Positions 1-64,000 of a stretch of DNA of 64,000 nt are shown here, piece after piece. The translations under genes and the position numbers were made by a program. The notes under the pieces are model-generated. The model was not told the origin of the DNA. It saw only the letters and a program-made list of their open reading frames with translations, and ran no database searches. The stretch is taken from the sequence record NC_041911.1. One strand, written 5' to 3'. The first letter of the stretch is position 1. The number at the start of each line of letters is the position of its first letter.

Positions 1-29
1 AGAGGCATGTAAGCCTCTCGTTTATGCCA

Positions 30-647
30 TCACTTTGTCACGATTGCTTCTTCAAACGACATACCCTGTACGTAGATCCGCTGATAAATGGTGTGGTAAT
101 TCATTTCCAATTCTCGACACCATTGTGTCAGGGTCTTTAGAATACCGTCTAATTCATGCAACAAATTGCTGCGCTTGTTATTTTGTTGCTCTTCGGCCGT
201 GGCCCAGCGACAGTTCTCCTTGGAGTAACCTTCATCATTGTTCTTTCTATCGATAGAATGTCCAAGAGATGGCCTAGGACCCATGTCTGCGTAGAAAGCT
301 TCGAATGATTCGCGCCATTCGTCGCACATCGTGATGCCACGACCACCATAATCTTTGTATTTGCGACTATTCTTGTTATAACACCGTTTCTTGATGCCAC
401 TCCAGATGCAGTATTCCGTTGATGCGGCCATTCCGTGAGTTTTGGAAATCTCCGATACCATTTCATTCCGGAGACAACCACAACTTCTAATGAGACCCCT
501 TTTTAGGTTATCGCTAATAACAAAGGTTGTATTTCCGCAGATACACTCACAGAACCATGTTACTGGCTTCCCAGGTTCATGCTTCTTACGACTCAGGACT
601 AAGAGTCTTCCGAATCGTTGGTTTGTAAGATCTATTAAACTCGGCAT
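30..647 (-). CDS. Free-standing HNH homing endonuclease (Cys-rich N-terminus type)
   Basis: CECICG...SCGC, then KRCYNKNSRKYKDYGGRGITMCDEW and HSIDRKNNDEGYSKENCRWAT, typical of phage HNH endonucleases. Start placed at MPSL (647), which follows AGAGGA. Visibly more AT-rich than the core genes. Confidence 0.8.
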   Translation of the reverse strand: MPSLIDLTNQRFGRLLVLSRKKHEPGKPVTWFCECICGNTTFVISDNLKRGLIRSCGCLRNEMVSEISKTHGMAASTEYCIWSGIKKRCYNKNSRKYKDYGGRGITMCDEWRESFEAFYADMGPRPSLGHSIDRKNNDEGYSKENCRWATAEEQQNNKRSNLLHELDGILKTLTQWCRELEMNYHTIYQRIYVQGMSFEEAIVTK

Positions 648-667
648 GTTATCCTCTAACCGAAATA

Positions 668-708
668 GCATAAACGAGAGAGGAGGCGTGCGCCTCCTCT
701 CTATGCCG
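668..708. terminator. Hairpin element flanked by GCATAA and TATGCCG
   Basis: GAGAGGAGGCG-TG-CGCCTCCTCTC stem between the Nudix and HNH genes. Confidence 0.7.
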
Positions 709-1123
709 CTACGGTAATGCGACTAGGTACAAAACCCTTTTCAACCAGCGACCTCAGCGGCGGGAACAGGTTTTCAGGCAACTTATCCCATTCGAACCAA
801 CCCCATACCACACACTTGTTAGGCTCGCATACCACCGGCTCGCCTTTCACGAAGTAGGCTTCCACAAAGTGCGTTTCCCAGCATGTGCTAGTTTCCTTGA
901 AGAAATCTCTCGTGGTTACTTGGGTTTCACGCACGATACCGGCTTCCATACTCGTTTCTTCCGTGAGTTCGCGAGCACCACACGCCACCGTAGTTTCACC
1001 AGCTTCAGGTTTACCACCAGGAAGTCCCCATGTACCAGCGCCATGGGAGCCAATTCGTCTACCGAGCAAGACGCGATTGTTTCGCACCACAAGCACGGCT
1101 ACACCAACTTTTACATCAGTCAT
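701..1123 (-). CDS. Nudix hydrolase (MutT/NUDT15-like)
   Basis: Nudix box GGKPEAGETTVACGARELTEETSM, preceded by VGVAVLV...VLLGRRIGSHGAGTWGLPGG. Confidence 0.9.
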   Translation of the reverse strand: MTDVKVGVAVLVVRNNRVLLGRRIGSHGAGTWGLPGGKPEAGETTVACGARELTEETSMEAGIVRETQVTTRDFFKETSTCWETHFVEAYFVKGEPVVCEPNKCVVWGWFEWDKLPENLFPPLRSLVEKGFVPSRITVAA

Positions 1124-1171
1124 GATTTTCCTTCAGCACAAAGACGGGATTTCTCCCGTCTCTATGCCGTT

Positions 1172-3358
1172 TTAGTGGTAATCGCTCGCCAGTTCCGTGA
1201 TCTTGTCATCCAGGCAGTAGTAGCCCAGCGTTTCGAGGATCAGGTAGAACACCGCGGTACAGTCAAGCACAGTACGACGCAAGTCCATTGCCAAAACGAT
1301 TTCAGATGGCACACCGTGAACAGCCAGACGCTGCTGCGGAAGCAGGAACGTCGAAATGGCCTTCTTGCCAGATTCTGCGAAGAATCCTTCCAGTTCGGTA
1401 CGGATATGCTTGTCTTCGATCTTTTCAAGCCACGACTTGATCGCTCTCTGGTTCGGCAGATACACCGGCACCTTGAACACGGCATATGGAGGTTCGTCCA
1501 TATGGCCATACTTATCAGCGAAGATGCGTTCCCAGAGCTTGTAATGCACATACGGCGACTGATCTTCTTCCTTGGTATACGAACCCTTGGATTTGATCTG
1601 CTGCGAACGGAAGTACGTGGAGTCACCAGCAATTGCAGCTGCGATGATATCACGTTCGATCTGGGCGACTTGTTCGAGTTTCTCGGCAATAGAGATTTGC
1701 TCACCACGAGCAGCGGCGTCCATGATGTCTTTCATCATCTGTTCCGCTTTCTTCATCACCAGGCCCGGCACGTTGGAAGACTTCAGGTGAACACCCTTGA
1801 TTTCCATATCGTACTCGATGAACAAGTTACCTTCCTGGCAGCCAATGTACGCATAGTAGTGCTTGCCTACCTGTGTCGGAACGAATACGTCAAACTTGAA
1901 CTCGTTCTTCATGGCTACTTGGTGGATACGCTCGGTCTCGATACCGAAGTTTGCCGACATACGCGCTAGGATGTGGGTAATCGCTTCTGCAGCCAAGAAA
2001 ATCATCGTGGCAGCAACGCGGTTAGTCTCATCATCCACGAGCATCTTACCAGTCTTCCACTCCACCCAGTCTTGCACGGTGAAAATGGTCGAGTCAGTAT
2101 CAGACGTCAGCGCCGCGCGGCGAATCGAGGTCGGGAAGAACGCCAGCGAAGCCGGAACGTTAGCGGTGACAAAGAAACACTCGATAAAGCTGCGATGATC
2201 CAAGATCACCTTGTCGATGTTTTGACAAGTCGCACCCAGATGGCTGAGCTTGATCCGGTCCGCTTCCTTGCGTTCCAGTTCTTTCTCAGGATCTTCCGCC
2301 TTCTCATCCAGTTTCGGATTCAGCTTCTTCCAGTCCACGCCCGCCATATGTTCCGGCAGCAGCTGAGTAGCTAACGGTACGTATTCTTCACGTAGGCTCT
2401 TGATAACCTTGAGCGGATCTTCGAAGTCGCCATAGCTCGGAGACGACAGACCTTCGATGAAGTTTCGCACCACACTGTCGTTATACATGGCGATATGGAA
2501 CAAGTCACCAATGTACACGAAAGCGGCCCGTTCGATTGGGGTCAGCTTTTCCAGCAGCTCACGAATGATCGCTTCCTGCTTCTTGCTCTTCCAATAGAAG
2601 CGAGTCGAGAACAATACACACTCCATCGCCTGTTCCGGCGTCGGGTAGTGCATGGAATACTCAGCCATTACGGCTTCAAGCTTCTTCAGGTCGGTGCGGT
2701 TCGCGATCGAGATGATGTTGTTGATCACGATCGTCGGATGGTGATAGTGTCGGTTACCCGACAGCATCTTCTCGTTATTCGCGTTACCGTAACCAGAAGT
2801 CGACCGGCAGTTCGACGTCAGCGTCGAGTGCGAGGTCTTGTTGTGCAGCGGAGTCGAGGTAGATACGTGACCGCCAGAGATAGCGTTGTTCGCGATCTTG
2901 GCATTCGACTGCTCGGAGTTCTTGAACAGTTCGAGGTCGATGTTGCCCGCCATCTTTGCTGCAAACATGGCTTTCTTCGCTTTACCGCGAATAGCCACGT
3001 TCTCATCCACGAATTCCACGAGGATCGATTGCTTTTCCTTCGGGTTCGTGTACGTCGTAAGGGTTGGAGCAATCAGCTCTTGGTTGCGAATGGAATCGGT
3101 CAGATACCCAAGGAGCGTGCCTTCTTTCTCGACACGGTCTTCGTAGTTCTCCCGCTCCAGATATTTGATCTTCGGGTCCTTGAATTCGAACACACCACCA
3201 GGCTTCAGGTTATCCTTCACGAAAGCGGTGCACTTTTCGATTGGATCACCAGTCATGGTGGACAGAAACTTGGCGACATCTTGCACGTAGTGTTGCAAAA
3301 AGTTAATGTCTCTTTGGTAGTCCGGCTTGTCAAGAACGAATGGATTGGCGACTGTCAT
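1172..3358 (-). CDS. Divergent B-family DNA polymerase subunit, phiKZ-like (split polymerase)
   Basis: Motif-C-like ALTSDTDSTIF, motif-B-like KIANNAISG and EIKGVHLKSS. Lies downstream of PhuZ as in phiKZ-like genomes. Confidence 0.8.
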   Translation of the reverse strand: MTVANPFVLDKPDYQRDINFLQHYVQDVAKFLSTMTGDPIEKCTAFVKDNLKPGGVFEFKDPKIKYLERENYEDRVEKEGTLLGYLTDSIRNQELIAPTLTTYTNPKEKQSILVEFVDENVAIRGKAKKAMFAAKMAGNIDLELFKNSEQSNAKIANNAISGGHVSTSTPLHNKTSHSTLTSNCRSTSGYGNANNEKMLSGNRHYHHPTIVINNIISIANRTDLKKLEAVMAEYSMHYPTPEQAMECVLFSTRFYWKSKKQEAIIRELLEKLTPIERAAFVYIGDLFHIAMYNDSVVRNFIEGLSSPSYGDFEDPLKVIKSLREEYVPLATQLLPEHMAGVDWKKLNPKLDEKAEDPEKELERKEADRIKLSHLGATCQNIDKVILDHRSFIECFFVTANVPASLAFFPTSIRRAALTSDTDSTIFTVQDWVEWKTGKMLVDDETNRVAATMIFLAAEAITHILARMSANFGIETERIHQVAMKNEFKFDVFVPTQVGKHYYAYIGCQEGNLFIEYDMEIKGVHLKSSNVPGLVMKKAEQMMKDIMDAAARGEQISIAEKLEQVAQIERDIIAAAIAGDSTYFRSQQIKSKGSYTKEEDQSPYVHYKLWERIFADKYGHMDEPPYAVFKVPVYLPNQRAIKSWLEKIEDKHIRTELEGFFAESGKKAISTFLLPQQRLAVHGVPSEIVLAMDLRRTVLDCTAVFYLILETLGYYCLDDKITELASDYH

Positions 3359-3459
3359 TTGTTCTCAGGCGATGTTTGTGGAGTCAAATAGATGCGATGG
3401 GAAAATAAAAAAGGGATTGGGGGATGGCAGGCGGCCGTAGCCGCCCACCGCGATGAAGG

Positions 3460-3906
3460 TTATCCTTTCGGAAAGAACACACGCCATTGGTCTTTGAGGT
3501 AGACCAGCAAGGCACGGAACTTGGCTTGGAAACGACCGTGACGGAAACGCTTACGGATATAGCGCGGCTGTTCTCGCAGATTACCGTTAGCAATAAGGCT
3601 ATCGATCACATCAAGATCTGTTTTCGGGTCAGGCGATCCCCCACTATTAAACTTGACACGCAAGCCGTAGAGAAGATCATCACCGGCGCACGTGTAGCGC
3701 ACTTGAATCTCAGGTTCGCCTCGCCCGGTGTCGCATTCGATCACTGCGATATGCAGGAAGTCATTCCCTACCGGCAAAATATAGAAGCGATCACTGATCA
3801 CGTCGTAATCACCGAATTCCTTACGTAGATGGTGCAGAACGATGAAATGAACGATGAGATAGAACCCTTTGTCCCTGAGGGTATGACAGACTTCTTTGAA
3901 AGTCAT
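3460..3906 (-). CDS. Hypothetical protein
   Basis: 148-aa ORF with AGGA upstream of the ATG, co-oriented with neighbours. No recognised motif. Confidence 0.6.
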   Translation of the reverse strand: MTFKEVCHTLRDKGFYLIVHFIVLHHLRKEFGDYDVISDRFYILPVGNDFLHIAVIECDTGRGEPEIQVRYTCAGDDLLYGLRVKFNSGGSPDPKTDLDVIDSLIANGNLREQPRYIRKRFRHGRFQAKFRALLVYLKDQWRVFFPKG

Positions 3907-3930
3907 GGCTTTGTCCTAAAAAATGAATAG

Positions 3931-3970
3931 CGGCATAAGACCGGGAGAGACCGGGTCACTCTCCCGGTCT
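3931..3970 (-). terminator. Hairpin plus TTATGCCG element
   Basis: AGACCGGGAGAG...CTCCCGGTCT stem adjacent to CGGCATAA. Confidence 0.7.
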
Positions 3971-3974
3971 CTCC

Positions 3975-4250
3975 ACGGCCCCAGAGGCGCTCCACAACAA
4001 CAGTAACAACCGCCTAGACAAATCTGGCATGGAGAGTGCGAGTCTCCACGGATCTATCTAACCACCACGGGTGTCCTCCCACGTTCTTCGCGCTCGTGAG
4101 AATCGATAGATTATCAGACAGTTGCCAGTCGCAGGCTTCACCACAAAGCCAAACGCTACGCCTTAAAGGAAAGAAACGACGCAACGCTAAACAGGTTCGA
4201 CCAAGACCTGCTTTTCTGCATACCATGTACCACAAAATAAAAAATTACTA
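3975..4250 (-). ncRNA. Candidate structured non-coding RNA
   Basis: Gene-free interval between two hairpin-TTATG elements. Holds at least five stems, several needing G-U pairs that exist only on the minus strand (e.g. AGCGUUGCGUC/GGCGUAGCGUU). Confidence 0.3.
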
Positions 4251-4314
4251 AATGTCACAATGGCAACATAAAACCTACTAGATAGCAGACCTTACAGATC
4301 TGTTTCTCTAGTAG

Positions 4315-4340
4315 GTAATATGGGCTTGAAACTTCTTTGA
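4315..4340 (-). promoter_or_regulatory. Putative early promoter overlapping a terminator hairpin
   Basis: Minus strand reads AAAGAAGTTTC-N6-ATATTAC, the same upstream 11-mer and spacing as at 32894. Confidence 0.5.
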
Positions 4341-4343
4341 GAC

Positions 4344-6161
4344 TTACAGCGAGGCAATCGACTGATCGACGTACTTCATGATCGAGACGAATACTCGCCA
4401 CTCGCGCTGACAGATGGTGTCGTACAGCGAACCGCTGGTCGATTCATGCGCGTAAATCGCATTGATCGCCATATGCTGTTCGTCATTCATCATGTCCCAC
4501 AGATGGCGTACCGGACGATCGAATTCGAAGAAAGAGTCCTCATCGAGTGTTTGGTCATCCAGCGAACCTTTCAGCGATGGGTAGCCGCTTTCCATGGTGA
4601 TGAATTCAAATGCGGCGTTGAGGATTTCCCGCAGCTGCTCTACACTCTGGGCTTTTGGCATAGCAACCGGCACCGGATTGCTGTAGTCGATGTCGTAATA
4701 GACAATACCGGTTCGACCATACGTCAACTGTTTCATCTGCCCAGGATTGCCGCCGATCCAGCCGTCATACTTGCTGGATTCCTCATGGAACGTATTCCAT
4801 GCATTGGCAGCGCGTGCACGTTGTGCATTAGCCACCAGCGGCTTCATCGCTTCGTCCAGCACTTCCTGCGGCAGATCACCTTGACGATCCATCGCAGCGA
4901 CTACCGTCTTCTCGAAACGTTCGATCAGCGGCTTAACGATGCGAGCAAACTGTACTGCACTCTTGATCATGCGATCATTTACCGCCGTAGCTTCTTTCCA
5001 CGTCTTGGAAAGTGCGCGAGCGATTTCGTTCGGATTGGGACTGTGACCATTGATCGAAAGGATCAAGCCCGCATCAGTACCGAAGCTCTTGCCTGTCAGC
5101 TGGAAGGATTCCGGCGATTTCAAGAAGCTATTGCAATGTGCTAGGGCGCGCTGCATGTCGAACTTGTACATCGACTCTTCGTTGCTTTGCTGGGGTTTCT
5201 TCGACTTGAAGATGTCGAAGAAACCTTCCGTGGCCGGTTGACGAGCTACCAGTTTCTTGTCGAACATGGCGATGTACAAACCGCAAATGATCGGACCAAG
5301 CGTGTATTCCAGACTGTGCGCCAGATCAGCTACTTCGTAGCAACCTTGGCTGGAGCAGAGCTTACTGAAGATTTCATCACCGTTTTTGAGTTCGTCGTAT
5401 TCGATGGCGCTATCGAGACAATCCCAGTACGGAATGTAGTTGTCTTCAGAGAGCTTCATTGCCTCAGCACAGATTTTCATCAGCTCACGAATGGCTTCTG
5501 CGTAGTCCTTGGCGTTGTGTTCAGCTGGAGCTTCCACTTCACCGGATGTTTCAACACGTGGGAACTGGGTGAACTCTTCGTGATCGAGATTCTTGAAGTT
5601 GAACGGCCACGGGTATTGGTTATCGAAACCAAGCGCTGGCAAGGGCTTTTTGTACTGTTGCTGCGCGCGAGCGACTGGCGACTGCGTGAGCTGTTTAGCG
5701 TTGGCGTCCCAAAGCTTGTCGAGCGCTGCATTGTCCTTGATCTTGCAGGCTTGGTCCACCAGTTTGCGACGCAACTCGGTGTGAGGGCGTTCGCGCTGGA
5801 CGATAGCCTTGACCACTTCGAACATCCCGCGCGCCACGTACACAATGTCGCGTGGTTTGGCGAGTGCCTTACCATTCACGTTGGCATATGCCAACGCCGG
5901 CACCGTAATCATACCGGATTGATCAGCGAGGTTCTTCGTGACCCATTCCGGATTGTCATAAGTGCGCTGCAGGTCTTGTTCCAGATCCTTCGTCAGAGAC
6001 GTGTAGCTTTGACGATTGCTTTTATGCAACATCTCCACACGCTCTTCTTCCGGGGTCTTCTTCGCGAAGAGTTTCTTGAAGGTATCGATGAAACCCTCAC
6101 AAGCAGGACCGTATTCACCGATATAACGCTCGTGCTGCTCAGGAATGCTCAGGATTTTCAT
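4344..6161 (-). CDS. Putative internal head protein with two tandem modules
   Basis: Each half opens with a similar segment, PACE-GFIDTFKKLF and PATE-GFFDIFKSKK, matching the S/A/G-x-E motif cut by phiKZ-type prohead proteases. Confidence 0.55.
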   Translation of the reverse strand: MKILSIPEQHERYIGEYGPACEGFIDTFKKLFAKKTPEEERVEMLHKSNRQSYTSLTKDLEQDLQRTYDNPEWVTKNLADQSGMITVPALAYANVNGKALAKPRDIVYVARGMFEVVKAIVQRERPHTELRRKLVDQACKIKDNAALDKLWDANAKQLTQSPVARAQQQYKKPLPALGFDNQYPWPFNFKNLDHEEFTQFPRVETSGEVEAPAEHNAKDYAEAIRELMKICAEAMKLSEDNYIPYWDCLDSAIEYDELKNGDEIFSKLCSSQGCYEVADLAHSLEYTLGPIICGLYIAMFDKKLVARQPATEGFFDIFKSKKPQQSNEESMYKFDMQRALAHCNSFLKSPESFQLTGKSFGTDAGLILSINGHSPNPNEIARALSKTWKEATAVNDRMIKSAVQFARIVKPLIERFEKTVVAAMDRQGDLPQEVLDEAMKPLVANAQRARAANAWNTFHEESSKYDGWIGGNPGQMKQLTYGRTGIVYYDIDYSNPVPVAMPKAQSVEQLREILNAAFEFITMESGYPSLKGSLDDQTLDEDSFFEFDRPVRHLWDMMNDEQHMAINAIYAHESTSGSLYDTICQREWRVFVSIMKYVDQSIASL

Positions 6162-6162
6162 A

Positions 6163-6570
6163 TCAGTTGTTTCCCACGATGGAGAGGGTGATCTTGTCGT
6201 AACCGTTCTGGCTCAGACAAGCACGGATGCGTTCGAGATCACCGCTACCGACACCATCAATGACAGCGTTGATCTGGAGCGATTCAACCAGCTCGATGGT
6301 TTCCTCGACGATCCAAGGAATACCGATAACAGTGGAATCCCCACCATCCGTGCGCAACAGCAGATAGTCGAAGTCCTGTGGACGATTCGGCGTACCAGCC
6401 GGCAGACTGGGGAAAACGTTGATGTGGAGTGCAGCCAGATCCGCCAGACCGAGTGCAGTCTGGTAGTCGAGAATAGCTTGCACGGTGACATTCTTGAAGC
6501 CCGTGCCAAGGATGGCGCTCGGGTACACGTCGAAAGAGTAAACCTTACGAGTTTGGAAAGGATAGGCCAT
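6163..6570 (-). CDS. Conserved phiKZ-like hypothetical protein
   Basis: YSFDVYPSAILG...FKNVTVQAILDY...VIGIPWI pattern recalled from a small protein found near the polymerase in phiKZ-like phages. Confidence 0.65.
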   Translation of the reverse strand: MAYPFQTRKVYSFDVYPSAILGTGFKNVTVQAILDYQTALGLADLAALHINVFPSLPAGTPNRPQDFDYLLLRTDGGDSTVIGIPWIVEETIELVESLQINAVIDGVGSGDLERIRACLSQNGYDKITLSIVGNN

Positions 6571-6675
6571 GGCGATTTGGAGTCCGTAATAAGAGACATA
6601 AAATTGCCACGAACTCCGCTACACAGCAAAAAAAGACGGCATAAAACGAGAGGGATGCTGATGCATCCCTCTCGC

Positions 6676-7056
6676 TCACACGAACAGAACCGAATCATTT
6701 TTAATCAACATCTTTTTATACCCTTGCGCGTAGAAGTAGTCGTAGATGTTGTAATCGATCAGCAGGAGGTTGAAATCCTGACAGAGATCGTTGAACACCT
6801 TGGCTACGTATTCGCGCGTTACGGTATCGTTGAGGTACAGCTCGTCGAGAAGCTCTGCGCTAGGAAACACGTGGGACTCGTTGTCGAAGTACGCACATTG
6901 TCTCCAGTTCTCGAACATCTCTTCGAGCATTCGGTTAAAGTACAAGACACTGATCGGTTTGGGTAAAATAATGCGCTCTATGGCCCGCTTGCACTTCAGG
7001 ATAGGTGTACGCAGGCTGAGCGATAACGGCTGGTCGGATGGGCGGGAGATTTGCAT
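6676..7056 (-). CDS. Hypothetical protein (start uncertain, possibly 6930)
   Basis: Part of a tightly packed minus-strand run. Overlaps the upstream ORF by 122 nt unless the start at 6930 is used. Confidence 0.55.
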   Translation of the reverse strand: MQISRPSDQPLSLSLRTPILKCKRAIERIILPKPISVLYFNRMLEEMFENWRQCAYFDNESHVFPSAELLDELYLNDTVTREYVAKVFNDLCQDFNLLLIDYNIYDYFYAQGYKKMLIKNDSVLFV

Positions 7057-7564
7057 CTATAACAATCTTTGACAAAAACAAGTATCGACCACTAACTAAT
7101 CGGTAGAACTCGTAGGGGAAAAGGTCAGCATTAAATTTCGTGACCTTGTCAAAACTCGCCAAGAGATAGTCACAAATGCACTTGATGCCGGCCACCAGTG
7201 CATTCACTTCCGTCGAACCGGAATCAACCAGAACCTGGTCGAGCAGTTCCATGCGGAATGCTTCCAAGTTCAATCCATAGTTGCTGCGCTTACTGATCAG
7301 TTCCAAAGCTTTCTGCACACACAATTCATGCGGAGCGGCAAACTCCTGCAAGTTGTTGGTGTACATGGTCAGATTGTTCAAGGGTTCTGCCAAATCCAAA
7401 CTTACGACATTCGGCAGCATCGGATCAGTAGAGAAGCCGCCTACGAGTTCATCGCTCGCGCTATACATTGATTGCATGTCAAATGCCTCTTCTCTGTATT
7501 CATAGACTCCGCAGAGAAATAACTCTGCCGTCAAAGGAGTGGTATTCATAGGGAAACTTCCCAT
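6935..7564 (-). CDS. Hypothetical protein
   Basis: About 205-aa ORF with a likely start at 7549. Contains LFPYEFYRL. Confidence 0.6.
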   Translation of the reverse strand: MGSFPMNTTPLTAELFLCGVYEYREEAFDMQSMYSASDELVGGFSTDPMLPNVVSLDLAEPLNNLTMYTNNLQEFAAPHELCVQKALELISKRSNYGLNLEAFRMELLDQVLVDSGSTEVNALVAGIKCICDYLLASFDKVTKFNADLFPYEFYRLVSGRYLFLSKIVIDANLPPIRPAVIAQPAYTYPEVQAGHRAHYFTQTDQCLVL

Positions 7565-7895
7565 TCACGTCATATCGACCTTGGGTGACCAAAGTCGTGT
7601 GTAGGTAATGCGCAACTCTGTCGCTCGCTACTGCAACATGATCCATAAACCGCGATTGGTACTTCTGGAAAAGTTCCGGATCGCCGTGGGAGATGCAATA
7701 GTCGAAGTACCCGTTGGTGTTCAACAGGTCACCGATCATGTCGGTCAAGTCCTCTGAGAACTTGTCTTCGTACTGCAGAGTTGCAATTAGATCGCTCATG
7801 AAGAAACCCTCACGAGCCCCTACAGAATCTAAGATCTTGAGCAGCTTTTTCAATTCGGGAGCTGCTGGCCCGGCGTGGATGATAGCCAGACTCAT
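7500..7895 (-). CDS. Hypothetical protein
   Basis: 131-aa ORF after GAGGTGAG. Contains KFPYEYHSF near the C-terminus. Confidence 0.65.
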   Translation of the reverse strand: MSLAIIHAGPAAPELKKLLKILDSVGAREGFFMSDLIATLQYEDKFSEDLTDMIGDLLNTNGYFDYCISHGDPELFQKYQSRFMDHVAVASDRVAHYLHTTLVTQGRYDVNGKFPYEYHSFDGRVISLRSL

Positions 7896-7901
7896 TGCTG
7901 C

Positions 7902-8366
7902 TCACCTCAACAGAAAAGTACCAGAGTCAAACTGGCAATTGGAGGAAAGACGTTTCACATGGGAGAAAGGATAGTCCACAAAATCCTGATTATCCTTTTT
8001 CGGCACTAGGTGAATCAATGATGTCTTAGCGTATCGGTAAATGTCAAAGGTTCGTCGGAAGAACTCACGACGATCTATCTGGTATTTCTCCAGATCGATG
8101 GTGTTTTCATCGAACAGGATTTGATAATAGGAGTCGAAAATCTCCACACACTGATCGAAGTAATCTACCAAATCGTGATCGAGAACGTGTTGGAGAGCAA
8201 GTTCGAAGATCTGGCTCGATCCACCGCTCAGCTCGTTGAACTTGCTGAAGTACGTTCTCTGGTCAGGCAGCTCGTAACGACCGCTGCTGCCAATCTGATT
8301 CGGGTAACCTACGACGATGGCGTTGTTAGCGGTCATTGGAAATTCCTCTGCATGTTTTAGCGGCAT
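7902..8366 (-). CDS. Hypothetical protein
   Basis: Acidic/aromatic ORF with a likely start at MTANN after GAGGAA. Contains DYPFSHVKRL. Confidence 0.65.
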   Translation of the reverse strand: MPLKHAEEFPMTANNAIVVGYPNQIGSSGRYELPDQRTYFSKFNELSGGSSQIFELALQHVLDHDLVDYFDQCVEIFDSYYQILFDENTIDLEKYQIDRREFFRRTFDIYRYAKTSLIHLVPKKDNQDFVDYPFSHVKRLSSNCQFDSGTFLLR

Positions 8367-8423
8367 AAAAGCACCGTCAGGGTAAGAAAGCCCCCAACGG
8401 TGTCTAGAATGCCTTTTATGTCG

Positions 8424-8939
8424 CTATTGCTGTTGCACTGCAGCCTTGAGCCACGACGGCAGGAAGTCGTGGCAAGCGGTGATCACAGCACGGCCATCCA
8501 ATGGTGCAAGCGCCACTGGAGAGACCAGACCTTGAAGCACCGGAGTGTAGACCACCAGTTCGCGCGTTGCTGGGAAGAACTTGTAGAGACACTCGCTCGG
8601 CTTGTGGGTGTAATCCGGCGTCACCTGCAACAGTGTGGTTGTGATGGTGTCATTCATCGCCCAGAAGATCTCGCCCATGAGGTCGGCGCAGTCTGCCATC
8701 GTTCTGGCATCGAACGGCGCTTCATTAACCCCGTGAGGGAAGACAATGGTGCGATCTTCCATCGTGAAGTGCGGCTGATTGGTGGTGAGCGCTTCCCCGT
8801 AAAAGTAGTCGCCCAACATCACGCGCAGTGTTTCACCCACATCGACAACAGCCGGTCCGCCGATGAATTCTTGAAACACGGCGTCCATTTCGGAAAGACG
8901 GAGGCGTTTTTCGTGGTATTGCGGAACTGCGGTCGTCAT
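8424..8939 (-). CDS. Hypothetical protein
   Basis: 171-aa ORF whose start overlaps the upstream stop (ATGA-type coupling at 8936-8939). Confidence 0.65.
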   Translation of the reverse strand: MTTAVPQYHEKRLRLSEMDAVFQEFIGGPAVVDVGETLRVMLGDYFYGEALTTNQPHFTMEDRTIVFPHGVNEAPFDARTMADCADLMGEIFWAMNDTITTTLLQVTPDYTHKPSECLYKFFPATRELVVYTPVLQGLVSPVALAPLDGRAVITACHDFLPSWLKAAVQQQ

Positions 8940-9970
8940 TGATTAATTTCCCAATGCAAAATTCGGTAATCGCCGAGACTACTCACCGATACCTGGTTGT
9001 CATTCAGAACGGTAGCACAAAACACGTCGTAACCGTGCTGCGGCTGCACGGAACGCTCTGTCAACGGCCGGATGGCAGGAAACTGAGCGTTGACAATGCG
9101 CGCCAGCTTTACGGTCAGCTCGTTCAAGACGTACCGGATCTGATGGCGATCCCAGAAGTCCTGTGTGATGACGTTCTCGTAATGCGAGCCACTGACATCG
9201 TAGAGCTTGAGCGCATCCTCGCGTGTCATGCCTTCGCGAGTGATTTGGTGACGGAACGATGATTGCTCCGAACCAATCTCGGTCTGCAAATGCAGCAGCT
9301 CATCCGCCAGCTCCGGCACTTTGGTAGCAACTATCTTGTCGAGACTGAGGTAGTTCTGCAAGAAATGCTGAGCTGGTTTGGGATGAAGTTTCGACCACAG
9401 CTGATCTTCGTTGAGGTAGACATTCAAGAAGTCTGCCACCAACTGGAAGAACTGCGGGTTAGGCACGTAAAAGTAGTCGAAACTACCGGCAGCCCAAGCG
9501 TGATTCAGATGTGCGGCCGTGTAGTGCAGCGCCGGGCGTTCCATGCAATGGACTTCACCAGGCGTAGTCAGCTCGACGAACGGGTTGAAGGGTTGAATAG
9601 CACCTTCAACATTGGCGTAGTAGGTCCAGTCTTCGCGGAAGACGATCTTCTGATCCATCGTAGCCATTACCTCCAGCTGCGGCTTGAAGTCCAGTACGTC
9701 TTCAAGCGTGTCGCTGATTGCGGTAGCGATGTTCTTCAACGTTGTCACGGCCATGACATTGTTGAACTTATCCAGTTTTTCGTCTCGGGCTAATAATGAC
9801 ACAATGTCGACGTAACTCAACATTGGATTCAAAAGCGAGGTCCCCGGACCCGATGTAAGGGAAGAGTTTGTTTGATCCGACATCTTCTTGTAGTGTGAAT
9901 GTGTCATCGCCATCGCTCCGACGGTAATTCGAGCGTACGACTGCTGCGATAGACTCCATTCCCGCCTCAT
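8936..9970 (-). CDS. Hypothetical protein (start uncertain, possibly 9754)
   Basis: Long ORF in the PhuZ-polymerase interval. The upstream starts overlap the neighbouring gene. Confidence 0.65.
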   Translation of the reverse strand: MRREWSLSQQSYARITVGAMAMTHSHYKKMSDQTNSSLTSGPGTSLLNPMLSYVDIVSLLARDEKLDKFNNVMAVTTLKNIATAISDTLEDVLDFKPQLEVMATMDQKIVFREDWTYYANVEGAIQPFNPFVELTTPGEVHCMERPALHYTAAHLNHAWAAGSFDYFYVPNPQFFQLVADFLNVYLNEDQLWSKLHPKPAQHFLQNYLSLDKIVATKVPELADELLHLQTEIGSEQSSFRHQITREGMTREDALKLYDVSGSHYENVITQDFWDRHQIRYVLNELTVKLARIVNAQFPAIRPLTERSVQPQHGYDVFCATVLNDNQVSVSSLGDYRILHWEINQ

Positions 9971-10139
9971 ACTCGGGGGTTAGGTCGACCAGCAGCACAT
10001 CTTCGACCGCTCGGGCTATGATGTATTTGTTCCAAACTTCTAAGGGGATAGTCTCAGTATCCACACCGAGCTTTATCAGTTCTCGATGGATCTGCTGAAA
10101 AATCTCCTTAGCAGTGAAGACAACAGTGTGTTCAGACAT
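9768..10139 (-). CDS. Hypothetical protein
   Basis: 123-aa ORF with GAGGGAG upstream of the ATG. Confidence 0.6.
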   Translation of the reverse strand: MSEHTVVFTAKEIFQQIHRELIKLGVDTETIPLEVWNKYIIARAVEDVLLVDLTPEYEAGMESIAAVVRSNYRRSDGDDTFTLQEDVGSNKLFPYIGSGDLAFESNVELRRHCVIISPRRKTG

Positions 10140-10263
10140 GGGATGCTCCCTCGTCTAGGTACAAAGAATTGCTGCTAGCATTAAAAAAGAACTCGGAGGC
10201 ATACAACCCCTACCCGGACCCAATCAAGGGCCTGGGTAGGGGTTTAAAGCCGTCTAATGGCTA

Positions 10264-11268
10264 TTACAGAGCCAGGAAGCCGCCGGCCAGTTCTTCCTTA
10301 CCGGAGAGCACTTCGCTCTGGACGGTACGGGCAGCTGCCGCGCGTTCCATTTCTTCGAGATGACCGCGCAGACGCGCAGCGATGCCATTGAACGGGTAGG
10401 CCTTGGTGACCAGGTGAACCGGAGCCTGTTGGGAGATTTCGGCCGAAATCTCGGCCGGCAGAACGCCGTAGCAGGTGTAGGGAATCACGAAGTCGACACC
10501 GCTGTTGTCCTTGTCAGCACGAGCCGAAGCCAGCGTGATGGTATCGGCGTGATCGGCCGAAGACAGCTTGCCAGCGTACGTTTCCAGACCGACCGCGTGA
10601 GCCTTGTAACTGGTCATGCGGTTGACGTTCAGGAAGTTGTACATGTCGCGGGTGTCCAGGCCTTCGTTCTGGCGCGAGAACAGCACCGACACAGCGACGA
10701 CCAGTTCGGTGATCTTGTCATCGACCTTGGACATCGGGGTTTCCTGGTTGTTCTCGAAGTACGCGACGGCGATCGTCTTGTCGGTCGTCTGCACGATACC
10801 TTCGAAGGTCTTCAGGGTGTCCAGGGTGTTCTTGATCTCGGCGCCGGAGTCAGCCACGCCCACAGTGATAGCGATCACCAGTTGGTCGTTGTCGAGCAGT
10901 TCCTTGATCAGGGCAGCCGCCAGAACACCGCCGGTGCCACCCGAGGCGGACGACAACACCACGTTCGCGTAGCCCGGACGATGCTTCTGCAGCATTTCCT
11001 TGGCACCCTTCATGATTGCAGCGGCGTTCTGACGGCGTTCCTTGCCCGAGCCGTCCACGTCCGGAACCAGGTAGATCTTGTCGGCCGGCATGCTCGGCTT
11101 CAGGTTCGAGCGCGAGGTGTCGAAGTAGACGACATCGACTTCCGCCATACCAGCTTCGATGTGGCCGCGGAAGCCTTCGAAGTTCGAGCCGATGTTGATA
11201 CCAGCGCCACCGCAGGCGTACAGTTTGATGTTGCCGCGTTCGGCCACTTGTGCTTGATTCTGTTCCAT
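10264..11268 (-). CDS. phuZ: Phage tubulin PhuZ (nucleus-positioning spindle)
   Basis: KLYACGGAGINIG (T1 loop), DTSRSN, DGSGK and the tubulin signature SASGGTGG. Strong codon bias and an AAGGAAAG RBS. Confidence 0.95.
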   Translation of the reverse strand: MEQNQAQVAERGNIKLYACGGAGINIGSNFEGFRGHIEAGMAEVDVVYFDTSRSNLKPSMPADKIYLVPDVDGSGKERRQNAAAIMKGAKEMLQKHRPGYANVVLSSASGGTGGVLAAALIKELLDNDQLVIAITVGVADSGAEIKNTLDTLKTFEGIVQTTDKTIAVAYFENNQETPMSKVDDKITELVVAVSVLFSRQNEGLDTRDMYNFLNVNRMTSYKAHAVGLETYAGKLSSADHADTITLASARADKDNSGVDFVIPYTCYGVLPAEISAEISQQAPVHLVTKAYPFNGIAARLRGHLEEMERAAAARTVQSEVLSGKEELAGGFLAL

Positions 11269-11356
11269 GATGCTTTCTTTCCTTTAAAGGGTTTGGTGAG
11301 GGAGAAACGGGAATGGCAGTAATTGCTTCCACACAAGAACTGCCGAACGGTAAAAC

Positions 11357-11872
11357 TTAAGCCTTGAAAGCCGAGCCGCCGTACATCTGGTCCATCGGAT
11401 TCATTGCGTTCATGTCAGACGGAGGCGCAATGGTCTTGGCCGCGGGAACAATATCCGCATCTTCCAGAATGGTGACGCCGTTGGCGGAGAGATGGATTTC
11501 ACCCAGCACAGCCGGGCTTTCTTCGACGATCTGCATCGCGCCGCTGAAAGTGCCGCGCTCGGTCGACATGTGTTCAGCGCCAACAGGTGCTTCTTCAGCA
11601 GTCTGCTGTTCGCCGCGAGCGCCAGCTTCAATGAGCTTGGCTTGGGCCGCTTGCCGTGCAGCCAGCGCTTCCGCGTTGCGCTTGTTCACCAGGTGGTAGT
11701 GGTTGTTGCGACGCTCTTGTTCGCGACGCACCTTTTCTTGGTTCTTCTTCAGGCGTTTCTGCACGCCCTTGTTATGGAACTTGGCGTGGGTCACGCCAGC
11801 GGCGAGAGCTTCATCGATCTGGCCTTTGGTGATCTTGGACGTTGCGATATTAACCTGACGAGTGTTGGACAC
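11357..11872 (-). CDS. Hypothetical protein upstream of phuZ
   Basis: 171-aa ORF with a basic coiled-coil-like middle and an acidic tail. RBS AAGGA, located downstream of an ATATTAC motif. Confidence 0.7.
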   Translation of the reverse strand: MSNTRQVNIATSKITKGQIDEALAAGVTHAKFHNKGVQKRLKKNQEKVRREQERRNNHYHLVNKRNAEALAARQAAQAKLIEAGARGEQQTAEEAPVGAEHMSTERGTFSGAMQIVEESPAVLGEIHLSANGVTILEDADIVPAAKTIAPPSDMNAMNPMDQMYGGSAFKA

Positions 11873-11956
11873 GACTATTCCTTTTCTGAGTTAGACAAAC
11901 AACAACCTACGTAAAATGGCCTATTCTGTAGAAAACTGCCATTCGTTCACAGGTAA

Positions 11957-11985
11957 GTAATATGTGAGCGACTTCATTTTCACTT
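11957..11985 (-). promoter_or_regulatory. Putative early (virion RNAP) promoter for the phuZ operon
   Basis: Minus strand reads AAATGAAGTC-N6-ATATTAC, resembling the TATTAC core of phiKZ early promoters. Confidence 0.55.
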
Positions 11986-12248
11986 GAAGTAGGCTTTTCT
12001 CAAGAGCGCTAGCGGGACGCTGCTAGTAGGTTACCAAAGACTGATGCAGCACTGCACCGATTGTTTGGTTTATGACAACTCACAACACACTCTTCGCCTA
12101 TGGCATGTTCGTTAGTGAGTGAACCGGTTATTTGAAAATGCGATCGCCGCCTGTGCCACATGCCGGAGCGGGATCAAAGATCTCCTTTTCCTTTTTGACC
12201 TGTTTGCTCACATGCGCCTGAGCACTACATCACGAAAAGAGATTTATC

Positions 12249-13052
12249 ATGAATGCCCTTCGTAAAGCGCTGGACGATATCAAATTCGTTATTCCTCGCG
12301 CTGTGCTGGAAACCGTATTCGTTAAACGCCACCAAAACTTTCGGGTGGCGTCCCCGAGTCTGGACGAGCAGATTCTGAACGAGGTGATTAGACCTCGTGT
12401 TTATATCGACACCAATCTCGTAGGTGGTGCCGAGATCCTGGTTGACCTGAGCGGTCTCGAAGGCGATGAAGTGAACACTACTGACATGGTGTACCGCATC
12501 CCGAAGAACCGGACGCAAAACCGCACGATCATGAGCGTGCTCAACGTGACCTACGTTGATGCGCAAGCCATGGCTGCAGCTGGTTCGTACGCTTCCTGTG
12601 GTGTGTCTGCTGAACAGTCGGCCGCGCAAGCACTGCTGGATGCTGTATCGCCCCTGCCACTGATCTCCACAGGTCGCATCACCGTCATCGGTGAAAACGT
12701 CGTGTTGATCCGTGACTCGATCCGCATTCCGTCCAACAGCTACTTGCGCTGCATTGTGGCGCACGATGAGGCGATGAGCCACATCCAGCCGCGTAGCTAC
12801 AAAGCGTTCTGCAAGCTGGTGGAGTACGCTGTCAAGTCCTATATCTACAACGAGTACGTGGTAGAACTGGACATGGGTGAACTGCGCGGCGGTCATAACC
12901 TCGGTAAGTTCAAGGACATCATCGAGGGCTACAACGACTCCGAGGAACTGTACGATACGTACCTCCGCGAGAAGTGGGCCAAGATTTCCTTCCAGAACGA
13001 CCGGGAATCCCACAACCGCTTCTTGAAGCTGCTGATCGGTGGTCCGCGCTAA
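12249..13052 (+). CDS. Conserved phiKZ-like protein, putative virion structural
   Basis: 267-aa ORF divergent from phuZ with host-like codon bias. The MNALRKALDDIKFVIP...RPRVYIDTNLVGG pattern is recalled from phiKZ-like genomes. Confidence 0.6.
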   Translation: MNALRKALDDIKFVIPRAVLETVFVKRHQNFRVASPSLDEQILNEVIRPRVYIDTNLVGGAEILVDLSGLEGDEVNTTDMVYRIPKNRTQNRTIMSVLNVTYVDAQAMAAAGSYASCGVSAEQSAAQALLDAVSPLPLISTGRITVIGENVVLIRDSIRIPSNSYLRCIVAHDEAMSHIQPRSYKAFCKLVEYAVKSYIYNEYVVELDMGELRGGHNLGKFKDIIEGYNDSEELYDTYLREKWAKISFQNDRESHNRFLKLLIGGPR

Positions 13053-13063
13053 AAAATAAAAGC

Positions 13064-13111
13064 GCAACATAGAGGAGAGGAGGGCAGGCGCCCTCCTCTC
13101 CTTTTATGCCG
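13064..13111. terminator. Bidirectional hairpin terminator with TTTTATGCCG
   Basis: GGAGAGGAGGGC...GCCCTCCTCTCC between convergent genes. Confidence 0.75.
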
Positions 13112-13667
13112 CTACGGCGTGTTCGACTTTTTCTTCGAACGACAAGGCAATGAAGCCATTGTCCATCACGACAACCACCGACACCTGTCGCTCGTCATCG
13201 TAATACTCGTCAAGATGCTGTTCATTGATGAACGCCTGCATCCTACCACCAGAAGGACCGCCGGCAATGCGCGAATCCGGGAAAGCCATGAATGTGGCCA
13301 TTTCCGTGACATGAAAACAGAAGCGTGTCAACAGCCCGAGTAGATCCTTCGTTCCTTGACAGTAAAGGACGTTCTCACTCTGCGTACGGAACTGGCTGTA
13401 GCGCAGATCCTCGATTTGCTCCGTGCGGAAGCTGGTCTTGGGTTCGGCAAAACTCACCACCATAGCCGCGCCCTTGTCACTTTCGAAATGACGGAAACCA
13501 ACGACGCCTTCAGCAGTATCTTCGGCCGTCTTCTCAGTTGCAGCAATTCGCGTGAAGGGATAAAGCTTCTTCAGCAAATCTTCGGTGAGTAGCAGTGCTT
13601 CGCCATCCATTTGTGCTCGCAGAGGAGCGAGAGATTCAATGAGCTTTTGATGAACATGACTGACCAT
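13104..13667 (-). CDS. Hypothetical protein
   Basis: Start MVSH placed just after the upstream stop, with GGAG as RBS. Confidence 0.6.
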   Translation of the reverse strand: MVSHVHQKLIESLAPLRAQMDGEALLLTEDLLKKLYPFTRIAATEKTAEDTAEGVVGFRHFESDKGAAMVVSFAEPKTSFRTEQIEDLRYSQFRTQSENVLYCQGTKDLLGLLTRFCFHVTEMATFMAFPDSRIAGGPSGGRMQAFINEQHLDEYYDDERQVSVVVVMDNGFIALSFEEKVEHAVAA

Positions 13668-13669
13668 GT

Positions 13670-14236
13670 CTATTTTTCTCCGTTGTCGATGACGAAGTAA
13701 CACGTGATTACGCAATATGGATTCCCCTCAGGGCCGAATTCGTGAATCACGCCGATACGATACGAGGTAGAACCTTCACACGTACATGCGCTGTAATGGT
13801 AGTTGATCTTGTCTGCCTTGATCCCGCTCAGGGTGTCGAGCAATTGATGGAAGGTGATTTCACCGTCCGCATCGAAATGCGCTTCACGGACAAGAGCCGG
13901 AATCTGCTTGAGGACTTCCTCTTTCTCGACGCAGCGATGCGCGTGGAGGAATCGCAGGCACTCACGCTCATCATCCAGTTTCTTCGAGTACGCTACCAGT
14001 CGTGCGTCGCAGTACATCGGTTTCTTGGATGAATTGCCTTTGAGATGTATGCGCTTTGCTTGATACTTCAAAAAGGGGAGCGCAAACAAGCCTTTTGACA
14101 CCGCGATAGAGTCTTCAAGGGAGGAGGTCTGTTCGTACTTCTTGAACAGGTCGTTTAGCACGACAGCGATGGATGTCAACCCAATATTCGCCACCTCCGG
14201 AAATGCTGGGTCGATTTTTATATTCATGGTCATCAT
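13670..14236 (-). CDS. Hypothetical protein
   Basis: About 188-aa ORF co-oriented with neighbours. No recognised motif. Confidence 0.6.
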   Translation of the reverse strand: MMTMNIKIDPAFPEVANIGLTSIAVVLNDLFKKYEQTSSLEDSIAVSKGLFALPFLKYQAKRIHLKGNSSKKPMYCDARLVAYSKKLDDERECLRFLHAHRCVEKEEVLKQIPALVREAHFDADGEITFHQLLDTLSGIKADKINYHYSACTCEGSTSYRIGVIHEFGPEGNPYCVITCYFVIDNGEK

Positions 14237-14303
14237 GCCGAGCCAAAATAAAAGAAGGATCAACACGAGCCAGAGAGCGAATGCTCTCTGGCTCTATGTC
14301 GGG

Positions 14304-14864
14304 TTATTTGAACAAGGTCTTGAGGGTGAGACCATTCGACATTGCCATGGGCTTCACGAGATCGACATCATCAATCGTGATTTCCCAAGACAGATGGTCG
14401 AAGCCATCGTCGCCGACGAGTTTCACATAGATACCGAAGACATTGGTTCCAGTGAACTTGTTCTCGTAGATGCCAGCGTAGGTTTCAAGACGCTCGCCCC
14501 ACTTCGCCAAGAAGTCGAGTATAGGGCGCATGAAATCTTTGGTCGTGACTTGCACGTCACCGTTTGCCCAAGCCTTTCCGCCAACGAAGCTTTGACGAAT
14601 CATGCGTTCTACAGCTGTGTGGCGAATTGCGCGGAGCGGTTCTTTGTTCTTCAAGGCCTTACCCAATACCATATCAGACAGCGGTACGAAGTCTGCCAGA
14701 TAGTTCTGGTAGCCGTTGATGGTGCGTGGGTTGATTTTCTTGGCATCGGCATAGCCAAGTTCGAATTTGTGGTGTTCTTTGAAAAGCAACGACGCCATGT
14801 AAGCAACGTGCTGTGCTTCTTGACAGATTTTCTTGGCGGTGACGCGTGAGAGAACTTTTGCCAT
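14304..14864 (-). CDS. Hypothetical protein
   Basis: 186-aa basic ORF followed by a hairpin element. Confidence 0.6.
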   Translation of the reverse strand: MAKVLSRVTAKKICQEAQHVAYMASLLFKEHHKFELGYADAKKINPRTINGYQNYLADFVPLSDMVLGKALKNKEPLRAIRHTAVERMIRQSFVGGKAWANGDVQVTTKDFMRPILDFLAKWGERLETYAGIYENKFTGTNVFGIYVKLVGDDGFDHLSWEITIDDVDLVKPMAMSNGLTLKTLFK

Positions 14865-15096
14865 GACTGATTAAACTTTCATTTAGAGTTAGAGTTTGTC
14901 TTGAGCTACCGCTAGTATAGCTCAGGTCTGTCATATGTGGTTGAAAATAAATTCATTCCATCATGACGATTTGTTGCTGCTCTACTACTCATTCAGTCTA
15001 TGGGACGACAAAATAAAAAAGGGATTTCCCCCCCAATACCCCCCGACGCTCGCGCGCCGGGAGTGGGGTCATGCGAGAGATTGGGAAATGTCTGAC

Positions 15097-15714
15097 TTAT
15101 TCTTCAGCGAAAGTCAAGATGCATGAGAACTTGACGCTGTTGAATTCATCCTCCATCGTGATCGCACGTGTGCCATCGACGCCCATGTAGTGGTAATACC
15201 GGGTGTACGGAGGCAGCGTGCCAGCAAAGTTGGCGATCTGACGCAGGCGCCAGGCGACGAGCGGGATTTGCTCGGAGTTTGCCATCTGTTGCAGTTGCAG
15301 ACCGGTGATCTCGTTGATGGGGTTCGAGTCCGCTGCAAACCACGGGAAGTCAAGCAAGCCGACGGAGATGTCCAGTACCGATTGTCCGCGGTAGATGAAC
15401 TTCTCGTGCATGCCTTCTCCGTTGAAGGAGTCAGGCGCGTTGTTGAAAACGCGGTAGAAGATTTCCGGACTGTTCGTGTCGATCAGACCCAGCGCCATGT
15501 CCCGATAGCGGGAGTACATAACGAACGAAGTCTCGGGATTCACGCGTGTGGAAAACTGAGCACGCGGGAACTGGTTGAGATGGAAAGTGCTAGGGATGGT
15601 GGTAGCGGTCAACATGGTTTCCTCACTTGTGTCGATAAGTCTAGTGAACAATGCCCCGTAAATCAGGACTAGCTCCGCGAACACGCGGTCGCATTTGCTC
15701 TGACAAATTTTCAC
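15097..15714 (-). CDS. Hypothetical protein (start uncertain)
   Basis: Long minus-strand ORF with a probable start at MLTATT after GAGGAA. Confidence 0.6.
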   Translation of the reverse strand: MKICQSKCDRVFAELVLIYGALFTRLIDTSEETMLTATTIPSTFHLNQFPRAQFSTRVNPETSFVMYSRYRDMALGLIDTNSPEIFYRVFNNAPDSFNGEGMHEKFIYRGQSVLDISVGLLDFPWFAADSNPINEITGLQLQQMANSEQIPLVAWRLRQIANFAGTLPPYTRYYHYMGVDGTRAITMEDEFNSVKFSCILTFAEE

Positions 15715-15804
15715 TGCTAAAGAATCCGAATTTCCCGTACTTTATGCCAATGAACACTGTGCCCTCGGGCACGAGTGGGTTTGCTAGCCAAAGATGACTC
15801 AACC

Positions 15805-16058
15805 TTATTCAGGGAGTGTCCTCGGTCCTAACAAACGCAGCGCATTCACCGTCTTCGTCGCTTCTTTTATTGTCTGGGAAGGCAGTTCCCAGCCTAAAGC
15901 GTTGTAAAGAATAGTACATTACAAACTAAAGCTCGTACTTCACGACCCCGGAGGTTTAAATCCTCCAGTGGACACGATTGACCGGTCCAAGCTTCAGTGT
16001 ATGGGATATCAGGGTGTTTTGGTCCAATTGGTTTGTCTTTTTAGTTAGTATTGGTCAT
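15805..16058 (-). pseudogene. Probable decayed small gene (internal stop plus frameshift)
   Basis: AAGGAG RBS and ATG at 16058 give MTNTN*KDKPIGPKHPDIPYTEAWTGQSCPLEDLNLRGREVRALVCNVLF. After a frameshift it continues YNALGWELPSQTIKEATKTVNALRLLGPRTLPE*. Confidence 0.35.
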
Positions 16059-16343
16059 CGTAGATTGCTCCTTTAGGAATCTACTGCTCTGTGTATTTTT
16101 GTTTCTCCGTCTAGAAGCTTATCACATGGCGTATAGTCCTTATTTAAATAAGTTGGAAATTTTTGGCATAAGCGAGGAAAAAGTGCGGTAACCAAGAACA
16201 CGTGACGTCGCCGGGGCTGGGACTAGGTTAATGGTTACCGCTTAAGGCCTGTTGTCTTACTCAACATCGCAAAGCTTCAGCACCCTCGCTCTTACTTCGC
16301 ATCGAATAGGGTCACGTAGTAAAAAACGACTATTCGTCGTAAC

Positions 16344-16961
16344 TTAAACGATTACCCAGTCAATACGAGTGTAATACGAGAGCACCCCCGGAGAAACCAG
16401 AGCCAGGGTGATGATAATCCCTTGCTCGCTATGCGTTACCTCGCAGGTATCCACACAGCACGTGTTCTTGACAGTTTTCAAGAACGCAATGATCTCCAGT
16501 AGAACCGGCAAGGCCTCCTGCCCGTTCTTCATCTTGGCATTTTCCCACTTGTGGCCTTCGTTCTCCAGAGAGTCCTCCAGATACAGCACCACATTCTGCA
16601 CCGGCGTACCGTGATTGCCTTCACCGTCCTGATAGGACTGAGTGAACAGCTTACGCTCATCCGCCGTAGTGGGCTGAATCGCAATGCTCAGCCCATGCAG
16701 GTCTTCCTTGTCACGCAGCGATTCCTGGATCACGTAGCGGCTATTCGCCTTTTTGGTCCAGTGCATCATCTGGTATTCGAACATGCCCGCAGGACACATC
16801 CGCGTAATCTTCGCACACAGCTTGTGCAGCTGCTTAGCCAGCTCTCCCATGGCTTTGGGATAGAAGCGACGACCATAGCGTTCTACAAACGCCACATCCG
16901 AGTCGCCCATCACGCCACCATACGGTTTAAACCACAGGTGCAAGGTATCATTCTCAGTCAT
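16344..16961 (-). CDS. Hypothetical protein
   Basis: 205-aa ORF with AAGAG upstream of the ATG. Confidence 0.65.
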   Translation of the reverse strand: MTENDTLHLWFKPYGGVMGDSDVAFVERYGRRFYPKAMGELAKQLHKLCAKITRMCPAGMFEYQMMHWTKKANSRYVIQESLRDKEDLHGLSIAIQPTTADERKLFTQSYQDGEGNHGTPVQNVVLYLEDSLENEGHKWENAKMKNGQEALPVLLEIIAFLKTVKNTCCVDTCEVTHSEQGIIITLALVSPGVLSYYTRIDWVIV

Positions 16962-17576
16962 GATGTACTCTTAAAAAGAAGTTGGTTTGAATTGCTTGCA
17001 AGCAACGACACTTGCAAGCATGACATAGTCATAAGCCCTCATAACGCTTACCAAGGGCTTCTGCCTCATAGTAGAGGTCATAGCGGCATAGAGAGTAGAG
17101 GGACAACCCTCTACTCTCCTAAAAAGAATTTTTTGTCTACGGAGTGCCTGTAAGAGCACTCCTAGTACCCATTATCAATTATTTACCTATTCTTATTGAT
17201 CTTGTGTACGCTTAGAAACAGGTCATAAAGCTAGTAGGGCCTTCGGCCCCTACTAGCTCCTTAAGCGAGGCTATGTCGATCATCTAGAGATGATGGAAAA
17301 CCTTAATTCCACATCACTCACGGTCAGACGCACGTTGGCGTCTGTCCGGGGATAGTTAGTCATCTACCACACTAAGTTATTTCACTCACCCAGCTTGGCT
17401 GCTCCTTCTACCTCCCCAATCAGTGCATTCACTCCTGACCACACTGATCAAACTATAAGGGGAGAGAATGTAAAAAGATGATTGACCTTAGGAAGTGAGA
17501 ACACTTCCTTATGAGACGAGATACCGTCCTTATAAAGGACGACGTTCCAGTATAACCAACTTGTGGTGAGATCAAC

Positions 17577-18194
17577 ATGAAAAGCTTTATGTCTGCTGCT
17601 CTGCAGGAAACTGAACCGGCGAAGAGCAACAAGCCCGCTGCAGGTACTGAGTGCAGCGACTGCAATGGTAAGGCAGTCACAACGACTGGCGGGATGGAGT
17701 CAGCGGAAGCTGCTGCACCTGCTGAAAACAAACAAGATCCCAAAGCTCAGGAGAATGCTGTTGTGGTCATGCAAGGTCCCTTGGGCTCGGTCATTACCGA
17801 AGCCCTGAACAAATCGCTGAACAAGAAGAACCTGGCTGCACCGGTGCAAGTGCCCAACGTCGGCACCGAAGACTTGACCACCGAGTTCGTGCAGGCCAAT
17901 GGTCAGATCAACAACCCGCCGGAATTGTTCTCCCGGATCAGCAAGGCTGTCGGTCTAGTGCCTGCTACCGACGATGCACCGACCGTGATCAACACCATGC
18001 TCGACGCTGCCTCCAAGGTGGACGACATCGACTTCGTGATGGTGCGCTCGGTGGACATCGATCCGTCGGTCTCCCAAGTGCCGCAAAAGTGCGTTGTGCA
18101 CGTAATCGGTATCGATGGCAACCCGGCCATGGAAGAAGTGGCCATCGAATCCGTGCAAGTGGTCGTCAAGTACGGCAAGATTCGCAAGGGATAG
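17577..18194 (+). CDS. Putative head protein
   Basis: Several S/A/G-x-E motifs (AGTE, GGME, VGTE, PAME, VAIE) and an Ala/Pro-rich N-terminal propeptide-like region. Strong codon bias. Confidence 0.5.
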   Translation: MKSFMSAALQETEPAKSNKPAAGTECSDCNGKAVTTTGGMESAEAAAPAENKQDPKAQENAVVVMQGPLGSVITEALNKSLNKKNLAAPVQVPNVGTEDLTTEFVQANGQINNPPELFSRISKAVGLVPATDDAPTVINTMLDAASKVDDIDFVMVRSVDIDPSVSQVPQKCVVHVIGIDGNPAMEEVAIESVQVVVKYGKIRKG

Positions 18195-18320
18195 GCCTTG
18201 TGGGGCGTTTAGAAGCCCACCACGCGATTCTAGGAGGGTGGGAGCAACCAATCCCATCTTTGTCCTTAGAATCGCTTAAACGGGCTTCTAGAGCCATTTC
18301 AATCTACAAGGAAATTATCC

Positions 18321-19706
18321 ATGAAACCATTCAATCCTGGTCCGGCCCTTGACGACATCGAACCATGGGAAGATCCCGTACAAGTGCGCGCGCATGAGCG
18401 GCGTTACAACCATGCGCTCGAAGCGTTAGGCGCTGGCGAACGGCTGCGTATCGTCAGAGACGTTTTTGAAAGCGAAGCCAAAGATCTGGAATTCGACAAG
18501 CGGTTGGCTGATGCTATTCATCGCTACAAGCAGAACTTCATCAACCGCAATCGAGAACATGCCTCGTTCTTCGGCGGTAACCTGCTCGGAGTAAACGTCG
18601 TCCGCTTTGTGGACTCGGACAAAGACAACTGGTTCGACAATATCATCCAGGCCGATGAAGAGCTGTTGCGCGAACACCTGCATGCTCTACCGGGCATTAA
18701 TCCGGAATGGCACGTGTCGTCCAACGTGATGAACCTCTCGTGCGCATACCTTGTCCACAAGTTCTTCCACTCGGCCCTGCCTGCGGCACAAAAGCGTCAG
18801 GCTATGTTCGACGTGTTCTTGATCCTGCAGTTCAAGTACATTTCCTCGATCCTGTACCGGTTCTTCCCGTATCCGGCTGATCGTGCGGTGGCAGAAGCTA
18901 CCTACGCTGCCCTGAACATGAAGTTCATCCTGAAGGAAAAGGGTTCTTGGTTGGGCCTGCTCTCGCACCGCTGTGAAGAGATCCTGTCGCGTAGCTCGCC
19001 GCACTACAACGCTATCTCGTCCATGAACTCGGACAAGGAAGTGGTAGACATGTTGAACGCGATTCACGGTGCCCTGAAGGGTTACGTGAAGAACATGCGA
19101 GAAGTGATGGAGCGCGTTCGACTGACTGGTGGTAAGGTTGCTTCGGTATCTTCGGTCGCTGGCGTGAATGGCGAGGAAATCCTCAAGGATAAGACTCGCG
19201 GCCCGATTGTGTTCACCAACTACCTGAAGTCGATCCTCTCGGACAAGAACTCGTTTATTCGAGAAGAGCTGCTGCTCGTGATCACCAAGATCATGCCGTC
19301 GGCTAACTACCGACACCTTCGTTCTGCATTGGAGCACTTGTCGCAAAACTACTTCCGTACGGATCACCAGAAGATCGAACGAATCGTGAACCTGTCGATG
19401 GTGCATGCATTCGCTTATCTGTCCGATAACCGGATCTCGTTGCGCTCCAACGTAGACCTTCCGGCTATGCTCGTGCGTCTGAAGGGTGCCTACACCTCTT
19501 CGCGTTCGACTGATCCGGATCTGTTGGAACTGCGCGATCTGGTGGAAACCGTGATTCGTCCTGCAGTGGACTCCAAGACTGAAGCAGTAGTGGCTTCGGT
19601 GCGGACTGGTGTGCTGTTGTATCTCGTGTCCCGCGCATACACGATGCAATACTACTCCAGCGTACATGGCATTTCTGACGGTAACAGCAAAGTGCTTCGG
19701 CGATAG
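18321..19706 (+). CDS. Conserved phiKZ-like virion structural protein
   Basis: 461-aa ORF with AAGGA RBS, convergent with terminase. The FFGGNLLGV and FPYPAD motifs are recalled from phiKZ-like structural proteins. Confidence 0.6.
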   Translation: MKPFNPGPALDDIEPWEDPVQVRAHERRYNHALEALGAGERLRIVRDVFESEAKDLEFDKRLADAIHRYKQNFINRNREHASFFGGNLLGVNVVRFVDSDKDNWFDNIIQADEELLREHLHALPGINPEWHVSSNVMNLSCAYLVHKFFHSALPAAQKRQAMFDVFLILQFKYISSILYRFFPYPADRAVAEATYAALNMKFILKEKGSWLGLLSHRCEEILSRSSPHYNAISSMNSDKEVVDMLNAIHGALKGYVKNMREVMERVRLTGGKVASVSSVAGVNGEEILKDKTRGPIVFTNYLKSILSDKNSFIREELLLVITKIMPSANYRHLRSALEHLSQNYFRTDHQKIERIVNLSMVHAFAYLSDNRISLRSNVDLPAMLVRLKGAYTSSRSTDPDLLELRDLVETVIRPAVDSKTEAVVASVRTGVLLYLVSRAYTMQYYSSVHGISDGNSKVLRR

Positions 19707-19707
19707 C

Positions 19708-19752
19708 CGGCATAAGAGCCAGGAGGGTTTCCCCTCCTGGCCTTTTATGCTG
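19708..19752. terminator. Bidirectional hairpin terminator
   Basis: CGGCATAA-stem-TTTTATGCTG between the convergent structural gene and terminase. Confidence 0.75.
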
Positions 19753-19761
19753 TCGAATTAC

Positions 19762-21975
19762 TTAGGAGCCAAAACCACGACGACCACTAAGCTCGGTGTA
19801 GCCGTTCCACGAACCAACCGCATTACGTCGTGTCCAGTTACTACCTGTGCTACTAGCTGCGCGATCAGTACGCTTGCGTTCCTTCGCCTCGCGGATCAGG
19901 TTGTCGACGTTGAACACTTCGTTCTCTTCCACAACCACACGGCTGGAGAGAGCACGCATTTCCTGCTCCAGACGAACGATCACGAACAAGTCCTTGGCTT
20001 GTGCGATCTTGTCAGCCAGAGCATTGATGCGCTCACGGATTACACGTTGTTCACGTTTCTCATCCGCTTGCTGCGGGTCCATACCGTCGCCGGAGTCATT
20101 GAGCAGACTGCCGACCAAGGAAGGATCGATGCCATAGTAGCGCAGATTCTTCGCCTTCGTGATCATCCAGTGAGCCAACAGCCAAGCGATACACATGTCG
20201 TCATGTTCGCCAGGCGGGTGATCTACTCGACCGTTCTTGGTAATCAGCCCGTTGATCTGGTCAGCCAGTACCTTATCGTAAACACGATCGCAAGAACGTT
20301 TAGCTGCCAACTGCAATGTCTCCGAATAGAGTGCACTACGCGAAGTCGTACCGCCGCCCGAAGTCGTGAAACCAAACGTCTTCTTGAAGCGGGCGTACTG
20401 GTCGTGGTTATTGCGCGATACCAAGCGCTGCATTTCCTCGTACTGTACTTCGTTGACTTGCTTGTCCTGCACCACGGTGTTGTAGATGCGTTTGAACGGA
20501 TTGATCCCTACTGCCGACAACTCAATCAGCAGGTAGTCGATGATGCTCTGACCCGAGGAACGGTTCTCAGGAATGAACGTCACCGATGGGTACTTGATCA
20601 GGAACGCAGCAATCCACTTCGACAGATGGATCAAGTTGGTTTCGTTGATGTTGGCCACACACACTGTTTCCAGTGTTTGCGTATCCATCACGTAGAAAGC
20701 ACAATCGTCACCACCCGATGCATTGGACGAGTCGCAACCCATCACGTATGTCGAATCGAACATCCGTTTGCTGATCTGGTCTTCCGGCAGATACCAGCGC
20801 GTGGTGTAAGAACTAATGCGCGAGATGTCGGTATGATCAGAACCACGAACTGAGTTGCGAATGGCATTGAGGATCGTAGTCGACAATGGCGAAGTCTGGC
20901 TACCCGACGTCCACATGTTAAAGTAGTCGCGGTTAGCATCATCACCGGTCTGCACCGATTCTTCCAGTTTCTCCATCAGCCACTGGTCAGTCTTGCCGAG
21001 CTGGCGATGGTTCAGCGTGATATTCACACGCAACTTGCCTTTCGGACTGGCTTTACGGATGATCTCGTAGAGCGCCGCCTCGTTCATGGCGTCGAAGAAC
21101 TTCTCGCTCCAGACAGCAGACTGGCTGACCATTTTGTAAATGAATGCGCCATCCTTGTCGTCCTTCTTACCAGCAGTGGTAGTCAGGATAGTGCCGTAGT
21201 AAGCACCGGCCTTTTTAGCACGGTCAACAGCAGCGCCGGTAGCAGCCAGTGCGGCCGGCAGAGCAATAGCGATGTTCGGCTGGAAGGGACCTTCGTCAAT
21301 GTGGAAGATACCGGAGGTCAGACCACGACCCAAGTTCAGTGCACGCTTCGGAGACATCTGTGGCACGTGAGTCTTGTAACGGTTCTTCAGACGAACACGA
21401 GTGATTTCCTCAGTGTTCGATGCGTCGTCACGCGACTGTTGATTCAGGTACGACGGCAGTTCAGCCGCAATATCCTTCAGGCGGTTGATGTTACCGCGAC
21501 GCAGGTTGTCATCCTTCGTGAGCAGGTTGATTTCCGTATCGCGGCACCCGATGTTCATCAGGTAAGTCATCAACGAGTCAGTCGAGAAGGATTTACCTGT
21601 CTGACGAATCTGGATGAGGAAAGTCATCACGTGGTTGAAGAACAACCAGTACAACGCAATGTTCCCTCGGTTGGCTTCCTGCATCACAGCGTCGCCGCCA
21701 CCGATTGCAGGAGCCTTAGCCACTTCTCGGAAGTAGTACCATGGGTTGATCGCACATTCAAGCGCAATCATGGCCTTCTGAGTTTCAGATAGGCTTAAGG
21801 AATGGGGATCAACGCCGCGCAATGCAGGGTTGACCAATGCTAGTAGGAAGGCATGGTTCTTCACGCCCAATGATCGGTACAGGACAGCAAGGCGTAGATA
21901 GCTCTTGTTTTTTGTCTCTGTATCTACAATGGCGCTGGGGTAGCGCTTCCAATCATCCATGAACAGAATTGCCAT
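19762..21975 (-). CDS. terL: Terminase large subunit (phiKZ gp025-like)
   Basis: Walker A QIRQTGKS, Walker B FHIDE, coupling motif TTAG, nuclease motif MGCDSS and HDDMCIAWL. Start MAILF after GGAG. Confidence 0.9.
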   Translation of the reverse strand: MAILFMDDWKRYPSAIVDTETKNKSYLRLAVLYRSLGVKNHAFLLALVNPALRGVDPHSLSLSETQKAMIALECAINPWYYFREVAKAPAIGGGDAVMQEANRGNIALYWLFFNHVMTFLIQIRQTGKSFSTDSLMTYLMNIGCRDTEINLLTKDDNLRRGNINRLKDIAAELPSYLNQQSRDDASNTEEITRVRLKNRYKTHVPQMSPKRALNLGRGLTSGIFHIDEGPFQPNIAIALPAALAATGAAVDRAKKAGAYYGTILTTTAGKKDDKDGAFIYKMVSQSAVWSEKFFDAMNEAALYEIIRKASPKGKLRVNITLNHRQLGKTDQWLMEKLEESVQTGDDANRDYFNMWTSGSQTSPLSTTILNAIRNSVRGSDHTDISRISSYTTRWYLPEDQISKRMFDSTYVMGCDSSNASGGDDCAFYVMDTQTLETVCVANINETNLIHLSKWIAAFLIKYPSVTFIPENRSSGQSIIDYLLIELSAVGINPFKRIYNTVVQDKQVNEVQYEEMQRLVSRNNHDQYARFKKTFGFTTSGGGTTSRSALYSETLQLAAKRSCDRVYDKVLADQINGLITKNGRVDHPPGEHDDMCIAWLLAHWMITKAKNLRYYGIDPSLVGSLLNDSGDGMDPQQADEKREQRVIRERINALADKIAQAKDLFVIVRLEQEMRALSSRVVVEENEVFNVDNLIREAKERKRTDRAASSTGSNWTRRNAVGSWNGYTELSGRRGFGS

Positions 21976-22126
21976 GATTGACTCCAAAAATGTAGATAAA
22001 AGTATTCTCTCCGCTTCGTGCACCGGCTATTCCAGCGCAGGAAAAACTCAGCGAAGAGGCTCTCCACATTAATTACAGCATAAAAAGCGAGAGGGTTTCC
22101 CCTCTCGCTCTTATGTCGCTGATGCG

Positions 22127-23836
22127 TTAGCTCAGAGGAACCCCACCATCGTCGTACAGAATCATACCCGAAGTGCCCAGCTCCAGGTCGTTCTCCGGCG
22201 TCTTGCGAATCCACTCGATGTAAACGTTGCCGTTCACGTTGAGGCCGTTGAGCATCTGGAAGATCTGGCTGAACTCGCTCACAGAGTGCTCTTGTACCTC
22301 GCTGGTCGTACGGATGCGGAAGTGCGTCGGCAACGGAGCCACAACTTCCTTGAGCGGGTCGAAGATCGGACGCATCGGCAAGTAGAGTTTGGCGAGCCAT
22401 TCGTCCACCGTCTTGCAACCAGCATCGACTTTGAGCTTGTAGTAGTTGTAGTTGATGAACTCCAGCACGCCATTGGTGCCGTTCACGCCGTAAGCCGGGT
22501 CTTGACCTTGTTCGAACACGATCGACCAGTTGGTCTCGCGTTCCGTGCCATCGCGCCACAGTACGACTTGAACCGTCTGGGCATGACGGAAGTCTTCGTA
22601 CAGCGGGTTGATGTCTTTCAGGTTCACCGACACGTTCAGCATCTGGTTCACGCCATACAGCTTCGGCTGGAAGGCCGGCGAGTTGACCGAGAACTGAACG
22701 AACTGGGTAACGTCGTAACGCGCATTGCGCTCGGACGAGTACAGGAACCAGCGCAGGCTGTAACCGTTGACCGGACCAACCCATTCCGGGAAGCAGTACA
22801 GACGGACGTTGTAAGCACCCTTGGCCTCGATCGTCTTGATGTCGTATTTCTGCGTAACGAAGACTTGCTCGCCACGCGTTGCGCCGTACACCACGTCGTC
22901 CGGCAGCGGAGTGTAGCGCAGCACCACCGGGATCTTCTGGTTGACCATCGATGCCAGATAGCTTTCCATCCCCAGCAGAGCGAAGCGCGTACCATCCACC
23001 GGATATTCCTTGGACGAACCATCCGAGTAGTTCACCCGGGCCTTCAGATACAGACCTTGCAGCGGTACGTTCACCGGCAGGTTGATCAGCTTCGGATCGG
23101 TTTCGCTCATGAACGGCGACAGCAGCTGGATGCCGGTCACGTAACGCTCGTTGCTGTTGCGATGACGGATGAACGAGGTGTTCTGCACCGTCAGCTGAGT
23201 GATCGATGCCGGATGACCTTCCGAGGTATAGGCGATGAGAGTCACCACCTCGCCGTCCGGCAGGTCTTCCATGGTGTAACACACCGGCACGCAGTATTCG
23301 CTGCGGTTGGTGTTGGCATCCACACCCACCAGTTCCAGGGTGATGTCGTGACCGATCAAGTTGCCTTGGTTGTCGTAGAAAGCCGACACAGCTTTCAGAT
23401 CCGTCGGACCCGTCACTTGACGGAAGATCCGGGCGTAACGCGACACCGTGCCTTTGAACGACAGACGGTTTTCCACGGCCAGTACATACGGTGTTACCGA
23501 CTTGTCGAGGTAGGCACGATAAGTGCTGTTGTGGGTCAGACGACCCGGACCAGTCAGAACATCGCTGGACGAAATGGTCGAGGTGCTAATGTTGCCCCAA
23601 GGCTCCAGCGTCGGGATCAGATCCACGTCGAGAGCCTTGACGATCCACCAAGGGCTGGTGGTCTTGCCTAGTCGGTCATAAGCGAGGTCACCGACGTTGG
23701 GGACGAAACGCTTCTCTCCGACTGTGCCATCCCACAGCTCATCGAGAGCGTAGGTAGCGGACTTGCCTTCCGGGTTATAGATGGGCACTTTGCCATCCGT
23801 CCCGGCTACCGCGGTAAGATTCAGAGTAGTTGTCAT
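22127..23836 (-). CDS. Virion structural protein (phiKZ gp026-like, baseplate candidate)
   Basis: About 570-aa beta-rich ORF between terminase and the gp027-like gene, following phiKZ gene order. Confidence 0.65.
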   Translation of the reverse strand: MTTTLNLTAVAGTDGKVPIYNPEGKSATYALDELWDGTVGEKRFVPNVGDLAYDRLGKTTSPWWIVKALDVDLIPTLEPWGNISTSTISSSDVLTGPGRLTHNSTYRAYLDKSVTPYVLAVENRLSFKGTVSRYARIFRQVTGPTDLKAVSAFYDNQGNLIGHDITLELVGVDANTNRSEYCVPVCYTMEDLPDGEVVTLIAYTSEGHPASITQLTVQNTSFIRHRNSNERYVTGIQLLSPFMSETDPKLINLPVNVPLQGLYLKARVNYSDGSSKEYPVDGTRFALLGMESYLASMVNQKIPVVLRYTPLPDDVVYGATRGEQVFVTQKYDIKTIEAKGAYNVRLYCFPEWVGPVNGYSLRWFLYSSERNARYDVTQFVQFSVNSPAFQPKLYGVNQMLNVSVNLKDINPLYEDFRHAQTVQVVLWRDGTERETNWSIVFEQGQDPAYGVNGTNGVLEFINYNYYKLKVDAGCKTVDEWLAKLYLPMRPIFDPLKEVVAPLPTHFRIRTTSEVQEHSVSEFSQIFQMLNGLNVNGNVYIEWIRKTPENDLELGTSGMILYDDGGVPLS

Positions 23837-23900
23837 GGGTGTTAAGCCCTTCAAGAAAATCCGTTGATGCGGCTGGGGCTTTCACCCCAGCCTTGCCTTT

Positions 23901-26489
23901 TTAGAACTTCTGCACTTGGACAGTGGAAGACAGATCCACGTTCGGAGCATAGATCGCTGCTGCACGCTGCAATACACGCCAGCGGTACATGTCAAGCGTC
24001 ACGTAGGTCGGATAGGGATGCGGGTGCACCACTACGTACCGATCATCGACGCCAAACTGAATCGGATCGAACGTCAGGTACTTGTTGTACGCAGCCAAAC
24101 GAGTCCGCAACCAATCATCGCCGAATTGCTCGTAGAACTTGTCGTCCCACAGCACGCCCGTTTGCAGATCATCGATAATTCGAGACAGGAACGGACTGTA
24201 CACCGTGTAGCGATTGGTGATCGCATTAGGTGCACCGACTTGCTGTTGAGGTAAGAAGCGCGACATGTAGTCGCTAATCTCGCCATCGATGGCGATCGAT
24301 GCATCGCGGAAATCGTACGTCATGTCCGCCACACTCGGGTTACCCACGAGGTAGTTGTTCATAGGAACAACAATGTCTCGAATCGCATACGGCGCACCGT
24401 TCAGCGCATCAGTGATGTTGACACTGACACCGTCTTCTGCGAACTTCAAATCTTCCCGCAGTCGCACTTCACCGCCACAAACAATCCGTAACACTTTGTC
24501 GTCACGAATGTCGAAACGGCTGTTAGCCGACAACACACCTTGGAACACGAAGCCGACATCCGGCGCCGCAGTCCGAGTCATGTCCTTATTGCAGAAGCCC
24601 TTGTAGCGAACCGTGAAGAGCTGCTGGGCAAGCGCCGGGTCGAAATACTTCTTGGTCGTCACGACAACTCGCGAACCTTTCACCACGAAGTCGAGACCTT
24701 CAATCAACGAGTAACCATTGAAGAAGATATCGAGTTCACCAAGAGGCATATCCAGTTTCTGGTACGTGCCGTCCTTGTAGAAAGTGATGTCGAATTCAAA
24801 CACCCCAGCGATCGGTGCCATTTGGAAGCTGTACGCCAAGTGCCGTTTGTTGGAAAGCACTCGGTGAATCGGCGCAGCGCTTACTACCCACTGGTACGTG
24901 TTGTTCTGTACCAGATAAACAGGGTCACCGGTCCGGTCTTGCCAATCCCCATTCTTCACTCCGGCGTTGTCGGGTGCAGTGTAGAACCGGTAGTTGATCA
25001 AGTAATCGATCGGACCAGTAGCTGCATTGTCGGTTACATCCAGCGAAGTTCCGCCCAGACCAAAGATGATCTCAGCAAAAGCTGCATCAGCAGACTGGCA
25101 GGTGTAGGTGTCGTCCACGGTGTTCGGTGCGTAGAACAACAGACGACCATTTGCGTCATACTCGTAGACGGTGCAGCAACCGCGCAATGCCGGCGGAATC
25201 ACGATCACCTTCTGACCGCTGAACACCGTCACTTTAGTAGGTGTATCACCAAGCAGCTTGGACATGGCGTTGTAACCATAAGCCTGCTGCACCATCTGGC
25301 GTGTCACGCCGCCTTGTGGTTGCCGCATGATGGCCGTGTAGGCACTCGCTTCCAACGCAGCAGCTTTCCACACCGAGACGTTGGCATCCATGCCGACCAT
25401 GGATTCTAGCACGCGATCATCAGGCAGCTTGTACAGCTCGAACAACCGGCTGTTCTCTTGCACCAACGGGCGCTGGTAGCCGGAGTGCCGAACAGTCAAA
25501 CGCAGTTCCAGATCAGCTTGCGCCAAGAACAGATTGGCTGCTTGTGCGCCATTGATTCGGATCACGGGCACCGAGTAATCACGATGCGTAACCATTCGCA
25601 TCGTTCGCGAATCGTTCTTGTGCAGGTACACGCCGTGCCAGCGATTGGTATTCCAGGTCTCGCCGAGATACAGATCGACGTCATCCTGGTAGTCGATCAT
25701 GTCGTTCGGACCGGCATAATGCAACAGGTACTTGTGAATACCATCCAGAGTGCTTTCAAACTCCTGCAGATTGCGAACCTTAAACACGACTTCGCGCTTG
25801 ACGGATGCGTCGAACACGTATTCGAGGTAATCGCCAGGTTGAGCAGAGACCAGATCGATTTTATCGACACGACGCCCGTTGACAAAGAAGAACACACCGC
25901 CATAGGTTGGCAGGCCGGCGATCTCAGCCTGAAAGGCATTGATTGCATTGACGTTGTCCGCGCGGATCGAGTTGACCTTGATACAACCATTTGGAATCTG
26001 AGCCCGCACGCTTTGGAAATAAGCGTTTTCGTAAATGCGAACGAAAATCGGATCAGTTTCCAGATCCACATCAACGACCTTGGGTCGCTCGCTCGGTTTA
26101 CGCACAGCGACCAGCAGGTTCTTGTCGCCCGTTACGATGTACCAGCACAGACTGCGCGGAATCATCACGCCCTTGGACGTGTAGATATCGATGATGGCGC
26201 ATTCTTGCATCATCGCATCTTGGGCAGAAATCCACACGCCGGGTTTGTCGAGCAAACCGATGATAGCTGGGTGAACTTGACCGATCTGGTAAATATGGAA
26301 TCGCGCATTCGATCCCGTAATCGGCATTTGAATTTTACGCCATTGGTAGGAGAAGTACGTCCAGATACCATTCTCCGGCGTGATCTTTGCAGGTTGGAGG
26401 ATGGCCTGTTTGTCCTGCTCCGGAGTGCACCACACGTTGCGATAGGCGTGGTCGAGCAGGAAATCTTCCGAGACTTGATAGCCGCTCAT
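23901..26489 (-). CDS. Virion structural protein (phiKZ gp027-like, baseplate candidate)
   Basis: About 862 aa. The VWCTPEQD N-terminus and position in the terminase-sheath block match phiKZ-like genomes. Confidence 0.65.
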   Translation of the reverse strand: MSGYQVSEDFLLDHAYRNVWCTPEQDKQAILQPAKITPENGIWTYFSYQWRKIQMPITGSNARFHIYQIGQVHPAIIGLLDKPGVWISAQDAMMQECAIIDIYTSKGVMIPRSLCWYIVTGDKNLLVAVRKPSERPKVVDVDLETDPIFVRIYENAYFQSVRAQIPNGCIKVNSIRADNVNAINAFQAEIAGLPTYGGVFFFVNGRRVDKIDLVSAQPGDYLEYVFDASVKREVVFKVRNLQEFESTLDGIHKYLLHYAGPNDMIDYQDDVDLYLGETWNTNRWHGVYLHKNDSRTMRMVTHRDYSVPVIRINGAQAANLFLAQADLELRLTVRHSGYQRPLVQENSRLFELYKLPDDRVLESMVGMDANVSVWKAAALEASAYTAIMRQPQGGVTRQMVQQAYGYNAMSKLLGDTPTKVTVFSGQKVIVIPPALRGCCTVYEYDANGRLLFYAPNTVDDTYTCQSADAAFAEIIFGLGGTSLDVTDNAATGPIDYLINYRFYTAPDNAGVKNGDWQDRTGDPVYLVQNNTYQWVVSAAPIHRVLSNKRHLAYSFQMAPIAGVFEFDITFYKDGTYQKLDMPLGELDIFFNGYSLIEGLDFVVKGSRVVVTTKKYFDPALAQQLFTVRYKGFCNKDMTRTAAPDVGFVFQGVLSANSRFDIRDDKVLRIVCGGEVRLREDLKFAEDGVSVNITDALNGAPYAIRDIVVPMNNYLVGNPSVADMTYDFRDASIAIDGEISDYMSRFLPQQQVGAPNAITNRYTVYSPFLSRIIDDLQTGVLWDDKFYEQFGDDWLRTRLAAYNKYLTFDPIQFGVDDRYVVVHPHPYPTYVTLDMYRWRVLQRAAAIYAPNVDLSSTVQVQKF

Positions 26490-26573
26490 ATGAGCCCTTT
26501 TGATTAATCGTGAATAAAAAGCGCTACCCACTACTAGAGTGAGTAGCGCTTTTAGAAGGGACTGTCGAGTCGA

Positions 26574-27497
26574 TTACCAGCCAGCACCACCGTCGTCTTG
26601 TACCTGACCCAAGTAGGCCATGGAACGAACGAAGCCTTCGTGATACTTGCGGTAGGTATTGCGCTCGATGATCTGCGTGAGACCCGCCTTCTTGAAGCCG
26701 CGGTTGCTGATCGCTTGGAACAGCAGGGTGAGCCACACCGGAGGATACTCCAGCGCCACAGTTACCAGTTCACGACCAGCGTTGCCATACCAGGAACCAC
26801 CCACCACGCCGTACAGCGTTGCCGGGTTGAAGTCTTCGAGGCGTACGCTTTGCGTGAATGCCTTGATCACATCACACAGTTCTTGCACGTCGCGAATGAT
26901 CGGATGGGTTTCCACGATATCCACTACATCGGAGTGGCGGTAGCCGCAGGTGCGGGTAATCGCCGACAGCAGGTAAGCGGTATCTTCCGAGTTGGCTTCA
27001 GTTTTGTCCCAGAAGCAGTTCAGATAGAAGATCGCGGCAAACACCGAGACTTGGAGTTGCTGTCGGGCATCCAGCGCAAAGCGCTTGGCCACGGTCTCGC
27101 CCATCCAATGGGCGTACAGCATCAGCGGCAGCGGAGAGATGTCGCGGATACGGCCCTGATAGCCCTGGTGCCAATCCAGCGCAAGCTGGGCTTGGATCGT
27201 ACGAGCTTGTACTTCGACGGCGTCGCGAACACGCGCAGAACCGCCGGCATCAACACCAACGTAAGCACGTGCATCGAAGAAGGCAACGTCGCCATCCTTG
27301 AATTTGCAGACGAAGGGGAAGTTGAAAGCAGGCACACCTGCGACGCCACCATTCAGGCCTTCGCGCACCATGTGCACGTTTTCCCGCATTTGTTGTGTGG
27401 CGTTGTGATAAAAGGCTTGCTCCAGAGCCTGCTCCAGTTTGGAGAGGGAGTAGCCTGCGGTTGCAGTCGTTGCGTATGCAGAATTGAAAATGGTCAT
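26574..27497 (-). CDS. Conserved phiKZ-like protein (gp028-like position)
   Basis: About 307-aa ORF starting MTIFNSAYATT, divergent from the sheath gene. Confidence 0.6.
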   Translation of the reverse strand: MTIFNSAYATTATAGYSLSKLEQALEQAFYHNATQQMRENVHMVREGLNGGVAGVPAFNFPFVCKFKDGDVAFFDARAYVGVDAGGSARVRDAVEVQARTIQAQLALDWHQGYQGRIRDISPLPLMLYAHWMGETVAKRFALDARQQLQVSVFAAIFYLNCFWDKTEANSEDTAYLLSAITRTCGYRHSDVVDIVETHPIIRDVQELCDVIKAFTQSVRLEDFNPATLYGVVGGSWYGNAGRELVTVALEYPPVWLTLLFQAISNRGFKKAGLTQIIERNTYRKYHEGFVRSMAYLGQVQDDGGAGW

Positions 27498-27952
27498 GGT
27501 GCTTTCACTCGGTAAGAAAATACCTATTGATCTATGGCCGCGCAAGCATCATTTATTATGAGCGCGAGCCATTCCGTTATTGGCTTGCTTTTTATTTCAT
27601 CGGGAGTTGGTAAGTAAATACTTGCTAGCTCCATGTTGTTTCCGTAAAACACGATGAAATGAACCTGAGGTTTCTCAAGGCTGTCATAAAACTACTGTGC
27701 TCTCACGGCTGTGCTCGCGCAGCGTCACATATGAAAATGGAGCAAAGTCCTCACCAAGGCTTTGGCGTGTGATTAGAGAGCATGTGCAACACTACATGTT
27801 CAACATCGGCTGACGGTGTTCTCGTCGGCTGGTAAATGATCGACGGGTCATTCGAGCGTGCAGGGAACTATTTAACGGACAGACAGTTCGCGGCAAATCC
27901 ATAAGCTGCTTCTCGATGTTCTTCGTCTCATTTCAAATCGGAAAACTCAACC

Positions 27953-30043
27953 ATGGTGACTATCGTTTCGGGTACTCCGCGCATCTACCAGACCGGCATC
28001 AAGGACAAGAGTCGCAAGACGGTCCAGGCTGAGCGCGAAGCAATCCCCACCTTCCTGGCGAAGGTGTTCGGCTATGCCAAATCCGGCCCCCTCGACCCGC
28101 AGCTGGTCGTGGGCAACAGCCGTACTCTTTTGTACGGCGTCGAGTCCTTTGACGAGCGCGGCAAGTACGCGACGCACGCAACCGTGCTGTCGAATACGCT
28201 GAACGCCAAAGGCAACATCCAGATGTTCCAGCGTGTGTTCCCGAAGGACGGTGGTCCGAAGTCCACGCTGCGCGTCTCGCTCGATCTGCTGGCCACGCAA
28301 GTGCCGCAGTATCAACGCAATTCCGACGGCTCCATCGTCCGTGGTGACGACGGCCTGCCGGTTCCGGTGGTTCCGGCTGCAACCGTTCCGGGCTACAAGG
28401 CTCGCTGGGTTGTGCGTCAGATCCCGGATGGCCAGATCGGCCAAGCGCAAGAAGCGCCCGGCGGCATGACAGACGGTGCCAACCAGTCCGTGCTGTATCC
28501 GTTCCATGACCTGGAAGTGCCGTACTTCGGCGGCGATGGCAACAACGTCGGCCTGCGTATGTGGGCGCAGACCGTGACTGGCCTGACCCCGTTCGATGAG
28601 CGCCTGCTCAGCGAAATGAAGGTCTACCCGTTCCGCATGGCCTGCCTGAAGCGCGATGACGAGCTGTCGACCGGTGTGGTGGTTCGCACCCAAACCGACG
28701 AGACCTCGGTACAAGCAACCTGGAAGCAAGGTCTGATCGACCGCAACACCGACGCCGAACTGTATGTGGGCGATGTGTTCATCCAGGCCTTCGACCAAGT
28801 CGACGACCCGAACCTGCCGCCGCTTCATGGCCCGTTCGGCACGCTGGCTACCTACGACACCGAGATCGCCAAGGTCCTGGGTATGGTGTACGCGGCTGAA
28901 GCCCCGCTGGTGGACGAGTTCTCGGACATCACCGGTACGGACCCGGTCGGCGAACTGTACATGATGAACCTGATCGGCGGCTTCTCCTCGAAGAACGTGC
29001 CGTACCATTCGTTCATCCTGGACACCACTGGCGCCGATACCGTTCGCATGTCGGAGAACTCCGTGTTCTACGCACGCGGTGGCTCCGACGGCACCATGAA
29101 CGAAGCCGAGTTCGCGAAACTGGTTTCCGAGCAAGCCAAGCAGTACAGCGATCCGACCAGCGAGCTGATGAACAGCGTCGTGAACTGCGAATCGATCATC
29201 ATCGACTCCGGCTTCCCGCTGGAAACCAAGTACGACCTGATCGACATCATCTCCATCCGTAAGGACACGGCGGTGCTTCTGTCGACCCACGACGTGCTGG
29301 GTGAAACCCTCACCCCGTCGGAAGAGTCGTCCATCGCGGTGGCTCTGCGTACCCGTCTGCAGCTGTTCCCGGAATCGGAAGTGCATGGCACTGCCGTGGT
29401 TCGTGGTATGGTGGTGGGTCATTCCGGTGAGTTCTTGGACAGCAAGTACAGCAAGCGCCTGCCGCTGACGCTGGAAATCGCCAAGAAGGCCGCTGACTAC
29501 ATGGGCGCGGCCGATGGTCGCTGGAAGGCCGGTCTGTCGTTCGACAGCGCACCGCTGTCGGAAGTGACCAGCTTCAAGAACGTCAACGCCACGTTCAAGC
29601 CGGACTCCGTCCGCAACCTGGACTGGAAGAACTGCCTCGTGTGGGTTCAGTCGTTCAAGCGTCGCTCGGTGTTCTTCCCGGCACTGAAGACCTGCTACGA
29701 CGACGACACCTCCGTGCTGAACAGCTTCTTCACCATGATGGCCTGCGTGGAACTGGAAAAGGTCGGCTACCGCGCGTGGCTGAACTTCACCGGTTCGGAC
29801 AAGCGGACCAACCCGGTCCTGAAGAAGGACGTGGAGAAGTTCATCAACGACGACGTGAAGGATCGTTTCGACGGTCGCTTCGTGATCATTCCGGAGGTGT
29901 TCTTCACTCAGGCTGACACTGACCGTGGCTACAGCTGGTCGACACGCATCAAGCTGGGCGCAGCCAACATGAAGACGGTCAACACGTTCGAGCTGGAAGC
30001 CTACCGCATGGACGACCTGGTCCAGGCACAAACCGGCGCCTAA
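27953..30043 (+). CDS. Contractile tail sheath protein (phiKZ gp029-like)
   Basis: 696 aa with extreme codon bias. TPRIYQTGIKDKS N-terminus, DSGFPLETK and a sheath-type C-terminus (RFDGRFVIIPEVFFT...YSWSTRIKL...MKTV). Confidence 0.85.
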   Translation: MVTIVSGTPRIYQTGIKDKSRKTVQAEREAIPTFLAKVFGYAKSGPLDPQLVVGNSRTLLYGVESFDERGKYATHATVLSNTLNAKGNIQMFQRVFPKDGGPKSTLRVSLDLLATQVPQYQRNSDGSIVRGDDGLPVPVVPAATVPGYKARWVVRQIPDGQIGQAQEAPGGMTDGANQSVLYPFHDLEVPYFGGDGNNVGLRMWAQTVTGLTPFDERLLSEMKVYPFRMACLKRDDELSTGVVVRTQTDETSVQATWKQGLIDRNTDAELYVGDVFIQAFDQVDDPNLPPLHGPFGTLATYDTEIAKVLGMVYAAEAPLVDEFSDITGTDPVGELYMMNLIGGFSSKNVPYHSFILDTTGADTVRMSENSVFYARGGSDGTMNEAEFAKLVSEQAKQYSDPTSELMNSVVNCESIIIDSGFPLETKYDLIDIISIRKDTAVLLSTHDVLGETLTPSEESSIAVALRTRLQLFPESEVHGTAVVRGMVVGHSGEFLDSKYSKRLPLTLEIAKKAADYMGAADGRWKAGLSFDSAPLSEVTSFKNVNATFKPDSVRNLDWKNCLVWVQSFKRRSVFFPALKTCYDDDTSVLNSFFTMMACVELEKVGYRAWLNFTGSDKRTNPVLKKDVEKFINDDVKDRFDGRFVIIPEVFFTQADTDRGYSWSTRIKLGAANMKTVNTFELEAYRMDDLVQAQTGA

Positions 30044-30118
30044 CAGGCACAGGACGGCACTCAGGGGCTAAGCGCTCCTGAGTGCTCCTACTCCCGTCAC
30101 TGAAAAGAGAACTTAACG

Positions 30119-31039
30119 ATGACTCAACGCCTTACCGAAGCGATCTTGGGCAAGGACATCGCCTATGCCCAGGGCCGCCAGAACACGATGCTGGATCTGC
30201 GCTACGGCGGCCAGATGGGCTACGCTCCGCAGCTCAACCAGATCATCTCCAACCAACCCTATATCAGCCGTCCGCTGATCCCTCTGCTGATCGAAGCGCC
30301 GCTGGGCTTCAACGATCTGCCGAACTCCAACTACTGGATCGAATCGCTCCGCTCGCTCGTCGAGCTGCGCGCGATCAAAGTGACCGGTCTCGAATCGACG
30401 ATGGAAGTCGCCGTCGAAGACACGGCACCGGTGGGTGGCGCTGGTGAAATGCACCAGGACTTCACGAACGTGACTCGTGCGCGTTCGAACCCGCAGTTCA
30501 GCTGGGTCGAAGTCTACGGCCTGGCTGTGAAGTCGTTCCTGGAAGGTTGGGTATCCAACCTGATGATGGATGCCAACTCCAAGGTGGCCAACGTTGCAAC
30601 GCTGCTGGATGCCAATGCGCGTCCGAACGCGATGCTCGCGGACTACTACGGTATGTCGGTGGCCTTCATCGAACCGGACCCGACCCACACTAAGGTGGTG
30701 CGTGCATGGCTGTGCACGAACATGTTCCCGTCCGGCCGTATCGCTCAGTCGGAAGGTCAGCGCGACCTGACCCAAGCTGGTCAGCACGTGCAGTACGACG
30801 TGACCTTCACTGCGATCACGCAGGTCGGCATGGGCGTGGACTACTACTGCCAGCAGCTGCTCGACAACATCAACATCCTCGGCGCCAACCCGCTGGCTCG
30901 TAAGGCGTTCACGCAATACGACACCAACAACGGCGGCCTGGGCGAAGGTCAGCTCGTCGAGCCGCGCCTGCAAGATGTTGGTTTCGGTTACAAGGATCTC
31001 GCAGAGAGCCTGCCGAACAACAACGTCAAGCTGGGCTAA
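30119..31039 (+). CDS. Tail tube protein (phiKZ gp030-like)
   Basis: 306-aa gene directly after the sheath, with PTHTKVVRAWLCTNMFP and strong codon bias, followed by a terminator. Confidence 0.75.
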   Translation: MTQRLTEAILGKDIAYAQGRQNTMLDLRYGGQMGYAPQLNQIISNQPYISRPLIPLLIEAPLGFNDLPNSNYWIESLRSLVELRAIKVTGLESTMEVAVEDTAPVGGAGEMHQDFTNVTRARSNPQFSWVEVYGLAVKSFLEGWVSNLMMDANSKVANVATLLDANARPNAMLADYYGMSVAFIEPDPTHTKVVRAWLCTNMFPSGRIAQSEGQRDLTQAGQHVQYDVTFTAITQVGMGVDYYCQQLLDNINILGANPLARKAFTQYDTNNGGLGEGQLVEPRLQDVGFGYKDLAESLPNNNVKLG

Positions 31040-31060
31040 TTCGCACACGCGATACATGGA

Positions 31061-31095
31061 AAGCTGGGGCCTTCGGGCTCCAGCTTTTTATGCCG
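31061..31095 (+). terminator. Terminator of the sheath-tube operon (hairpin plus TTTTTATGCCG)
   Basis: AAGCTGGGGC-CTTCGG-GCTCCAGCTT hairpin followed by TTTATGCCG. Confidence 0.75.
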
Positions 31096-31162
31096 TAAAC
31101 AAAAAAATAAAGGAAAGGAAGCAGCAGAGTAGCCCGAAGGCTACTCTGCGCTTTATGCCGAA

Positions 31163-32815
31163 TTACTTCGGAATTGCTGCGAACAGCTGATCAAACACCG
31201 GACCACGGAGACCGAACACCGACACCGCAACCGAACCAGGCATACGGCTGCCCAGTTGAATGCGACCAGCGTGAAGCGCCAGAGCGATGTTACCGCCTTC
31301 GCCGATCTCGCTGCGATACGGCAACTGAACCGAACCGATAGCAGCCGGGTCCAGATTCAGGAACACCACGTTGCTGTTGTTCGCTTGACGCGACCACGTT
31401 GCCGAGAGCAGCACTTGGTTGGTGTTGATATCGCGGATCACAACGGAACCATCTGCTGCCAGAGTTGCTTTGACGTTACCGTTCAGAGCGACTTCGGTGC
31501 CGAAGATCTGATCGATCGAAGTGTAGGTCGTGTTGCGATCACCCAAGTAGTTGCAATGCGACACGCCGTCTTGCACGATAGCGTTGGCCGAATTCTGGCA
31601 CGCAGTCAGATCCAATTCAATCAGATCGAAACCGCGAGTCAGGATGCCCACCGTTGCTTCAGCACCAACCGGGAACGAGCCCTGCAGAGCATTGCGGGTG
31701 GTGTTGTCCATCCAGCCAGTCATGCCGTCAGCAAAGCTCTTGCCGCCCACTGTCACGCGACGGAACTCCAGTGCAATCGGGCCACCGGTGATAGCGTCGA
31801 TCAGCTGCATGGCGTTGCCGTTGGTCGATTGAACCGCCATCGGCTTGTCCAGATCAGCTTCGGACAGCAGTCCCGACCAACTGCCGTTGTTCAGCATGTG
31901 GTAGTGACCGAGGTACGAGGTGAACTTGGTGGCGTCCGGCGTACCCCACTGGCCGTTGATAAAGGCTTCGCGGAAAGCATGGACACCGTCAGCGTTCTGA
32001 GTGAAGCGCTGACGTACTTGGACTTCGCCGGTGCCGTTCATCATTTCCGTACCGTTGTAAACCAACATGTCGGAAACGAGAACCGTCTTGGCATCCACGT
32101 CGGTGACGAGCACGGGTTTGGCAACCTGCGCATCAACGTCAGCTTGCGTGACGTTGTCGATACCGCCCTTAGCGACGATAGCATTCATCAGCCCGCGCAC
32201 TGTATCCGCGCCAGCAACACCGTTCTTGGCGAACTGTGCCACCTTGTCCACCACTTGCGAGGCAAACGCAGAAGACGTATGGTCACCGTTGGCGATGTAG
32301 TCGTCACGCAGGTTCACCGAACCACCGACAAACGAGACCACAGCCTTGGTAGCGTCGTCCTTGGACATGCCTTGTTCCATCAGCGACTGTTGCATCGTCG
32401 TGAGCGGCGTGACGTTCTGACCAGTCAGACCGTCGACCGTGGCGGTCAGAGCGAAGGATGCCGGGAAGACGTAGCCAGCAGGCCGCGACAAGTCCTTGGT
32501 ATTGTGATCGACCACAACCAGCAGCTTCTTGCCGGTAGCATCGCCGTCGTAGCTGATCGAATAGCCGCCCTTGTCGTCAGTCAGGGCGGTCGGTTCGCCA
32601 GCGTCGCAGATGCCATTGCTGTTCAAGTCGAGACAGACAGTGGCGCCAGCAAGGTAGCCGTCGACGGCCTTGCCGGAGATTTGCTTGGCGTTGGAGATCG
32701 GGGTCGTGTTCGTATTACCGCTATCGTTACTGCCACCACCGCCACCGCCGCAAGCGGTGAGGGTGAACGCCACAGCCGCAAGGGCCAGAATGGATTTGAT
32801 GGAAGGACGGTGCAT
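31163..32815 (-). CDS. Bacterial-type lipoprotein
   Basis: Signal peptide II with lipobox LTA-C22, a Gly/Ser linker (GGGGGGSNDSG), then ISGKAVDGYLAGATVCLDLNSNGICDAGEP as seen in proteobacterial surface lipoproteins. Confidence 0.85.
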   Translation of the reverse strand: MHRPSIKSILALAAVAFTLTACGGGGGGSNDSGNTNTTPISNAKQISGKAVDGYLAGATVCLDLNSNGICDAGEPTALTDDKGGYSISYDGDATGKKLLVVVDHNTKDLSRPAGYVFPASFALTATVDGLTGQNVTPLTTMQQSLMEQGMSKDDATKAVVSFVGGSVNLRDDYIANGDHTSSAFASQVVDKVAQFAKNGVAGADTVRGLMNAIVAKGGIDNVTQADVDAQVAKPVLVTDVDAKTVLVSDMLVYNGTEMMNGTGEVQVRQRFTQNADGVHAFREAFINGQWGTPDATKFTSYLGHYHMLNNGSWSGLLSEADLDKPMAVQSTNGNAMQLIDAITGGPIALEFRRVTVGGKSFADGMTGWMDNTTRNALQGSFPVGAEATVGILTRGFDLIELDLTACQNSANAIVQDGVSHCNYLGDRNTTYTSIDQIFGTEVALNGNVKATLAADGSVVIRDINTNQVLLSATWSRQANNSNVVFLNLDPAAIGSVQLPYRSEIGEGGNIALALHAGRIQLGSRMPGSVAVSVFGLRGPVFDQLFAAIPK

Positions 32816-32893
32816 TGAGAGTTTCTCCTGAGAAAACTAAAATGGGTTAAGATCCAACGAGACAGCAGTTCATTGAGTGCACTGCTCAGGATG

Positions 32894-32922
32894 GTAATAT
32901 AAGACCGAAACTTCTTTCGCTT
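32894..32922 (-). promoter_or_regulatory. Putative early promoter for the lipoprotein
   Basis: Minus strand reads AAAGAAGTTTC-N6-ATATTAC, about 80 nt upstream of the ATG. Confidence 0.55.
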
Positions 32923-32985
32923 GAACAAAAAAGAAATGGCAGCATAAAAGCAGAGTGAGCCGAAGCCCACTCTGCGATATGACGA

Positions 32986-33723
32986 CTAACCGCCTTTGAA
33001 GCCCATGTAGGGCTGCTCCCAGTGGTTGTAAGGTTGGCCAGCTGCCCACGGAAATACCGGAGGCGCTTCGTTTTTCTTCAGAGCCATTTCGACATCATGC
33101 TCTTTCCCCATGGGTACGTACTCTTCCGGATAGTCCGTTGCGTCTTTTTCCGGAACATACACACAGCCACCCATCACAGCCATCCCTCGTTCGTACCATT
33201 CGAAATAGAAGGTGAATGTCGGGAAGCGTTTATGCATGGCCTCCAGAACCGGCCAAGGCGGGCCCCACGGCGTGTCAAAGTACAAGGTGTCATGCACATC
33301 GACCCAGGCTACGCTAGAGGCATTCCACTTTGTGCCCCAGTTTGCAACGCACCACTCATAGCCACCGCTATTGTAGCCGTCAGACGTATAACCCCTAGCG
33401 TCCTTCCCATACTTCTCAGCCATCTCTGCTTGGGTTAGACTTGCGCTGTCGTTATCTCGTTCGCGGAAATTTTCCGGGTAAGGAAGGAAGTTCTCGAAAT
33501 CAAATAGCTTGCGAGTCTTGTCCGTGCGGAAATAATCGACAGAGAAAGAAATGCCCTTCTCTTTCTCCCTAGCTGCCTTACTGGCGACTTCCAGCGCTTT
33601 CATCCGCTCAGCATAACGCGTAATGGATTCGCGAAGAGCATCGAGAAACTCTTCTTTTTCAGCTTCTGGATAAAGCCAGTTGCCCGGACTCACCTTTAGT
33701 TCATTACGGCACCAGTTTGGCAT
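32986..33723 (-). CDS. DUF1281/YubB-like (ferredoxin-like fold) protein
   Basis: MPNWCRNEL...FDFENFLPYP...YEWCVANWGTKWNA...FDTPWGPP...WYERG family pattern. Confidence 0.75.
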   Translation of the reverse strand: MPNWCRNELKVSPGNWLYPEAEKEEFLDALRESITRYAERMKALEVASKAAREKEKGISFSVDYFRTDKTRKLFDFENFLPYPENFRERDNDSASLTQAEMAEKYGKDARGYTSDGYNSGGYEWCVANWGTKWNASSVAWVDVHDTLYFDTPWGPPWPVLEAMHKRFPTFTFYFEWYERGMAVMGGCVYVPEKDATDYPEEYVPMGKEHDVEMALKKNEAPPVFPWAAGQPYNHWEQPYMGFKGG

Positions 33724-34019
33724 TACCGCTCCTTTTCAGATAGGCCTAAGTATTCCAGTACAAAGGCGTGATTCTCGCGGGTGTGGTGGTCGTCGAATTC
33801 CTTTCTGCCGAGGTAGGCTTCAACCTGTCCGATGGTCGGAGCGTCGTTGTAATAACCAGAAACCAAAGTGTTGAAACGAGCTTGGCAGCAATAGGAACAC
33901 TTCAGGACATCCTGAGGAGTGTGTCCGCTGATGCAACTGTTTCTAACCTTACGCCTGTCGACCGGCGTAACATTTTCCGTTTCATTGAAACGCTGTCTGA
34001 TATGGTCCGGGATATTCAT
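33723..34019 (-). CDS. Hypothetical protein
   Basis: 98-aa ORF whose stop overlaps the next start (TAATG). Contains CSYC. Confidence 0.55.
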   Translation of the reverse strand: MNIPDHIRQRFNETENVTPVDRRKVRNSCISGHTPQDVLKCSYCCQARFNTLVSGYYNDAPTIGQVEAYLGRKEFDDHHTRENHAFVLEYLGLSEKER

Positions 34020-34042
34020 TTTCTTTTACCAAAAAAATAAAT

Positions 34043-34254
34043 CGGCATAAGAAGCGAGGACTCTTTCGAGTCCTCGCTCTTAGGAATTGTGACGTGGGAA
34101 CCGAAGTTCCCACGAGTCCTTGACCTGATGTGGTTTCTGATGAGGGGAGTTGTTTATGGGCGAACCCAAGCAGGTCCCTTTTCCTGCACCACGCGCGGTC
34201 TTCACAGTCTTTCGACCGTAGGCAGGACCACTTGCCTTCTTCCAGCAGGAAGCC
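34043..34254 (-). ncRNA. Structured 3-prime RNA element or small RNA candidate ending in a terminator
   Basis: Stems capped by GAAA and UUCG tetraloops, with G-U pairs specific to the minus strand. Confidence 0.35.
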
Positions 34255-34755
34255 TTACAGATCGGCTGCTTCGGCCAGGGCCTTCATGTTGTTCTTGATG
34301 GCAGCCCATTCGGTCTGGGTGCGGGTGGACACCACGTTGATACGGCCGACGCCGATCGAGCCGACGTAGTTCGACACTTCGCCGGTCTTGACGTTGCGGC
34401 TGGTGCCGGTGCGCTTGAACACGCCTTCGTAGCTGTCCTTCTTGAAGATCGGGGCGTTCAGGGTTGCGGATTGCAGATCCTTGTTGCCCTTGAAGGCATC
34501 GACAGCGACTTCCGAGCCGGCCTTGGTAGCGGCGTTGCTGAACAGGTCGGTGTATTCGCGATCGCGCTTGTAGGAAGCTTCGGTCAGGCCTTCGGGAGCG
34601 TGCTCGAAGAATGCGCCGGCCGGCAGGGTCATCACGCCAGTGGCGTTGTCGATGGTGATCTGGCCTTTCAGCTTGTCAGCCAGTTGGACCAGGTCGTCCT
34701 TGAACTTGATTTCGACGGTGGCTTCAGCGGCAGCGACGTTGTTGGCTTCGGACAT
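34255..34755 (-). CDS. Hypothetical protein, predicted highly expressed
   Basis: 166 aa, AAGAGGA RBS and codon bias as strong as the sheath, tube and PhuZ genes. Confidence 0.75.
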   Translation of the reverse strand: MSEANNVAAAEATVEIKFKDDLVQLADKLKGQITIDNATGVMTLPAGAFFEHAPEGLTEASYKRDREYTDLFSNAATKAGSEVAVDAFKGNKDLQSATLNAPIFKKDSYEGVFKRTGTSRNVKTGEVSNYVGSIGVGRINVVSTRTQTEWAAIKNNMKALAEAADL

Positions 34756-34841
34756 GATGGTATTCCTCTTTACAAATGGGTCAGTTGAAAATGTGAGATG
34801 GCTCAGTTAGAGTCCCGAGCCAAGACTGTCGGGAAACTTGT

Positions 34842-35036
34842 TTACTTCTTGAACTTCTCGACCAGCTGGTCGAGCTGACCGGGAGACGGTGCGTGGCGAA
34901 CGGCTGCACCTTTGGGAGGCTTGCCGTCGGCTTCTTTCGATTCGACCTTGTTGACGAACACGGTCGAGTTGTCGGCCGGATCACTGAAAGCGAGACCGGC
35001 GGTGCCGTGCGCTTTCACTGCAGTTGCTTTTGTCAT
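34842..35036 (-). CDS. Small hypothetical protein
   Basis: 64-aa ORF starting MTKATAVK with biased codons. Confidence 0.45.
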   Translation of the reverse strand: MTKATAVKAHGTAGLAFSDPADNSTVFVNKVESKEADGKPPKGAAVRHAPSPGQLDQLVEKFKK

Positions 35037-35101
35037 TGAGGATAGGTGCTCTCGGAAACGCGAGGATTTATCTCGCATGAAATACACTGCTCGCTGTAAA
35101 A

Positions 35102-35875
35102 TTACTCCACAGCGGCAGTTACGTAACCGTCGATCTCGACGTGGTAGATGAAACCTTCGGGAGTCTGGTAGAAGCGATTCGTGCCGAGATTCGCAACGCC
35201 ACCCATGATCGAGTAGCGTTGTTCAGCACGCATGTGCTTCAGGACTCCCGGAATGGCATTCTCAGGATCGAAGCTTTCATCCTTCTCGACAGCAGTGATA
35301 CCAGTCACCTTGGCGCAGAGGTTATCCAGAGTACCGGAGTCCTCTTCTGCCTTCAACTCAGCGAGATCGCCAGGCCGAAGCTTGTTAAGGCTTTCCAGCG
35401 CATCTTCAACCAGCTGGTTCTTCTTCATCAGCCGTGTGAACTCACGGCACACGCCAGTGACGAAGCTCACGAGCACGAAGCCTTTATGGTCAGGCGGAAT
35501 GCCTTCCTTGAAGAGGCGTTCGTTGAACTGTGGCATCGTCGGGATGCGTACTTGAACACGGCAGAGGAATTCGCCGCGTTCCACAGAGCTACGAGTCACG
35601 CTTGCGACATCGTAGTTGGAATTCTCGACGATCTCCATCAGGCGATCGAAAGCACCGTGTTGCGGCGGAAGATCGTAGTAGATGCTGCGGCTGCGGAGGA
35701 ACAAACCACCTTGACTGCGCAGCGTGGTAGTCACTTGATCGCGGAATACCTTGCTGAAGTTGCTGATCTGATTTTGGTAGGTCTCTTCCGGCGATGCCGG
35801 GACAGCATGCAGCGCCATCAACTTGCCGTGCCTTGGGTTTCGACCCACATAGCGAAATTGTTCCAGTTGCTCCAT
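35102..35875 (-). CDS. Hypothetical protein
   Basis: 257-aa ORF with AGGAG RBS, downstream of an ATATTAC motif. Confidence 0.7.
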   Translation of the reverse strand: MEQLEQFRYVGRNPRHGKLMALHAVPASPEETYQNQISNFSKVFRDQVTTTLRSQGGLFLRSRSIYYDLPPQHGAFDRLMEIVENSNYDVASVTRSSVERGEFLCRVQVRIPTMPQFNERLFKEGIPPDHKGFVLVSFVTGVCREFTRLMKKNQLVEDALESLNKLRPGDLAELKAEEDSGTLDNLCAKVTGITAVEKDESFDPENAIPGVLKHMRAEQRYSIMGGVANLGTNRFYQTPEGFIYHVEIDGYVTAAVE

Positions 35876-35987
35876 GAACGTCTCCTGTAGAGTGCAGTGT
35901 GAAGAAAGCCTCCATGCCGGAGTTCTTCATGAAAGAATAGGGTAAAAGTTAAATCATGCTGGCGTACAGCACGAATATCTCACATTG

Positions 35988-36015
35988 GTAATATGTCTCT
36001 GAAAAGTTTTTGAAT
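35988..36015 (-). promoter_or_regulatory. Putative early promoter
   Basis: Minus strand reads AAAAACTTTTC-N6-ATATTAC, just downstream of the protease-operon terminator. Confidence 0.55.
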
Positions 36016-36105
36016 CCAATGTCGCGAAAATGCGGCATAAAAGGCCCACCAGAGGCCCATAGAAGGCCTCCAGTGGGTTTTTACTGCCTTGGGTAGACCA
36101 ACCCC

Positions 36106-36879
36106 TTACCAGTTAGACCAAATGGCCTGCTGGCGGTTCTTTGCGGCTGCAGGAAGCTCCCAGCCGAAAGCATTCATCAGCTCGTGTACGTTGAGCTGAA
36201 CGCTTTCGTTGCCTACACCGCTGGCTTCGATGAGTTGGGTAGAACCCGCCTCGACTTGGCCGCGAGTGAAGGTGACGTCTTCCAGACCTTCCAGAGCCGG
36301 TGAGTTGAATTTCTCGGCGACAGCCATCCCCGGTTCGTTCACGTAGTCGAACGTGACGATCGTCTTGATGTAGCGATTGATGACACCTCGCTCCATTCGG
36401 TCGTCGGTGAACGAACGAATCGAGAAGCACACGTTCTCGGCCGGGTTCTGGAGTTGCTTTTCCAGTACATAGCCGAGCGGACCGTTCGGCGCCACCTCGG
36501 CGAGGATAGCGACGATAGGACGACCTTGATCATCCTTGTAGTTCTCGAAATCCAGCCAGACAGAGGCAAAGTGAACACAAACCTTGTCTTCGTGGATTTG
36601 CAACAGGCGTGCGTAGAACGCCTGCATCGACATCGCGGGATCGCGACGGGGGTGACCGTATTCGCCGCGCAATGCTCCGCGCTTGACGCGGCGCATGAAC
36701 GAGCTGGATTCCTCGAAGAACTGTTTCGCGGCATCAGCGCGGTAGTACATCCCGGCGCTGTTGAACATGTTCAACGCACCAATGACCATCACGTAGTAGC
36801 CGCGCTCATTCTTCTTCAAGTCACCCACCTTGTTCGTACCGTTCAGGCGGGTACAGGTGAATGTGACGTTGTTGAACAT
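36106..36879 (-). CDS. Prohead (head maturation) protease, phiKZ gp175-like
   Basis: LRGEYGHP, VCVHF (catalytic His region), CFSIRSF (catalytic Ser) and TFDYVNEPG. Syntenic with the vRNAP genes. Confidence 0.85.
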   Translation of the reverse strand: MFNNVTFTCTRLNGTNKVGDLKKNERGYYVMVIGALNMFNSAGMYYRADAAKQFFEESSSFMRRVKRGALRGEYGHPRRDPAMSMQAFYARLLQIHEDKVCVHFASVWLDFENYKDDQGRPIVAILAEVAPNGPLGYVLEKQLQNPAENVCFSIRSFTDDRMERGVINRYIKTIVTFDYVNEPGMAVAEKFNSPALEGLEDVTFTRGQVEAGSTQLIEASGVGNESVQLNVHELMNAFGWELPAAAKNRQQAIWSNW

Positions 36880-36885
36880 GATTCC

Positions 36886-37608
36886 TTAGCTAAAGAGAAT
36901 CTCCTCCAAGCGTTCCGTACGCTCAGACGGAGAGTTGATTGCCGAGACCGTACCGTTACGGAAGTAGCCACCGCCGAGCTTGTGCACGGCGTTGGTGGCG
37001 GACAGTGTTACATCCTTGAGAGATGCGTAATACGGCGGTGCACTGACGATATCGTCAACGGACTCGATCACCTGACGGTAATACTGCACACGGTTCTTGG
37101 GGTTCCGTGCGCTAATCGAAACCAGCAACTCCGTCACTTCCTTGTTGGAACCAATGTTGGCGCCAGCATGGTAGCGAGCGGTGTCGAAGATCTTGGCCAG
37201 GTCGAAATAATTCAAGTACCAAGGCACACGGGCCTTGGCAATGATCTCGTCGTAGATTTTGTACGTGAGCGTGTCGGTCTTGGCCAGCTTCAGGTTCGGA
37301 ATCACGACACTACCCGGATAGAAGACGAATTCGAGATATTCGTCCTCACCCACCATCACCCGGTTGATCTCAGCCGGATCAAGACGCAACATAGCGTTGA
37401 CCATCATGATGCCGTACTGATCACCCACCACGATCGCGCAGATCCCGATGATGTACGTTTCTGCCCCCAACGAAGCCAGACCTCGCTCTGCAAAACGGGA
37501 CGGCACGTAGATCTTGCAACCTTTCTCGGTCACAAGCGTGTCGTCCGGCATGTCGTGCAGGGTAGCGAGGACACTCTTCGGGTTGCGTACCAACTGTCGA
37601 ATGTCCAT
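36886..37608 (-). CDS. Virion protein (phiKZ gp176-like position)
   Basis: 240-aa ORF between the protease and vRNAP genes, containing KARVPWYLNYFD. Confidence 0.6.
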   Translation of the reverse strand: MDIRQLVRNPKSVLATLHDMPDDTLVTEKGCKIYVPSRFAERGLASLGAETYIIGICAIVVGDQYGIMMVNAMLRLDPAEINRVMVGEDEYLEFVFYPGSVVIPNLKLAKTDTLTYKIYDEIIAKARVPWYLNYFDLAKIFDTARYHAGANIGSNKEVTELLVSISARNPKNRVQYYRQVIESVDDIVSAPPYYASLKDVTLSATNAVHKLGGGYFRNGTVSAINSPSERTERLEEILFS

Positions 37609-37618
37609 CGCTTATCCC

Positions 37619-39097
37619 TTATACCAGCTGGGTGTCTTTGGCAGTAAACACCTGAACCTGGTTAGCAGCAACCGGGTCCATGGCCTTACCGATCCAGCGG
37701 CACACGTACTCGGTCACCGAGATATTCGCAGCTTCGGTGGCGTTCAGGCCGGGGTTGTTTTCACGAGCACGCTGCATGCCGGAGAGGATCTCGTAGGCAT
37801 CGGTCTCGTAGAACCGAGCTTCGCAGGCCAGACGCAGCGCCAGCGAGCTGAGATCATCGAAGTCCTTCGGCTGCAGGGCATGCGAGAGTTTGAGGATCAT
37901 CGCGCGCGACGAAGCACGTTTCTGCACCGGGAAGTCTTCCGGCGTGTAATCACGCGCCAGGTATTCCCACTCGCACACCAGAGCTTCACGCATCTTCAGC
38001 AAACGCTTCTGATCGTAGAAGGCACGGTTGTAAGCGTAGTGACGGCTCCAGGTCGATTCCAGCAGGTCCTTGTTGGCCAGCAAGCGATCCAGACGGACTT
38101 CCTTCTGCGGCTGCAGCAGGTTGCCCAGCAGGACTTCGTTCGTGCCACCCTGGGTAAGGAAGTCACGATAGACGGCAGCGTTGACGATCAGCTTGACAGC
38201 GCCACCCGGCGAGGTTTCAGTGCCGATGACCAGAATGCCGGATTGGCTGTCGCGGTCGAGGCGTTCGAGTTCGTGGCACAGACGCAGGCCCGATTGAGTA
38301 CGGTAACGCACCATGGCGTCTTCGTACGCAGCCGAGGACATGTTCGCACCGTCCAGCGGCGCATTCCAGATGCGGCGAGTAACGAGGAACACCATCAGGG
38401 CAGTGTCGACGTTTTCACGACCACTGATGAAGGCATCCAGCCCACTGCTCGGCACCGGGTCGGTAAAGCGACGGCAGAAGATCTCTTTCCAGCGAGCAGC
38501 CAGCCAACCTTCTTCCTTCTTGGCGAAGTGTTCAGCAATGGCGGCATCCACCGAAGCGGCGCCAGTCATCATGAACGTACGGATCTGGTTGTCGTCCAGC
38601 TCGGGCATGCCGCTGAGCAGTTCTTCACGGGTGAAGACGGCATCACGGTTCAGCTGGATCGAGCTGATCAGCGACGGCTCCGACAGCGGGCCGGGCTGGG
38701 TGTGCATCACGACTTCCACGCCGTTGTCCGGGTTGCCGCCGATCAGTTCCATAGCCTGGGTCAAACGACCGGCATAGGCATCAACGAACGGCGCTACCAC
38801 GGTACGGGCGTAGAACAGGTGCTTCTGCAGCTTCTCAGCTAGGAAGTCCGAGGTTTCTTCCATCCGGGCGGTGTGCTCGGAATAGCCGGTAGCGTTGCTG
38901 GCCTGATCAGTCAGGGCACACATCGCTCCCAGATCGTGGTGATATTCCCCGCCCTGCTGTGCCGGGTCGAAGTTGATGTAGGTTGCAGCAACCAGAGTGG
39001 CAAGCAAACTGCCAGGCTTTGCAACAAGCGCGATGTTTTTTTCATCGAGGGCCTTGGTGGTGATGTAGGTGCTTTCAGCAGCTTGGAGAGTCAGCAT
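37619..39097 (-). CDS. Virion-associated protein (phiKZ gp177-like position)
   Basis: 492-aa ORF with GGAGG RBS and biased codons, in the conserved block. Confidence 0.6.
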   Translation of the reverse strand: MLTLQAAESTYITTKALDEKNIALVAKPGSLLATLVAATYINFDPAQQGGEYHHDLGAMCALTDQASNATGYSEHTARMEETSDFLAEKLQKHLFYARTVVAPFVDAYAGRLTQAMELIGGNPDNGVEVVMHTQPGPLSEPSLISSIQLNRDAVFTREELLSGMPELDDNQIRTFMMTGAASVDAAIAEHFAKKEEGWLAARWKEIFCRRFTDPVPSSGLDAFISGRENVDTALMVFLVTRRIWNAPLDGANMSSAAYEDAMVRYRTQSGLRLCHELERLDRDSQSGILVIGTETSPGGAVKLIVNAAVYRDFLTQGGTNEVLLGNLLQPQKEVRLDRLLANKDLLESTWSRHYAYNRAFYDQKRLLKMREALVCEWEYLARDYTPEDFPVQKRASSRAMILKLSHALQPKDFDDLSSLALRLACEARFYETDAYEILSGMQRARENNPGLNATEAANISVTEYVCRWIGKAMDPVAANQVQVFTAKDTQLV

Positions 39098-39100
39098 TTC

Positions 39101-39295
39101 TTAGCCTCCGGTGCGCTTGGCGATTTCTTGCTGGAAGATCACCTGTGCAGTGTTGTAGGTAGTCTGACGCGACAGCTCGGTGCCTTGCAGCGTACGAGAG
39201 ATCGCGTCAGTGTTGAGCTTTTCGATGACCCGAGCAGCGAGTTCGGCTCCATTGGCCAGAACCGCCGCGGTCATGACGGATTGCTTGTTTTTCAT
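39101..39295 (-). CDS. Small hypothetical protein
   Basis: 64-aa ORF with biased codons, ending 3 nt before the next start. Confidence 0.6.
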   Translation of the reverse strand: MKNKQSVMTAAVLANGAELAARVIEKLNTDAISRTLQGTELSRQTTYNTAQVIFQQEIAKRTGG

Positions 39296-39393
39296 GAGAC
39301 TGTTGGTCCGCTGATGTTGGTAAGAAAAATCCGCGTGTAGCGTGACACATGAAAGAGGCTACGTGGCGTGAACCACGTAGCCTTTTATGCCAC

Positions 39394-42300
39394 TTAACCG
39401 CCGCGGTAAGCCTTGATTACCCGTTTCGCTGCTACCATCAGCAGCGTCGTGGTGGTTCCAATGAGGTACGGCGAGGTCACGATACGATCCGCCACCGATT
39501 TAGCACCGAAGATAGCGTCAATCTCGACACCCGACTCCGAACGAACGTTGTCGTTGAATACCCGTCCGAAAACGGTCTTCATCTGGTTACCGAAGACGCC
39601 CTTGTCACCCACGCCGGCAGACACCTTCGCACTCATGTAAACACGAATGCAAGCAGTATCCATCAGCAGGGGGTCAGTGCCAATGCGGAACTCATCAGAC
39701 ACTTGGCCGGAGTAGGCCTTACGTCCAATGGAGGTGTTCCGGGCAGCGATCTTTTTATCCGAGAACATTGCGAGGGCGCGCAGAGACGGACTCATGTCTT
39801 CGAGATCGCCGTTGTAGTAGACCTCGATGCGCTCGATCTTACCCTTGATTTTGGCCTGGGGAGTTTGGGCACCCAGAACACGCAAGGTGTCCAGAGTTTC
39901 CTCGTCCAGGAATTGGTTTCGGGCCGAAAGCGCATCTTCAATGATGCATAACATACTTTCGGGCTCTACCGCTTCCCCTTCCTTAACCATGCGGTGAATC
40001 TCCTGGTCGAAGTTCACCACAATGTCCTTGATCTTGACCTGTTCCGTGATCAATTTCTTGGTCAGCTTCACAGAGATCGCAGACGAGTCCTCAAGAGTAT
40101 CCGGCGACTCCATCAGCGCCACTTTTGCCAGCGTTGCGGACTTCCAGATGATCTGCTTCGGATTGAGCATATCGCGCTCAAAGAACCCCGTGTTGTAGGC
40201 AATCGGCTCACCTACTTCAAAGGCTTGACCTTCCACCATATCGGTAGCGATGGTGTGCGGAATCGTGAGACCTGCGGCATTGCCGTAGCGACGCCCCAGC
40301 ACCACGCCCAGCTTCTCACCGTCAGCAAACTCGACAATGATACCGTCGGGCTTGACCGAGAGCACCTTACCGGGTTTCTTGGCCGTGACTGCGAACATGT
40401 CGCCCACGCGGTGGGGGATCACCTGCTCGTAGCCAGTCCGAACCATCGCCTGAGTGTAACCATCGCAGGCTACTACGTGACGGTTCTGAATACCGATAAA
40501 GTTCACCCGTTTCGGGTCGTCCTTGGTGGAACCAGGCGATACCAGCGCCGAGGTCGACAGCAGCGAAGTCGCACCACCCGTTGCCGGGTCATACGGCTTG
40601 CTCGTACCGCGCAGCGAGTTAAACTGCGGGTCAGCCGACGTAAACACGTTGATAGCCACATCGGACGAGTCCACCGTCGACTCAGAGATCACCCCCATGT
40701 CGTTGCGGTGGTAGATACGCGTAGACTTCACCATCGAGCGCGAACCACGACCACCCGTACCCGAGTAGGTCACTGCTTCGTTTTCTTTCAGGTTCTGGAT
40801 CGGGTTGATTTCCGATACCTGATCCTTGGCCGGGTCTTGCTGGATCGCAATCCACACAGCGTACGGATTGACTTCCAGACCGTAACGATGTTTGCCCGGA
40901 CGACCGTTGTGGATACGAACGGCACGCACCAGTTCCGAATACACGGCACCAGCAAAGCGCTCGTAGCCCTTGATCCGCATGTAGCGGGTATCTTGGCTAT
41001 CCGGGTGTTTGTCGTCAGTGAGCATTTCGCTCGCCCGCACCAACAGCTTGGTAAAGACCGTCGGTTCACCCATCTCGATCAACAGGTCACGGGTAATCGG
41101 ATCGACAAACATCTGTTCCAGCTGATCCAGCTCACGCAAGTAACGCACACCCAACTTCTTCTCTTCGAAGAGGTTGAAGTACACGTCCTTTTTGTTAAAC
41201 TCCTCGCTCGGGAAGCGAGAAGTCGTTTCGCTGAAATCACGCCAGCCACCCAACACCATCGTCGCCAGCTTGTCGCGACGCGAGAAGACGTACGTTTTGT
41301 CGTCGAAGTTAATCGACCACTCATCGTCCACCAGACCAGCGCGCTTACCCACCGGCACGATTCGCATCGACGGCGGATTCAACATGTGCAGTACGGCATC
41401 CCAGCCCAGCAGATAACCCAGTACCACACCCACCGGCACCAACTTACTGAACACCTTCAGTTCAGCAAACTCCACAGGGGCCTTACGGGCATCCAGACCG
41501 AGGATAGTCTCGATCGATGGAGCTGCACGCATCTCACCCTTGTACTCGTGGATGTAGAGGTTCTCGTCCCAGCCTACCAACAGCTCGGCCTTCGTTTCCT
41601 CATGCACGCCCATTACCACCATTGCTGGTTTCATGCGCAAGGTGATCATCTTCGACATGTCGAAGCTACACTTGAACGGCTTGCCTTCCACCATCAGCGT
41701 GAATTCACGGAAACCCATGGCAATCGCGCTGTAGGTACGCGGCGCGTAGACTTCCTTCTCGAAAGCCGAGCCCGGGATCATGTTGGTCACGATAGTGTCC
41801 GACACGTTCAGGCCGTGAGCCATGATCGCATTGCGAATCCACTTGCCCCAGTCGTTCACACGACGTTGGCTGCGTTCGGTGAACACCTTACCGTAGTAAC
41901 TGGTGAGAGCTACTTGGTCAGGTGCGATCTTACGGATTGGCATGTCGCCACGCTGCATCCGCATACGGTAGTTCACACCGTTGATCTTGAAGTTGCCTTC
42001 GTCGTCGACTTTCGGGATCTTCATTGGGATCGTCGAAGCAGCACCTTCAATCGGCTTAACGCGGATGCTGTACTCGTAATGAGAGCCGGTGATGTCTTCC
42101 ACCTCTTCCATCTCGTAGCTGTCAATCATAGTGCCAGCAGCTTGCAACTGAGATACCATCGACGAGATGTCGCGCTGCATCACTTCGCGAGAGTAGCGCT
42201 TGTTCCAGTCCAAGAGCGAACTCTTGAGCATGGTTTTGTCCACGATGGTTGCTTGGTCGGGAATCGCGGGCGACTCTTCGATCTTCAACTTCTCGGGCGG

Positions 42301-43845
42301 AACTTTGACGAACTCAGCCATTGTGCCTTCATGACCAAGCGGCGCAGGTGACTCATTGAAGCGTTGGCTAGCTTCCTGCATGCGACGGTATTCAGCCGCA
42401 GTGATAGCGCCGGTGTCAGCCGAACGAGCCAACAGAGCCTGGAAGGCTTCGTTGTGTTCCGTCGGAAAGAACTTCGGAGCCTTATGCGGCTGCATGTGCT
42501 CCGGAACATCACTCTGTCCTTGTGGCTGACCATGAGCTGCTTGAGCTTCGTGGTGCTCCGGCTGTCCGTGCGATGTCGCTGCCACTGGGTGTGCAGAGGC
42601 ATGGACTTCGGCCTGTTGAACCGGACTGTCGTCGATACCGGAGTCAGCTTCTTCCGTTTCATCCGGAATCTCGGGCAACGGAGCATGCTCGTCACCCTGA
42701 CCCGTGATTTCCAGCGCTTCCAGATCCTTGTCGATCTCAGCCAAGAGATTCAGACGATCAGTTTCCTCGTCATAGCCAGCGTAAGCTTGCGCTTCGGTCA
42801 ACTCACCGTCTTGTGTCGACGAAACCCGCGGAGAACCACTGGCTTCATCGGGAACTTCATCCGGTTGAGCGTCAGACTGCGCGGCTTGATCATCCAGTAC
42901 CTGCGTACTGCCCTGAGTGAGATCATCGTCGAGGCTTTCCGGCAGATCCTTGTTACGGACTTCGGTAATGGCCATCAGCATGCGCAGGAATACCTTTTGC
43001 AGCTGCGACGGTGCCCAGTTACCTTCCTTAATAGGAGGCAGTTCCGGGTTCTCTTCCAGACGAGCGGCGTACTCGGCTTCCTCGTGACGCGACGGCTTGC
43101 GCCATTCTTCGAACAGCGCCAGATCCAGAATAGTAAAGCGCTCACCTTCACGCAGGATCAGCTTCACATTCGAGATATCCGGAATGTACTTGTGGATCAG
43201 ACCAGTATGACGGTCTTCACCCATCCAGATCCAGAGATGATGCAGGAAGATCAGCTCGTAGCTGTTGAACACGCGCATGTTCTGCGTATTCCAACCCATC
43301 ACCGAACGATCCAGCACCGAACGAGCTGGTAGCTGCTGCGGCAATTGCAGCTCGATGTACTGATGGTAACCGGTCTTGGTGTTCTCGCCGATCGTGTGGA
43401 ACATCGTCGCGAAGACGTTGTGCCAGCGATTGTGGAACGTGAACAGGTTGCGCTGGTACTTGAAGCGAGTCAGCAACAGACCGTAGTTGTGCGTCACGAT
43501 AGCGCGCGGATCGCGCTTCATCGTTTCGACATCCATCGATGCACGGAACCGCGGGTTCTTCTGACGGAACACACGGATCTTGGCATTGACATCACCCGGA
43601 ATCGGACGCGGGTTACCGCGATTCTCCACCAGAGTGGTGTGGTGAGTGATGCGCAGAGGCTTGGTGTTCCGCTGATAGAACAGCATGTCTTCACTCGGCC
43701 ACGGGTTGGTTGCCGACGGACTGATGTAGTGAACCATCGCCAGATTCGGCAACTCGAACCGTGTCACCAACGGGATCGGCGGCTGAGTGAATTGCGCTGT
43801 TTTACGCAACACGAAGTTGCGGTAAAAAGTTTGGTATTGAATCAT
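39394..43845 (-). CDS. Virion RNA polymerase beta subunit, N-terminal part (phiKZ gp178-like)
   Basis: 1483 aa with KDDPKRVNFIGIQNRH, ALMESPDTLEDSSAIS, GDKGVFGNQMK and DAIFG beta-type motifs, plus an acidic low-complexity insertion near aa 300-470. Confidence 0.9.
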   Translation of the reverse strand: MIQYQTFYRNFVLRKTAQFTQPPIPLVTRFELPNLAMVHYISPSATNPWPSEDMLFYQRNTKPLRITHHTTLVENRGNPRPIPGDVNAKIRVFRQKNPRFRASMDVETMKRDPRAIVTHNYGLLLTRFKYQRNLFTFHNRWHNVFATMFHTIGENTKTGYHQYIELQLPQQLPARSVLDRSVMGWNTQNMRVFNSYELIFLHHLWIWMGEDRHTGLIHKYIPDISNVKLILREGERFTILDLALFEEWRKPSRHEEAEYAARLEENPELPPIKEGNWAPSQLQKVFLRMLMAITEVRNKDLPESLDDDLTQGSTQVLDDQAAQSDAQPDEVPDEASGSPRVSSTQDGELTEAQAYAGYDEETDRLNLLAEIDKDLEALEITGQGDEHAPLPEIPDETEEADSGIDDSPVQQAEVHASAHPVAATSHGQPEHHEAQAAHGQPQGQSDVPEHMQPHKAPKFFPTEHNEAFQALLARSADTGAITAAEYRRMQEASQRFNESPAPLGHEGTMAEFVKVPPEKLKIEESPAIPDQATIVDKTMLKSSLLDWNKRYSREVMQRDISSMVSQLQAAGTMIDSYEMEEVEDITGSHYEYSIRVKPIEGAASTIPMKIPKVDDEGNFKINGVNYRMRMQRGDMPIRKIAPDQVALTSYYGKVFTERSQRRVNDWGKWIRNAIMAHGLNVSDTIVTNMIPGSAFEKEVYAPRTYSAIAMGFREFTLMVEGKPFKCSFDMSKMITLRMKPAMVVMGVHEETKAELLVGWDENLYIHEYKGEMRAAPSIETILGLDARKAPVEFAELKVFSKLVPVGVVLGYLLGWDAVLHMLNPPSMRIVPVGKRAGLVDDEWSINFDDKTYVFSRRDKLATMVLGGWRDFSETTSRFPSEEFNKKDVYFNLFEEKKLGVRYLRELDQLEQMFVDPITRDLLIEMGEPTVFTKLLVRASEMLTDDKHPDSQDTRYMRIKGYERFAGAVYSELVRAVRIHNGRPGKHRYGLEVNPYAVWIAIQQDPAKDQVSEINPIQNLKENEAVTYSGTGGRGSRSMVKSTRIYHRNDMGVISESTVDSSDVAINVFTSADPQFNSLRGTSKPYDPATGGATSLLSTSALVSPGSTKDDPKRVNFIGIQNRHVVACDGYTQAMVRTGYEQVIPHRVGDMFAVTAKKPGKVLSVKPDGIIVEFADGEKLGVVLGRRYGNAAGLTIPHTIATDMVEGQAFEVGEPIAYNTGFFERDMLNPKQIIWKSATLAKVALMESPDTLEDSSAISVKLTKKLITEQVKIKDIVVNFDQEIHRMVKEGEAVEPESMLCIIEDALSARNQFLDEETLDTLRVLGAQTPQAKIKGKIERIEVYYNGDLEDMSPSLRALAMFSDKKIAARNTSIGRKAYSGQVSDEFRIGTDPLLMDTACIRVYMSAKVSAGVGDKGVFGNQMKTVFGRVFNDNVRSESGVEIDAIFGAKSVADRIVTSPYLIGTTTTLLMVAAKRVIKAYRGG

Positions 43846-43847
43846 GG

Positions 43848-45842
43848 TTAATCCAGACGAGCGATGTCAAGCGTGTCCTGATCGATGAACTTGATCTGAA
43901 CTTCCTTAACACCTTGGTCGTAAAGCTTGCGCAAACGATGGTTACCGTCGAGGACGTAGATCTTGCCTTTCTCACGAATGGCGATCAACGGGAACTGGGT
44001 ATCAGCGTTCTTCACGCGATCTGCATCCAGATCCTTAGCATCCTTGACATTCCACTCGACGTCCGACATCTTCACCGTTTCCGGTTTGATGTGTTCGGCA
44101 ACATCGAGTACGTCATTCAGATCGTACTTCACGCCCCAGTGGGAGAATGAGCCACCTTCCTCTTCCTGATAGCCTTCCAGCGCATTTACCAGCGAGAAAC
44201 TCTCGATGGCAGGCTTGGCTGGTTCACCGGTGAGACTATGCAGCACTAGCTCCACGGTATCCACCGCGCAACTATAGAGCAGCTTGCCATCAGTACCGAT
44301 ATAGGCTTTCTTAGTCTGGAAGAACTTCTCAGCTTCAGCAATAGCTTCATCCGAGTAAGCGATGTTGCCAGAGGCAGTGTCGCCATCGAAGTCAGCGCCC
44401 AGACGCTTCAGGTGGCTGGAGTGCGGGATCAGAGAGTTCACGAAAGCAGAACCCTGAACCGGGAACTCGTAGGCAACATAATCGTCACCTGCATCGATCC
44501 AGCTCTCATCCAGCATGCGGCGTTCTTCGTAACCAACCGTCACACGCAGGTGCGTCTTACTCGGATAGATCGAGCCGATACCCGTTACCGGATAGCGAGT
44601 CACGAAGAGCGGGTATTTACTGAACTTGCGATACACGGACAAATAAAACAAGTCCGTGAGCGTCAGCGGCCGCACGTGTTCGCGCAGCCGAGTCGGAGGC
44701 AGTTGATTGATGTCATTGAACACCTTGAACGTACCATCCGGCCCCAGATACAGCAGACCCAGGTAGTAACCGTCAATCACCAGCGGGGTGTTGCGGATGT
44801 CCTCTTCCTTGAAAGAAGAGATGATCTTTTCGATCCCTTCCGTCGTGGCCCACTTGTCGTAGTAACGCACGTGCAGGAAGACATCACGAGGCCGTAGGGT
44901 CTTCGGATCAACCAACACAGCGGGCGAATTGACGTCCGGGAACATCGGTGCGAGGAACTCGCGTACAGCGGCAACCGACACTGGCAACGAGGCCTGGAGA
45001 TATTGGTATAGACCGATGATCGTGGAGTTGAAGCCCGGGGTGCCTTTTTTGCCCAGAACCGGCACTGCCGTGTTCATGGCAGTGATCACGTTTCGTGTGC
45101 CGTTGAAGATACGGCGGGAAGCAACTTTACCGAGGAAGAGTTTCTTCTTCCCCTTGATCAGCGCTTCGATCATGTCGTACAGCGCCACGAAGTTCAGCTG
45201 CATGTCAAAACGCGGCTTGTCAATCACTTCAGCGTTGGTGTCGATAGACGACTCAACGATCACGTTCGAGAGTGCGATGAACTTGCGGTACAGAACGTTG
45301 ACTTCGTCTTCGCTCTTGCGGTTGAATTCATCGATTTCCAGATCGCGCAAGCCCGCTGGCATCACGACGATGTAGCGGGTAAGTCCCGTCTCTTTATGCG
45401 CTTCGACGAGCTTGATGTACTCGCTACGCAGGTTGGAGTTACCTTCCTCGTAAACGATGTCCTTCCAGTGCTCCAAGAAGAACGCATAGCCCGTGCGAGC
45501 CCCTTCAGAGGGCTTGGCCTTTACGAAGTCCTTCTTGCTGTCGTCCCAGAGCGCCCACACTTTGCCAGCCATGATGTCACCATACATGCGCTTGAGCTTG
45601 GTGATCGCCATGAAAATGAGCGGGTGGAAAATGGGCGCCTTGACGTCGATATAACCAAACAACAGGTTTCGTCGTTCGTCACCGACCCGGCCAAAGATTT
45701 CGGTCGAGAAGAGGCCTTCCGGGTGAAAGTTGGTAGTCGCGCCATCCAAGATGTCGAGCGCTTTCACCTGCTTGACGCTCTTCAACTTTTCAGGTGTGAG
45801 ATGGAGCAGCCCGATGTTAAAGGGCACAGACATTTTTTGCAT
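43848..45842 (-). CDS. Virion RNA polymerase beta-prime subunit, catalytic part (phiKZ gp180-like), with a C-terminal ParB/Srx-like extension
   Basis: FHPEGLFSTEIFG, VVMPAGLRD, RYPVT and the catalytic LGADFDGD. The extra C-terminal domain has FPLIAI...YVLDGNHRL. Start set at MQKMSV. Confidence 0.9.
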   Translation of the reverse strand: MQKMSVPFNIGLLHLTPEKLKSVKQVKALDILDGATTNFHPEGLFSTEIFGRVGDERRNLLFGYIDVKAPIFHPLIFMAITKLKRMYGDIMAGKVWALWDDSKKDFVKAKPSEGARTGYAFFLEHWKDIVYEEGNSNLRSEYIKLVEAHKETGLTRYIVVMPAGLRDLEIDEFNRKSEDEVNVLYRKFIALSNVIVESSIDTNAEVIDKPRFDMQLNFVALYDMIEALIKGKKKLFLGKVASRRIFNGTRNVITAMNTAVPVLGKKGTPGFNSTIIGLYQYLQASLPVSVAAVREFLAPMFPDVNSPAVLVDPKTLRPRDVFLHVRYYDKWATTEGIEKIISSFKEEDIRNTPLVIDGYYLGLLYLGPDGTFKVFNDINQLPPTRLREHVRPLTLTDLFYLSVYRKFSKYPLFVTRYPVTGIGSIYPSKTHLRVTVGYEERRMLDESWIDAGDDYVAYEFPVQGSAFVNSLIPHSSHLKRLGADFDGDTASGNIAYSDEAIAEAEKFFQTKKAYIGTDGKLLYSCAVDTVELVLHSLTGEPAKPAIESFSLVNALEGYQEEEGGSFSHWGVKYDLNDVLDVAEHIKPETVKMSDVEWNVKDAKDLDADRVKNADTQFPLIAIREKGKIYVLDGNHRLRKLYDQGVKEVQIKFIDQDTLDIARLD

Positions 45843-45861
45843 CGTAATCTCGTTTGGAATG

Positions 45862-45890
45862 TTATGCAGTAAGCGTTGACTGCTGCATAA
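45862..45890. promoter_or_regulatory. Inverted TATG pair, candidate bidirectional late promoter
   Basis: TTATGCAG-N13-CTGCATAA in the short gap between the divergent beta-prime and tape-measure genes. Confidence 0.4.
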
Positions 45891-45959
45891 ATCGCGCAGA
45901 CGCTGCATCACCAGATAGGTGGTGCTGGCGGCTGCATGGATTAAAGGAGCTTTTTGAAA

Positions 45960-48900
45960 ATGGCTACGATTGGTTTTAAGGCCAGTGACCAGAAGCTGAT
46001 GGACGATTTTGATAATTTCAATTTCGACGACTTCAACTTCGATGTCCCGGAGCCAAAAGACGACCGTCATCCGATTGTCAAGGCACTGGCGCCTATCGGC
46101 CGTGGGGCCAAGAACTACATTACCGATGCATCGAGCATCGAGAAGTTCGTTAAGGCCGCTATGCCGCGCGGCTATGGCCAAGCTTACGACCTCGCTCAAG
46201 AGGCGCGTAGTGAGGTGAAGCAGCTATACAATAGCGTCGGGGAGGAGATCAAGCCGGTTAAGGAATCGGCAAAGACTCTGATGCGCAAAGCGCTGCCCGC
46301 ATTGGATGGCAAGATCCCTAAGGGTCTGAAGGAAAAGCTGGAAGCCTTCTCGAAAGAAGAACAGCAATGGCAAGCCCGCCAGGGTGATCGCCGTGAAGAG
46401 CAACTGGGTGATTTGCTGAAGAGTATCTTCGAGCAGAAAGCCACGGATCAAGTTGCGCAACGTAACGAACTGAATGAACGCGAGAAAGTCCGTCAGGGCT
46501 TCGAGCAGATTCGTCACCGCGACCAAATCAGTCAGCTGGATGCTATCCGTCTGGCTGTCGAGTCGCAAGCTCAATACCAGAACAAGATCGGTTACAGCGT
46601 CCAGAAGAAACAACTGGAACTGTCCTATCGTACGTTCTGGGCAATGGCTGATCTGAATAAGGAACAGAAGCGGAGTAACGCTGAGTTCCTGTCCGAGCTG
46701 AAGGCAGTTACTCGTAACACCAGTCTGCCCGACATGGCTAAGATCAGCCTGATGAAAGACTACAAGTCGATCATCCGCAACAAGTTCTTGGAGAACGCCC
46801 GTGAAGGGATGTTCGGTGGTGCGCAGGACTATTTCCGTAAGTTCTCGCGCAACATCAAGGACCAGGTCGTAGGACGTGTCCGTGATTATGCCGGTATGGC
46901 TGGTACGATGAGTGCTGGTGCAGAAGGCATGGCAGGGATGATGGAAGGCATGGGTGACATGCCTGGCTTCAATGCACGCGATGAAATGATCGCTGGCTTG
47001 ATGCATCTCCCGATGGACTGGCTGGCAGAAAAGGCAGGCCGCAAGGCTAACGCTATTCTGGCCAAGAACAAGAAGCTGCGTCGTGGCGGTAGCCGTGCGT
47101 CGTACATGGTCAATACGGTCGGCGATCGTATCCATGAACAGCTGACTGATCCGACCAAGGGTTGGGGTAGTCTGGAAGGCCTGCGCGAACTACTCGCTAG
47201 CGCAGCACCATCGAGTGTGCCGGATTCGAAAATGGAGGTCGATTCGCTCGACCGTGCCCATGAGCCGCGCCCGTTCTCTCGCGGTAATGCCAAGAGTCTG
47301 GATGAAGTAATCCCGGGCCTGCTGGCACGTATCCATCGCGAGATCAAGATTCTGCGCACGGGTGACGAAAGCACTCCGCTGGTCACGTACGACTTCGCGA
47401 AGAACAAGTTCAGCACCGAGAAGCAGATGGGTTCGGATCTGCGTAAGCGGATTGCCGGTGGTAACACCGACCGTGCCAATCACTTCGCCAACAACATCAT
47501 CAACCGTATCGATCGCGGCAAGAAGCTGACGCCTGAACAGCGTGAGCGTGCCCGGCAGCACTTGATTGAGCGGGCAGTGATGGGTGAGTCGATTGACATT
47601 ACCAAATCGCACCTGGGTAGTCACTGGGGTGGTGGACAGGATGGTCAGGCAATCGCTGATTCGTTCAGCCGTTATCTGCGCTCCACTGATGGCAAGCTGG
47701 GCAACAACGATCAGGCGTACAAGCGTCAGATCGAACTGATGCAGCAGCATCGCGGTATCGTCGGCGGTATTGGCGACCCGCGAGTTCTGCTGCAACAGAT
47801 GGTCAACTCCGGCCAGCTGGAAACCCTCAAGAACATCGGTATTATCGATGAGAACAACAACCTCGACCGCAAGGCCTACTCCCAGTGGCTGATGCATGCA
47901 GAAGAGGCTGATCTGTCATCTCCTGCTTCCACTACCTCTGGAGGCGGTAAGTCGTTCCGCCGTACTCCGGGTTCGCGTCGTCGTGCAGCGCCTAGCGCTG
48001 GTATGAGTGACTTCATTCCGCGTACGTCGAGTAAGGGCGCAATGGGCGGTGGCGCAGCTCATGAGCTGCGCAGCTTGAACGAGTCGCTCTCCAACAGTAC
48101 GGTCGAAAAGAACGTACAGACGATTGCGGATCTTCTGGCAAGCTTGGATTCCAAGTACGCTCATGCTGCAGAAGTCAACTACCTTACGCTGCAGGCAATG
48201 CTGGACCAGTTGATCGCTATTGCTTCTACGAGTGGCGGAATGGGTGGTTCTGGTGGACAAGGTCCTCTTGATCTTCTCACCAAAGGTAAGCGTGCCTATA
48301 CCTCGCTGTGGGAGCACGTGAAGGGTTCGAGTCGTGAAGGCTTGGATCGGATCAAGGCCCATGGTAAGTCGATGGCTGCTCGCGGTATGCAGCTATGGGA
48401 CAAATACTCTCCTGGCGCTAAACGCCGGGTGGGCGATATCCTAGGCGCTGGTCGTGACAAGTTGAAAGACATGCACGGTCGTCTGCGCGACTACTACGGT
48501 GACGTGGTGGTGAGTGGGGAAAGCTTCCCGCGTCTGCGCGCTAACCTGCTTAAAGCGGGTGAGTATCGCGACCGTCTGACGGGTCGAGTGCTCACTTCGT
48601 TGGAAGACATCACGGGTGATGTGGTGGATTCTTCCGGTAACTTGGTGATCACGCTGGACGAGTTCTACAACTCCTACGTGACCGGCACGATCAACAAGCG
48701 AGTGCGCGAGCTGTTCACCAACGTAACCTCGAAGCTGGCCGATTGGAAGTCTCGGCTACAGGTCTTCATCCCGAGCACCATCCGGGATCTGAAGTCCAAG
48801 GCATTGGGTGCGTTGAACCGCGTGAAGGAAATGCTGCCACCTTACGATGTGTACGTGAAGAACGACATGTCGAAGCCGCTGCTGTTCGCCAACATGTTCC

Positions 48901-51900
48901 GCTACGAGATGTACACGTCTGCGAAGACGGGCAACGCCCTCAAGCATCCTCGCGATATTGATGGCCCGGTGCTCGACGACAAAGGCAACATGGTACTGAC
49001 TGAAGATCACATCAAGGTCGGTCTGTGTGACGTAGTGGGTGATCCGATCACTTCTGCTCGGATTCCGATTAAGATCATGCGCAAGGCCAAGGCGGCCTGG
49101 GAGATGATGCGTGATGCTGCTGTGGGTATCTTCGGTGCACTGAAAGGTGGGCTGGGGAATGTGAATGAGTATTTCAAGAACTTCTTCACGCCTTTTGCAG
49201 ACATTATCACCAACTCCAAGAAGACGGTGACGTTGCTCGAAGCCATCCGGGATATCTTGGATGATCGACTGCCGAAACGTAAGAAAGTGCGTGGTGACGT
49301 CGATGGCGATGGTATCCGTGAGGGTTCCATTGAAGACATCCATCGCAAGCGTGACCAAGCGATGGCTCTGACGCATGACAAGGCAGCGGGTCGTGACCCG
49401 AATGCTGACATCAAGGCTGGTCAGGGTATGATCGGTAAGCTGTTGGGGGCTCTCTTCGGTAAGAAGAAAGCCGAGGAGGATGAAGAAGGTCACCATCACG
49501 GCGGTTCGCTGCTGGACGATGTAGCCGATGTTGCCGATATCTACGATGACCTTAAAGGCGGTCGTGGGGCTCGTGGCAGCGCTGAACGTCGCGCAGCAGC
49601 TAAGGCACGACTGAAGCGTATGCGTGGCGCTAAACCCGGTTTCCTGCGCCGTGGCGTGGGTGCATTGGGCAAGCTGGGTAAAGGTGCGCTCGGCCGTCTC
49701 GGTAAGTGGGGTCTGTTCAACACGGATCTGGTTCGCGGAGTAGGTAAGGTAGCTGGCGGTATCGGCAGCCCTCTGTTGCGCGGTGCTGGTAAAGTGGCTG
49801 GCGGCCTTGGTAGCTTGGCCGTGGGTGCTGGTCGTGGTCTGATGGGTCAGAGCAAGCTTGCTCGTCTGGCTCGTTGGGGCATGTTCAATACTGACTTGGT
49901 ACGTGGCGGGGCTAAAGGCCTTGGTTGGGCTGCTAAGGGCTTGGGTGCGGCTGCGAAGCTTGCGCCTCGTGCTCTGGGTCTGGCTGGTACGGCTTACAGC
50001 GCTTACAGTGCTTACGATAACATCAAGCAAGGCAATTACGGTGCTGCAGCACTGGATGCCGGTTTGGGTCTTGGTGGTATGGCACTGACTGGCGGCGGTT
50101 TGGCTGGTCTTGCCAGTATGGGTGGTGCGGCGATGGGTGGCTTGGGCGCAGTTCTGGCCTCGCCATTCCTGTTACCTGCTCTGGGTGTAGCTGCTGTAGG
50201 TGCGGCTGGTTATGCGCTGTACAAGTATTCCCAGAAGACCAAACCAACTAACCTGTCGAAGCTGCGTCTGGCTCAGTACGGTATCGCTGAAGACGACACT
50301 GATGCTCGTGACAAGATCTTCCAGTTGGAGCAAATGCTGGAAGATCACATGACCATCCGTGAAGACGGCAACATGATGCTCGATGAGAAAGGCGTCAAGC
50401 TCGAAGAGATCGCAGACCTGTTCGATATCCATCGTGAGAAGGACATGCAGTTGTTCAACATGTGGTACAAGCGGCGCTTCGTGCCGGTGTATCGCAAGTG
50501 GCTCACGGAAATGCGTAAGTTCGATAAGGGTGCGAAAATCGCCAAGATCGAAAGCGTGATTCCGGGTAAGAGCAAGCTGAGTGTCGCTTCGAGCGCTGTG
50601 TCTAGCTGTATGGATGCTTACTCGCACATGGTCGGTTGGAGCAATGCACGTCCGGAGCTGGCAGTTGATGCTAACGGCGTGCAAGCTGTTCTGGATTCGA
50701 TGCGTGTGGATCTCGCTAAAGATGCTGAAAAGGACGGAGGGCCGAAAGCAACAGCAGTAGCTAAAGATGGTGTATCGTCGACTACCGAGGCTAGTGCGTT
50801 GGCTGCGAAAGCACTGACGGACAAAGCGCATTACCAAGTGAAGGATCAAAAAGGAAATGTGCTGGATGCGGCATCCATGAACGTGGGTGAGTTGACGGAG
50901 AAGATCAAGAAAGGTTCATTGACTGTTAGTGTGGCTGTGACGCTTCCAGCGTCGCTGGTTCACAATGACAAGACCCATCTGGATGCTCTGGCAAGTATCC
51001 GTTACAAAGCCTACGGTTTGACCCACTTGTCGGCGGACAAAGTTCGCATGCTGGGTGCAATGGAACTCTTCATCGGTGACCACATCACGGATGATCCGGA
51101 TTCGCCTAAACTCAACATCTCGACGGAAGTCGTGATGAAGGCGGCTGGTGAAGTCTTTGGTGTGCCTAACATGACGGGTGAACATGCAACGCGCTGGAAG
51201 ACCTGGTTCAATGGTCGTTTCCTTCCAGTGTTCTTGATGTGGGCTGGTACGATTCGTAAGAAGACGGGCAAGACCAAACTTCAAGAAGCCAGCGATGCCT
51301 TCTCGATCGAAGACCAACTCTCGTTGGCGCGCGCAATCATTGGCGCGACTGGCGTGAACGCCGACGGTTCAAAAGTGCCGGTTTGGCAGATCCTTACCAA
51401 TCCTTGGCAAGATGACTACGAGCTGAACAGCGACCCGGACTCGACTGCCGGTAACTTGGAAGCAATTCGTCTGTTGGCTGACAAGGTGAAGTTGGGACAG
51501 GTCTCGGCCTCCCAGCTGCCGAACAAGCGCAAAGAACCGGTGGTTTGGTACAAGCCATGGACGTGGGGAAATGCTATCAATGAAAAAGTTGGTGGCAAGA
51601 GTCCGAACGGTAAGCAAGGTGCAGGTGTTAACGCTACAGGTGATTCCATCACTGGTGCGACCGGTAGTAAGGGCGCTGCTGCATTGTCAGGGATGGGTGA
51701 TCCGGTCTCCTTCTCTGGCGGCGGCGGTGGTAACTACACTGAGCTGCCGGCTTCGAGTGGTAATGGCTGGTCTGCAAACCGTGCGCTGATTCTGGCGGCG
51801 GCTAAGATGGCAGGTGTCGATCCTAAGGCCCTGATTGCAACCATCGCGATCGAATCGGGCTTTAACCCGAATGCTGCACCGAAGAATCCGAATCTGCCGT

Positions 51901-53462
51901 CCTCTGCAAAGGGGTTTGGTCAGCATCTGGATTCGAGTTGGCTGGAAGACTTGCAACGGGATGGTCGGAAGTTTGGTATCCCGAACGGTACGAGTCAGTT
52001 TGATCCGCGTGCAAGTGCGCTGATGACCGCAATGCGGCTGAAGTACAATGCTCAGGCTTTGCAAAAGGCTCTGGGTCGTCAGCCGACGGTGACCGATCTG
52101 TATCTGGCGCACCTGATGGGTACTGGTGGTGCTACGAAGTTCTTGAAAGCGCCGCAAGACGCAATCGGAGCTGAAGAGGCACCGACCGCAGCTAAGCAAC
52201 ACCCGACCTACTTCTACGAAGGTTCGCGTGCACTGACTGTGAAGGAAGTGTATGCGAAGTTTGCTGCGAAGGTAGCCAAACGCCCTGCTGAATTTGGGGT
52301 GACGGATACTGATATGAAGTCTGTTGGCTCCGTGGGTTCTGGTGCGACTCCTCCGCCGGCTTCTGGCGGTGGTGCTCCGCCTCCTGCTGCTCCTGCAAAA
52401 GCAGGTGCTGCTTCTGCTGGTCCCGCTCCTCGCGGTTCTGGCGGCGCCCCGGGGAAGGCAACATCAGCAAACACACCTTCGGCTGGCTCGCCGCGTCTGA
52501 ACGCGCCGGTGACGATGGATAAGGGTCACGCTGCAACGATGGGTACTGGTCCTGCTATCGTGAAGTCGAAAGATGCCAAGTACGAACTGATCCTCCAACG
52601 GGAAGAATCCGAGGATGATGGTACGTACGGTACACTGCGACTGCCCGATGGCACCACGCTCAATACGTTGGAGCTGCCGTGGCGAAACAACGAATCCAAA
52701 ATCTCATGCATCCCGCCGGGTTCCTACCCGTGTAAAAAGCGTCCGTCCGCGGCCTTCGGGAGAGAAATGTACGAGGTTGGACAAGTTCAGGGTCGTAGCG
52801 GTGTCTTGATTCACGCGGGTAATGCTGCTGGATCGGCAGACAAGGGTATGAAGGCGGATAGCCAAGGTTGTATCCTCTTGGGTATGGACCGGGGCCGTCA
52901 GGGTAATCAAAAGGTTATCACTGCGTCCAAAGCCGCTATGCAGCTTTTCAATGAGAAAATGCAAGACATGCCCTTTACGCTGATCATCCGTCCTGGTAAG
53001 GGTGGTCTTGGTACTGGTGATTCGAAGGCTAACGTAAGCTTCGATCCGGTTCGTGGTCCTGCTAACACAGGCGCACAGCCGGGCGCCGGTAACGGAATGC
53101 CTGCAGTACGTAAGCAGTCTTCTGCCGCTGGTGGTGGCTATGCAGATTCGGTAGCTACCGGTTCCGATCTGCCGCGTTATAACACAACGTCGACAGGTCT
53201 GAATACTGGCGGCCCAACCCGGGCTGACATGAGGGGTCGTGATGCAGCCATGTCGGATACGATTGGTCCTAAGCTGGATAACGTGGCTAACACGTTGTCG
53301 AAGATTGCGGACTCGTCGGATCAGGGCGTGGGAGTTTTGCGTCAGATCCTTGCAGTCATGAAGGGCAAGGGTGATGGTGATAAGCCGCCTTCGGTATCGG
53401 CAAACAAAGTGCGTCCGGAAACGGACACATCCGTTCCGGTTCCGCAGCGTCGCAACTTCTAA
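45960..53462 (+). CDS. Tape-measure/tail-associated lysin (phiKZ gp181-like) with lytic transglycosylase and DUF5675-like domains
   Basis: About 2,500 aa, helical with Gly/Ala-rich hydrophobic tracts. SLT motif AIESGFNPNA...AKGFGQ near 51780-52280 and LIHAGN...DSQGCILLG near 52580-52995. AAAGGAG RBS. Confidence 0.85.
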   Translation: MATIGFKASDQKLMDDFDNFNFDDFNFDVPEPKDDRHPIVKALAPIGRGAKNYITDASSIEKFVKAAMPRGYGQAYDLAQEARSEVKQLYNSVGEEIKPVKESAKTLMRKALPALDGKIPKGLKEKLEAFSKEEQQWQARQGDRREEQLGDLLKSIFEQKATDQVAQRNELNEREKVRQGFEQIRHRDQISQLDAIRLAVESQAQYQNKIGYSVQKKQLELSYRTFWAMADLNKEQKRSNAEFLSELKAVTRNTSLPDMAKISLMKDYKSIIRNKFLENAREGMFGGAQDYFRKFSRNIKDQVVGRVRDYAGMAGTMSAGAEGMAGMMEGMGDMPGFNARDEMIAGLMHLPMDWLAEKAGRKANAILAKNKKLRRGGSRASYMVNTVGDRIHEQLTDPTKGWGSLEGLRELLASAAPSSVPDSKMEVDSLDRAHEPRPFSRGNAKSLDEVIPGLLARIHREIKILRTGDESTPLVTYDFAKNKFSTEKQMGSDLRKRIAGGNTDRANHFANNIINRIDRGKKLTPEQRERARQHLIERAVMGESIDITKSHLGSHWGGGQDGQAIADSFSRYLRSTDGKLGNNDQAYKRQIELMQQHRGIVGGIGDPRVLLQQMVNSGQLETLKNIGIIDENNNLDRKAYSQWLMHAEEADLSSPASTTSGGGKSFRRTPGSRRRAAPSAGMSDFIPRTSSKGAMGGGAAHELRSLNESLSNSTVEKNVQTIADLLASLDSKYAHAAEVNYLTLQAMLDQLIAIASTSGGMGGSGGQGPLDLLTKGKRAYTSLWEHVKGSSREGLDRIKAHGKSMAARGMQLWDKYSPGAKRRVGDILGAGRDKLKDMHGRLRDYYGDVVVSGESFPRLRANLLKAGEYRDRLTGRVLTSLEDITGDVVDSSGNLVITLDEFYNSYVTGTINKRVRELFTNVTSKLADWKSRLQVFIPSTIRDLKSKALGALNRVKEMLPPYDVYVKNDMSKPLLFANMFRYEMYTSAKTGNALKHPRDIDGPVLDDKGNMVLTEDHIKVGLCDVVGDPITSARIPIKIMRKAKAAWEMMRDAAVGIFGALKGGLGNVNEYFKNFFTPFADIITNSKKTVTLLEAIRDILDDRLPKRKKVRGDVDGDGIREGSIEDIHRKRDQAMALTHDKAAGRDPNADIKAGQGMIGKLLGALFGKKKAEEDEEGHHHGGSLLDDVADVADIYDDLKGGRGARGSAERRAAAKARLKRMRGAKPGFLRRGVGALGKLGKGALGRLGKWGLFNTDLVRGVGKVAGGIGSPLLRGAGKVAGGLGSLAVGAGRGLMGQSKLARLARWGMFNTDLVRGGAKGLGWAAKGLGAAAKLAPRALGLAGTAYSAYSAYDNIKQGNYGAAALDAGLGLGGMALTGGGLAGLASMGGAAMGGLGAVLASPFLLPALGVAAVGAAGYALYKYSQKTKPTNLSKLRLAQYGIAEDDTDARDKIFQLEQMLEDHMTIREDGNMMLDEKGVKLEEIADLFDIHREKDMQLFNMWYKRRFVPVYRKWLTEMRKFDKGAKIAKIESVIPGKSKLSVASSAVSSCMDAYSHMVGWSNARPELAVDANGVQAVLDSMRVDLAKDAEKDGGPKATAVAKDGVSSTTEASALAAKALTDKAHYQVKDQKGNVLDAASMNVGELTEKIKKGSLTVSVAVTLPASLVHNDKTHLDALASIRYKAYGLTHLSADKVRMLGAMELFIGDHITDDPDSPKLNISTEVVMKAAGEVFGVPNMTGEHATRWKTWFNGRFLPVFLMWAGTIRKKTGKTKLQEASDAFSIEDQLSLARAIIGATGVNADGSKVPVWQILTNPWQDDYELNSDPDSTAGNLEAIRLLADKVKLGQVSASQLPNKRKEPVVWYKPWTWGNAINEKVGGKSPNGKQGAGVNATGDSITGATGSKGAAALSGMGDPVSFSGGGGGNYTELPASSGNGWSANRALILAAAKMAGVDPKALIATIAIESGFNPNAAPKNPNLPSSAKGFGQHLDSSWLEDLQRDGRKFGIPNGTSQFDPRASALMTAMRLKYNAQALQKALGRQPTVTDLYLAHLMGTGGATKFLKAPQDAIGAEEAPTAAKQHPTYFYEGSRALTVKEVYAKFAAKVAKRPAEFGVTDTDMKSVGSVGSGATPPPASGGGAPPPAAPAKAGAASAGPAPRGSGGAPGKATSANTPSAGSPRLNAPVTMDKGHAATMGTGPAIVKSKDAKYELILQREESEDDGTYGTLRLPDGTTLNTLELPWRNNESKISCIPPGSYPCKKRPSAAFGREMYEVGQVQGRSGVLIHAGNAAGSADKGMKADSQGCILLGMDRGRQGNQKVITASKAAMQLFNEKMQDMPFTLIIRPGKGGLGTGDSKANVSFDPVRGPANTGAQPGAGNGMPAVRKQSSAAGGGYADSVATGSDLPRYNTTSTGLNTGGPTRADMRGRDAAMSDTIGPKLDNVANTLSKIADSSDQGVGVLRQILAVMKGKGDGDKPPSVSANKVRPETDTSVPVPQRRNF

Positions 53463-53540
53463 CCAGCTAACGGCATAAGAGACGACGGGGGTAACCTCGT
53501 CGTCTCTCTATGTTTTGAGTCTTTTTAACAGATCACGGCT

Positions 53541-55655
53541 ATGGCAGAACGTCAAAAAGTAACCTTCCAGCGTCTTACGGATCACGACTGGTTGCGCCAG
53601 TCGTTTATGATCACGCATGGGACGCAGACTTCGTCGAGTGGCGACCCCACTACCGATGACGTCAAGATCCGGACGCGGTTCTTTTCCACCGCGGAATTCA
53701 AATTCGCCGACACTCGCCTAGGCGGGAACGTCGTCATCAACCCAGCTCCCCAGTTCACCCGTCTGGCCGATCCCCGCATTCGCGGTCTGTATCGGAATAG
53801 CAATGGCATGGGGCGCTACTATTCTGAAGTCATCGACGATAACAAACGCATCATCACGATGACGTTTGGAGTGCCGCAGTTCAACTCACTGTCCACCTTC
53901 TATCGTGGCTTCTACGACCATAACGCCGCTACCGTAGCACGTACGGGTCGTGCTCCATCGGTTTTTTATACCGCGGGTCAAGCAATCGGCTTTGTGGCCG
54001 GCCTCCTCTCGCCGTGGCTGGTGCTGTACTCGCTCGGCTCCGCGTTCATTAAAGTAGCAATGAACCAGCCATCGTCGAAGTATTACTTCTTCAAACCGTC
54101 GATGGCCAGCTACTGGAACGCCGTGTCTGGTGTTGCCAACGACTTGGCGGTGAAGACGCAACTGATCTCCCGTAAGCTCGGTGATCCGTGGCGCTCGCCT
54201 GGTGATACCCGTAGTTCACAGCTCTCTGATCAGGATCTGTCGGATATCAACCGCTTCCTCTACGACGTGATTGACAGTTACGACGAAGAGACCGGTCAGG
54301 GTAATGGTATCAATGTCTACGCTGTGGCTACGCGCTACACGCGTATTCAGCGCGCCGCCTTCCGTACACTGGAAAGCTACTACAAGTCACGCAGTGCTCC
54401 TGACCAATTCGCCACCACGGTGGATGAAGAAGGCAAGAACATGTTGCAACAGGTATCTGATGCCATTAACCGGCCTGAACTGCGTCGTCCGAAGACAACC
54501 TTCAAGGACTACATGGATCGCTGGACGGCTTCGGGTTCTCCGGGTGCCATGGAAGGTGCAGGTTCTGACAAGCTGTCGGTTTCGCTGGACAACGGCGGAA
54601 ACAATAGCAGTACGAACTCTTCGACTCCGCCAGCGGCTGGCGATGCAGCCGCGCCGCAGGGTACGACCGATCTGTTGACCGAAAAGTCGATCTCTTCAGC
54701 CAGCGAGTCCGATCAAACGCACTGGTATGACTTCCTGATCGCAGAACAGGATGACGGTGCGCAGTACGTATCCTTCCGTGTGGAGAACACAGGGGAACAG
54801 CAGGAATCGTTCTCTAACCAAGCAGGTGAGTCGGAGATCTCTTCGAAGATCAACTCGATCTCGGGTGCAGCACGTTCCACTCGCTTCTCGGCAGCTGATG
54901 GTAACGTCGGCGGCGGTATTGCGGGTCAGTTCGTTCAAGGCGTTATCTCTACGGCTAAGGACGTGGCAATGGGCGCGGCGAACTCGCTGGGTATCGACGG
55001 CATTGCAGCACTGGGCGGTAACGCGTTTGCAGACATTCCGAAATACTGGATGAACTCCACGACGTCCATGCCGCGTATGAACTATCGGATCAAGCTGATC
55101 TCGCCGTATGGCAATCGCTATTCCCGGTTCGTGAATATGTGGCTACCGTTGTCGATGCTGCTGGCTGGTTCTCTGCCTCTGTCCGCCGGCCCACACTCCT
55201 ACACGGCTCCGTTCTTGTGTCAGTTGTATGATCGCGGCCGTGCACAAACGCGTCTGGGCATGATTGACCAACTCTCGGTAACGCGCGGCGGCGGTAACCT
55301 AGGCTTTAACAAGATCGGCGAACCGATGTCTATCGAAGTATCGTTCTCGGTAGTGGAGTTGGGTAACATCCTGCACATGCCGATTGCTAAGTCGTTCAAC
55401 CCGATCCAAGGTCCTGGCAAGTTGATCTCCACGATCTTCGATAACGAATCGCTCTACAATGACTACATTGCGACTCTGTCGTCGTTATCGTTGGCTGAGC
55501 AGATTTATGTGGGTGAGCGTCTGAAGATTGGTGTGACGAAGTACCTCAAGGATGCCGATAGCTGGTTCAGTGTGCCTCACGCTATGAACTGGTTTGGTGA
55601 CCTCGCTCCAGTGCGTGCCTTCAGTGCATTCTTCAATGGTGTGGCTAACCGCTAA
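53541..55655 (+). CDS. Tail/baseplate structural protein (phiKZ gp182-like position)
   Basis: 704-aa gene following the tape measure, with KFADTRLGGN...INPAPQFTRLAD and YTAPFLCQLYDRGR. Confidence 0.65.
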   Translation: MAERQKVTFQRLTDHDWLRQSFMITHGTQTSSSGDPTTDDVKIRTRFFSTAEFKFADTRLGGNVVINPAPQFTRLADPRIRGLYRNSNGMGRYYSEVIDDNKRIITMTFGVPQFNSLSTFYRGFYDHNAATVARTGRAPSVFYTAGQAIGFVAGLLSPWLVLYSLGSAFIKVAMNQPSSKYYFFKPSMASYWNAVSGVANDLAVKTQLISRKLGDPWRSPGDTRSSQLSDQDLSDINRFLYDVIDSYDEETGQGNGINVYAVATRYTRIQRAAFRTLESYYKSRSAPDQFATTVDEEGKNMLQQVSDAINRPELRRPKTTFKDYMDRWTASGSPGAMEGAGSDKLSVSLDNGGNNSSTNSSTPPAAGDAAAPQGTTDLLTEKSISSASESDQTHWYDFLIAEQDDGAQYVSFRVENTGEQQESFSNQAGESEISSKINSISGAARSTRFSAADGNVGGGIAGQFVQGVISTAKDVAMGAANSLGIDGIAALGGNAFADIPKYWMNSTTSMPRMNYRIKLISPYGNRYSRFVNMWLPLSMLLAGSLPLSAGPHSYTAPFLCQLYDRGRAQTRLGMIDQLSVTRGGGNLGFNKIGEPMSIEVSFSVVELGNILHMPIAKSFNPIQGPGKLISTIFDNESLYNDYIATLSSLSLAEQIYVGERLKIGVTKYLKDADSWFSVPHAMNWFGDLAPVRAFSAFFNGVANR

Positions 55656-55691
55656 CCATTTTTTCAACCATCAACAAAAAGAAACACCATC

Positions 55692-56042
55692 ATGAACAAA
55701 GAAGACATTGCTCGTGTCTGTCACGAGACCAACCGCGCCTACTGCGAATCGCAAGGCGATCACTCTCTGGTTGCCTGGGAAGATTCCGCCGACTGGCAGA
55801 AGAAATCCATGCGCCTAGGTGTGGAGTTCCATTTGAGTGGCGATCACGGCCCCGAAGCCAGCCACGTCAACTGGATGAAGCAGAAGGAGCAGGATGGCTG
55901 GACCTACGGTCCCGTCAAGGATGAAGTCAAGAAGGAACACCCGTGCATGGTGCCCTTCAACCAACTGCCTGTCTCCCAACAGGCCAAGGATTTCATCGTC
56001 CGCAGTGTCGTTCACTCGCTGAAGCCGTATCTGACGGAATAA
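55692..56042 (+). CDS. RyR (ryanodine receptor repeat) domain protein
   Basis: IARVCHE...SHVNWMKQKEQDGWTYGPVKDEVKKEHPCMVPFNQLP...KD is the RyR repeat signature. Confidence 0.85.
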   Translation: MNKEDIARVCHETNRAYCESQGDHSLVAWEDSADWQKKSMRLGVEFHLSGDHGPEASHVNWMKQKEQDGWTYGPVKDEVKKEHPCMVPFNQLPVSQQAKDFIVRSVVHSLKPYLTE

Positions 56043-56050
56043 TGTCATAG

Positions 56051-56100
56051 CGGCATAAAGGAGAAGGGGCCTCGCGGCTCCTTCTCTTTCTTTTATGCCG
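56051..56100. terminator. Bidirectional hairpin terminator flanked by CGGCATAA and TTATGCCG
   Basis: Lies between convergent genes, with a stem and the motif in both orientations. Confidence 0.75.
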
Positions 56101-57330
56101 TTAAAGCCCCAGCAGTGCAGCGAGCGAGCCTTTAATAAGGCGAGCATCAACCACGTTCTGATTTGAAGCATTGCGCATACCAGCCGGGTTACCACCTTGC
56201 TTGGGCAGCTTGTCATTGTACTGACTGAGCAGCGCCACGTTAGGGAAGTCCCGTTTGATCGCATCACCTACTGTCACTTCACGGTAGACCGAAGCCAACC
56301 CGTGAACTGGCTGTACTCGTACTGGTGACGGACGACCTTGCGCTTGCTCTGTTGACCAATACTTCACACCAGTCATCAACAGGTTCGAGAAATCTCGCGA
56401 ACCACCAACCAGAGCCAGCAGATTCACTGCGGTGTTGCCAGGGTCGCCACGGGACATCGAATCCCACATGCTGTCCACATTCTCGAAAGAGTGGAAGATG
56501 TCTTCAAAGCTGTTTAGCGTCTTGGCGCGATCACCACGATAGACGAACGCCTTGGAGAAGTTCTGGGTGAAACCAGGGTCGAAGACGTTGATCAGCTTAC
56601 CGGCTGTCGACGAAGACAGGTCACGCAACATCTTGGTATCGCTATTGCGCAGTGCAATCGGCAATACTGCACGCGTTACCCGACCCAAGATGCCATTATC
56701 GTTCACCGTGTCGGTGATCGCTTTGAAGGCACCCGGAATCCCGAGGTCGCTGGCGGTGGTAATCACCGAACCCAGTAGGCCAGAGATAGCACCGCTGTCT
56801 TGACCGGAGAAGATGTTTGACTTCGTGTACTTGTTGATGAAGCTGCCAAGCGCGCGAACATCTTTGATATTCGCCGAATCCACCATTGACTTGGTGTCGT
56901 TGATCGTACACTGCAGTTTGGCGGCTTTCTGCTGTGCGTACGTCTTGAGCATCGCGCCTTGCTTGAGCTTGTCATTCAGGCCATTGTACATGTCCCTGAA
57001 TTCGCTGTTGGTGCCCAGTAGCCGTTCAGTCAGAACGTTCTTATCGAACATCAGACCTTCTTTGGTCTTCGAAAGAAAGTCTGCCGCCTCACCAGCTTTC
57101 AGCTTGAGGCCGAACAGGGAGTCTTGGACTCCGAGTTCCAGTTGTTGAATCGAGGTGATGGCACTAGCTTCCGCGCCATCTACCGCACTCATTAAGCTGT
57201 AGACGTCTGCGGTTGCGACGTCGTCTTTTGGTCCGCTCTCGAACGTGCTGCTCGCCAGTCCCGGAATGGACGGCTTCGAGATAGACGAGAGGTCGGGGAC
57301 CTGTACAGCAGGGATCGAGGGTAGCTGCAT
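56101..57330 (-). CDS. Putative virion structural protein
   Basis: About 409 aa, start MQLPSIP after AAGGA. FESGPKDDVATADVY N-terminus recalled from phiKZ-like tail proteins. Confidence 0.55.
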   Translation of the reverse strand: MQLPSIPAVQVPDLSSISKPSIPGLASSTFESGPKDDVATADVYSLMSAVDGAEASAITSIQQLELGVQDSLFGLKLKAGEAADFLSKTKEGLMFDKNVLTERLLGTNSEFRDMYNGLNDKLKQGAMLKTYAQQKAAKLQCTINDTKSMVDSANIKDVRALGSFINKYTKSNIFSGQDSGAISGLLGSVITTASDLGIPGAFKAITDTVNDNGILGRVTRAVLPIALRNSDTKMLRDLSSSTAGKLINVFDPGFTQNFSKAFVYRGDRAKTLNSFEDIFHSFENVDSMWDSMSRGDPGNTAVNLLALVGGSRDFSNLLMTGVKYWSTEQAQGRPSPVRVQPVHGLASVYREVTVGDAIKRDFPNVALLSQYNDKLPKQGGNPAGMRNASNQNVVDARLIKGSLAALLGL

Positions 57331-57414
57331 GATCGTCCTTAAACAAAAAAGAAATAGGGGCATAACCACAGCCCGCCTCCCGAAGGAAGCGAGCTGTGGC
57401 GTAGGCGGACGGGC

Positions 57415-57963
57415 TTATTTCTTCAAGTAACGCTTCTCAGCATCCAGCCAGACTGAAGGGACAACGCCCTCTTGCAGTGCCAGTCGGATGTCTTCAAAGC
57501 CCTTCACCAACCAGTCGGTTGATTGAGGGGTTACGTGAACACCAGTGGGGCCGAACGTGTAGTAATGATCGAAAGGTAGTTCGGACTCGATCATCAACTC
57601 GCGAATTCGATCATGCTGGATGATCTTTTGGTAGTTCGCGGCAATGATGTCTTCTTTAAAGTCCTTGTACCAGTGATAATCTAACGTCTTCCCTACTTGC
57701 TTCGCCCGGAAGCCGCTCAAATAGCGCAGCTTGTCTTCTTTGAAGCCAGAGCGCGCCCAATACCAGAAACCTTCCATAGAATAGAAAGGCCCGAAGTACG
57801 GATGCGTAAATGGCGTGTGGGCGAAGTGCGACAGAGCTTGACCGAGTTCCGTTTTCCCCATCGAATGGATGTTGATGTGGTCAATACCATCCGTTTCGGT
57901 AGAGAAACCCATGGCGCTCTTGGTTCCCGAGGTGTACTTAGATACTGCAGCTTTACGAGTCAT
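57415..57963 (-). CDS. NADAR-like protein (putative ADP-ribosyl glycohydrolase)
   Basis: LSHFAHTPF...GPFYSMEGFWYW...AKQVGK...QKIIQHDRIRELMIES parallels the NADAR/YbiA pattern (SNF..PF, SEHYF, AK.LGR, KF.Q...LR.LL). Confidence 0.55.
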   Translation of the reverse strand: MTRKAAVSKYTSGTKSAMGFSTETDGIDHINIHSMGKTELGQALSHFAHTPFTHPYFGPFYSMEGFWYWARSGFKEDKLRYLSGFRAKQVGKTLDYHWYKDFKEDIIAANYQKIIQHDRIRELMIESELPFDHYYTFGPTGVHVTPQSTDWLVKGFEDIRLALQEGVVPSVWLDAEKRYLKK

Positions 57964-57987
57964 GGTAATGTGTCTCTTTCGATGAGG

Positions 57988-58833
57988 TTACTTGCGCTGC
58001 GCGAAGTTGATGCTGGTCTCGCACTCGGAAATGGTGTTATCCTTCCGATACGCTGTAATGTGAATCGTGAAGCCGGCTACTTCGAGAAACCGTAGGCCTT
58101 TGCAGAACACTTTCCACGTCATCTTGGGAAGACGAAACTCCTTATTCAGATTCCCCCGGATACTCTGTCGTTTATCCACCGTCAGTTGGCGATGCCCCTC
58201 CGTCCTTTCGATGAATGCGTCGAGCATGTCGCTCCATTGGTTTTGTGAGAAACCTTTCCCTTCAGTGACGCTCAGACTGATGAGATTAAAGAGCTTGGCC
58301 AGCACACCACTCGCCCCATTCGCATAGGTACGGTGGAAGGGCCGTCGGCCTTTGGTGTCGTTGCGTTGCACGGCTGGCGGGCATGGAAGTTCCTTGGGGA
58401 ACAGATGCTCGAACTTGCTGTTGGGCACAAAGCTAATGCTCGTGTAGGCATTGAACTCGCGACCATCCACCAAATCACCGTACACCGAAACAGTGAATGC
58501 TTCGAACTGAAGAAACTTCATGCCTTTCAGCGTAAAGACGTTCCACGTCATGCTGGGTCGGCGAAGCTCTTTGTTCACGTTTCCGCGGATGCTGGAGCGA
58601 TCCAGCGTTGCGTTGCTCTCGATTACTCCGCGGATATAATCGATCATCAGTTTATTCCACTGGATAGGAGAGATCCCACGACCTCCAGTGACATCTAAAC
58701 AGATGATATTGAACAGGCGAGTCAACACCCCTTCAATACCGCCAGAGATTCGGAATCCCTGTGTTATTTGCTTGTCGCTCAAAGGCATGCCGGGCGCTAT
58801 GACCGACCGCTTATCGCGTTGCTTAGTTTCCAT
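57988..58833 (-). CDS. Hypothetical protein with an internal tandem domain duplication
   Basis: Two copies of GVL.+LFN+I.L.VT.G+G.S..QW...SIRGN+NKE.R.P.MTW.VF.KG++FL. Confidence 0.75.
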   Translation of the reverse strand: METKQRDKRSVIAPGMPLSDKQITQGFRISGGIEGVLTRLFNIICLDVTGGRGISPIQWNKLMIDYIRGVIESNATLDRSSIRGNVNKELRRPSMTWNVFTLKGMKFLQFEAFTVSVYGDLVDGREFNAYTSISFVPNSKFEHLFPKELPCPPAVQRNDTKGRRPFHRTYANGASGVLAKLFNLISLSVTEGKGFSQNQWSDMLDAFIERTEGHRQLTVDKRQSIRGNLNKEFRLPKMTWKVFCKGLRFLEVAGFTIHITAYRKDNTISECETSINFAQRK

Positions 58834-58904
58834 AGCTCTATCCTTTTATCTGGAAAAGCATGTGATTATTAGGATACGGTCTACTTCCCGTATCTAGTCT
58901 GGAG

Positions 58905-59408
58905 TTAATGACTGGCTTCCTCCACCGCTCGGCACACGTTGTGGATGCTGGCGAAGCACTTGTTCATCAGGCGAATGGAATACTCCACATTCCGGTCCTT
59001 CCGTTCCAGCCCACGCTCAATGACAGCGAACAGTCGTTGGCAGCTGTGCAGGAAAATATCAAACTCCGAAAGCGGGATGTACATGCCTTCAGTATCGGTA
59101 AAGAACTGATCCAGCGATACTGTCTTGACTTCCGCGAAGCAATCCTTCGGAGTCAGACCGTCTTGCAGTTCCAGTCGTTCCGCATACAGGTTGATGCGCT
59201 CGGTCAATGCTGACACGTCCACATTCACGCATTGCAGAAACACTCCAGAGGCCCGGATCGGATTGAAAGGACGGGAGCCAGCTTCCCGTGCAGCAATCTT
59301 TTCCACGTACAGGCGAGCCTGTTCGTGTTTGGGTAGATTGCTTACACTGTCCTGTTCGTCGTTTGTGCTAGCTTTTGCCATAAAGCTGCTAAGGAGTTTT
59401 CTAAGCAC
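58905..59408 (-). CDS. Hypothetical protein
   Basis: 167-aa ORF with GTG start after AAGGA. Confidence 0.6.
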   Translation of the reverse strand: MLRKLLSSFMAKASTNDEQDSVSNLPKHEQARLYVEKIAAREAGSRPFNPIRASGVFLQCVNVDVSALTERINLYAERLELQDGLTPKDCFAEVKTVSLDQFFTDTEGMYIPLSEFDIFLHSCQRLFAVIERGLERKDRNVEYSIRLMNKCFASIHNVCRAVEEASH

Positions 59409-59504
59409 GGGTTAGTCCTTATTGTTGAGAGAGAATGAGAGATGGGTCTGATGCATCTAGCGCTGGCTATATGCAAAAGATAACAGGGGTTGGGTAAATT
59501 TCAG

Positions 59505-59939
59505 CTAGTGCATTTTGTCCGAGGGCGAGAGAGGGATGTGGGCAGTGTTGAACGTCGTGTAACCGTCATCCGTATAGTTCATTGCTAAACCACCATAGTA
59601 GGTTACACTTTCCTGCATGGTGTTCTTTTCTTGGTTTTCCGCAGCGATCAATCTACCTTCAGCGTGCAATCGAGCGAACCCAACATTGAAGTGATGGTTG
59701 ATCAGCAGCCGCATCTTTTCCGGATTATCCGGTTCGAATACTTCGTTGGTCTTGGCCTTAGCTTCTTTGATCAGTTCCTTGAATGCAGTCGAAGGCACCA
59801 TGAAGTTGTACATGGGAAACAGGACTACGGAATGAATGGACTCTCCGTCATCCTGCGGAATAACCCGCACGAACTCTATCAAGTTCACTGGGAGTTGATC
59901 GGCGTTTGACATTGTTGTTTGATATCCTTTGAAAGACAC
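59505..59939 (-). CDS. Hypothetical protein
   Basis: 144-aa ORF after AAGGAG and an ATATTAC motif. Confidence 0.6.
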   Translation of the reverse strand: MSFKGYQTTMSNADQLPVNLIEFVRVIPQDDGESIHSVVLFPMYNFMVPSTAFKELIKEAKAKTNEVFEPDNPEKMRLLINHHFNVGFARLHAEGRLIAAENQEKNTMQESVTYYGGLAMNYTDDGYTTFNTAHIPLSPSDKMH

Positions 59940-59973
59940 TCTCCTTAAGACAGAACAGCCTGTCTTCCGAGTA

Positions 59974-60000
59974 GTAATATGTGCTTAACCGTTTTTTGAA
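59974..60000 (-). promoter_or_regulatory. Putative early promoter
   Basis: Minus strand reads TTCAAAAAACGGTTAAGCAC-ATATTAC, about 35 nt upstream of the start. Confidence 0.5.
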
Positions 60001-60014
60001 ATAGAGGTGACGCT

Positions 60015-60533
60015 ATGAGCGAAGTAACTCAAGTGCCCGCAGCGGCACAATCGGGGGGAATGCCCCCGATGTCCGATGATGATGTATTAGCCTTTACGCG
60101 GGGCGTCCGCGTAAAGGTCGTCAAACAACTGGTAACTGAAGTCGGTTGCAGCTCCGACAACTCCGATCGCAACCTGCTGGTTAACATGCTGAACGGTCTG
60201 GACAACCAAGCAATCAACAGCAAGAAGATTGCCGCCGACCAGAAAAACAACGACAACATGGCCGCAGTCGTGGCGGAGATGCTGCGTACTGTCAACAAGC
60301 AGACGGCTTTCACCATTCCTACGAACGGCGAAGTCATCGACGTCGATGTATCGACTCGTGTCGTTGGTCACGAAGTCGCCGACATTCCGGCACTGCCTGG
60401 CGAGATGGACGTATCCCCTCCCCAGTTGGACTATGCTACCTTCGTGCGTTCGCAAGGTAAGGACATTGACCAACTCGGGAAGAACGTCAAGCACGACGAG
60501 GCAGCCGTAGATCCCGACGACGATTTGCCTTAA
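60015..60533 (+). CDS. Hypothetical protein
   Basis: 172-aa ORF with GAGGTG RBS, the only plus-strand gene in this block. Confidence 0.7.
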   Translation: MSEVTQVPAAAQSGGMPPMSDDDVLAFTRGVRVKVVKQLVTEVGCSSDNSDRNLLVNMLNGLDNQAINSKKIAADQKNNDNMAAVVAEMLRTVNKQTAFTIPTNGEVIDVDVSTRVVGHEVADIPALPGEMDVSPPQLDYATFVRSQGKDIDQLGKNVKHDEAAVDPDDDLP

Positions 60534-61501
60534 AGCAGTTCAAACGCTTCAGTCAGATCCACATCAGGCAAGGGAGTTTCTCGGATACGTTCTGCCTTCG
60601 GGTAGTTCGTATCCAGAAACTCTTCTATGTCGTTTTGGGTCACAGCGACACGACTAGCCACTTCGGCAGCATTCTCTTTCCTGATGGCCTCGTGGATCGA
60701 GAACAGCGAAACCGGCATGTGCTTCAGGCGGAACAACCGAGCACAGATTGCTTCAGTCATCTTGAACGGACTCTGCTTCTTCAGATCCAGTCTGTCGATG
60801 TCATCCATCGTCGGCACCGAATCGTAGAAGATCTCCGGCACTACGATGGTCATGCCCGGGATACCGTTCTCTTCGAAGAACGCCTTGTGCTTATCGCACC
60901 AGTCGATCCAGTTGTACCGGATCATGATCTGGAAGTTCTTGTTGCAGAACTCAGGCGTCAGGTCCTCGTTAGGAATCGACACGATGCGCACGCTGGATGT
61001 CGAGTAGGTATGGAAACGGATGCAGCCAATCAGCATCTCCACCAGCTCAGCGTCTTTGAAGTCGTACGGCCACACGTTCACCGTGAAGCACATCTTCTCC
61101 ACTTTCTGCTGCACCACCGCCTGCAACAGACTGTCCTTGATCAGTCGGCGTAAGAAGTACACCAGATTGGTCAGTACAGACTGCTTCAGCGTGTCGATGT
61201 TCCGCTTGGCGTAAGCCTCACGAAACACCTGCTTAGGAACGTCGTCAAACTCATCGATCATCCGCTTATGATAGCGGCCGGAGTTGAGTGCTGACACGGC
61301 ATGTTCCGTACCCATTTGTGCCAGCGTGCCCAGACGGGTGTCCAGAATGGTGTCCAGATCGAAATAGATGTTCTCGGTATCAGCAGGATGGTCACCAGCC
61401 TCACCGAGAATCATGCTAGTCATGCCCGTCGTGTTGTCGACAGCTGCTTCAGCCGTGGGCTGCGGCGTTGACTCGACGGTTGAATGCGCGGAGTTCGTCA
61501 T
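60530..61501 (-). CDS. Conserved hypothetical protein (weak HAD motif-I resemblance)
   Basis: IYFDLDTILDTRLG near the N-terminus. The start may lie downstream of 61501. Confidence 0.65.
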   Translation of the reverse strand: MTNSAHSTVESTPQPTAEAAVDNTTGMTSMILGEAGDHPADTENIYFDLDTILDTRLGTLAQMGTEHAVSALNSGRYHKRMIDEFDDVPKQVFREAYAKRNIDTLKQSVLTNLVYFLRRLIKDSLLQAVVQQKVEKMCFTVNVWPYDFKDAELVEMLIGCIRFHTYSTSSVRIVSIPNEDLTPEFCNKNFQIMIRYNWIDWCDKHKAFFEENGIPGMTIVVPEIFYDSVPTMDDIDRLDLKKQSPFKMTEAICARLFRLKHMPVSLFSIHEAIRKENAAEVASRVAVTQNDIEEFLDTNYPKAERIRETPLPDVDLTEAFELL

Positions 61502-62099
61502 AGGTGTAAGTCCTACCCCACAGGGCGATAAAGATGAACATGATGAGCCAGTTGTTTGCCAGCAGCAGATCCCTCATGTTTTCTGGCGTGAACATGCGCT
61601 CGGTAAGTTCGGCCGGCACCAGACACAGATCCTTCTTGACATCCTTGCCGCCAGTTACCGCACAGGTCAAGGATTCAGCGATGTTGCTGATCAGTTCCGT
61701 CCAGAAAGCCTGGAACTCACCAAACTGAGAGAAGAACTGCACTTGCAACGTGAACAGGAACTCGCGCAACACAGCGTCCTGGTTGTAGAACACCATGTTC
61801 GTAACGTAGTCGATGCCCTGCTGCGTACCGAGCGATTCCATCGCTACATTGCACACCTGCTTGAGCATGATGTCGACCGCAGCATACGTGTCGCGATAGA
61901 CCCACACCGTGCGGTTCAGCGCATGGACAAAGATCTGTTCAGCTGCCAAAGCGAAGTTCTGCTTGTTGGAGAACGCGACTTGCATCCCTCTCGGCATCTC
62001 CGGCTTCAGCAACGAAGTCAGGCCTGGAGTGTGCAGGGGATTTTTCTTTTCTTCCGGCATAACGGGAGCTGCACCGGGAGTAGTTTGTTGTTCGCTCAT
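61449..62099 (-). CDS. Hypothetical protein
   Basis: 216-aa ORF with biased codons whose start overlaps the endonuclease stop. Confidence 0.7.
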   Translation of the reverse strand: MSEQQTTPGAAPVMPEEKKNPLHTPGLTSLLKPEMPRGMQVAFSNKQNFALAAEQIFVHALNRTVWVYRDTYAAVDIMLKQVCNVAMESLGTQQGIDYVTNMVFYNQDAVLREFLFTLQVQFFSQFGEFQAFWTELISNIAESLTCAVTGGKDVKKDLCLVPAELTERMFTPENMRDLLLANNWLIMFIFIALWGRTYTYDELRAFNRRVNAAAHG

Positions 62100-62953
62100 G
62101 ATTGGATATATTTCCAGTCTAGGTTTTTGGTGCTCGCAATTCTTCCTAGAGCACCTTGTTTAGTAATACCGTGGGCTTTCGCAGCAGCAGTCAAAGACGG
62201 ATAAACAACCCCGTTAACTTCGACCTGTTTTCGAACTGCAATATTCTCACGACCAATGCGCGCTTGCCGCTGGCGTTCACGATATTCGGGGTCTTGCCAC
62301 TTCTCAGAGATCTTCTGACTGTTCTGTGCACAGAACTCCTCGCTACGCTTCTGACCTTTGGTAGAAGATCCTCCATCGCGTTCATAACGGGCACGCTGAC
62401 CAACGCTCAAACTTTCTCGATGAGCTGCCCTTGCTTCATCAGACATAGCTGTTTTACCAGCGTTTTGCGCCGTTACAGTTCTCTCACGATATTCCGGATC
62501 TTGCCATCTGGCCTTAGCTGCTTGAGACGCTTGTTCTCGTTTGACCGGATCTTGCCATTGGATTGCGGCAGCCTGACGATTCTTTTCGATGGTCTCATCG
62601 CTGACTTTGATACCAGTCCGCGGAGCTTCAACGTCCTTTGCAAGATTGAGTAGCAAGGGATTACCCCAGTTTTCATGGATGTCAGTCTGTTCGATTACCA
62701 AAGCTGTTTCACGAGCTTCCGCGACGGTATTGCCTTCGACAGGAACAGCTATGAAATCAAAATTCGGATCTCGATTGAAAGCTTGCTGCAGCTTATGGTT
62801 CCAGTGTTGATTTCCTTCAAGAAGTCGCGAATGGACTTTGAGACGATCTCCCAAAACACCACTCCCGAAGTAGGTTTCATCGGTGCTTCGATTATGGATC
62901 ATGTAAACACCGATTTTCTTTTTATCATCAGGACATAGATTTGATTTCACCAC
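62096..62953 (-). mobile_element. Free-standing GIY-YIG homing endonuclease with NUMOD-type DNA-binding repeats
   Basis: GVYMIHN...YFGSG...RLKVH catalytic module, NUMOD3-like GQKRSEEFCAQNS and a C-terminal VNGVVYPSLTAAAKAHGI. Visibly more AT-rich than the core genes. Confidence 0.85.
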
Positions 62954-63017
62954 TGGCTCCTTGTGTAAAATACTTCTCTACACTATGGAGCCAGGTTATT
63001 GGTGAAATGCATAAATG

Positions 63018-63692
63018 TCAGATGCCGGAATTCGAAATGTGCATGGCCGTCAGTAGCGTCGAGAGCGACTGGACAGCCTTGACCTTCGTACCGAGAGCGC
63101 CCACTGCGTTGAGTGAGACACCGCCGGTATTAGCGATCATGTTGTTCATGGCGTTGAACCCTTGCAGGTCACCACCGCGGAATTTGAAGAACTCGGCGAT
63201 CGTTTCGTCGAAACCACCCAGTGCTGCCAGAATCTGCAGCTCGGGCCAAGAGATCTTCGAGCCCTTGGACTTACCAGTCGGCTGACCAGTAAAGGTGTCA
63301 ATGGAACGGTTGTCTTCAGGAATCGAGATCTTCTTGATCAGGAACTGCGCTTGTCGCTTGAGCGGCAGATCCACGATCAGGTACTTGTCGTTGGACAGGT
63401 AAGCCGGAGAACCGTTCTGCGGGTCCATCCAGATGGATTCGAAGAAGTTGTGTCCCCACTTCTCAGCCACGTCGAGGTTGCGCTCTACGTCCAGCGTAAT
63501 GGAGCCCAGTTCCGGAACAATCAGCGCCAGCTGGCGCGCACCGGATTCCAGATCCAAGATCCATTGGTCAAACTCTTTGTCAGGCATCCCTTTAAAGATG
63601 TCCTGATAAATCTTGGTGTTTTCACTGCCGGGGAGAATGGCTTCGATACAGCTGATCAGCTCAGTCTCCGCGGCTTTACGGTTGCCGTGCAT
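63018..63692 (-). CDS. Virion RNA polymerase beta subunit, C-terminal part (phiKZ gp149-like)
   Basis: LPLKRQAQFLIKKISIP...TGQPTGKSKGSKISWPELQILAA...KFRGGD matches beta C-terminal motifs. Confidence 0.8.
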   Translation of the reverse strand: MHGNRKAAETELISCIEAILPGSENTKIYQDIFKGMPDKEFDQWILDLESGARQLALIVPELGSITLDVERNLDVAEKWGHNFFESIWMDPQNGSPAYLSNDKYLIVDLPLKRQAQFLIKKISIPEDNRSIDTFTGQPTGKSKGSKISWPELQILAALGGFDETIAEFFKFRGGDLQGFNAMNNMIANTGGVSLNAVGALGTKVKAVQSLSTLLTAMHISNSGI

Positions 63693-63710
63693 GTCTTTTC
63701 CCTAATCGAA

Positions 63711-64000
63711 CTATTGACGAGCCGCGAATTTCTTCTCACGCTTTCGGCGTTGGTAATCGATCCACCACTCGTCTGGTTTAACTGACACAAGAAAGACGTT
63801 GTTAATACCCATCTTTATCGTGTTGTCGATCATCTCCTTGGTGCCTTTGGATTCTCCATCCCAAAACACCAACAAGTGCGTGAGAACATTACGCATCTCA
63901 GCATTGCGGATGTGTCCGGCAGCTTTACCAAGTTCATCCCAGTTAGCCGGGAACTTGAAGCATGGCTCACCGTTCTCTTCCGCCCAATCGACGATCATAC
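63711..64000 (-). CDS. SLOG-family (YspA/DUF2493-like) protein, 5-prime end outside the window
   Basis: FPANWDELGKAAGHIRNAEM...LLVFWDGESKGTKEMID. Confidence 0.8.
   Translation of the reverse strand, partial: MIVDWAEENGEPCFKFPANWDELGKAAGHIRNAEMRNVLTHLLVFWDGESKGTKEMIDNTIKMGINNVFLVSVKPDEWWIDYQRRKREKKFAARQ

Follow-up and report, generated by a model that had tools for sequence, protein, structure and literature searches.

The closest described relatives of the gene analysed here encode the beta'-N subunit of phiKZ-type virion RNA polymerases (vRNAPs), exemplified by phiKZ gp180 and SPN3US gp240 (PHROG 2986). The vRNAP enters the head already assembled into a multimer (PMC5694885), and when phiKZ gp180 is fused to mCherry, 7 +/- 4 copies are packaged in each virion, injected, and found co-localised with the incoming DNA (PMC10612078). 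The published fusion carries mCherry at the N-terminus of gp180, and in the Chimalliviridae the injected vRNAP remains with the phage DNA in the early compartment (PMC10612078). Two other described systems deliver proteins from the head. For T4 IPI-III and Alt with gp21, the account in PMC5694885 runs through prohead uptake, trimming after a Glu in a short motif, retention and injection, and the piece that it describes as removed from the cargo is an N-terminal tag of ~10 residues. Polyvalent proteins of phages and conjugative elements carry enzymatic modules, ParB/Srx among them, on a packaged and injected protein (PMC5512222); modules of the MuF, ART and lysin types belong to their repertoire, their ParB modules are predicted to sense NTPs or to act as NTP-gated DNases, and the single-subunit vRNAP of N4 has already been classed with them (PMC5512222).

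The window studied here comprises bases 1-64000 of the Ralstonia jumbo phage RP12 (NC_041911.1). Its ORF42 (Table 1) matches AP017924.1 at 100% with identical coordinates and has been given as the gp180 orthologue (PMC5468394). In profile searches, residues 1-538 match PHROG 2986 with an E value of 3.6e-211, over the full length of a profile of 539 positions, and residues 1-541 make up a full-length orthologue of phiKZ gp180 and SPN3US gp240 that includes the DFDGD motif. RP12 also shares the phiKZ-type gene order of protease, structural protein, ~490-aa head protein, beta-N and beta'-N. Full-length homology, the catalytic motif and synteny with beta-N and protease place ORF42 among the phiKZ-type beta'-N subunits, and presence in the virion comes from the literature on the RP31 orthologue. 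The protease, ORF37, is 35% identical to phiKZ gp175, with its SPALE aligned to the same motif in gp175, and ORF41 starts 3 nt past the ORF42 stop codon, which lies at 43848-43850 on the minus strand. The frame of ORF42 is open upstream as far as a TTG at 46199; the PHROG 2986 alignment, however, begins at residue 1 of the protein read from the ATG at 45842, which marks this codon as the true start, in agreement with GenBank and the RP12 paper. A group I intron splits this gene at DFDGD in relatives, and RP12 is without it.

Table 1. Features of ORF42 and of neighbouring genes, in positions of the window (NC_041911.1)
Feature	Position	Strand	Basis or remark
RP12 ORF42, 664 aa + stop	43848..45842	minus	beta'-N subunit of the virion RNA polymerase, ParB/Srx tail at its C-terminus
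beta'-N body, residues 1-541, last residues LTGEP	44220..45842	minus	full-length PHROG 2986 match
Catalytic DFDGD motif, residues 484-488	44379..44393	minus	translation
Linker, residues 542-556, AKPAIESFSLVNALE	44175..44219	minus	between the end of the conserved body and the domain's conserved Y-Q-E start
Site 1, A545-I546-E547, then Ser	44202..44210	minus	[A/G]-x-E in 9/10 RP12-like fusion lineages
Site 2, A554-L555-E556, one residue ahead of the domain's Y-Q-E	44175..44183	minus	[A/S/G]-x-E in 9/10 lineages
ParB/Srx-fold domain, residues 557-664 (PHROG 17560 family)	43851..44174	minus	profile and predicted structure
D-G-N-H-R pocket motif, residues 632-636	43935..43949	minus	aligned to the D-G-V-H-R in SbnI
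ORF41, virion RNAP beta-N subunit (gp178 orthologue)	39394..43845	minus	PHROG 3148, E 0
ORF37, prohead (head maturation) protease, phiKZ gp175 family	36106..36879	minus	PHROG 3014, E 2.9e-94

A phiKZ-type beta'-N orthologue ends at LTG, whereas RP12-like phages append a linker and a 108-aa ParB/Srx domain. The first-pass annotation of this DNA had put the end of beta' homology near VLHSLTGEP (residues 533-541), and that boundary is confirmed by the PHROG 2986 match and by the ends of two orthologues: FLC9 gp41 stops three residues past its LTG, and exon 2 of phiKZ gp180 matches ORF42 up to residue 541 only and then abuts gp178. The annotation was also right that gp180 has no such tail. Most orthologues are likewise without one, 317 phage records aligning to ORF42 over about residues 1-540 only, and the tail is absent from the beta'-N of phiKZ, FLC9 and RSL2/RSF1. 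The in-frame fusion to virion RNAP beta'-N that it proposed is real, and the alignment of orthologues shows it to be recurrent, yet absent from most of them. Body and tail form one continuous ORF in RP12, RP31, FLC1-1B and FLC4-3B, and the fusion is present as well in P0003, P0153-P0158 and the partial sequence P0001; at least 10 RP12-like, independently sequenced genomes or contigs carry it in one frame, with body identities down to 71%. Four more distant sequences probably carry it too. In L015/P0050, whose body is 47% identical, and in L016/P0113, a single frame runs from the end of beta'-N into the tail, and P0094 and P0103, judged solely by the ~25 residues upstream of the domain, are inferred to be fusions from the resemblance of that segment to the end of beta'-N. 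A fusion created by sequencing error is ruled out by the independent genomes with the same open frame. We conclude that ORF42 is a genuine, evolutionarily maintained fusion, and that the architecture is patchy but recurrent and reaches beyond RP12. Identity among the RP12-like fusions is 44-70% in the tail versus 71-89% in the body, the tail evolving two to three times faster. No earlier mention of this fusion was found in the literature searched.

On the evidence of profiles and a predicted structure, the tail is a domain of the ParB/Srx superfamily, whose alpha/beta core fold sulfiredoxin, ParB-N, SbnI/SerK and Osa have in common, with an intact pocket motif. PHROG 17560 matches residues 557-658 of ORF42 (E 1.4e-17), and the full-length match to this profile, over positions 4-109 of 119, has an E value of 6.4e-19. 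The best relatives of solved structure by profile are SbnI and SerK (PDB 5uje, 5ujd, 6nr6, 5x0b), which have the ParB/Srx core and D-G-x-H-R in common with the tail; against SbnI the tail profile gives an E value of 6e-7, with tail residues 55-108 aligned to SbnI 30-85. [quoted passage not shown] D-G-x-H-R contains the conserved phosphate-binding Gly-x-x-Arg that the superfamily has at the start of the core helix; its D, G, H and R are invariant in all 64 of 64 PHROG 17560 family members, and every family-invariant residue is intact in the RP12 tail. The ParB-N/Srx identity that the first-pass annotation read from the sequence is thus borne out by the profile match to SbnI, the modelled fold and the D-G-x-H-R motif. 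Profile search and fold together carry the assignment, the Pfam score itself being below gathering: PF08857 ParBc_2 gives the tail 20.5-20.9 bits (E about 5e-4) under a gathering score of 23.6, and it matches just one of the 64 family members at E <= 0.01. The NCBIfam SbnI model scores 12 bits on the tail versus a cut-off of 350, and PADLOC returned no match for it.

The tail departs from each of its better-known relatives in ways that bear on its chemistry. SbnI and SerK are about 240-250 aa long, and their substrate site lies between two domains and is completed by the second of them, whereas the tail consists of the core and a family-specific N-terminal Y-x-E segment only; a free serine kinase of the SbnI/SerK kind was rejected because the N-domain core alone aligns and the two-domain, ~240-aa architecture is missing. 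The fold is the same as that of the N-terminal domain of the CTP-dependent clamps ParB, Noc and KorB, but the tail lacks a helix-turn-helix, a dimerisation domain and the arginine-rich box II, and there is neither ParA nor parS in its surroundings. A canonical partition ParB with a CTPase clamp was set aside on the tail's His-Arg motif and its 108 aa with nothing downstream, neither helix-turn-helix nor dimerisation domain; the tail profile reaches only an E value of 0.025 against H. pylori ParB, and the label 'chromosome partitioning protein ParB' on Erwinia phage homologues is name transfer only. For the same reasons of size (~108 aa), missing DNA-binding and dimerisation domains, and a His-Arg motif as in SbnI/SerK/Srx instead of an arginine-rich one, the CTP-switch role in loading the polymerase on DNA that had been suggested at first pass is unlikely. 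Sulfiredoxin chemistry was rejected as well, since the position of the catalytic Cys, directly ahead of His-Arg, is Asn in RP12, and L, A, F, Y and N are the five residues most often seen there in the family. With a pI of 4.8 and a net charge of -8 the RP12 tail is acidic, and an acidic tail lacking a DNA-binding domain is evidence against a simple non-specific nuclease.

The same domain is found in several other settings. It occurs as a stand-alone gene of ~110 aa, for example in EL (ORF075) and in Huxley-like phages, with copies in arrays of small same-strand genes; it forms the C-terminus of two other virion proteins, Xoo-sp14 gp126, which is a structural protein of PHROG 3004, and a 249-aa protein of PA5oct detected by MS; and further homologues combine it with Phage_Mu_F ('minor head protein and DNA pilot'), ART-PolyVal, GNAT and M48 modules, or with a GH19 lysin plus ParB_N. 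Homologues of the tail sit in classic polyvalent architectures, and ORF42 itself combines two modules, RNAP subunit and ParB/Srx. Unlike polyvalent proteins, however, the carrier in RP12 is a subunit of a multisubunit jumbo-phage polymerase, and there are two modules only, with no embedded peptidase, so that a separate prohead protease would do any processing. Exhaustive phmmer searching of 1.8 billion cluster representatives gave 699 homologues at E <= 1e-3, a count that is an upper bound because some are repeat artefacts; matches with 6-10 stretches on query residues ~65-100 only, many of them repeat proteins, were set aside. The exhaustive search was needed, as a word-based protein search with the tail alone gave two matches. 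RP12 holds the fused copy only. In a crude NJ tree of the domain sequences, built without support values, the stand-alone copies P0002 and P0005 nest among fused tails, a hint that fused and stand-alone forms interconvert.

Body and domain are separated by a linker of 15 residues, in which the first-pass annotation had pointed to two A-x-E motifs of prohead-protease type, PAIE-S (residues 544-548) and NALE-G (553-557). Both are located as claimed, and each is conserved in nine of the ten lineages. At site 1 the middle residue is I, V, N, T, M or L, with T and V in two lineages each, and the P1' residue is Ser in 6/10 lineages; the logo of the SPN3US protease is A-x-E with Ser preferred at P1' (PMC10052503). 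The ALEG of site 2 is identical to the sole A-x-E of the RP12 prohead protease (PALE-G, aligned with the PALE of phiKZ gp175), and stand-alone homologues begin exactly at the Y-Q-E that follows it. The mark sought in substrates of phiKZ-family (MEROPS S80) prohead proteases is [S/A/G]-x-E in an exposed segment, and the linker has two motifs of this type; among the four distant, partly inferred fusions, only two linkers contain one. Two A-x-E motifs in this 15-aa linker arise in 0.12% of shuffles and two within 15 aa anywhere in the ORF42 protein in 11%, while the whole protein contains 3 versus 2.8 expected and so shows no overall enrichment; with such shuffle frequencies the motifs of a single sequence are only suggestive, and the weight comes from conservation across lineages. 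No significant depletion of A-x-E was seen in the beta-N subunit or in neighbouring head proteins. The ORF at 4344-6161, offered at first pass as a second polyprotein and companion evidence, does not serve as such: it has no Pfam match, belongs to a lineage-specific PHROG of unknown function and has A-x-E at the expected level. The linker residues outside the two motifs, S-L-x-[DN]-[AS]-L, are conserved as well, and a short helix is predicted at residues 551-554. Linker pLDDT is low in both models; the linker is of low confidence or disordered in the domain model, and the full-length AF2 model built from the nine fusion sequences (mean pLDDT 46, pTM 0.29) is uninformative on tail docking or linker exposure.

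The reading that we favour, with confidence a little better than even, is that of a functional fusion which delivers the tail as a putative early nucleotide-dependent effector. Piggy-back delivery of the tail into the bacterium with the phage DNA is well supported. The RP31 orthologue (ORF39), 99.5% identical to ORF42, was identified in virions by published gel-MS with 26 peptides and 41% coverage, and the cargo idea of the first-pass proposal gains from the injection of mCherry-gp180 in phiKZ and from the presence of the domain on other virion proteins and on MuF/ART/lysin modules. In relatives, the polymerase has been shown to go into the prohead during assembly and to leave the head with the DNA. 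The tail, which probably reaches the bacterium with the phage DNA, would then have been made in the previous host and would arrive at the very start of infection, in about ten copies per virion by analogy with phiKZ. Its activity would most likely be nucleotide-binding or nucleotide-hydrolysing, in the manner of an NTPase, a kinase-like enzyme or an NTP-gated nuclease, and it would act early as a take-over or counter-defence effector, not in RNA synthesis. Against this reading, a tail still tethered to a vRNAP that remains with the phage DNA in the early compartment would meet phage and not host DNA.

The other half of that proposal, that the domain is cut free in the head, is at present hypothetical. 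In the one published measurement, the RP31 protein was observed at 74 kDa versus 75.2 kDa predicted, which suggests that it stays intact in the virion, mostly at full length; the predicted cleavage products are a body of 61.8-62.8 kDa and a tail of 12.5-13.4 kDa. For SPN3US, no processing is listed for the vRNAP subunits, the beta subunit is expressly called unprocessed, and 13 of the 14 mapped sites cut off N-terminal propeptides (PMC5694885, PMC10052503). The RP31 mass table follows the predicted masses for nearly all proteins, including the major head protein, and may therefore be insensitive; the trimming length of the phiKZ capsid protein, sought to calibrate the RP31 masses, was not found in PMC11297242. 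The prohead protease may release the domain inside the head at the linker, but we put release through the linker motifs somewhat below an even chance. Unlike in T4, the part of the 'tag' would fall to an entire 62-kDa enzyme subunit that precedes the cargo, with a hypothetical cleavage. A wider scheme, in which conserved head-packaged proteins are carriers of a small, nucleotide-dependent ParB/Srx enzyme that the prohead protease frees, ~10 free copies being injected before phage gene expression, seems to us unlikely. The carriers would be the beta'-N subunit in RP12-like phages and the PHROG 3004 structural protein in Xoo-sp14, and the release site would be the conserved [S/A/G]-x-E exactly at the natural N-terminus of the domain.

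A rival possibility is that the tail never leaves the virion RNAP and acts in cis as one of its accessory domains, with a structural linker in place of a cleavage site, for example by binding or hydrolysing nucleotides or contacting the template at ejection and so aiding host-independent early transcription. The full-length mass of the RP31 protein and the unprocessed SPN3US subunits fit such a domain, as do the conserved S-L-x-[DN]-[AS]-L of the linker and its predicted helix. Rifampicin does not stop the replication of RP12 and RP31, whose beta'-N has the tail, but stops that of RSL2 and RSF1, whose beta'-N does not (PMC5468394), a difference that the authors put down to unknown factors specific to RP12/RP31. 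This correlation, however, is drawn from two pairs of phages whose genome content differs by about 25%, and phiKZ replication is reported as rifampicin-resistant in the same paper; as phiKZ lacks the tail, host-independent transcription can do without it. Moreover, since the same domain stands alone and on unrelated MuF, ART, lysin and PHROG 3004 carriers, it does not need the RNAP, and the faster evolution of the tail is atypical of a docked subunit. On balance we find a role in cis possible but doubtful.

Conserved motifs of prohead-protease type would also suit a C-terminal propeptide, with a role only in the producing cell, for instance in silencing the polymerase, which is made late, or in guiding it to the prohead, and then clipped at the linker and cleared from the head, with nothing delivered. 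Propeptides normally exit the head (PMC10052503), and C-terminal pieces are lost by the protease itself and by T4 Alt (PMC5694885). But the RP31 protein runs at full length, orthologous polymerases assemble and are packaged without a tail, and known propeptides are cut into small pieces, whereas the 108 aa of the tail form a folded domain whose enzyme-like pocket is strictly conserved and whose stand-alone and MuF/ART-fused homologues point to a function in the next host, all of which makes a propeptide very improbable. Least credible, and already largely refuted, is a functionless joined state that arose as an artefact or neutral accident, be it an error in sequencing or the loss of the stop codon that had separated two neighbouring genes: the domain is indeed known elsewhere as an independent gene and P0002 and P0005 nest among the fused tails in the crude tree, but the at least 10 independent RP12-like genomes or contigs keep both the frame and a conserved linker, the distant L015 and L016 are in one frame too (P0094 and P0103 by inference only), all family-invariant residues are intact, and the RP31 product is found in virions at the fused mass.

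The first minutes of infection, with no phage gene read yet, are decided by the cargo that a jumbo phage injects with its DNA, and besides the polymerase this cargo is largely uncharacterised. Enzyme modules on injected proteins are already known (PMC5512222); what is new here is a ParB/Srx tail on a multisubunit vRNAP. As a natural fusion, ORF42 implies that the C-terminus of beta'-N tolerates cargo, which for the C-terminal end had not previously been shown, and it yields a concrete prediction on processing by the prohead protease. PHROG 17560 is a widespread module that has recurrently been targeted to virions. The fusion is also one clear difference of the rifampicin-independent phages RP12 and RP31 from the rifampicin-sensitive RSL2 and RSF1, and in a bolder version of the wider carrier scheme, which we hold to be unlikely, the tail would be one RP12/RP31-specific factor behind a rifampicin-independent start of infection that is missing in RSL2 and RSF1.

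ORF42 of Ralstonia phage RP12, the N-region of the β′ subunit of the virion-associated RNA polymerase and orthologue of phiKZ gp180 (PMC5468394), carries a C-terminal tail, and this fusion is real. The window corresponds, at identical coordinates, to the opening 64 kb of the RP12 genome (AP017924.1). ORF42 starts at an ATG at 45842, PHROG 2986 being aligned from residue 1 of the 664-aa product, and its stop codon is 43848-43850 on the minus strand; GenBank and the RP12 paper give the same coordinates, 43848-45842. An automatic ORF list placed the start at a TTG at 46199, which adds 119 codons; the added stretch crosses the 117 bp between ORF42 and the divergent ORF43 (45843-45959) and reaches into the beginning of ORF43, which is on the opposite strand. 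We rejected 45843-46199 as ORF42 coding sequence, since the profile, GenBank and the paper all give the ATG. ORF41 begins three bases past the ORF42 stop, and the gene order agrees with the phiKZ gp175-gp180 block. ORF37, a few genes downstream of ORF42 on the same strand, is a "putative virion structural protein" in GenBank, a label replaced here by head maturation protease because of its PHROG 3014 match and identity to phiKZ gp175. The sole Pfam domain of ORF43 is DUF5675 (residues 2212-2335), and its orthologue was found by RP31 virion mass spectrometry at about 260 kDa.

Features of the ORF42 locus, the ORF42 protein and related introns
Feature	Location	Strand	Basis or context
ORF42, virion RNAP β′-N subunit with tail, 664 aa	43848-45842	-	PHROG 2986 profile; GenBank; RP12 paper
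ORF41, virion RNAP β N-region, gp178 orthologue	39394-43845	-	PMC5468394; profile search
ORF37, head maturation protease	36106-36879	-	PHROG 3014, E 2.9e-94; 35% identical to phiKZ gp175
ORF43, 2500 aa	45960-53462	+	Divergent from ORF42; position of phiKZ gp181 (tail-associated lysin)
DFDGD, catalytic motif	residues 484-488; window 44379-44393	-	ORF42 protein
LTGEP, end of body	ends residue 541		ORF42 protein
A-I-E, site 1	residues 545-547		ORF42 protein
A-L-E, site 2	residues 554-556		ORF42 protein
D-G-N-H-R, pocket motif	residues 632-636		ORF42 protein
Group I intron, phiKZ	NC_004629.1 179000-190000 (L017): 7397-7718	-	Rfam RF00028, 92.2 bits
Group I intron, metagenomic relative, at DFDGD of β′-N gene	contig L015: 2084-2468	+	Rfam RF00028, 57.6 bits

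Every string quoted in the first-pass annotation is found in the ORF42 translation, and the β′ homology does end near LTGEP, as it had proposed: PHROG 2986 (539 positions) corresponds to residues 1-538, and PHROG 17560 (119 positions, unknown function) to residues 557-658. Among 322 matching phage records, only in RP12, RP31, FLC1-1B and FLC4-3B does the match extend over the full query; in the rest it ends near residue 540. In the closest tail-less relative, Burkholderia phage FLC9 (52% identity), the protein ends three residues past LTG. The second exon of phiKZ gp180 matches RP12 only to residue 541 and then adjoins gp178, so phiKZ gp180 is tail-less, as the first-pass annotation had it. 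The annotated phiKZ gp180 CDS goes no further than the catalytic motif, being interrupted there by a group I intron that contains gp179. The β′-N gene is also apparently interrupted once in the DFDGD region of the partial contigs L011 and L016; RP12 has no intron at DFDGD.

Beyond the four cultured phages, the tail architecture occurs in the database proteins P0003 and P0153-P0158 (663-701 aa) and the partial P0001. Identity to RP12 is 71-89% in their bodies and 44-70% in their tails, which means that the tail evolves at two to three times the rate of the body. Farther from RP12, contig L015 encodes a body 47% identical to it and a tail about 34% identical, followed by the β-N gene with a 4-nt overlap; end-of-body, linker and tail are arranged likewise in L016. 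We infer from about 25 residues upstream of the domain, similar to the β′-N end, that the fragments P0094 and P0103 are fusions. The distribution of the extension is patchy: RP12-like lineages, L015 and L016 have it, and it is missing from phiKZ, FLC9 (52%) and RSL2/RSF1 (42%), although the latter two groups are intermediate in similarity between fused lineages. No stand-alone copy was found by tblastn in FLC9, RSL2 or RSF1, and in RP12 the fused copy is the sole one. The RP12 tail is nearer to the stand-alone 111-aa P0002 (58-62% identity) than to the L015 tail (34-43%), the values varying with the alignment used. The P0002 gene is one of a run of small genes on one strand, on contigs up to 243 kb. 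A crude neighbour-joining tree places stand-alone P0002 and P0005 among fused tails. Fusion and separation have probably, on weak support, occurred more than once.

Pfam was insufficient to assign the fold of the tail, as ParBc_2 scored 20.5 bits, under its 23.6 cut-off. When 1.8 billion cluster representatives were searched exhaustively with phmmer, 699 proteins matched at E <= 1e-3, an upper bound that partly includes repeat artefacts. In P0006-P0012, P0014, P0016 and others (600-5900 aa), only tail residues ~65-100 were matched, in 6-10 repeated stretches; these look like repeat proteins resembling the strand-turn-strand ahead of the pocket motif, and were set aside. In an alignment of 64 homologues, mostly stand-alone, P618, D632, G633, H635 and R636 are invariant and Y558, E560, Y573, W597, R609 and K639 nearly so; the pocket is intact in the RP12 tail. 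Searched against solved structures, the alignment profile matched SbnI, a serine kinase of ParB/Srx fold (E 6e-7), with its D-G-V-H-R aligned on the tail motif, a ParB (E 0.025) and a sulfiredoxin (E 0.69). AlphaFold2 on the same alignment gave a confident model (pLDDT 88.6, pTM 0.79) with the first 14 residues disordered. In the PDB, the ~50 best Foldseek matches all belong to the ParB/Srx superfamily, including sulfiredoxin, CTP-bound ParB, Noc, SbnI, SerK, PadC, 1vk1, Osa and KorB, with probabilities near 1 and modest E-values and TM-scores (TMq 0.31-0.50). In BFVD the closest models, phage EL ORF075 among them, are phage proteins that already carry the name "ParB/Sulfiredoxin domain-containing". 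These results make the predicted ParB/Srx fold sound, in line with the first-pass annotation and with automatic database annotation of the family.

The tail is not a partition ParB or CTP clamp, since it lacks a helix-turn-helix, a dimerisation domain and the arginine-rich box; it has no cysteine ahead of His-Arg for sulfiredoxin chemistry; and the second domain of the SbnI/SerK kinases is absent. With its acidity (pI 4.8) and lack of a DNA-binding module, the RP12 tail seems a better candidate for an NTPase or kinase-like enzyme than for a plain non-specific nuclease.

The strongest support for the idea that the tail is cargo comes from the domain's behaviour elsewhere, where it is recurrently attached to packaged proteins. 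It forms the C-terminal 100 residues of Xanthomonas phage Xoo-sp14 gp126, joined by an acidic linker with a long Glu-rich low-complexity run to a conserved jumbo-phage virion structural protein (PHROG 3004, residues 16-927). This copy (L005, Xoo-sp14 MT939492.1: 3956-4315) has Lys in place of the otherwise invariant His of D-G-x-H-R, and the record holds a second, separate domain match. In PA5oct, it makes up the C-terminal half of a protein of 249 aa that is flagged as virion-detected by ESI-MS/MS. Metagenomic proteins combine it with Phage_Mu_F ("minor head protein and DNA pilot"), ART-PolyVal, a GH19 lysin and second ParB_N domain, GNAT or M48 peptidase. Such partners are the signature of "polyvalent proteins", argued to be packaged, injected and active as soon as invasion begins (Iyer et al. 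2017, PMC5512222). The single-subunit N4 virion polymerase is already counted among them, and their ParB/Srx modules are predicted to sense or hydrolyse NTPs or to be NTP-gated DNases (PMC5512222). A carrier mechanism is possible, since mCherry fused to phiKZ gp180 is assembled into the virion polymerase, packaged and injected, at 7 +/- 4 per particle for about 10 polymerases per virion (PMC10612078).

Whether the tail is cut free, as the first-pass annotation suggested, is more doubtful. ORF42 has 3 A-x-E motifs against 2.8 expected; two within 15 residues occur anywhere in 11% of shuffles, and two inside the linker specifically in 0.12%. Motifs in a single sequence are weak evidence, to which conservation over lineages adds weight. 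Nine of ten RP12-like lineages have [A/G]-x-E at site 1 (x = I, V, N, T, M or L) and nine have [A/S/G]-x-E at site 2; Ser comes directly after site 1 in six, and all ten keep at least one site. Site 2 lies one residue ahead of the nearly invariant Y-Q-E, where stand-alone proteins begin. These sites agree with the published specificities of the proteases of SPN3US (A-x-E, P1′ Ser preferred), phiKZ (S/A/G-x-E) and 201phi2-1 (S/A/G/T-x-E) (PMC5694885, PMC10052503). The lone A-x-E of the ORF37 protease, PALE|G (residues 195-197), lines up with the PALE of phiKZ gp175, where a poorly conserved C-terminal region begins; it is this region that these proteases remove from themselves. Against cleavage, only two of four linkers in distant, partly inferred fusions have a canonical motif; SPN3US vRNAP subunits are listed without processing, the β subunit being stated as unprocessed, and 13 of 14 mapped SPN3US sites remove N-terminal propeptides (PMC5694885, PMC10052503). 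The one measurement that bears on cleavage places the fused protein in the RP31 virion: the orthologue (99.5% identical) was observed at 74 kDa for a theoretical 75.2 kDa, with 26 peptides (PMC5468394 Table S3), whereas cleavage would give 61.8-62.8 and 12.5-13.4 kDa. Gel masses in that table track theoretical mass for nearly all 32 RP31 proteins, even the major head protein (75 vs 76.8 kDa), although capsid and portal proteins of studied relatives lose propeptides of 111-254 residues; RP31 may process less, or the table may not resolve processing. Release of the tail in the head is possible, if somewhat doubtful.

The most likely reading is that the tail enters the cell along with the polymerase and DNA and works there, as infection begins, as an enzyme dependent on nucleotides. 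The main rival, still alive, is that the tail is a cis-acting accessory of the polymerase. A tail still tethered would sit with phage DNA in the early compartment and not on host DNA, and injected mCherry-gp180 co-localises with incoming DNA (PMC10612078). RP12 and RP31 replicate in rifampicin and RSL2 and RSF1 do not, with the same polymerase gene set, for which unknown RP12/RP31-specific factors were invoked (PMC5468394). By sequence comparison the tail is one such difference, but it is not required for rifampicin-independent replication, because tail-less phiKZ is reported to be resistant (PMC5468394).

The first-pass annotation had joined ORF42 to a supposed polyprotein at 4344-6161 (-) in a common delivery system. 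That polyprotein is unsupported: the ORF has no Pfam domain match, its sole PHROG match is the lineage-specific 28669 of unknown function, and its A-x-E count of 5 is close to the 4.6 expected.

There are precedents for effectors with several domains that are injected, for a virion polymerase serving as carrier (N4) and for injected proteins trimmed by a prohead protease (T4). We found no mention of a polymerase-ParB/Srx tail architecture in the literature searched. What is new is this architecture on a multisubunit jumbo-phage polymerase, with conserved linker motifs, and the recognition of PHROG 17560 as a recurrently virion-targeted module.
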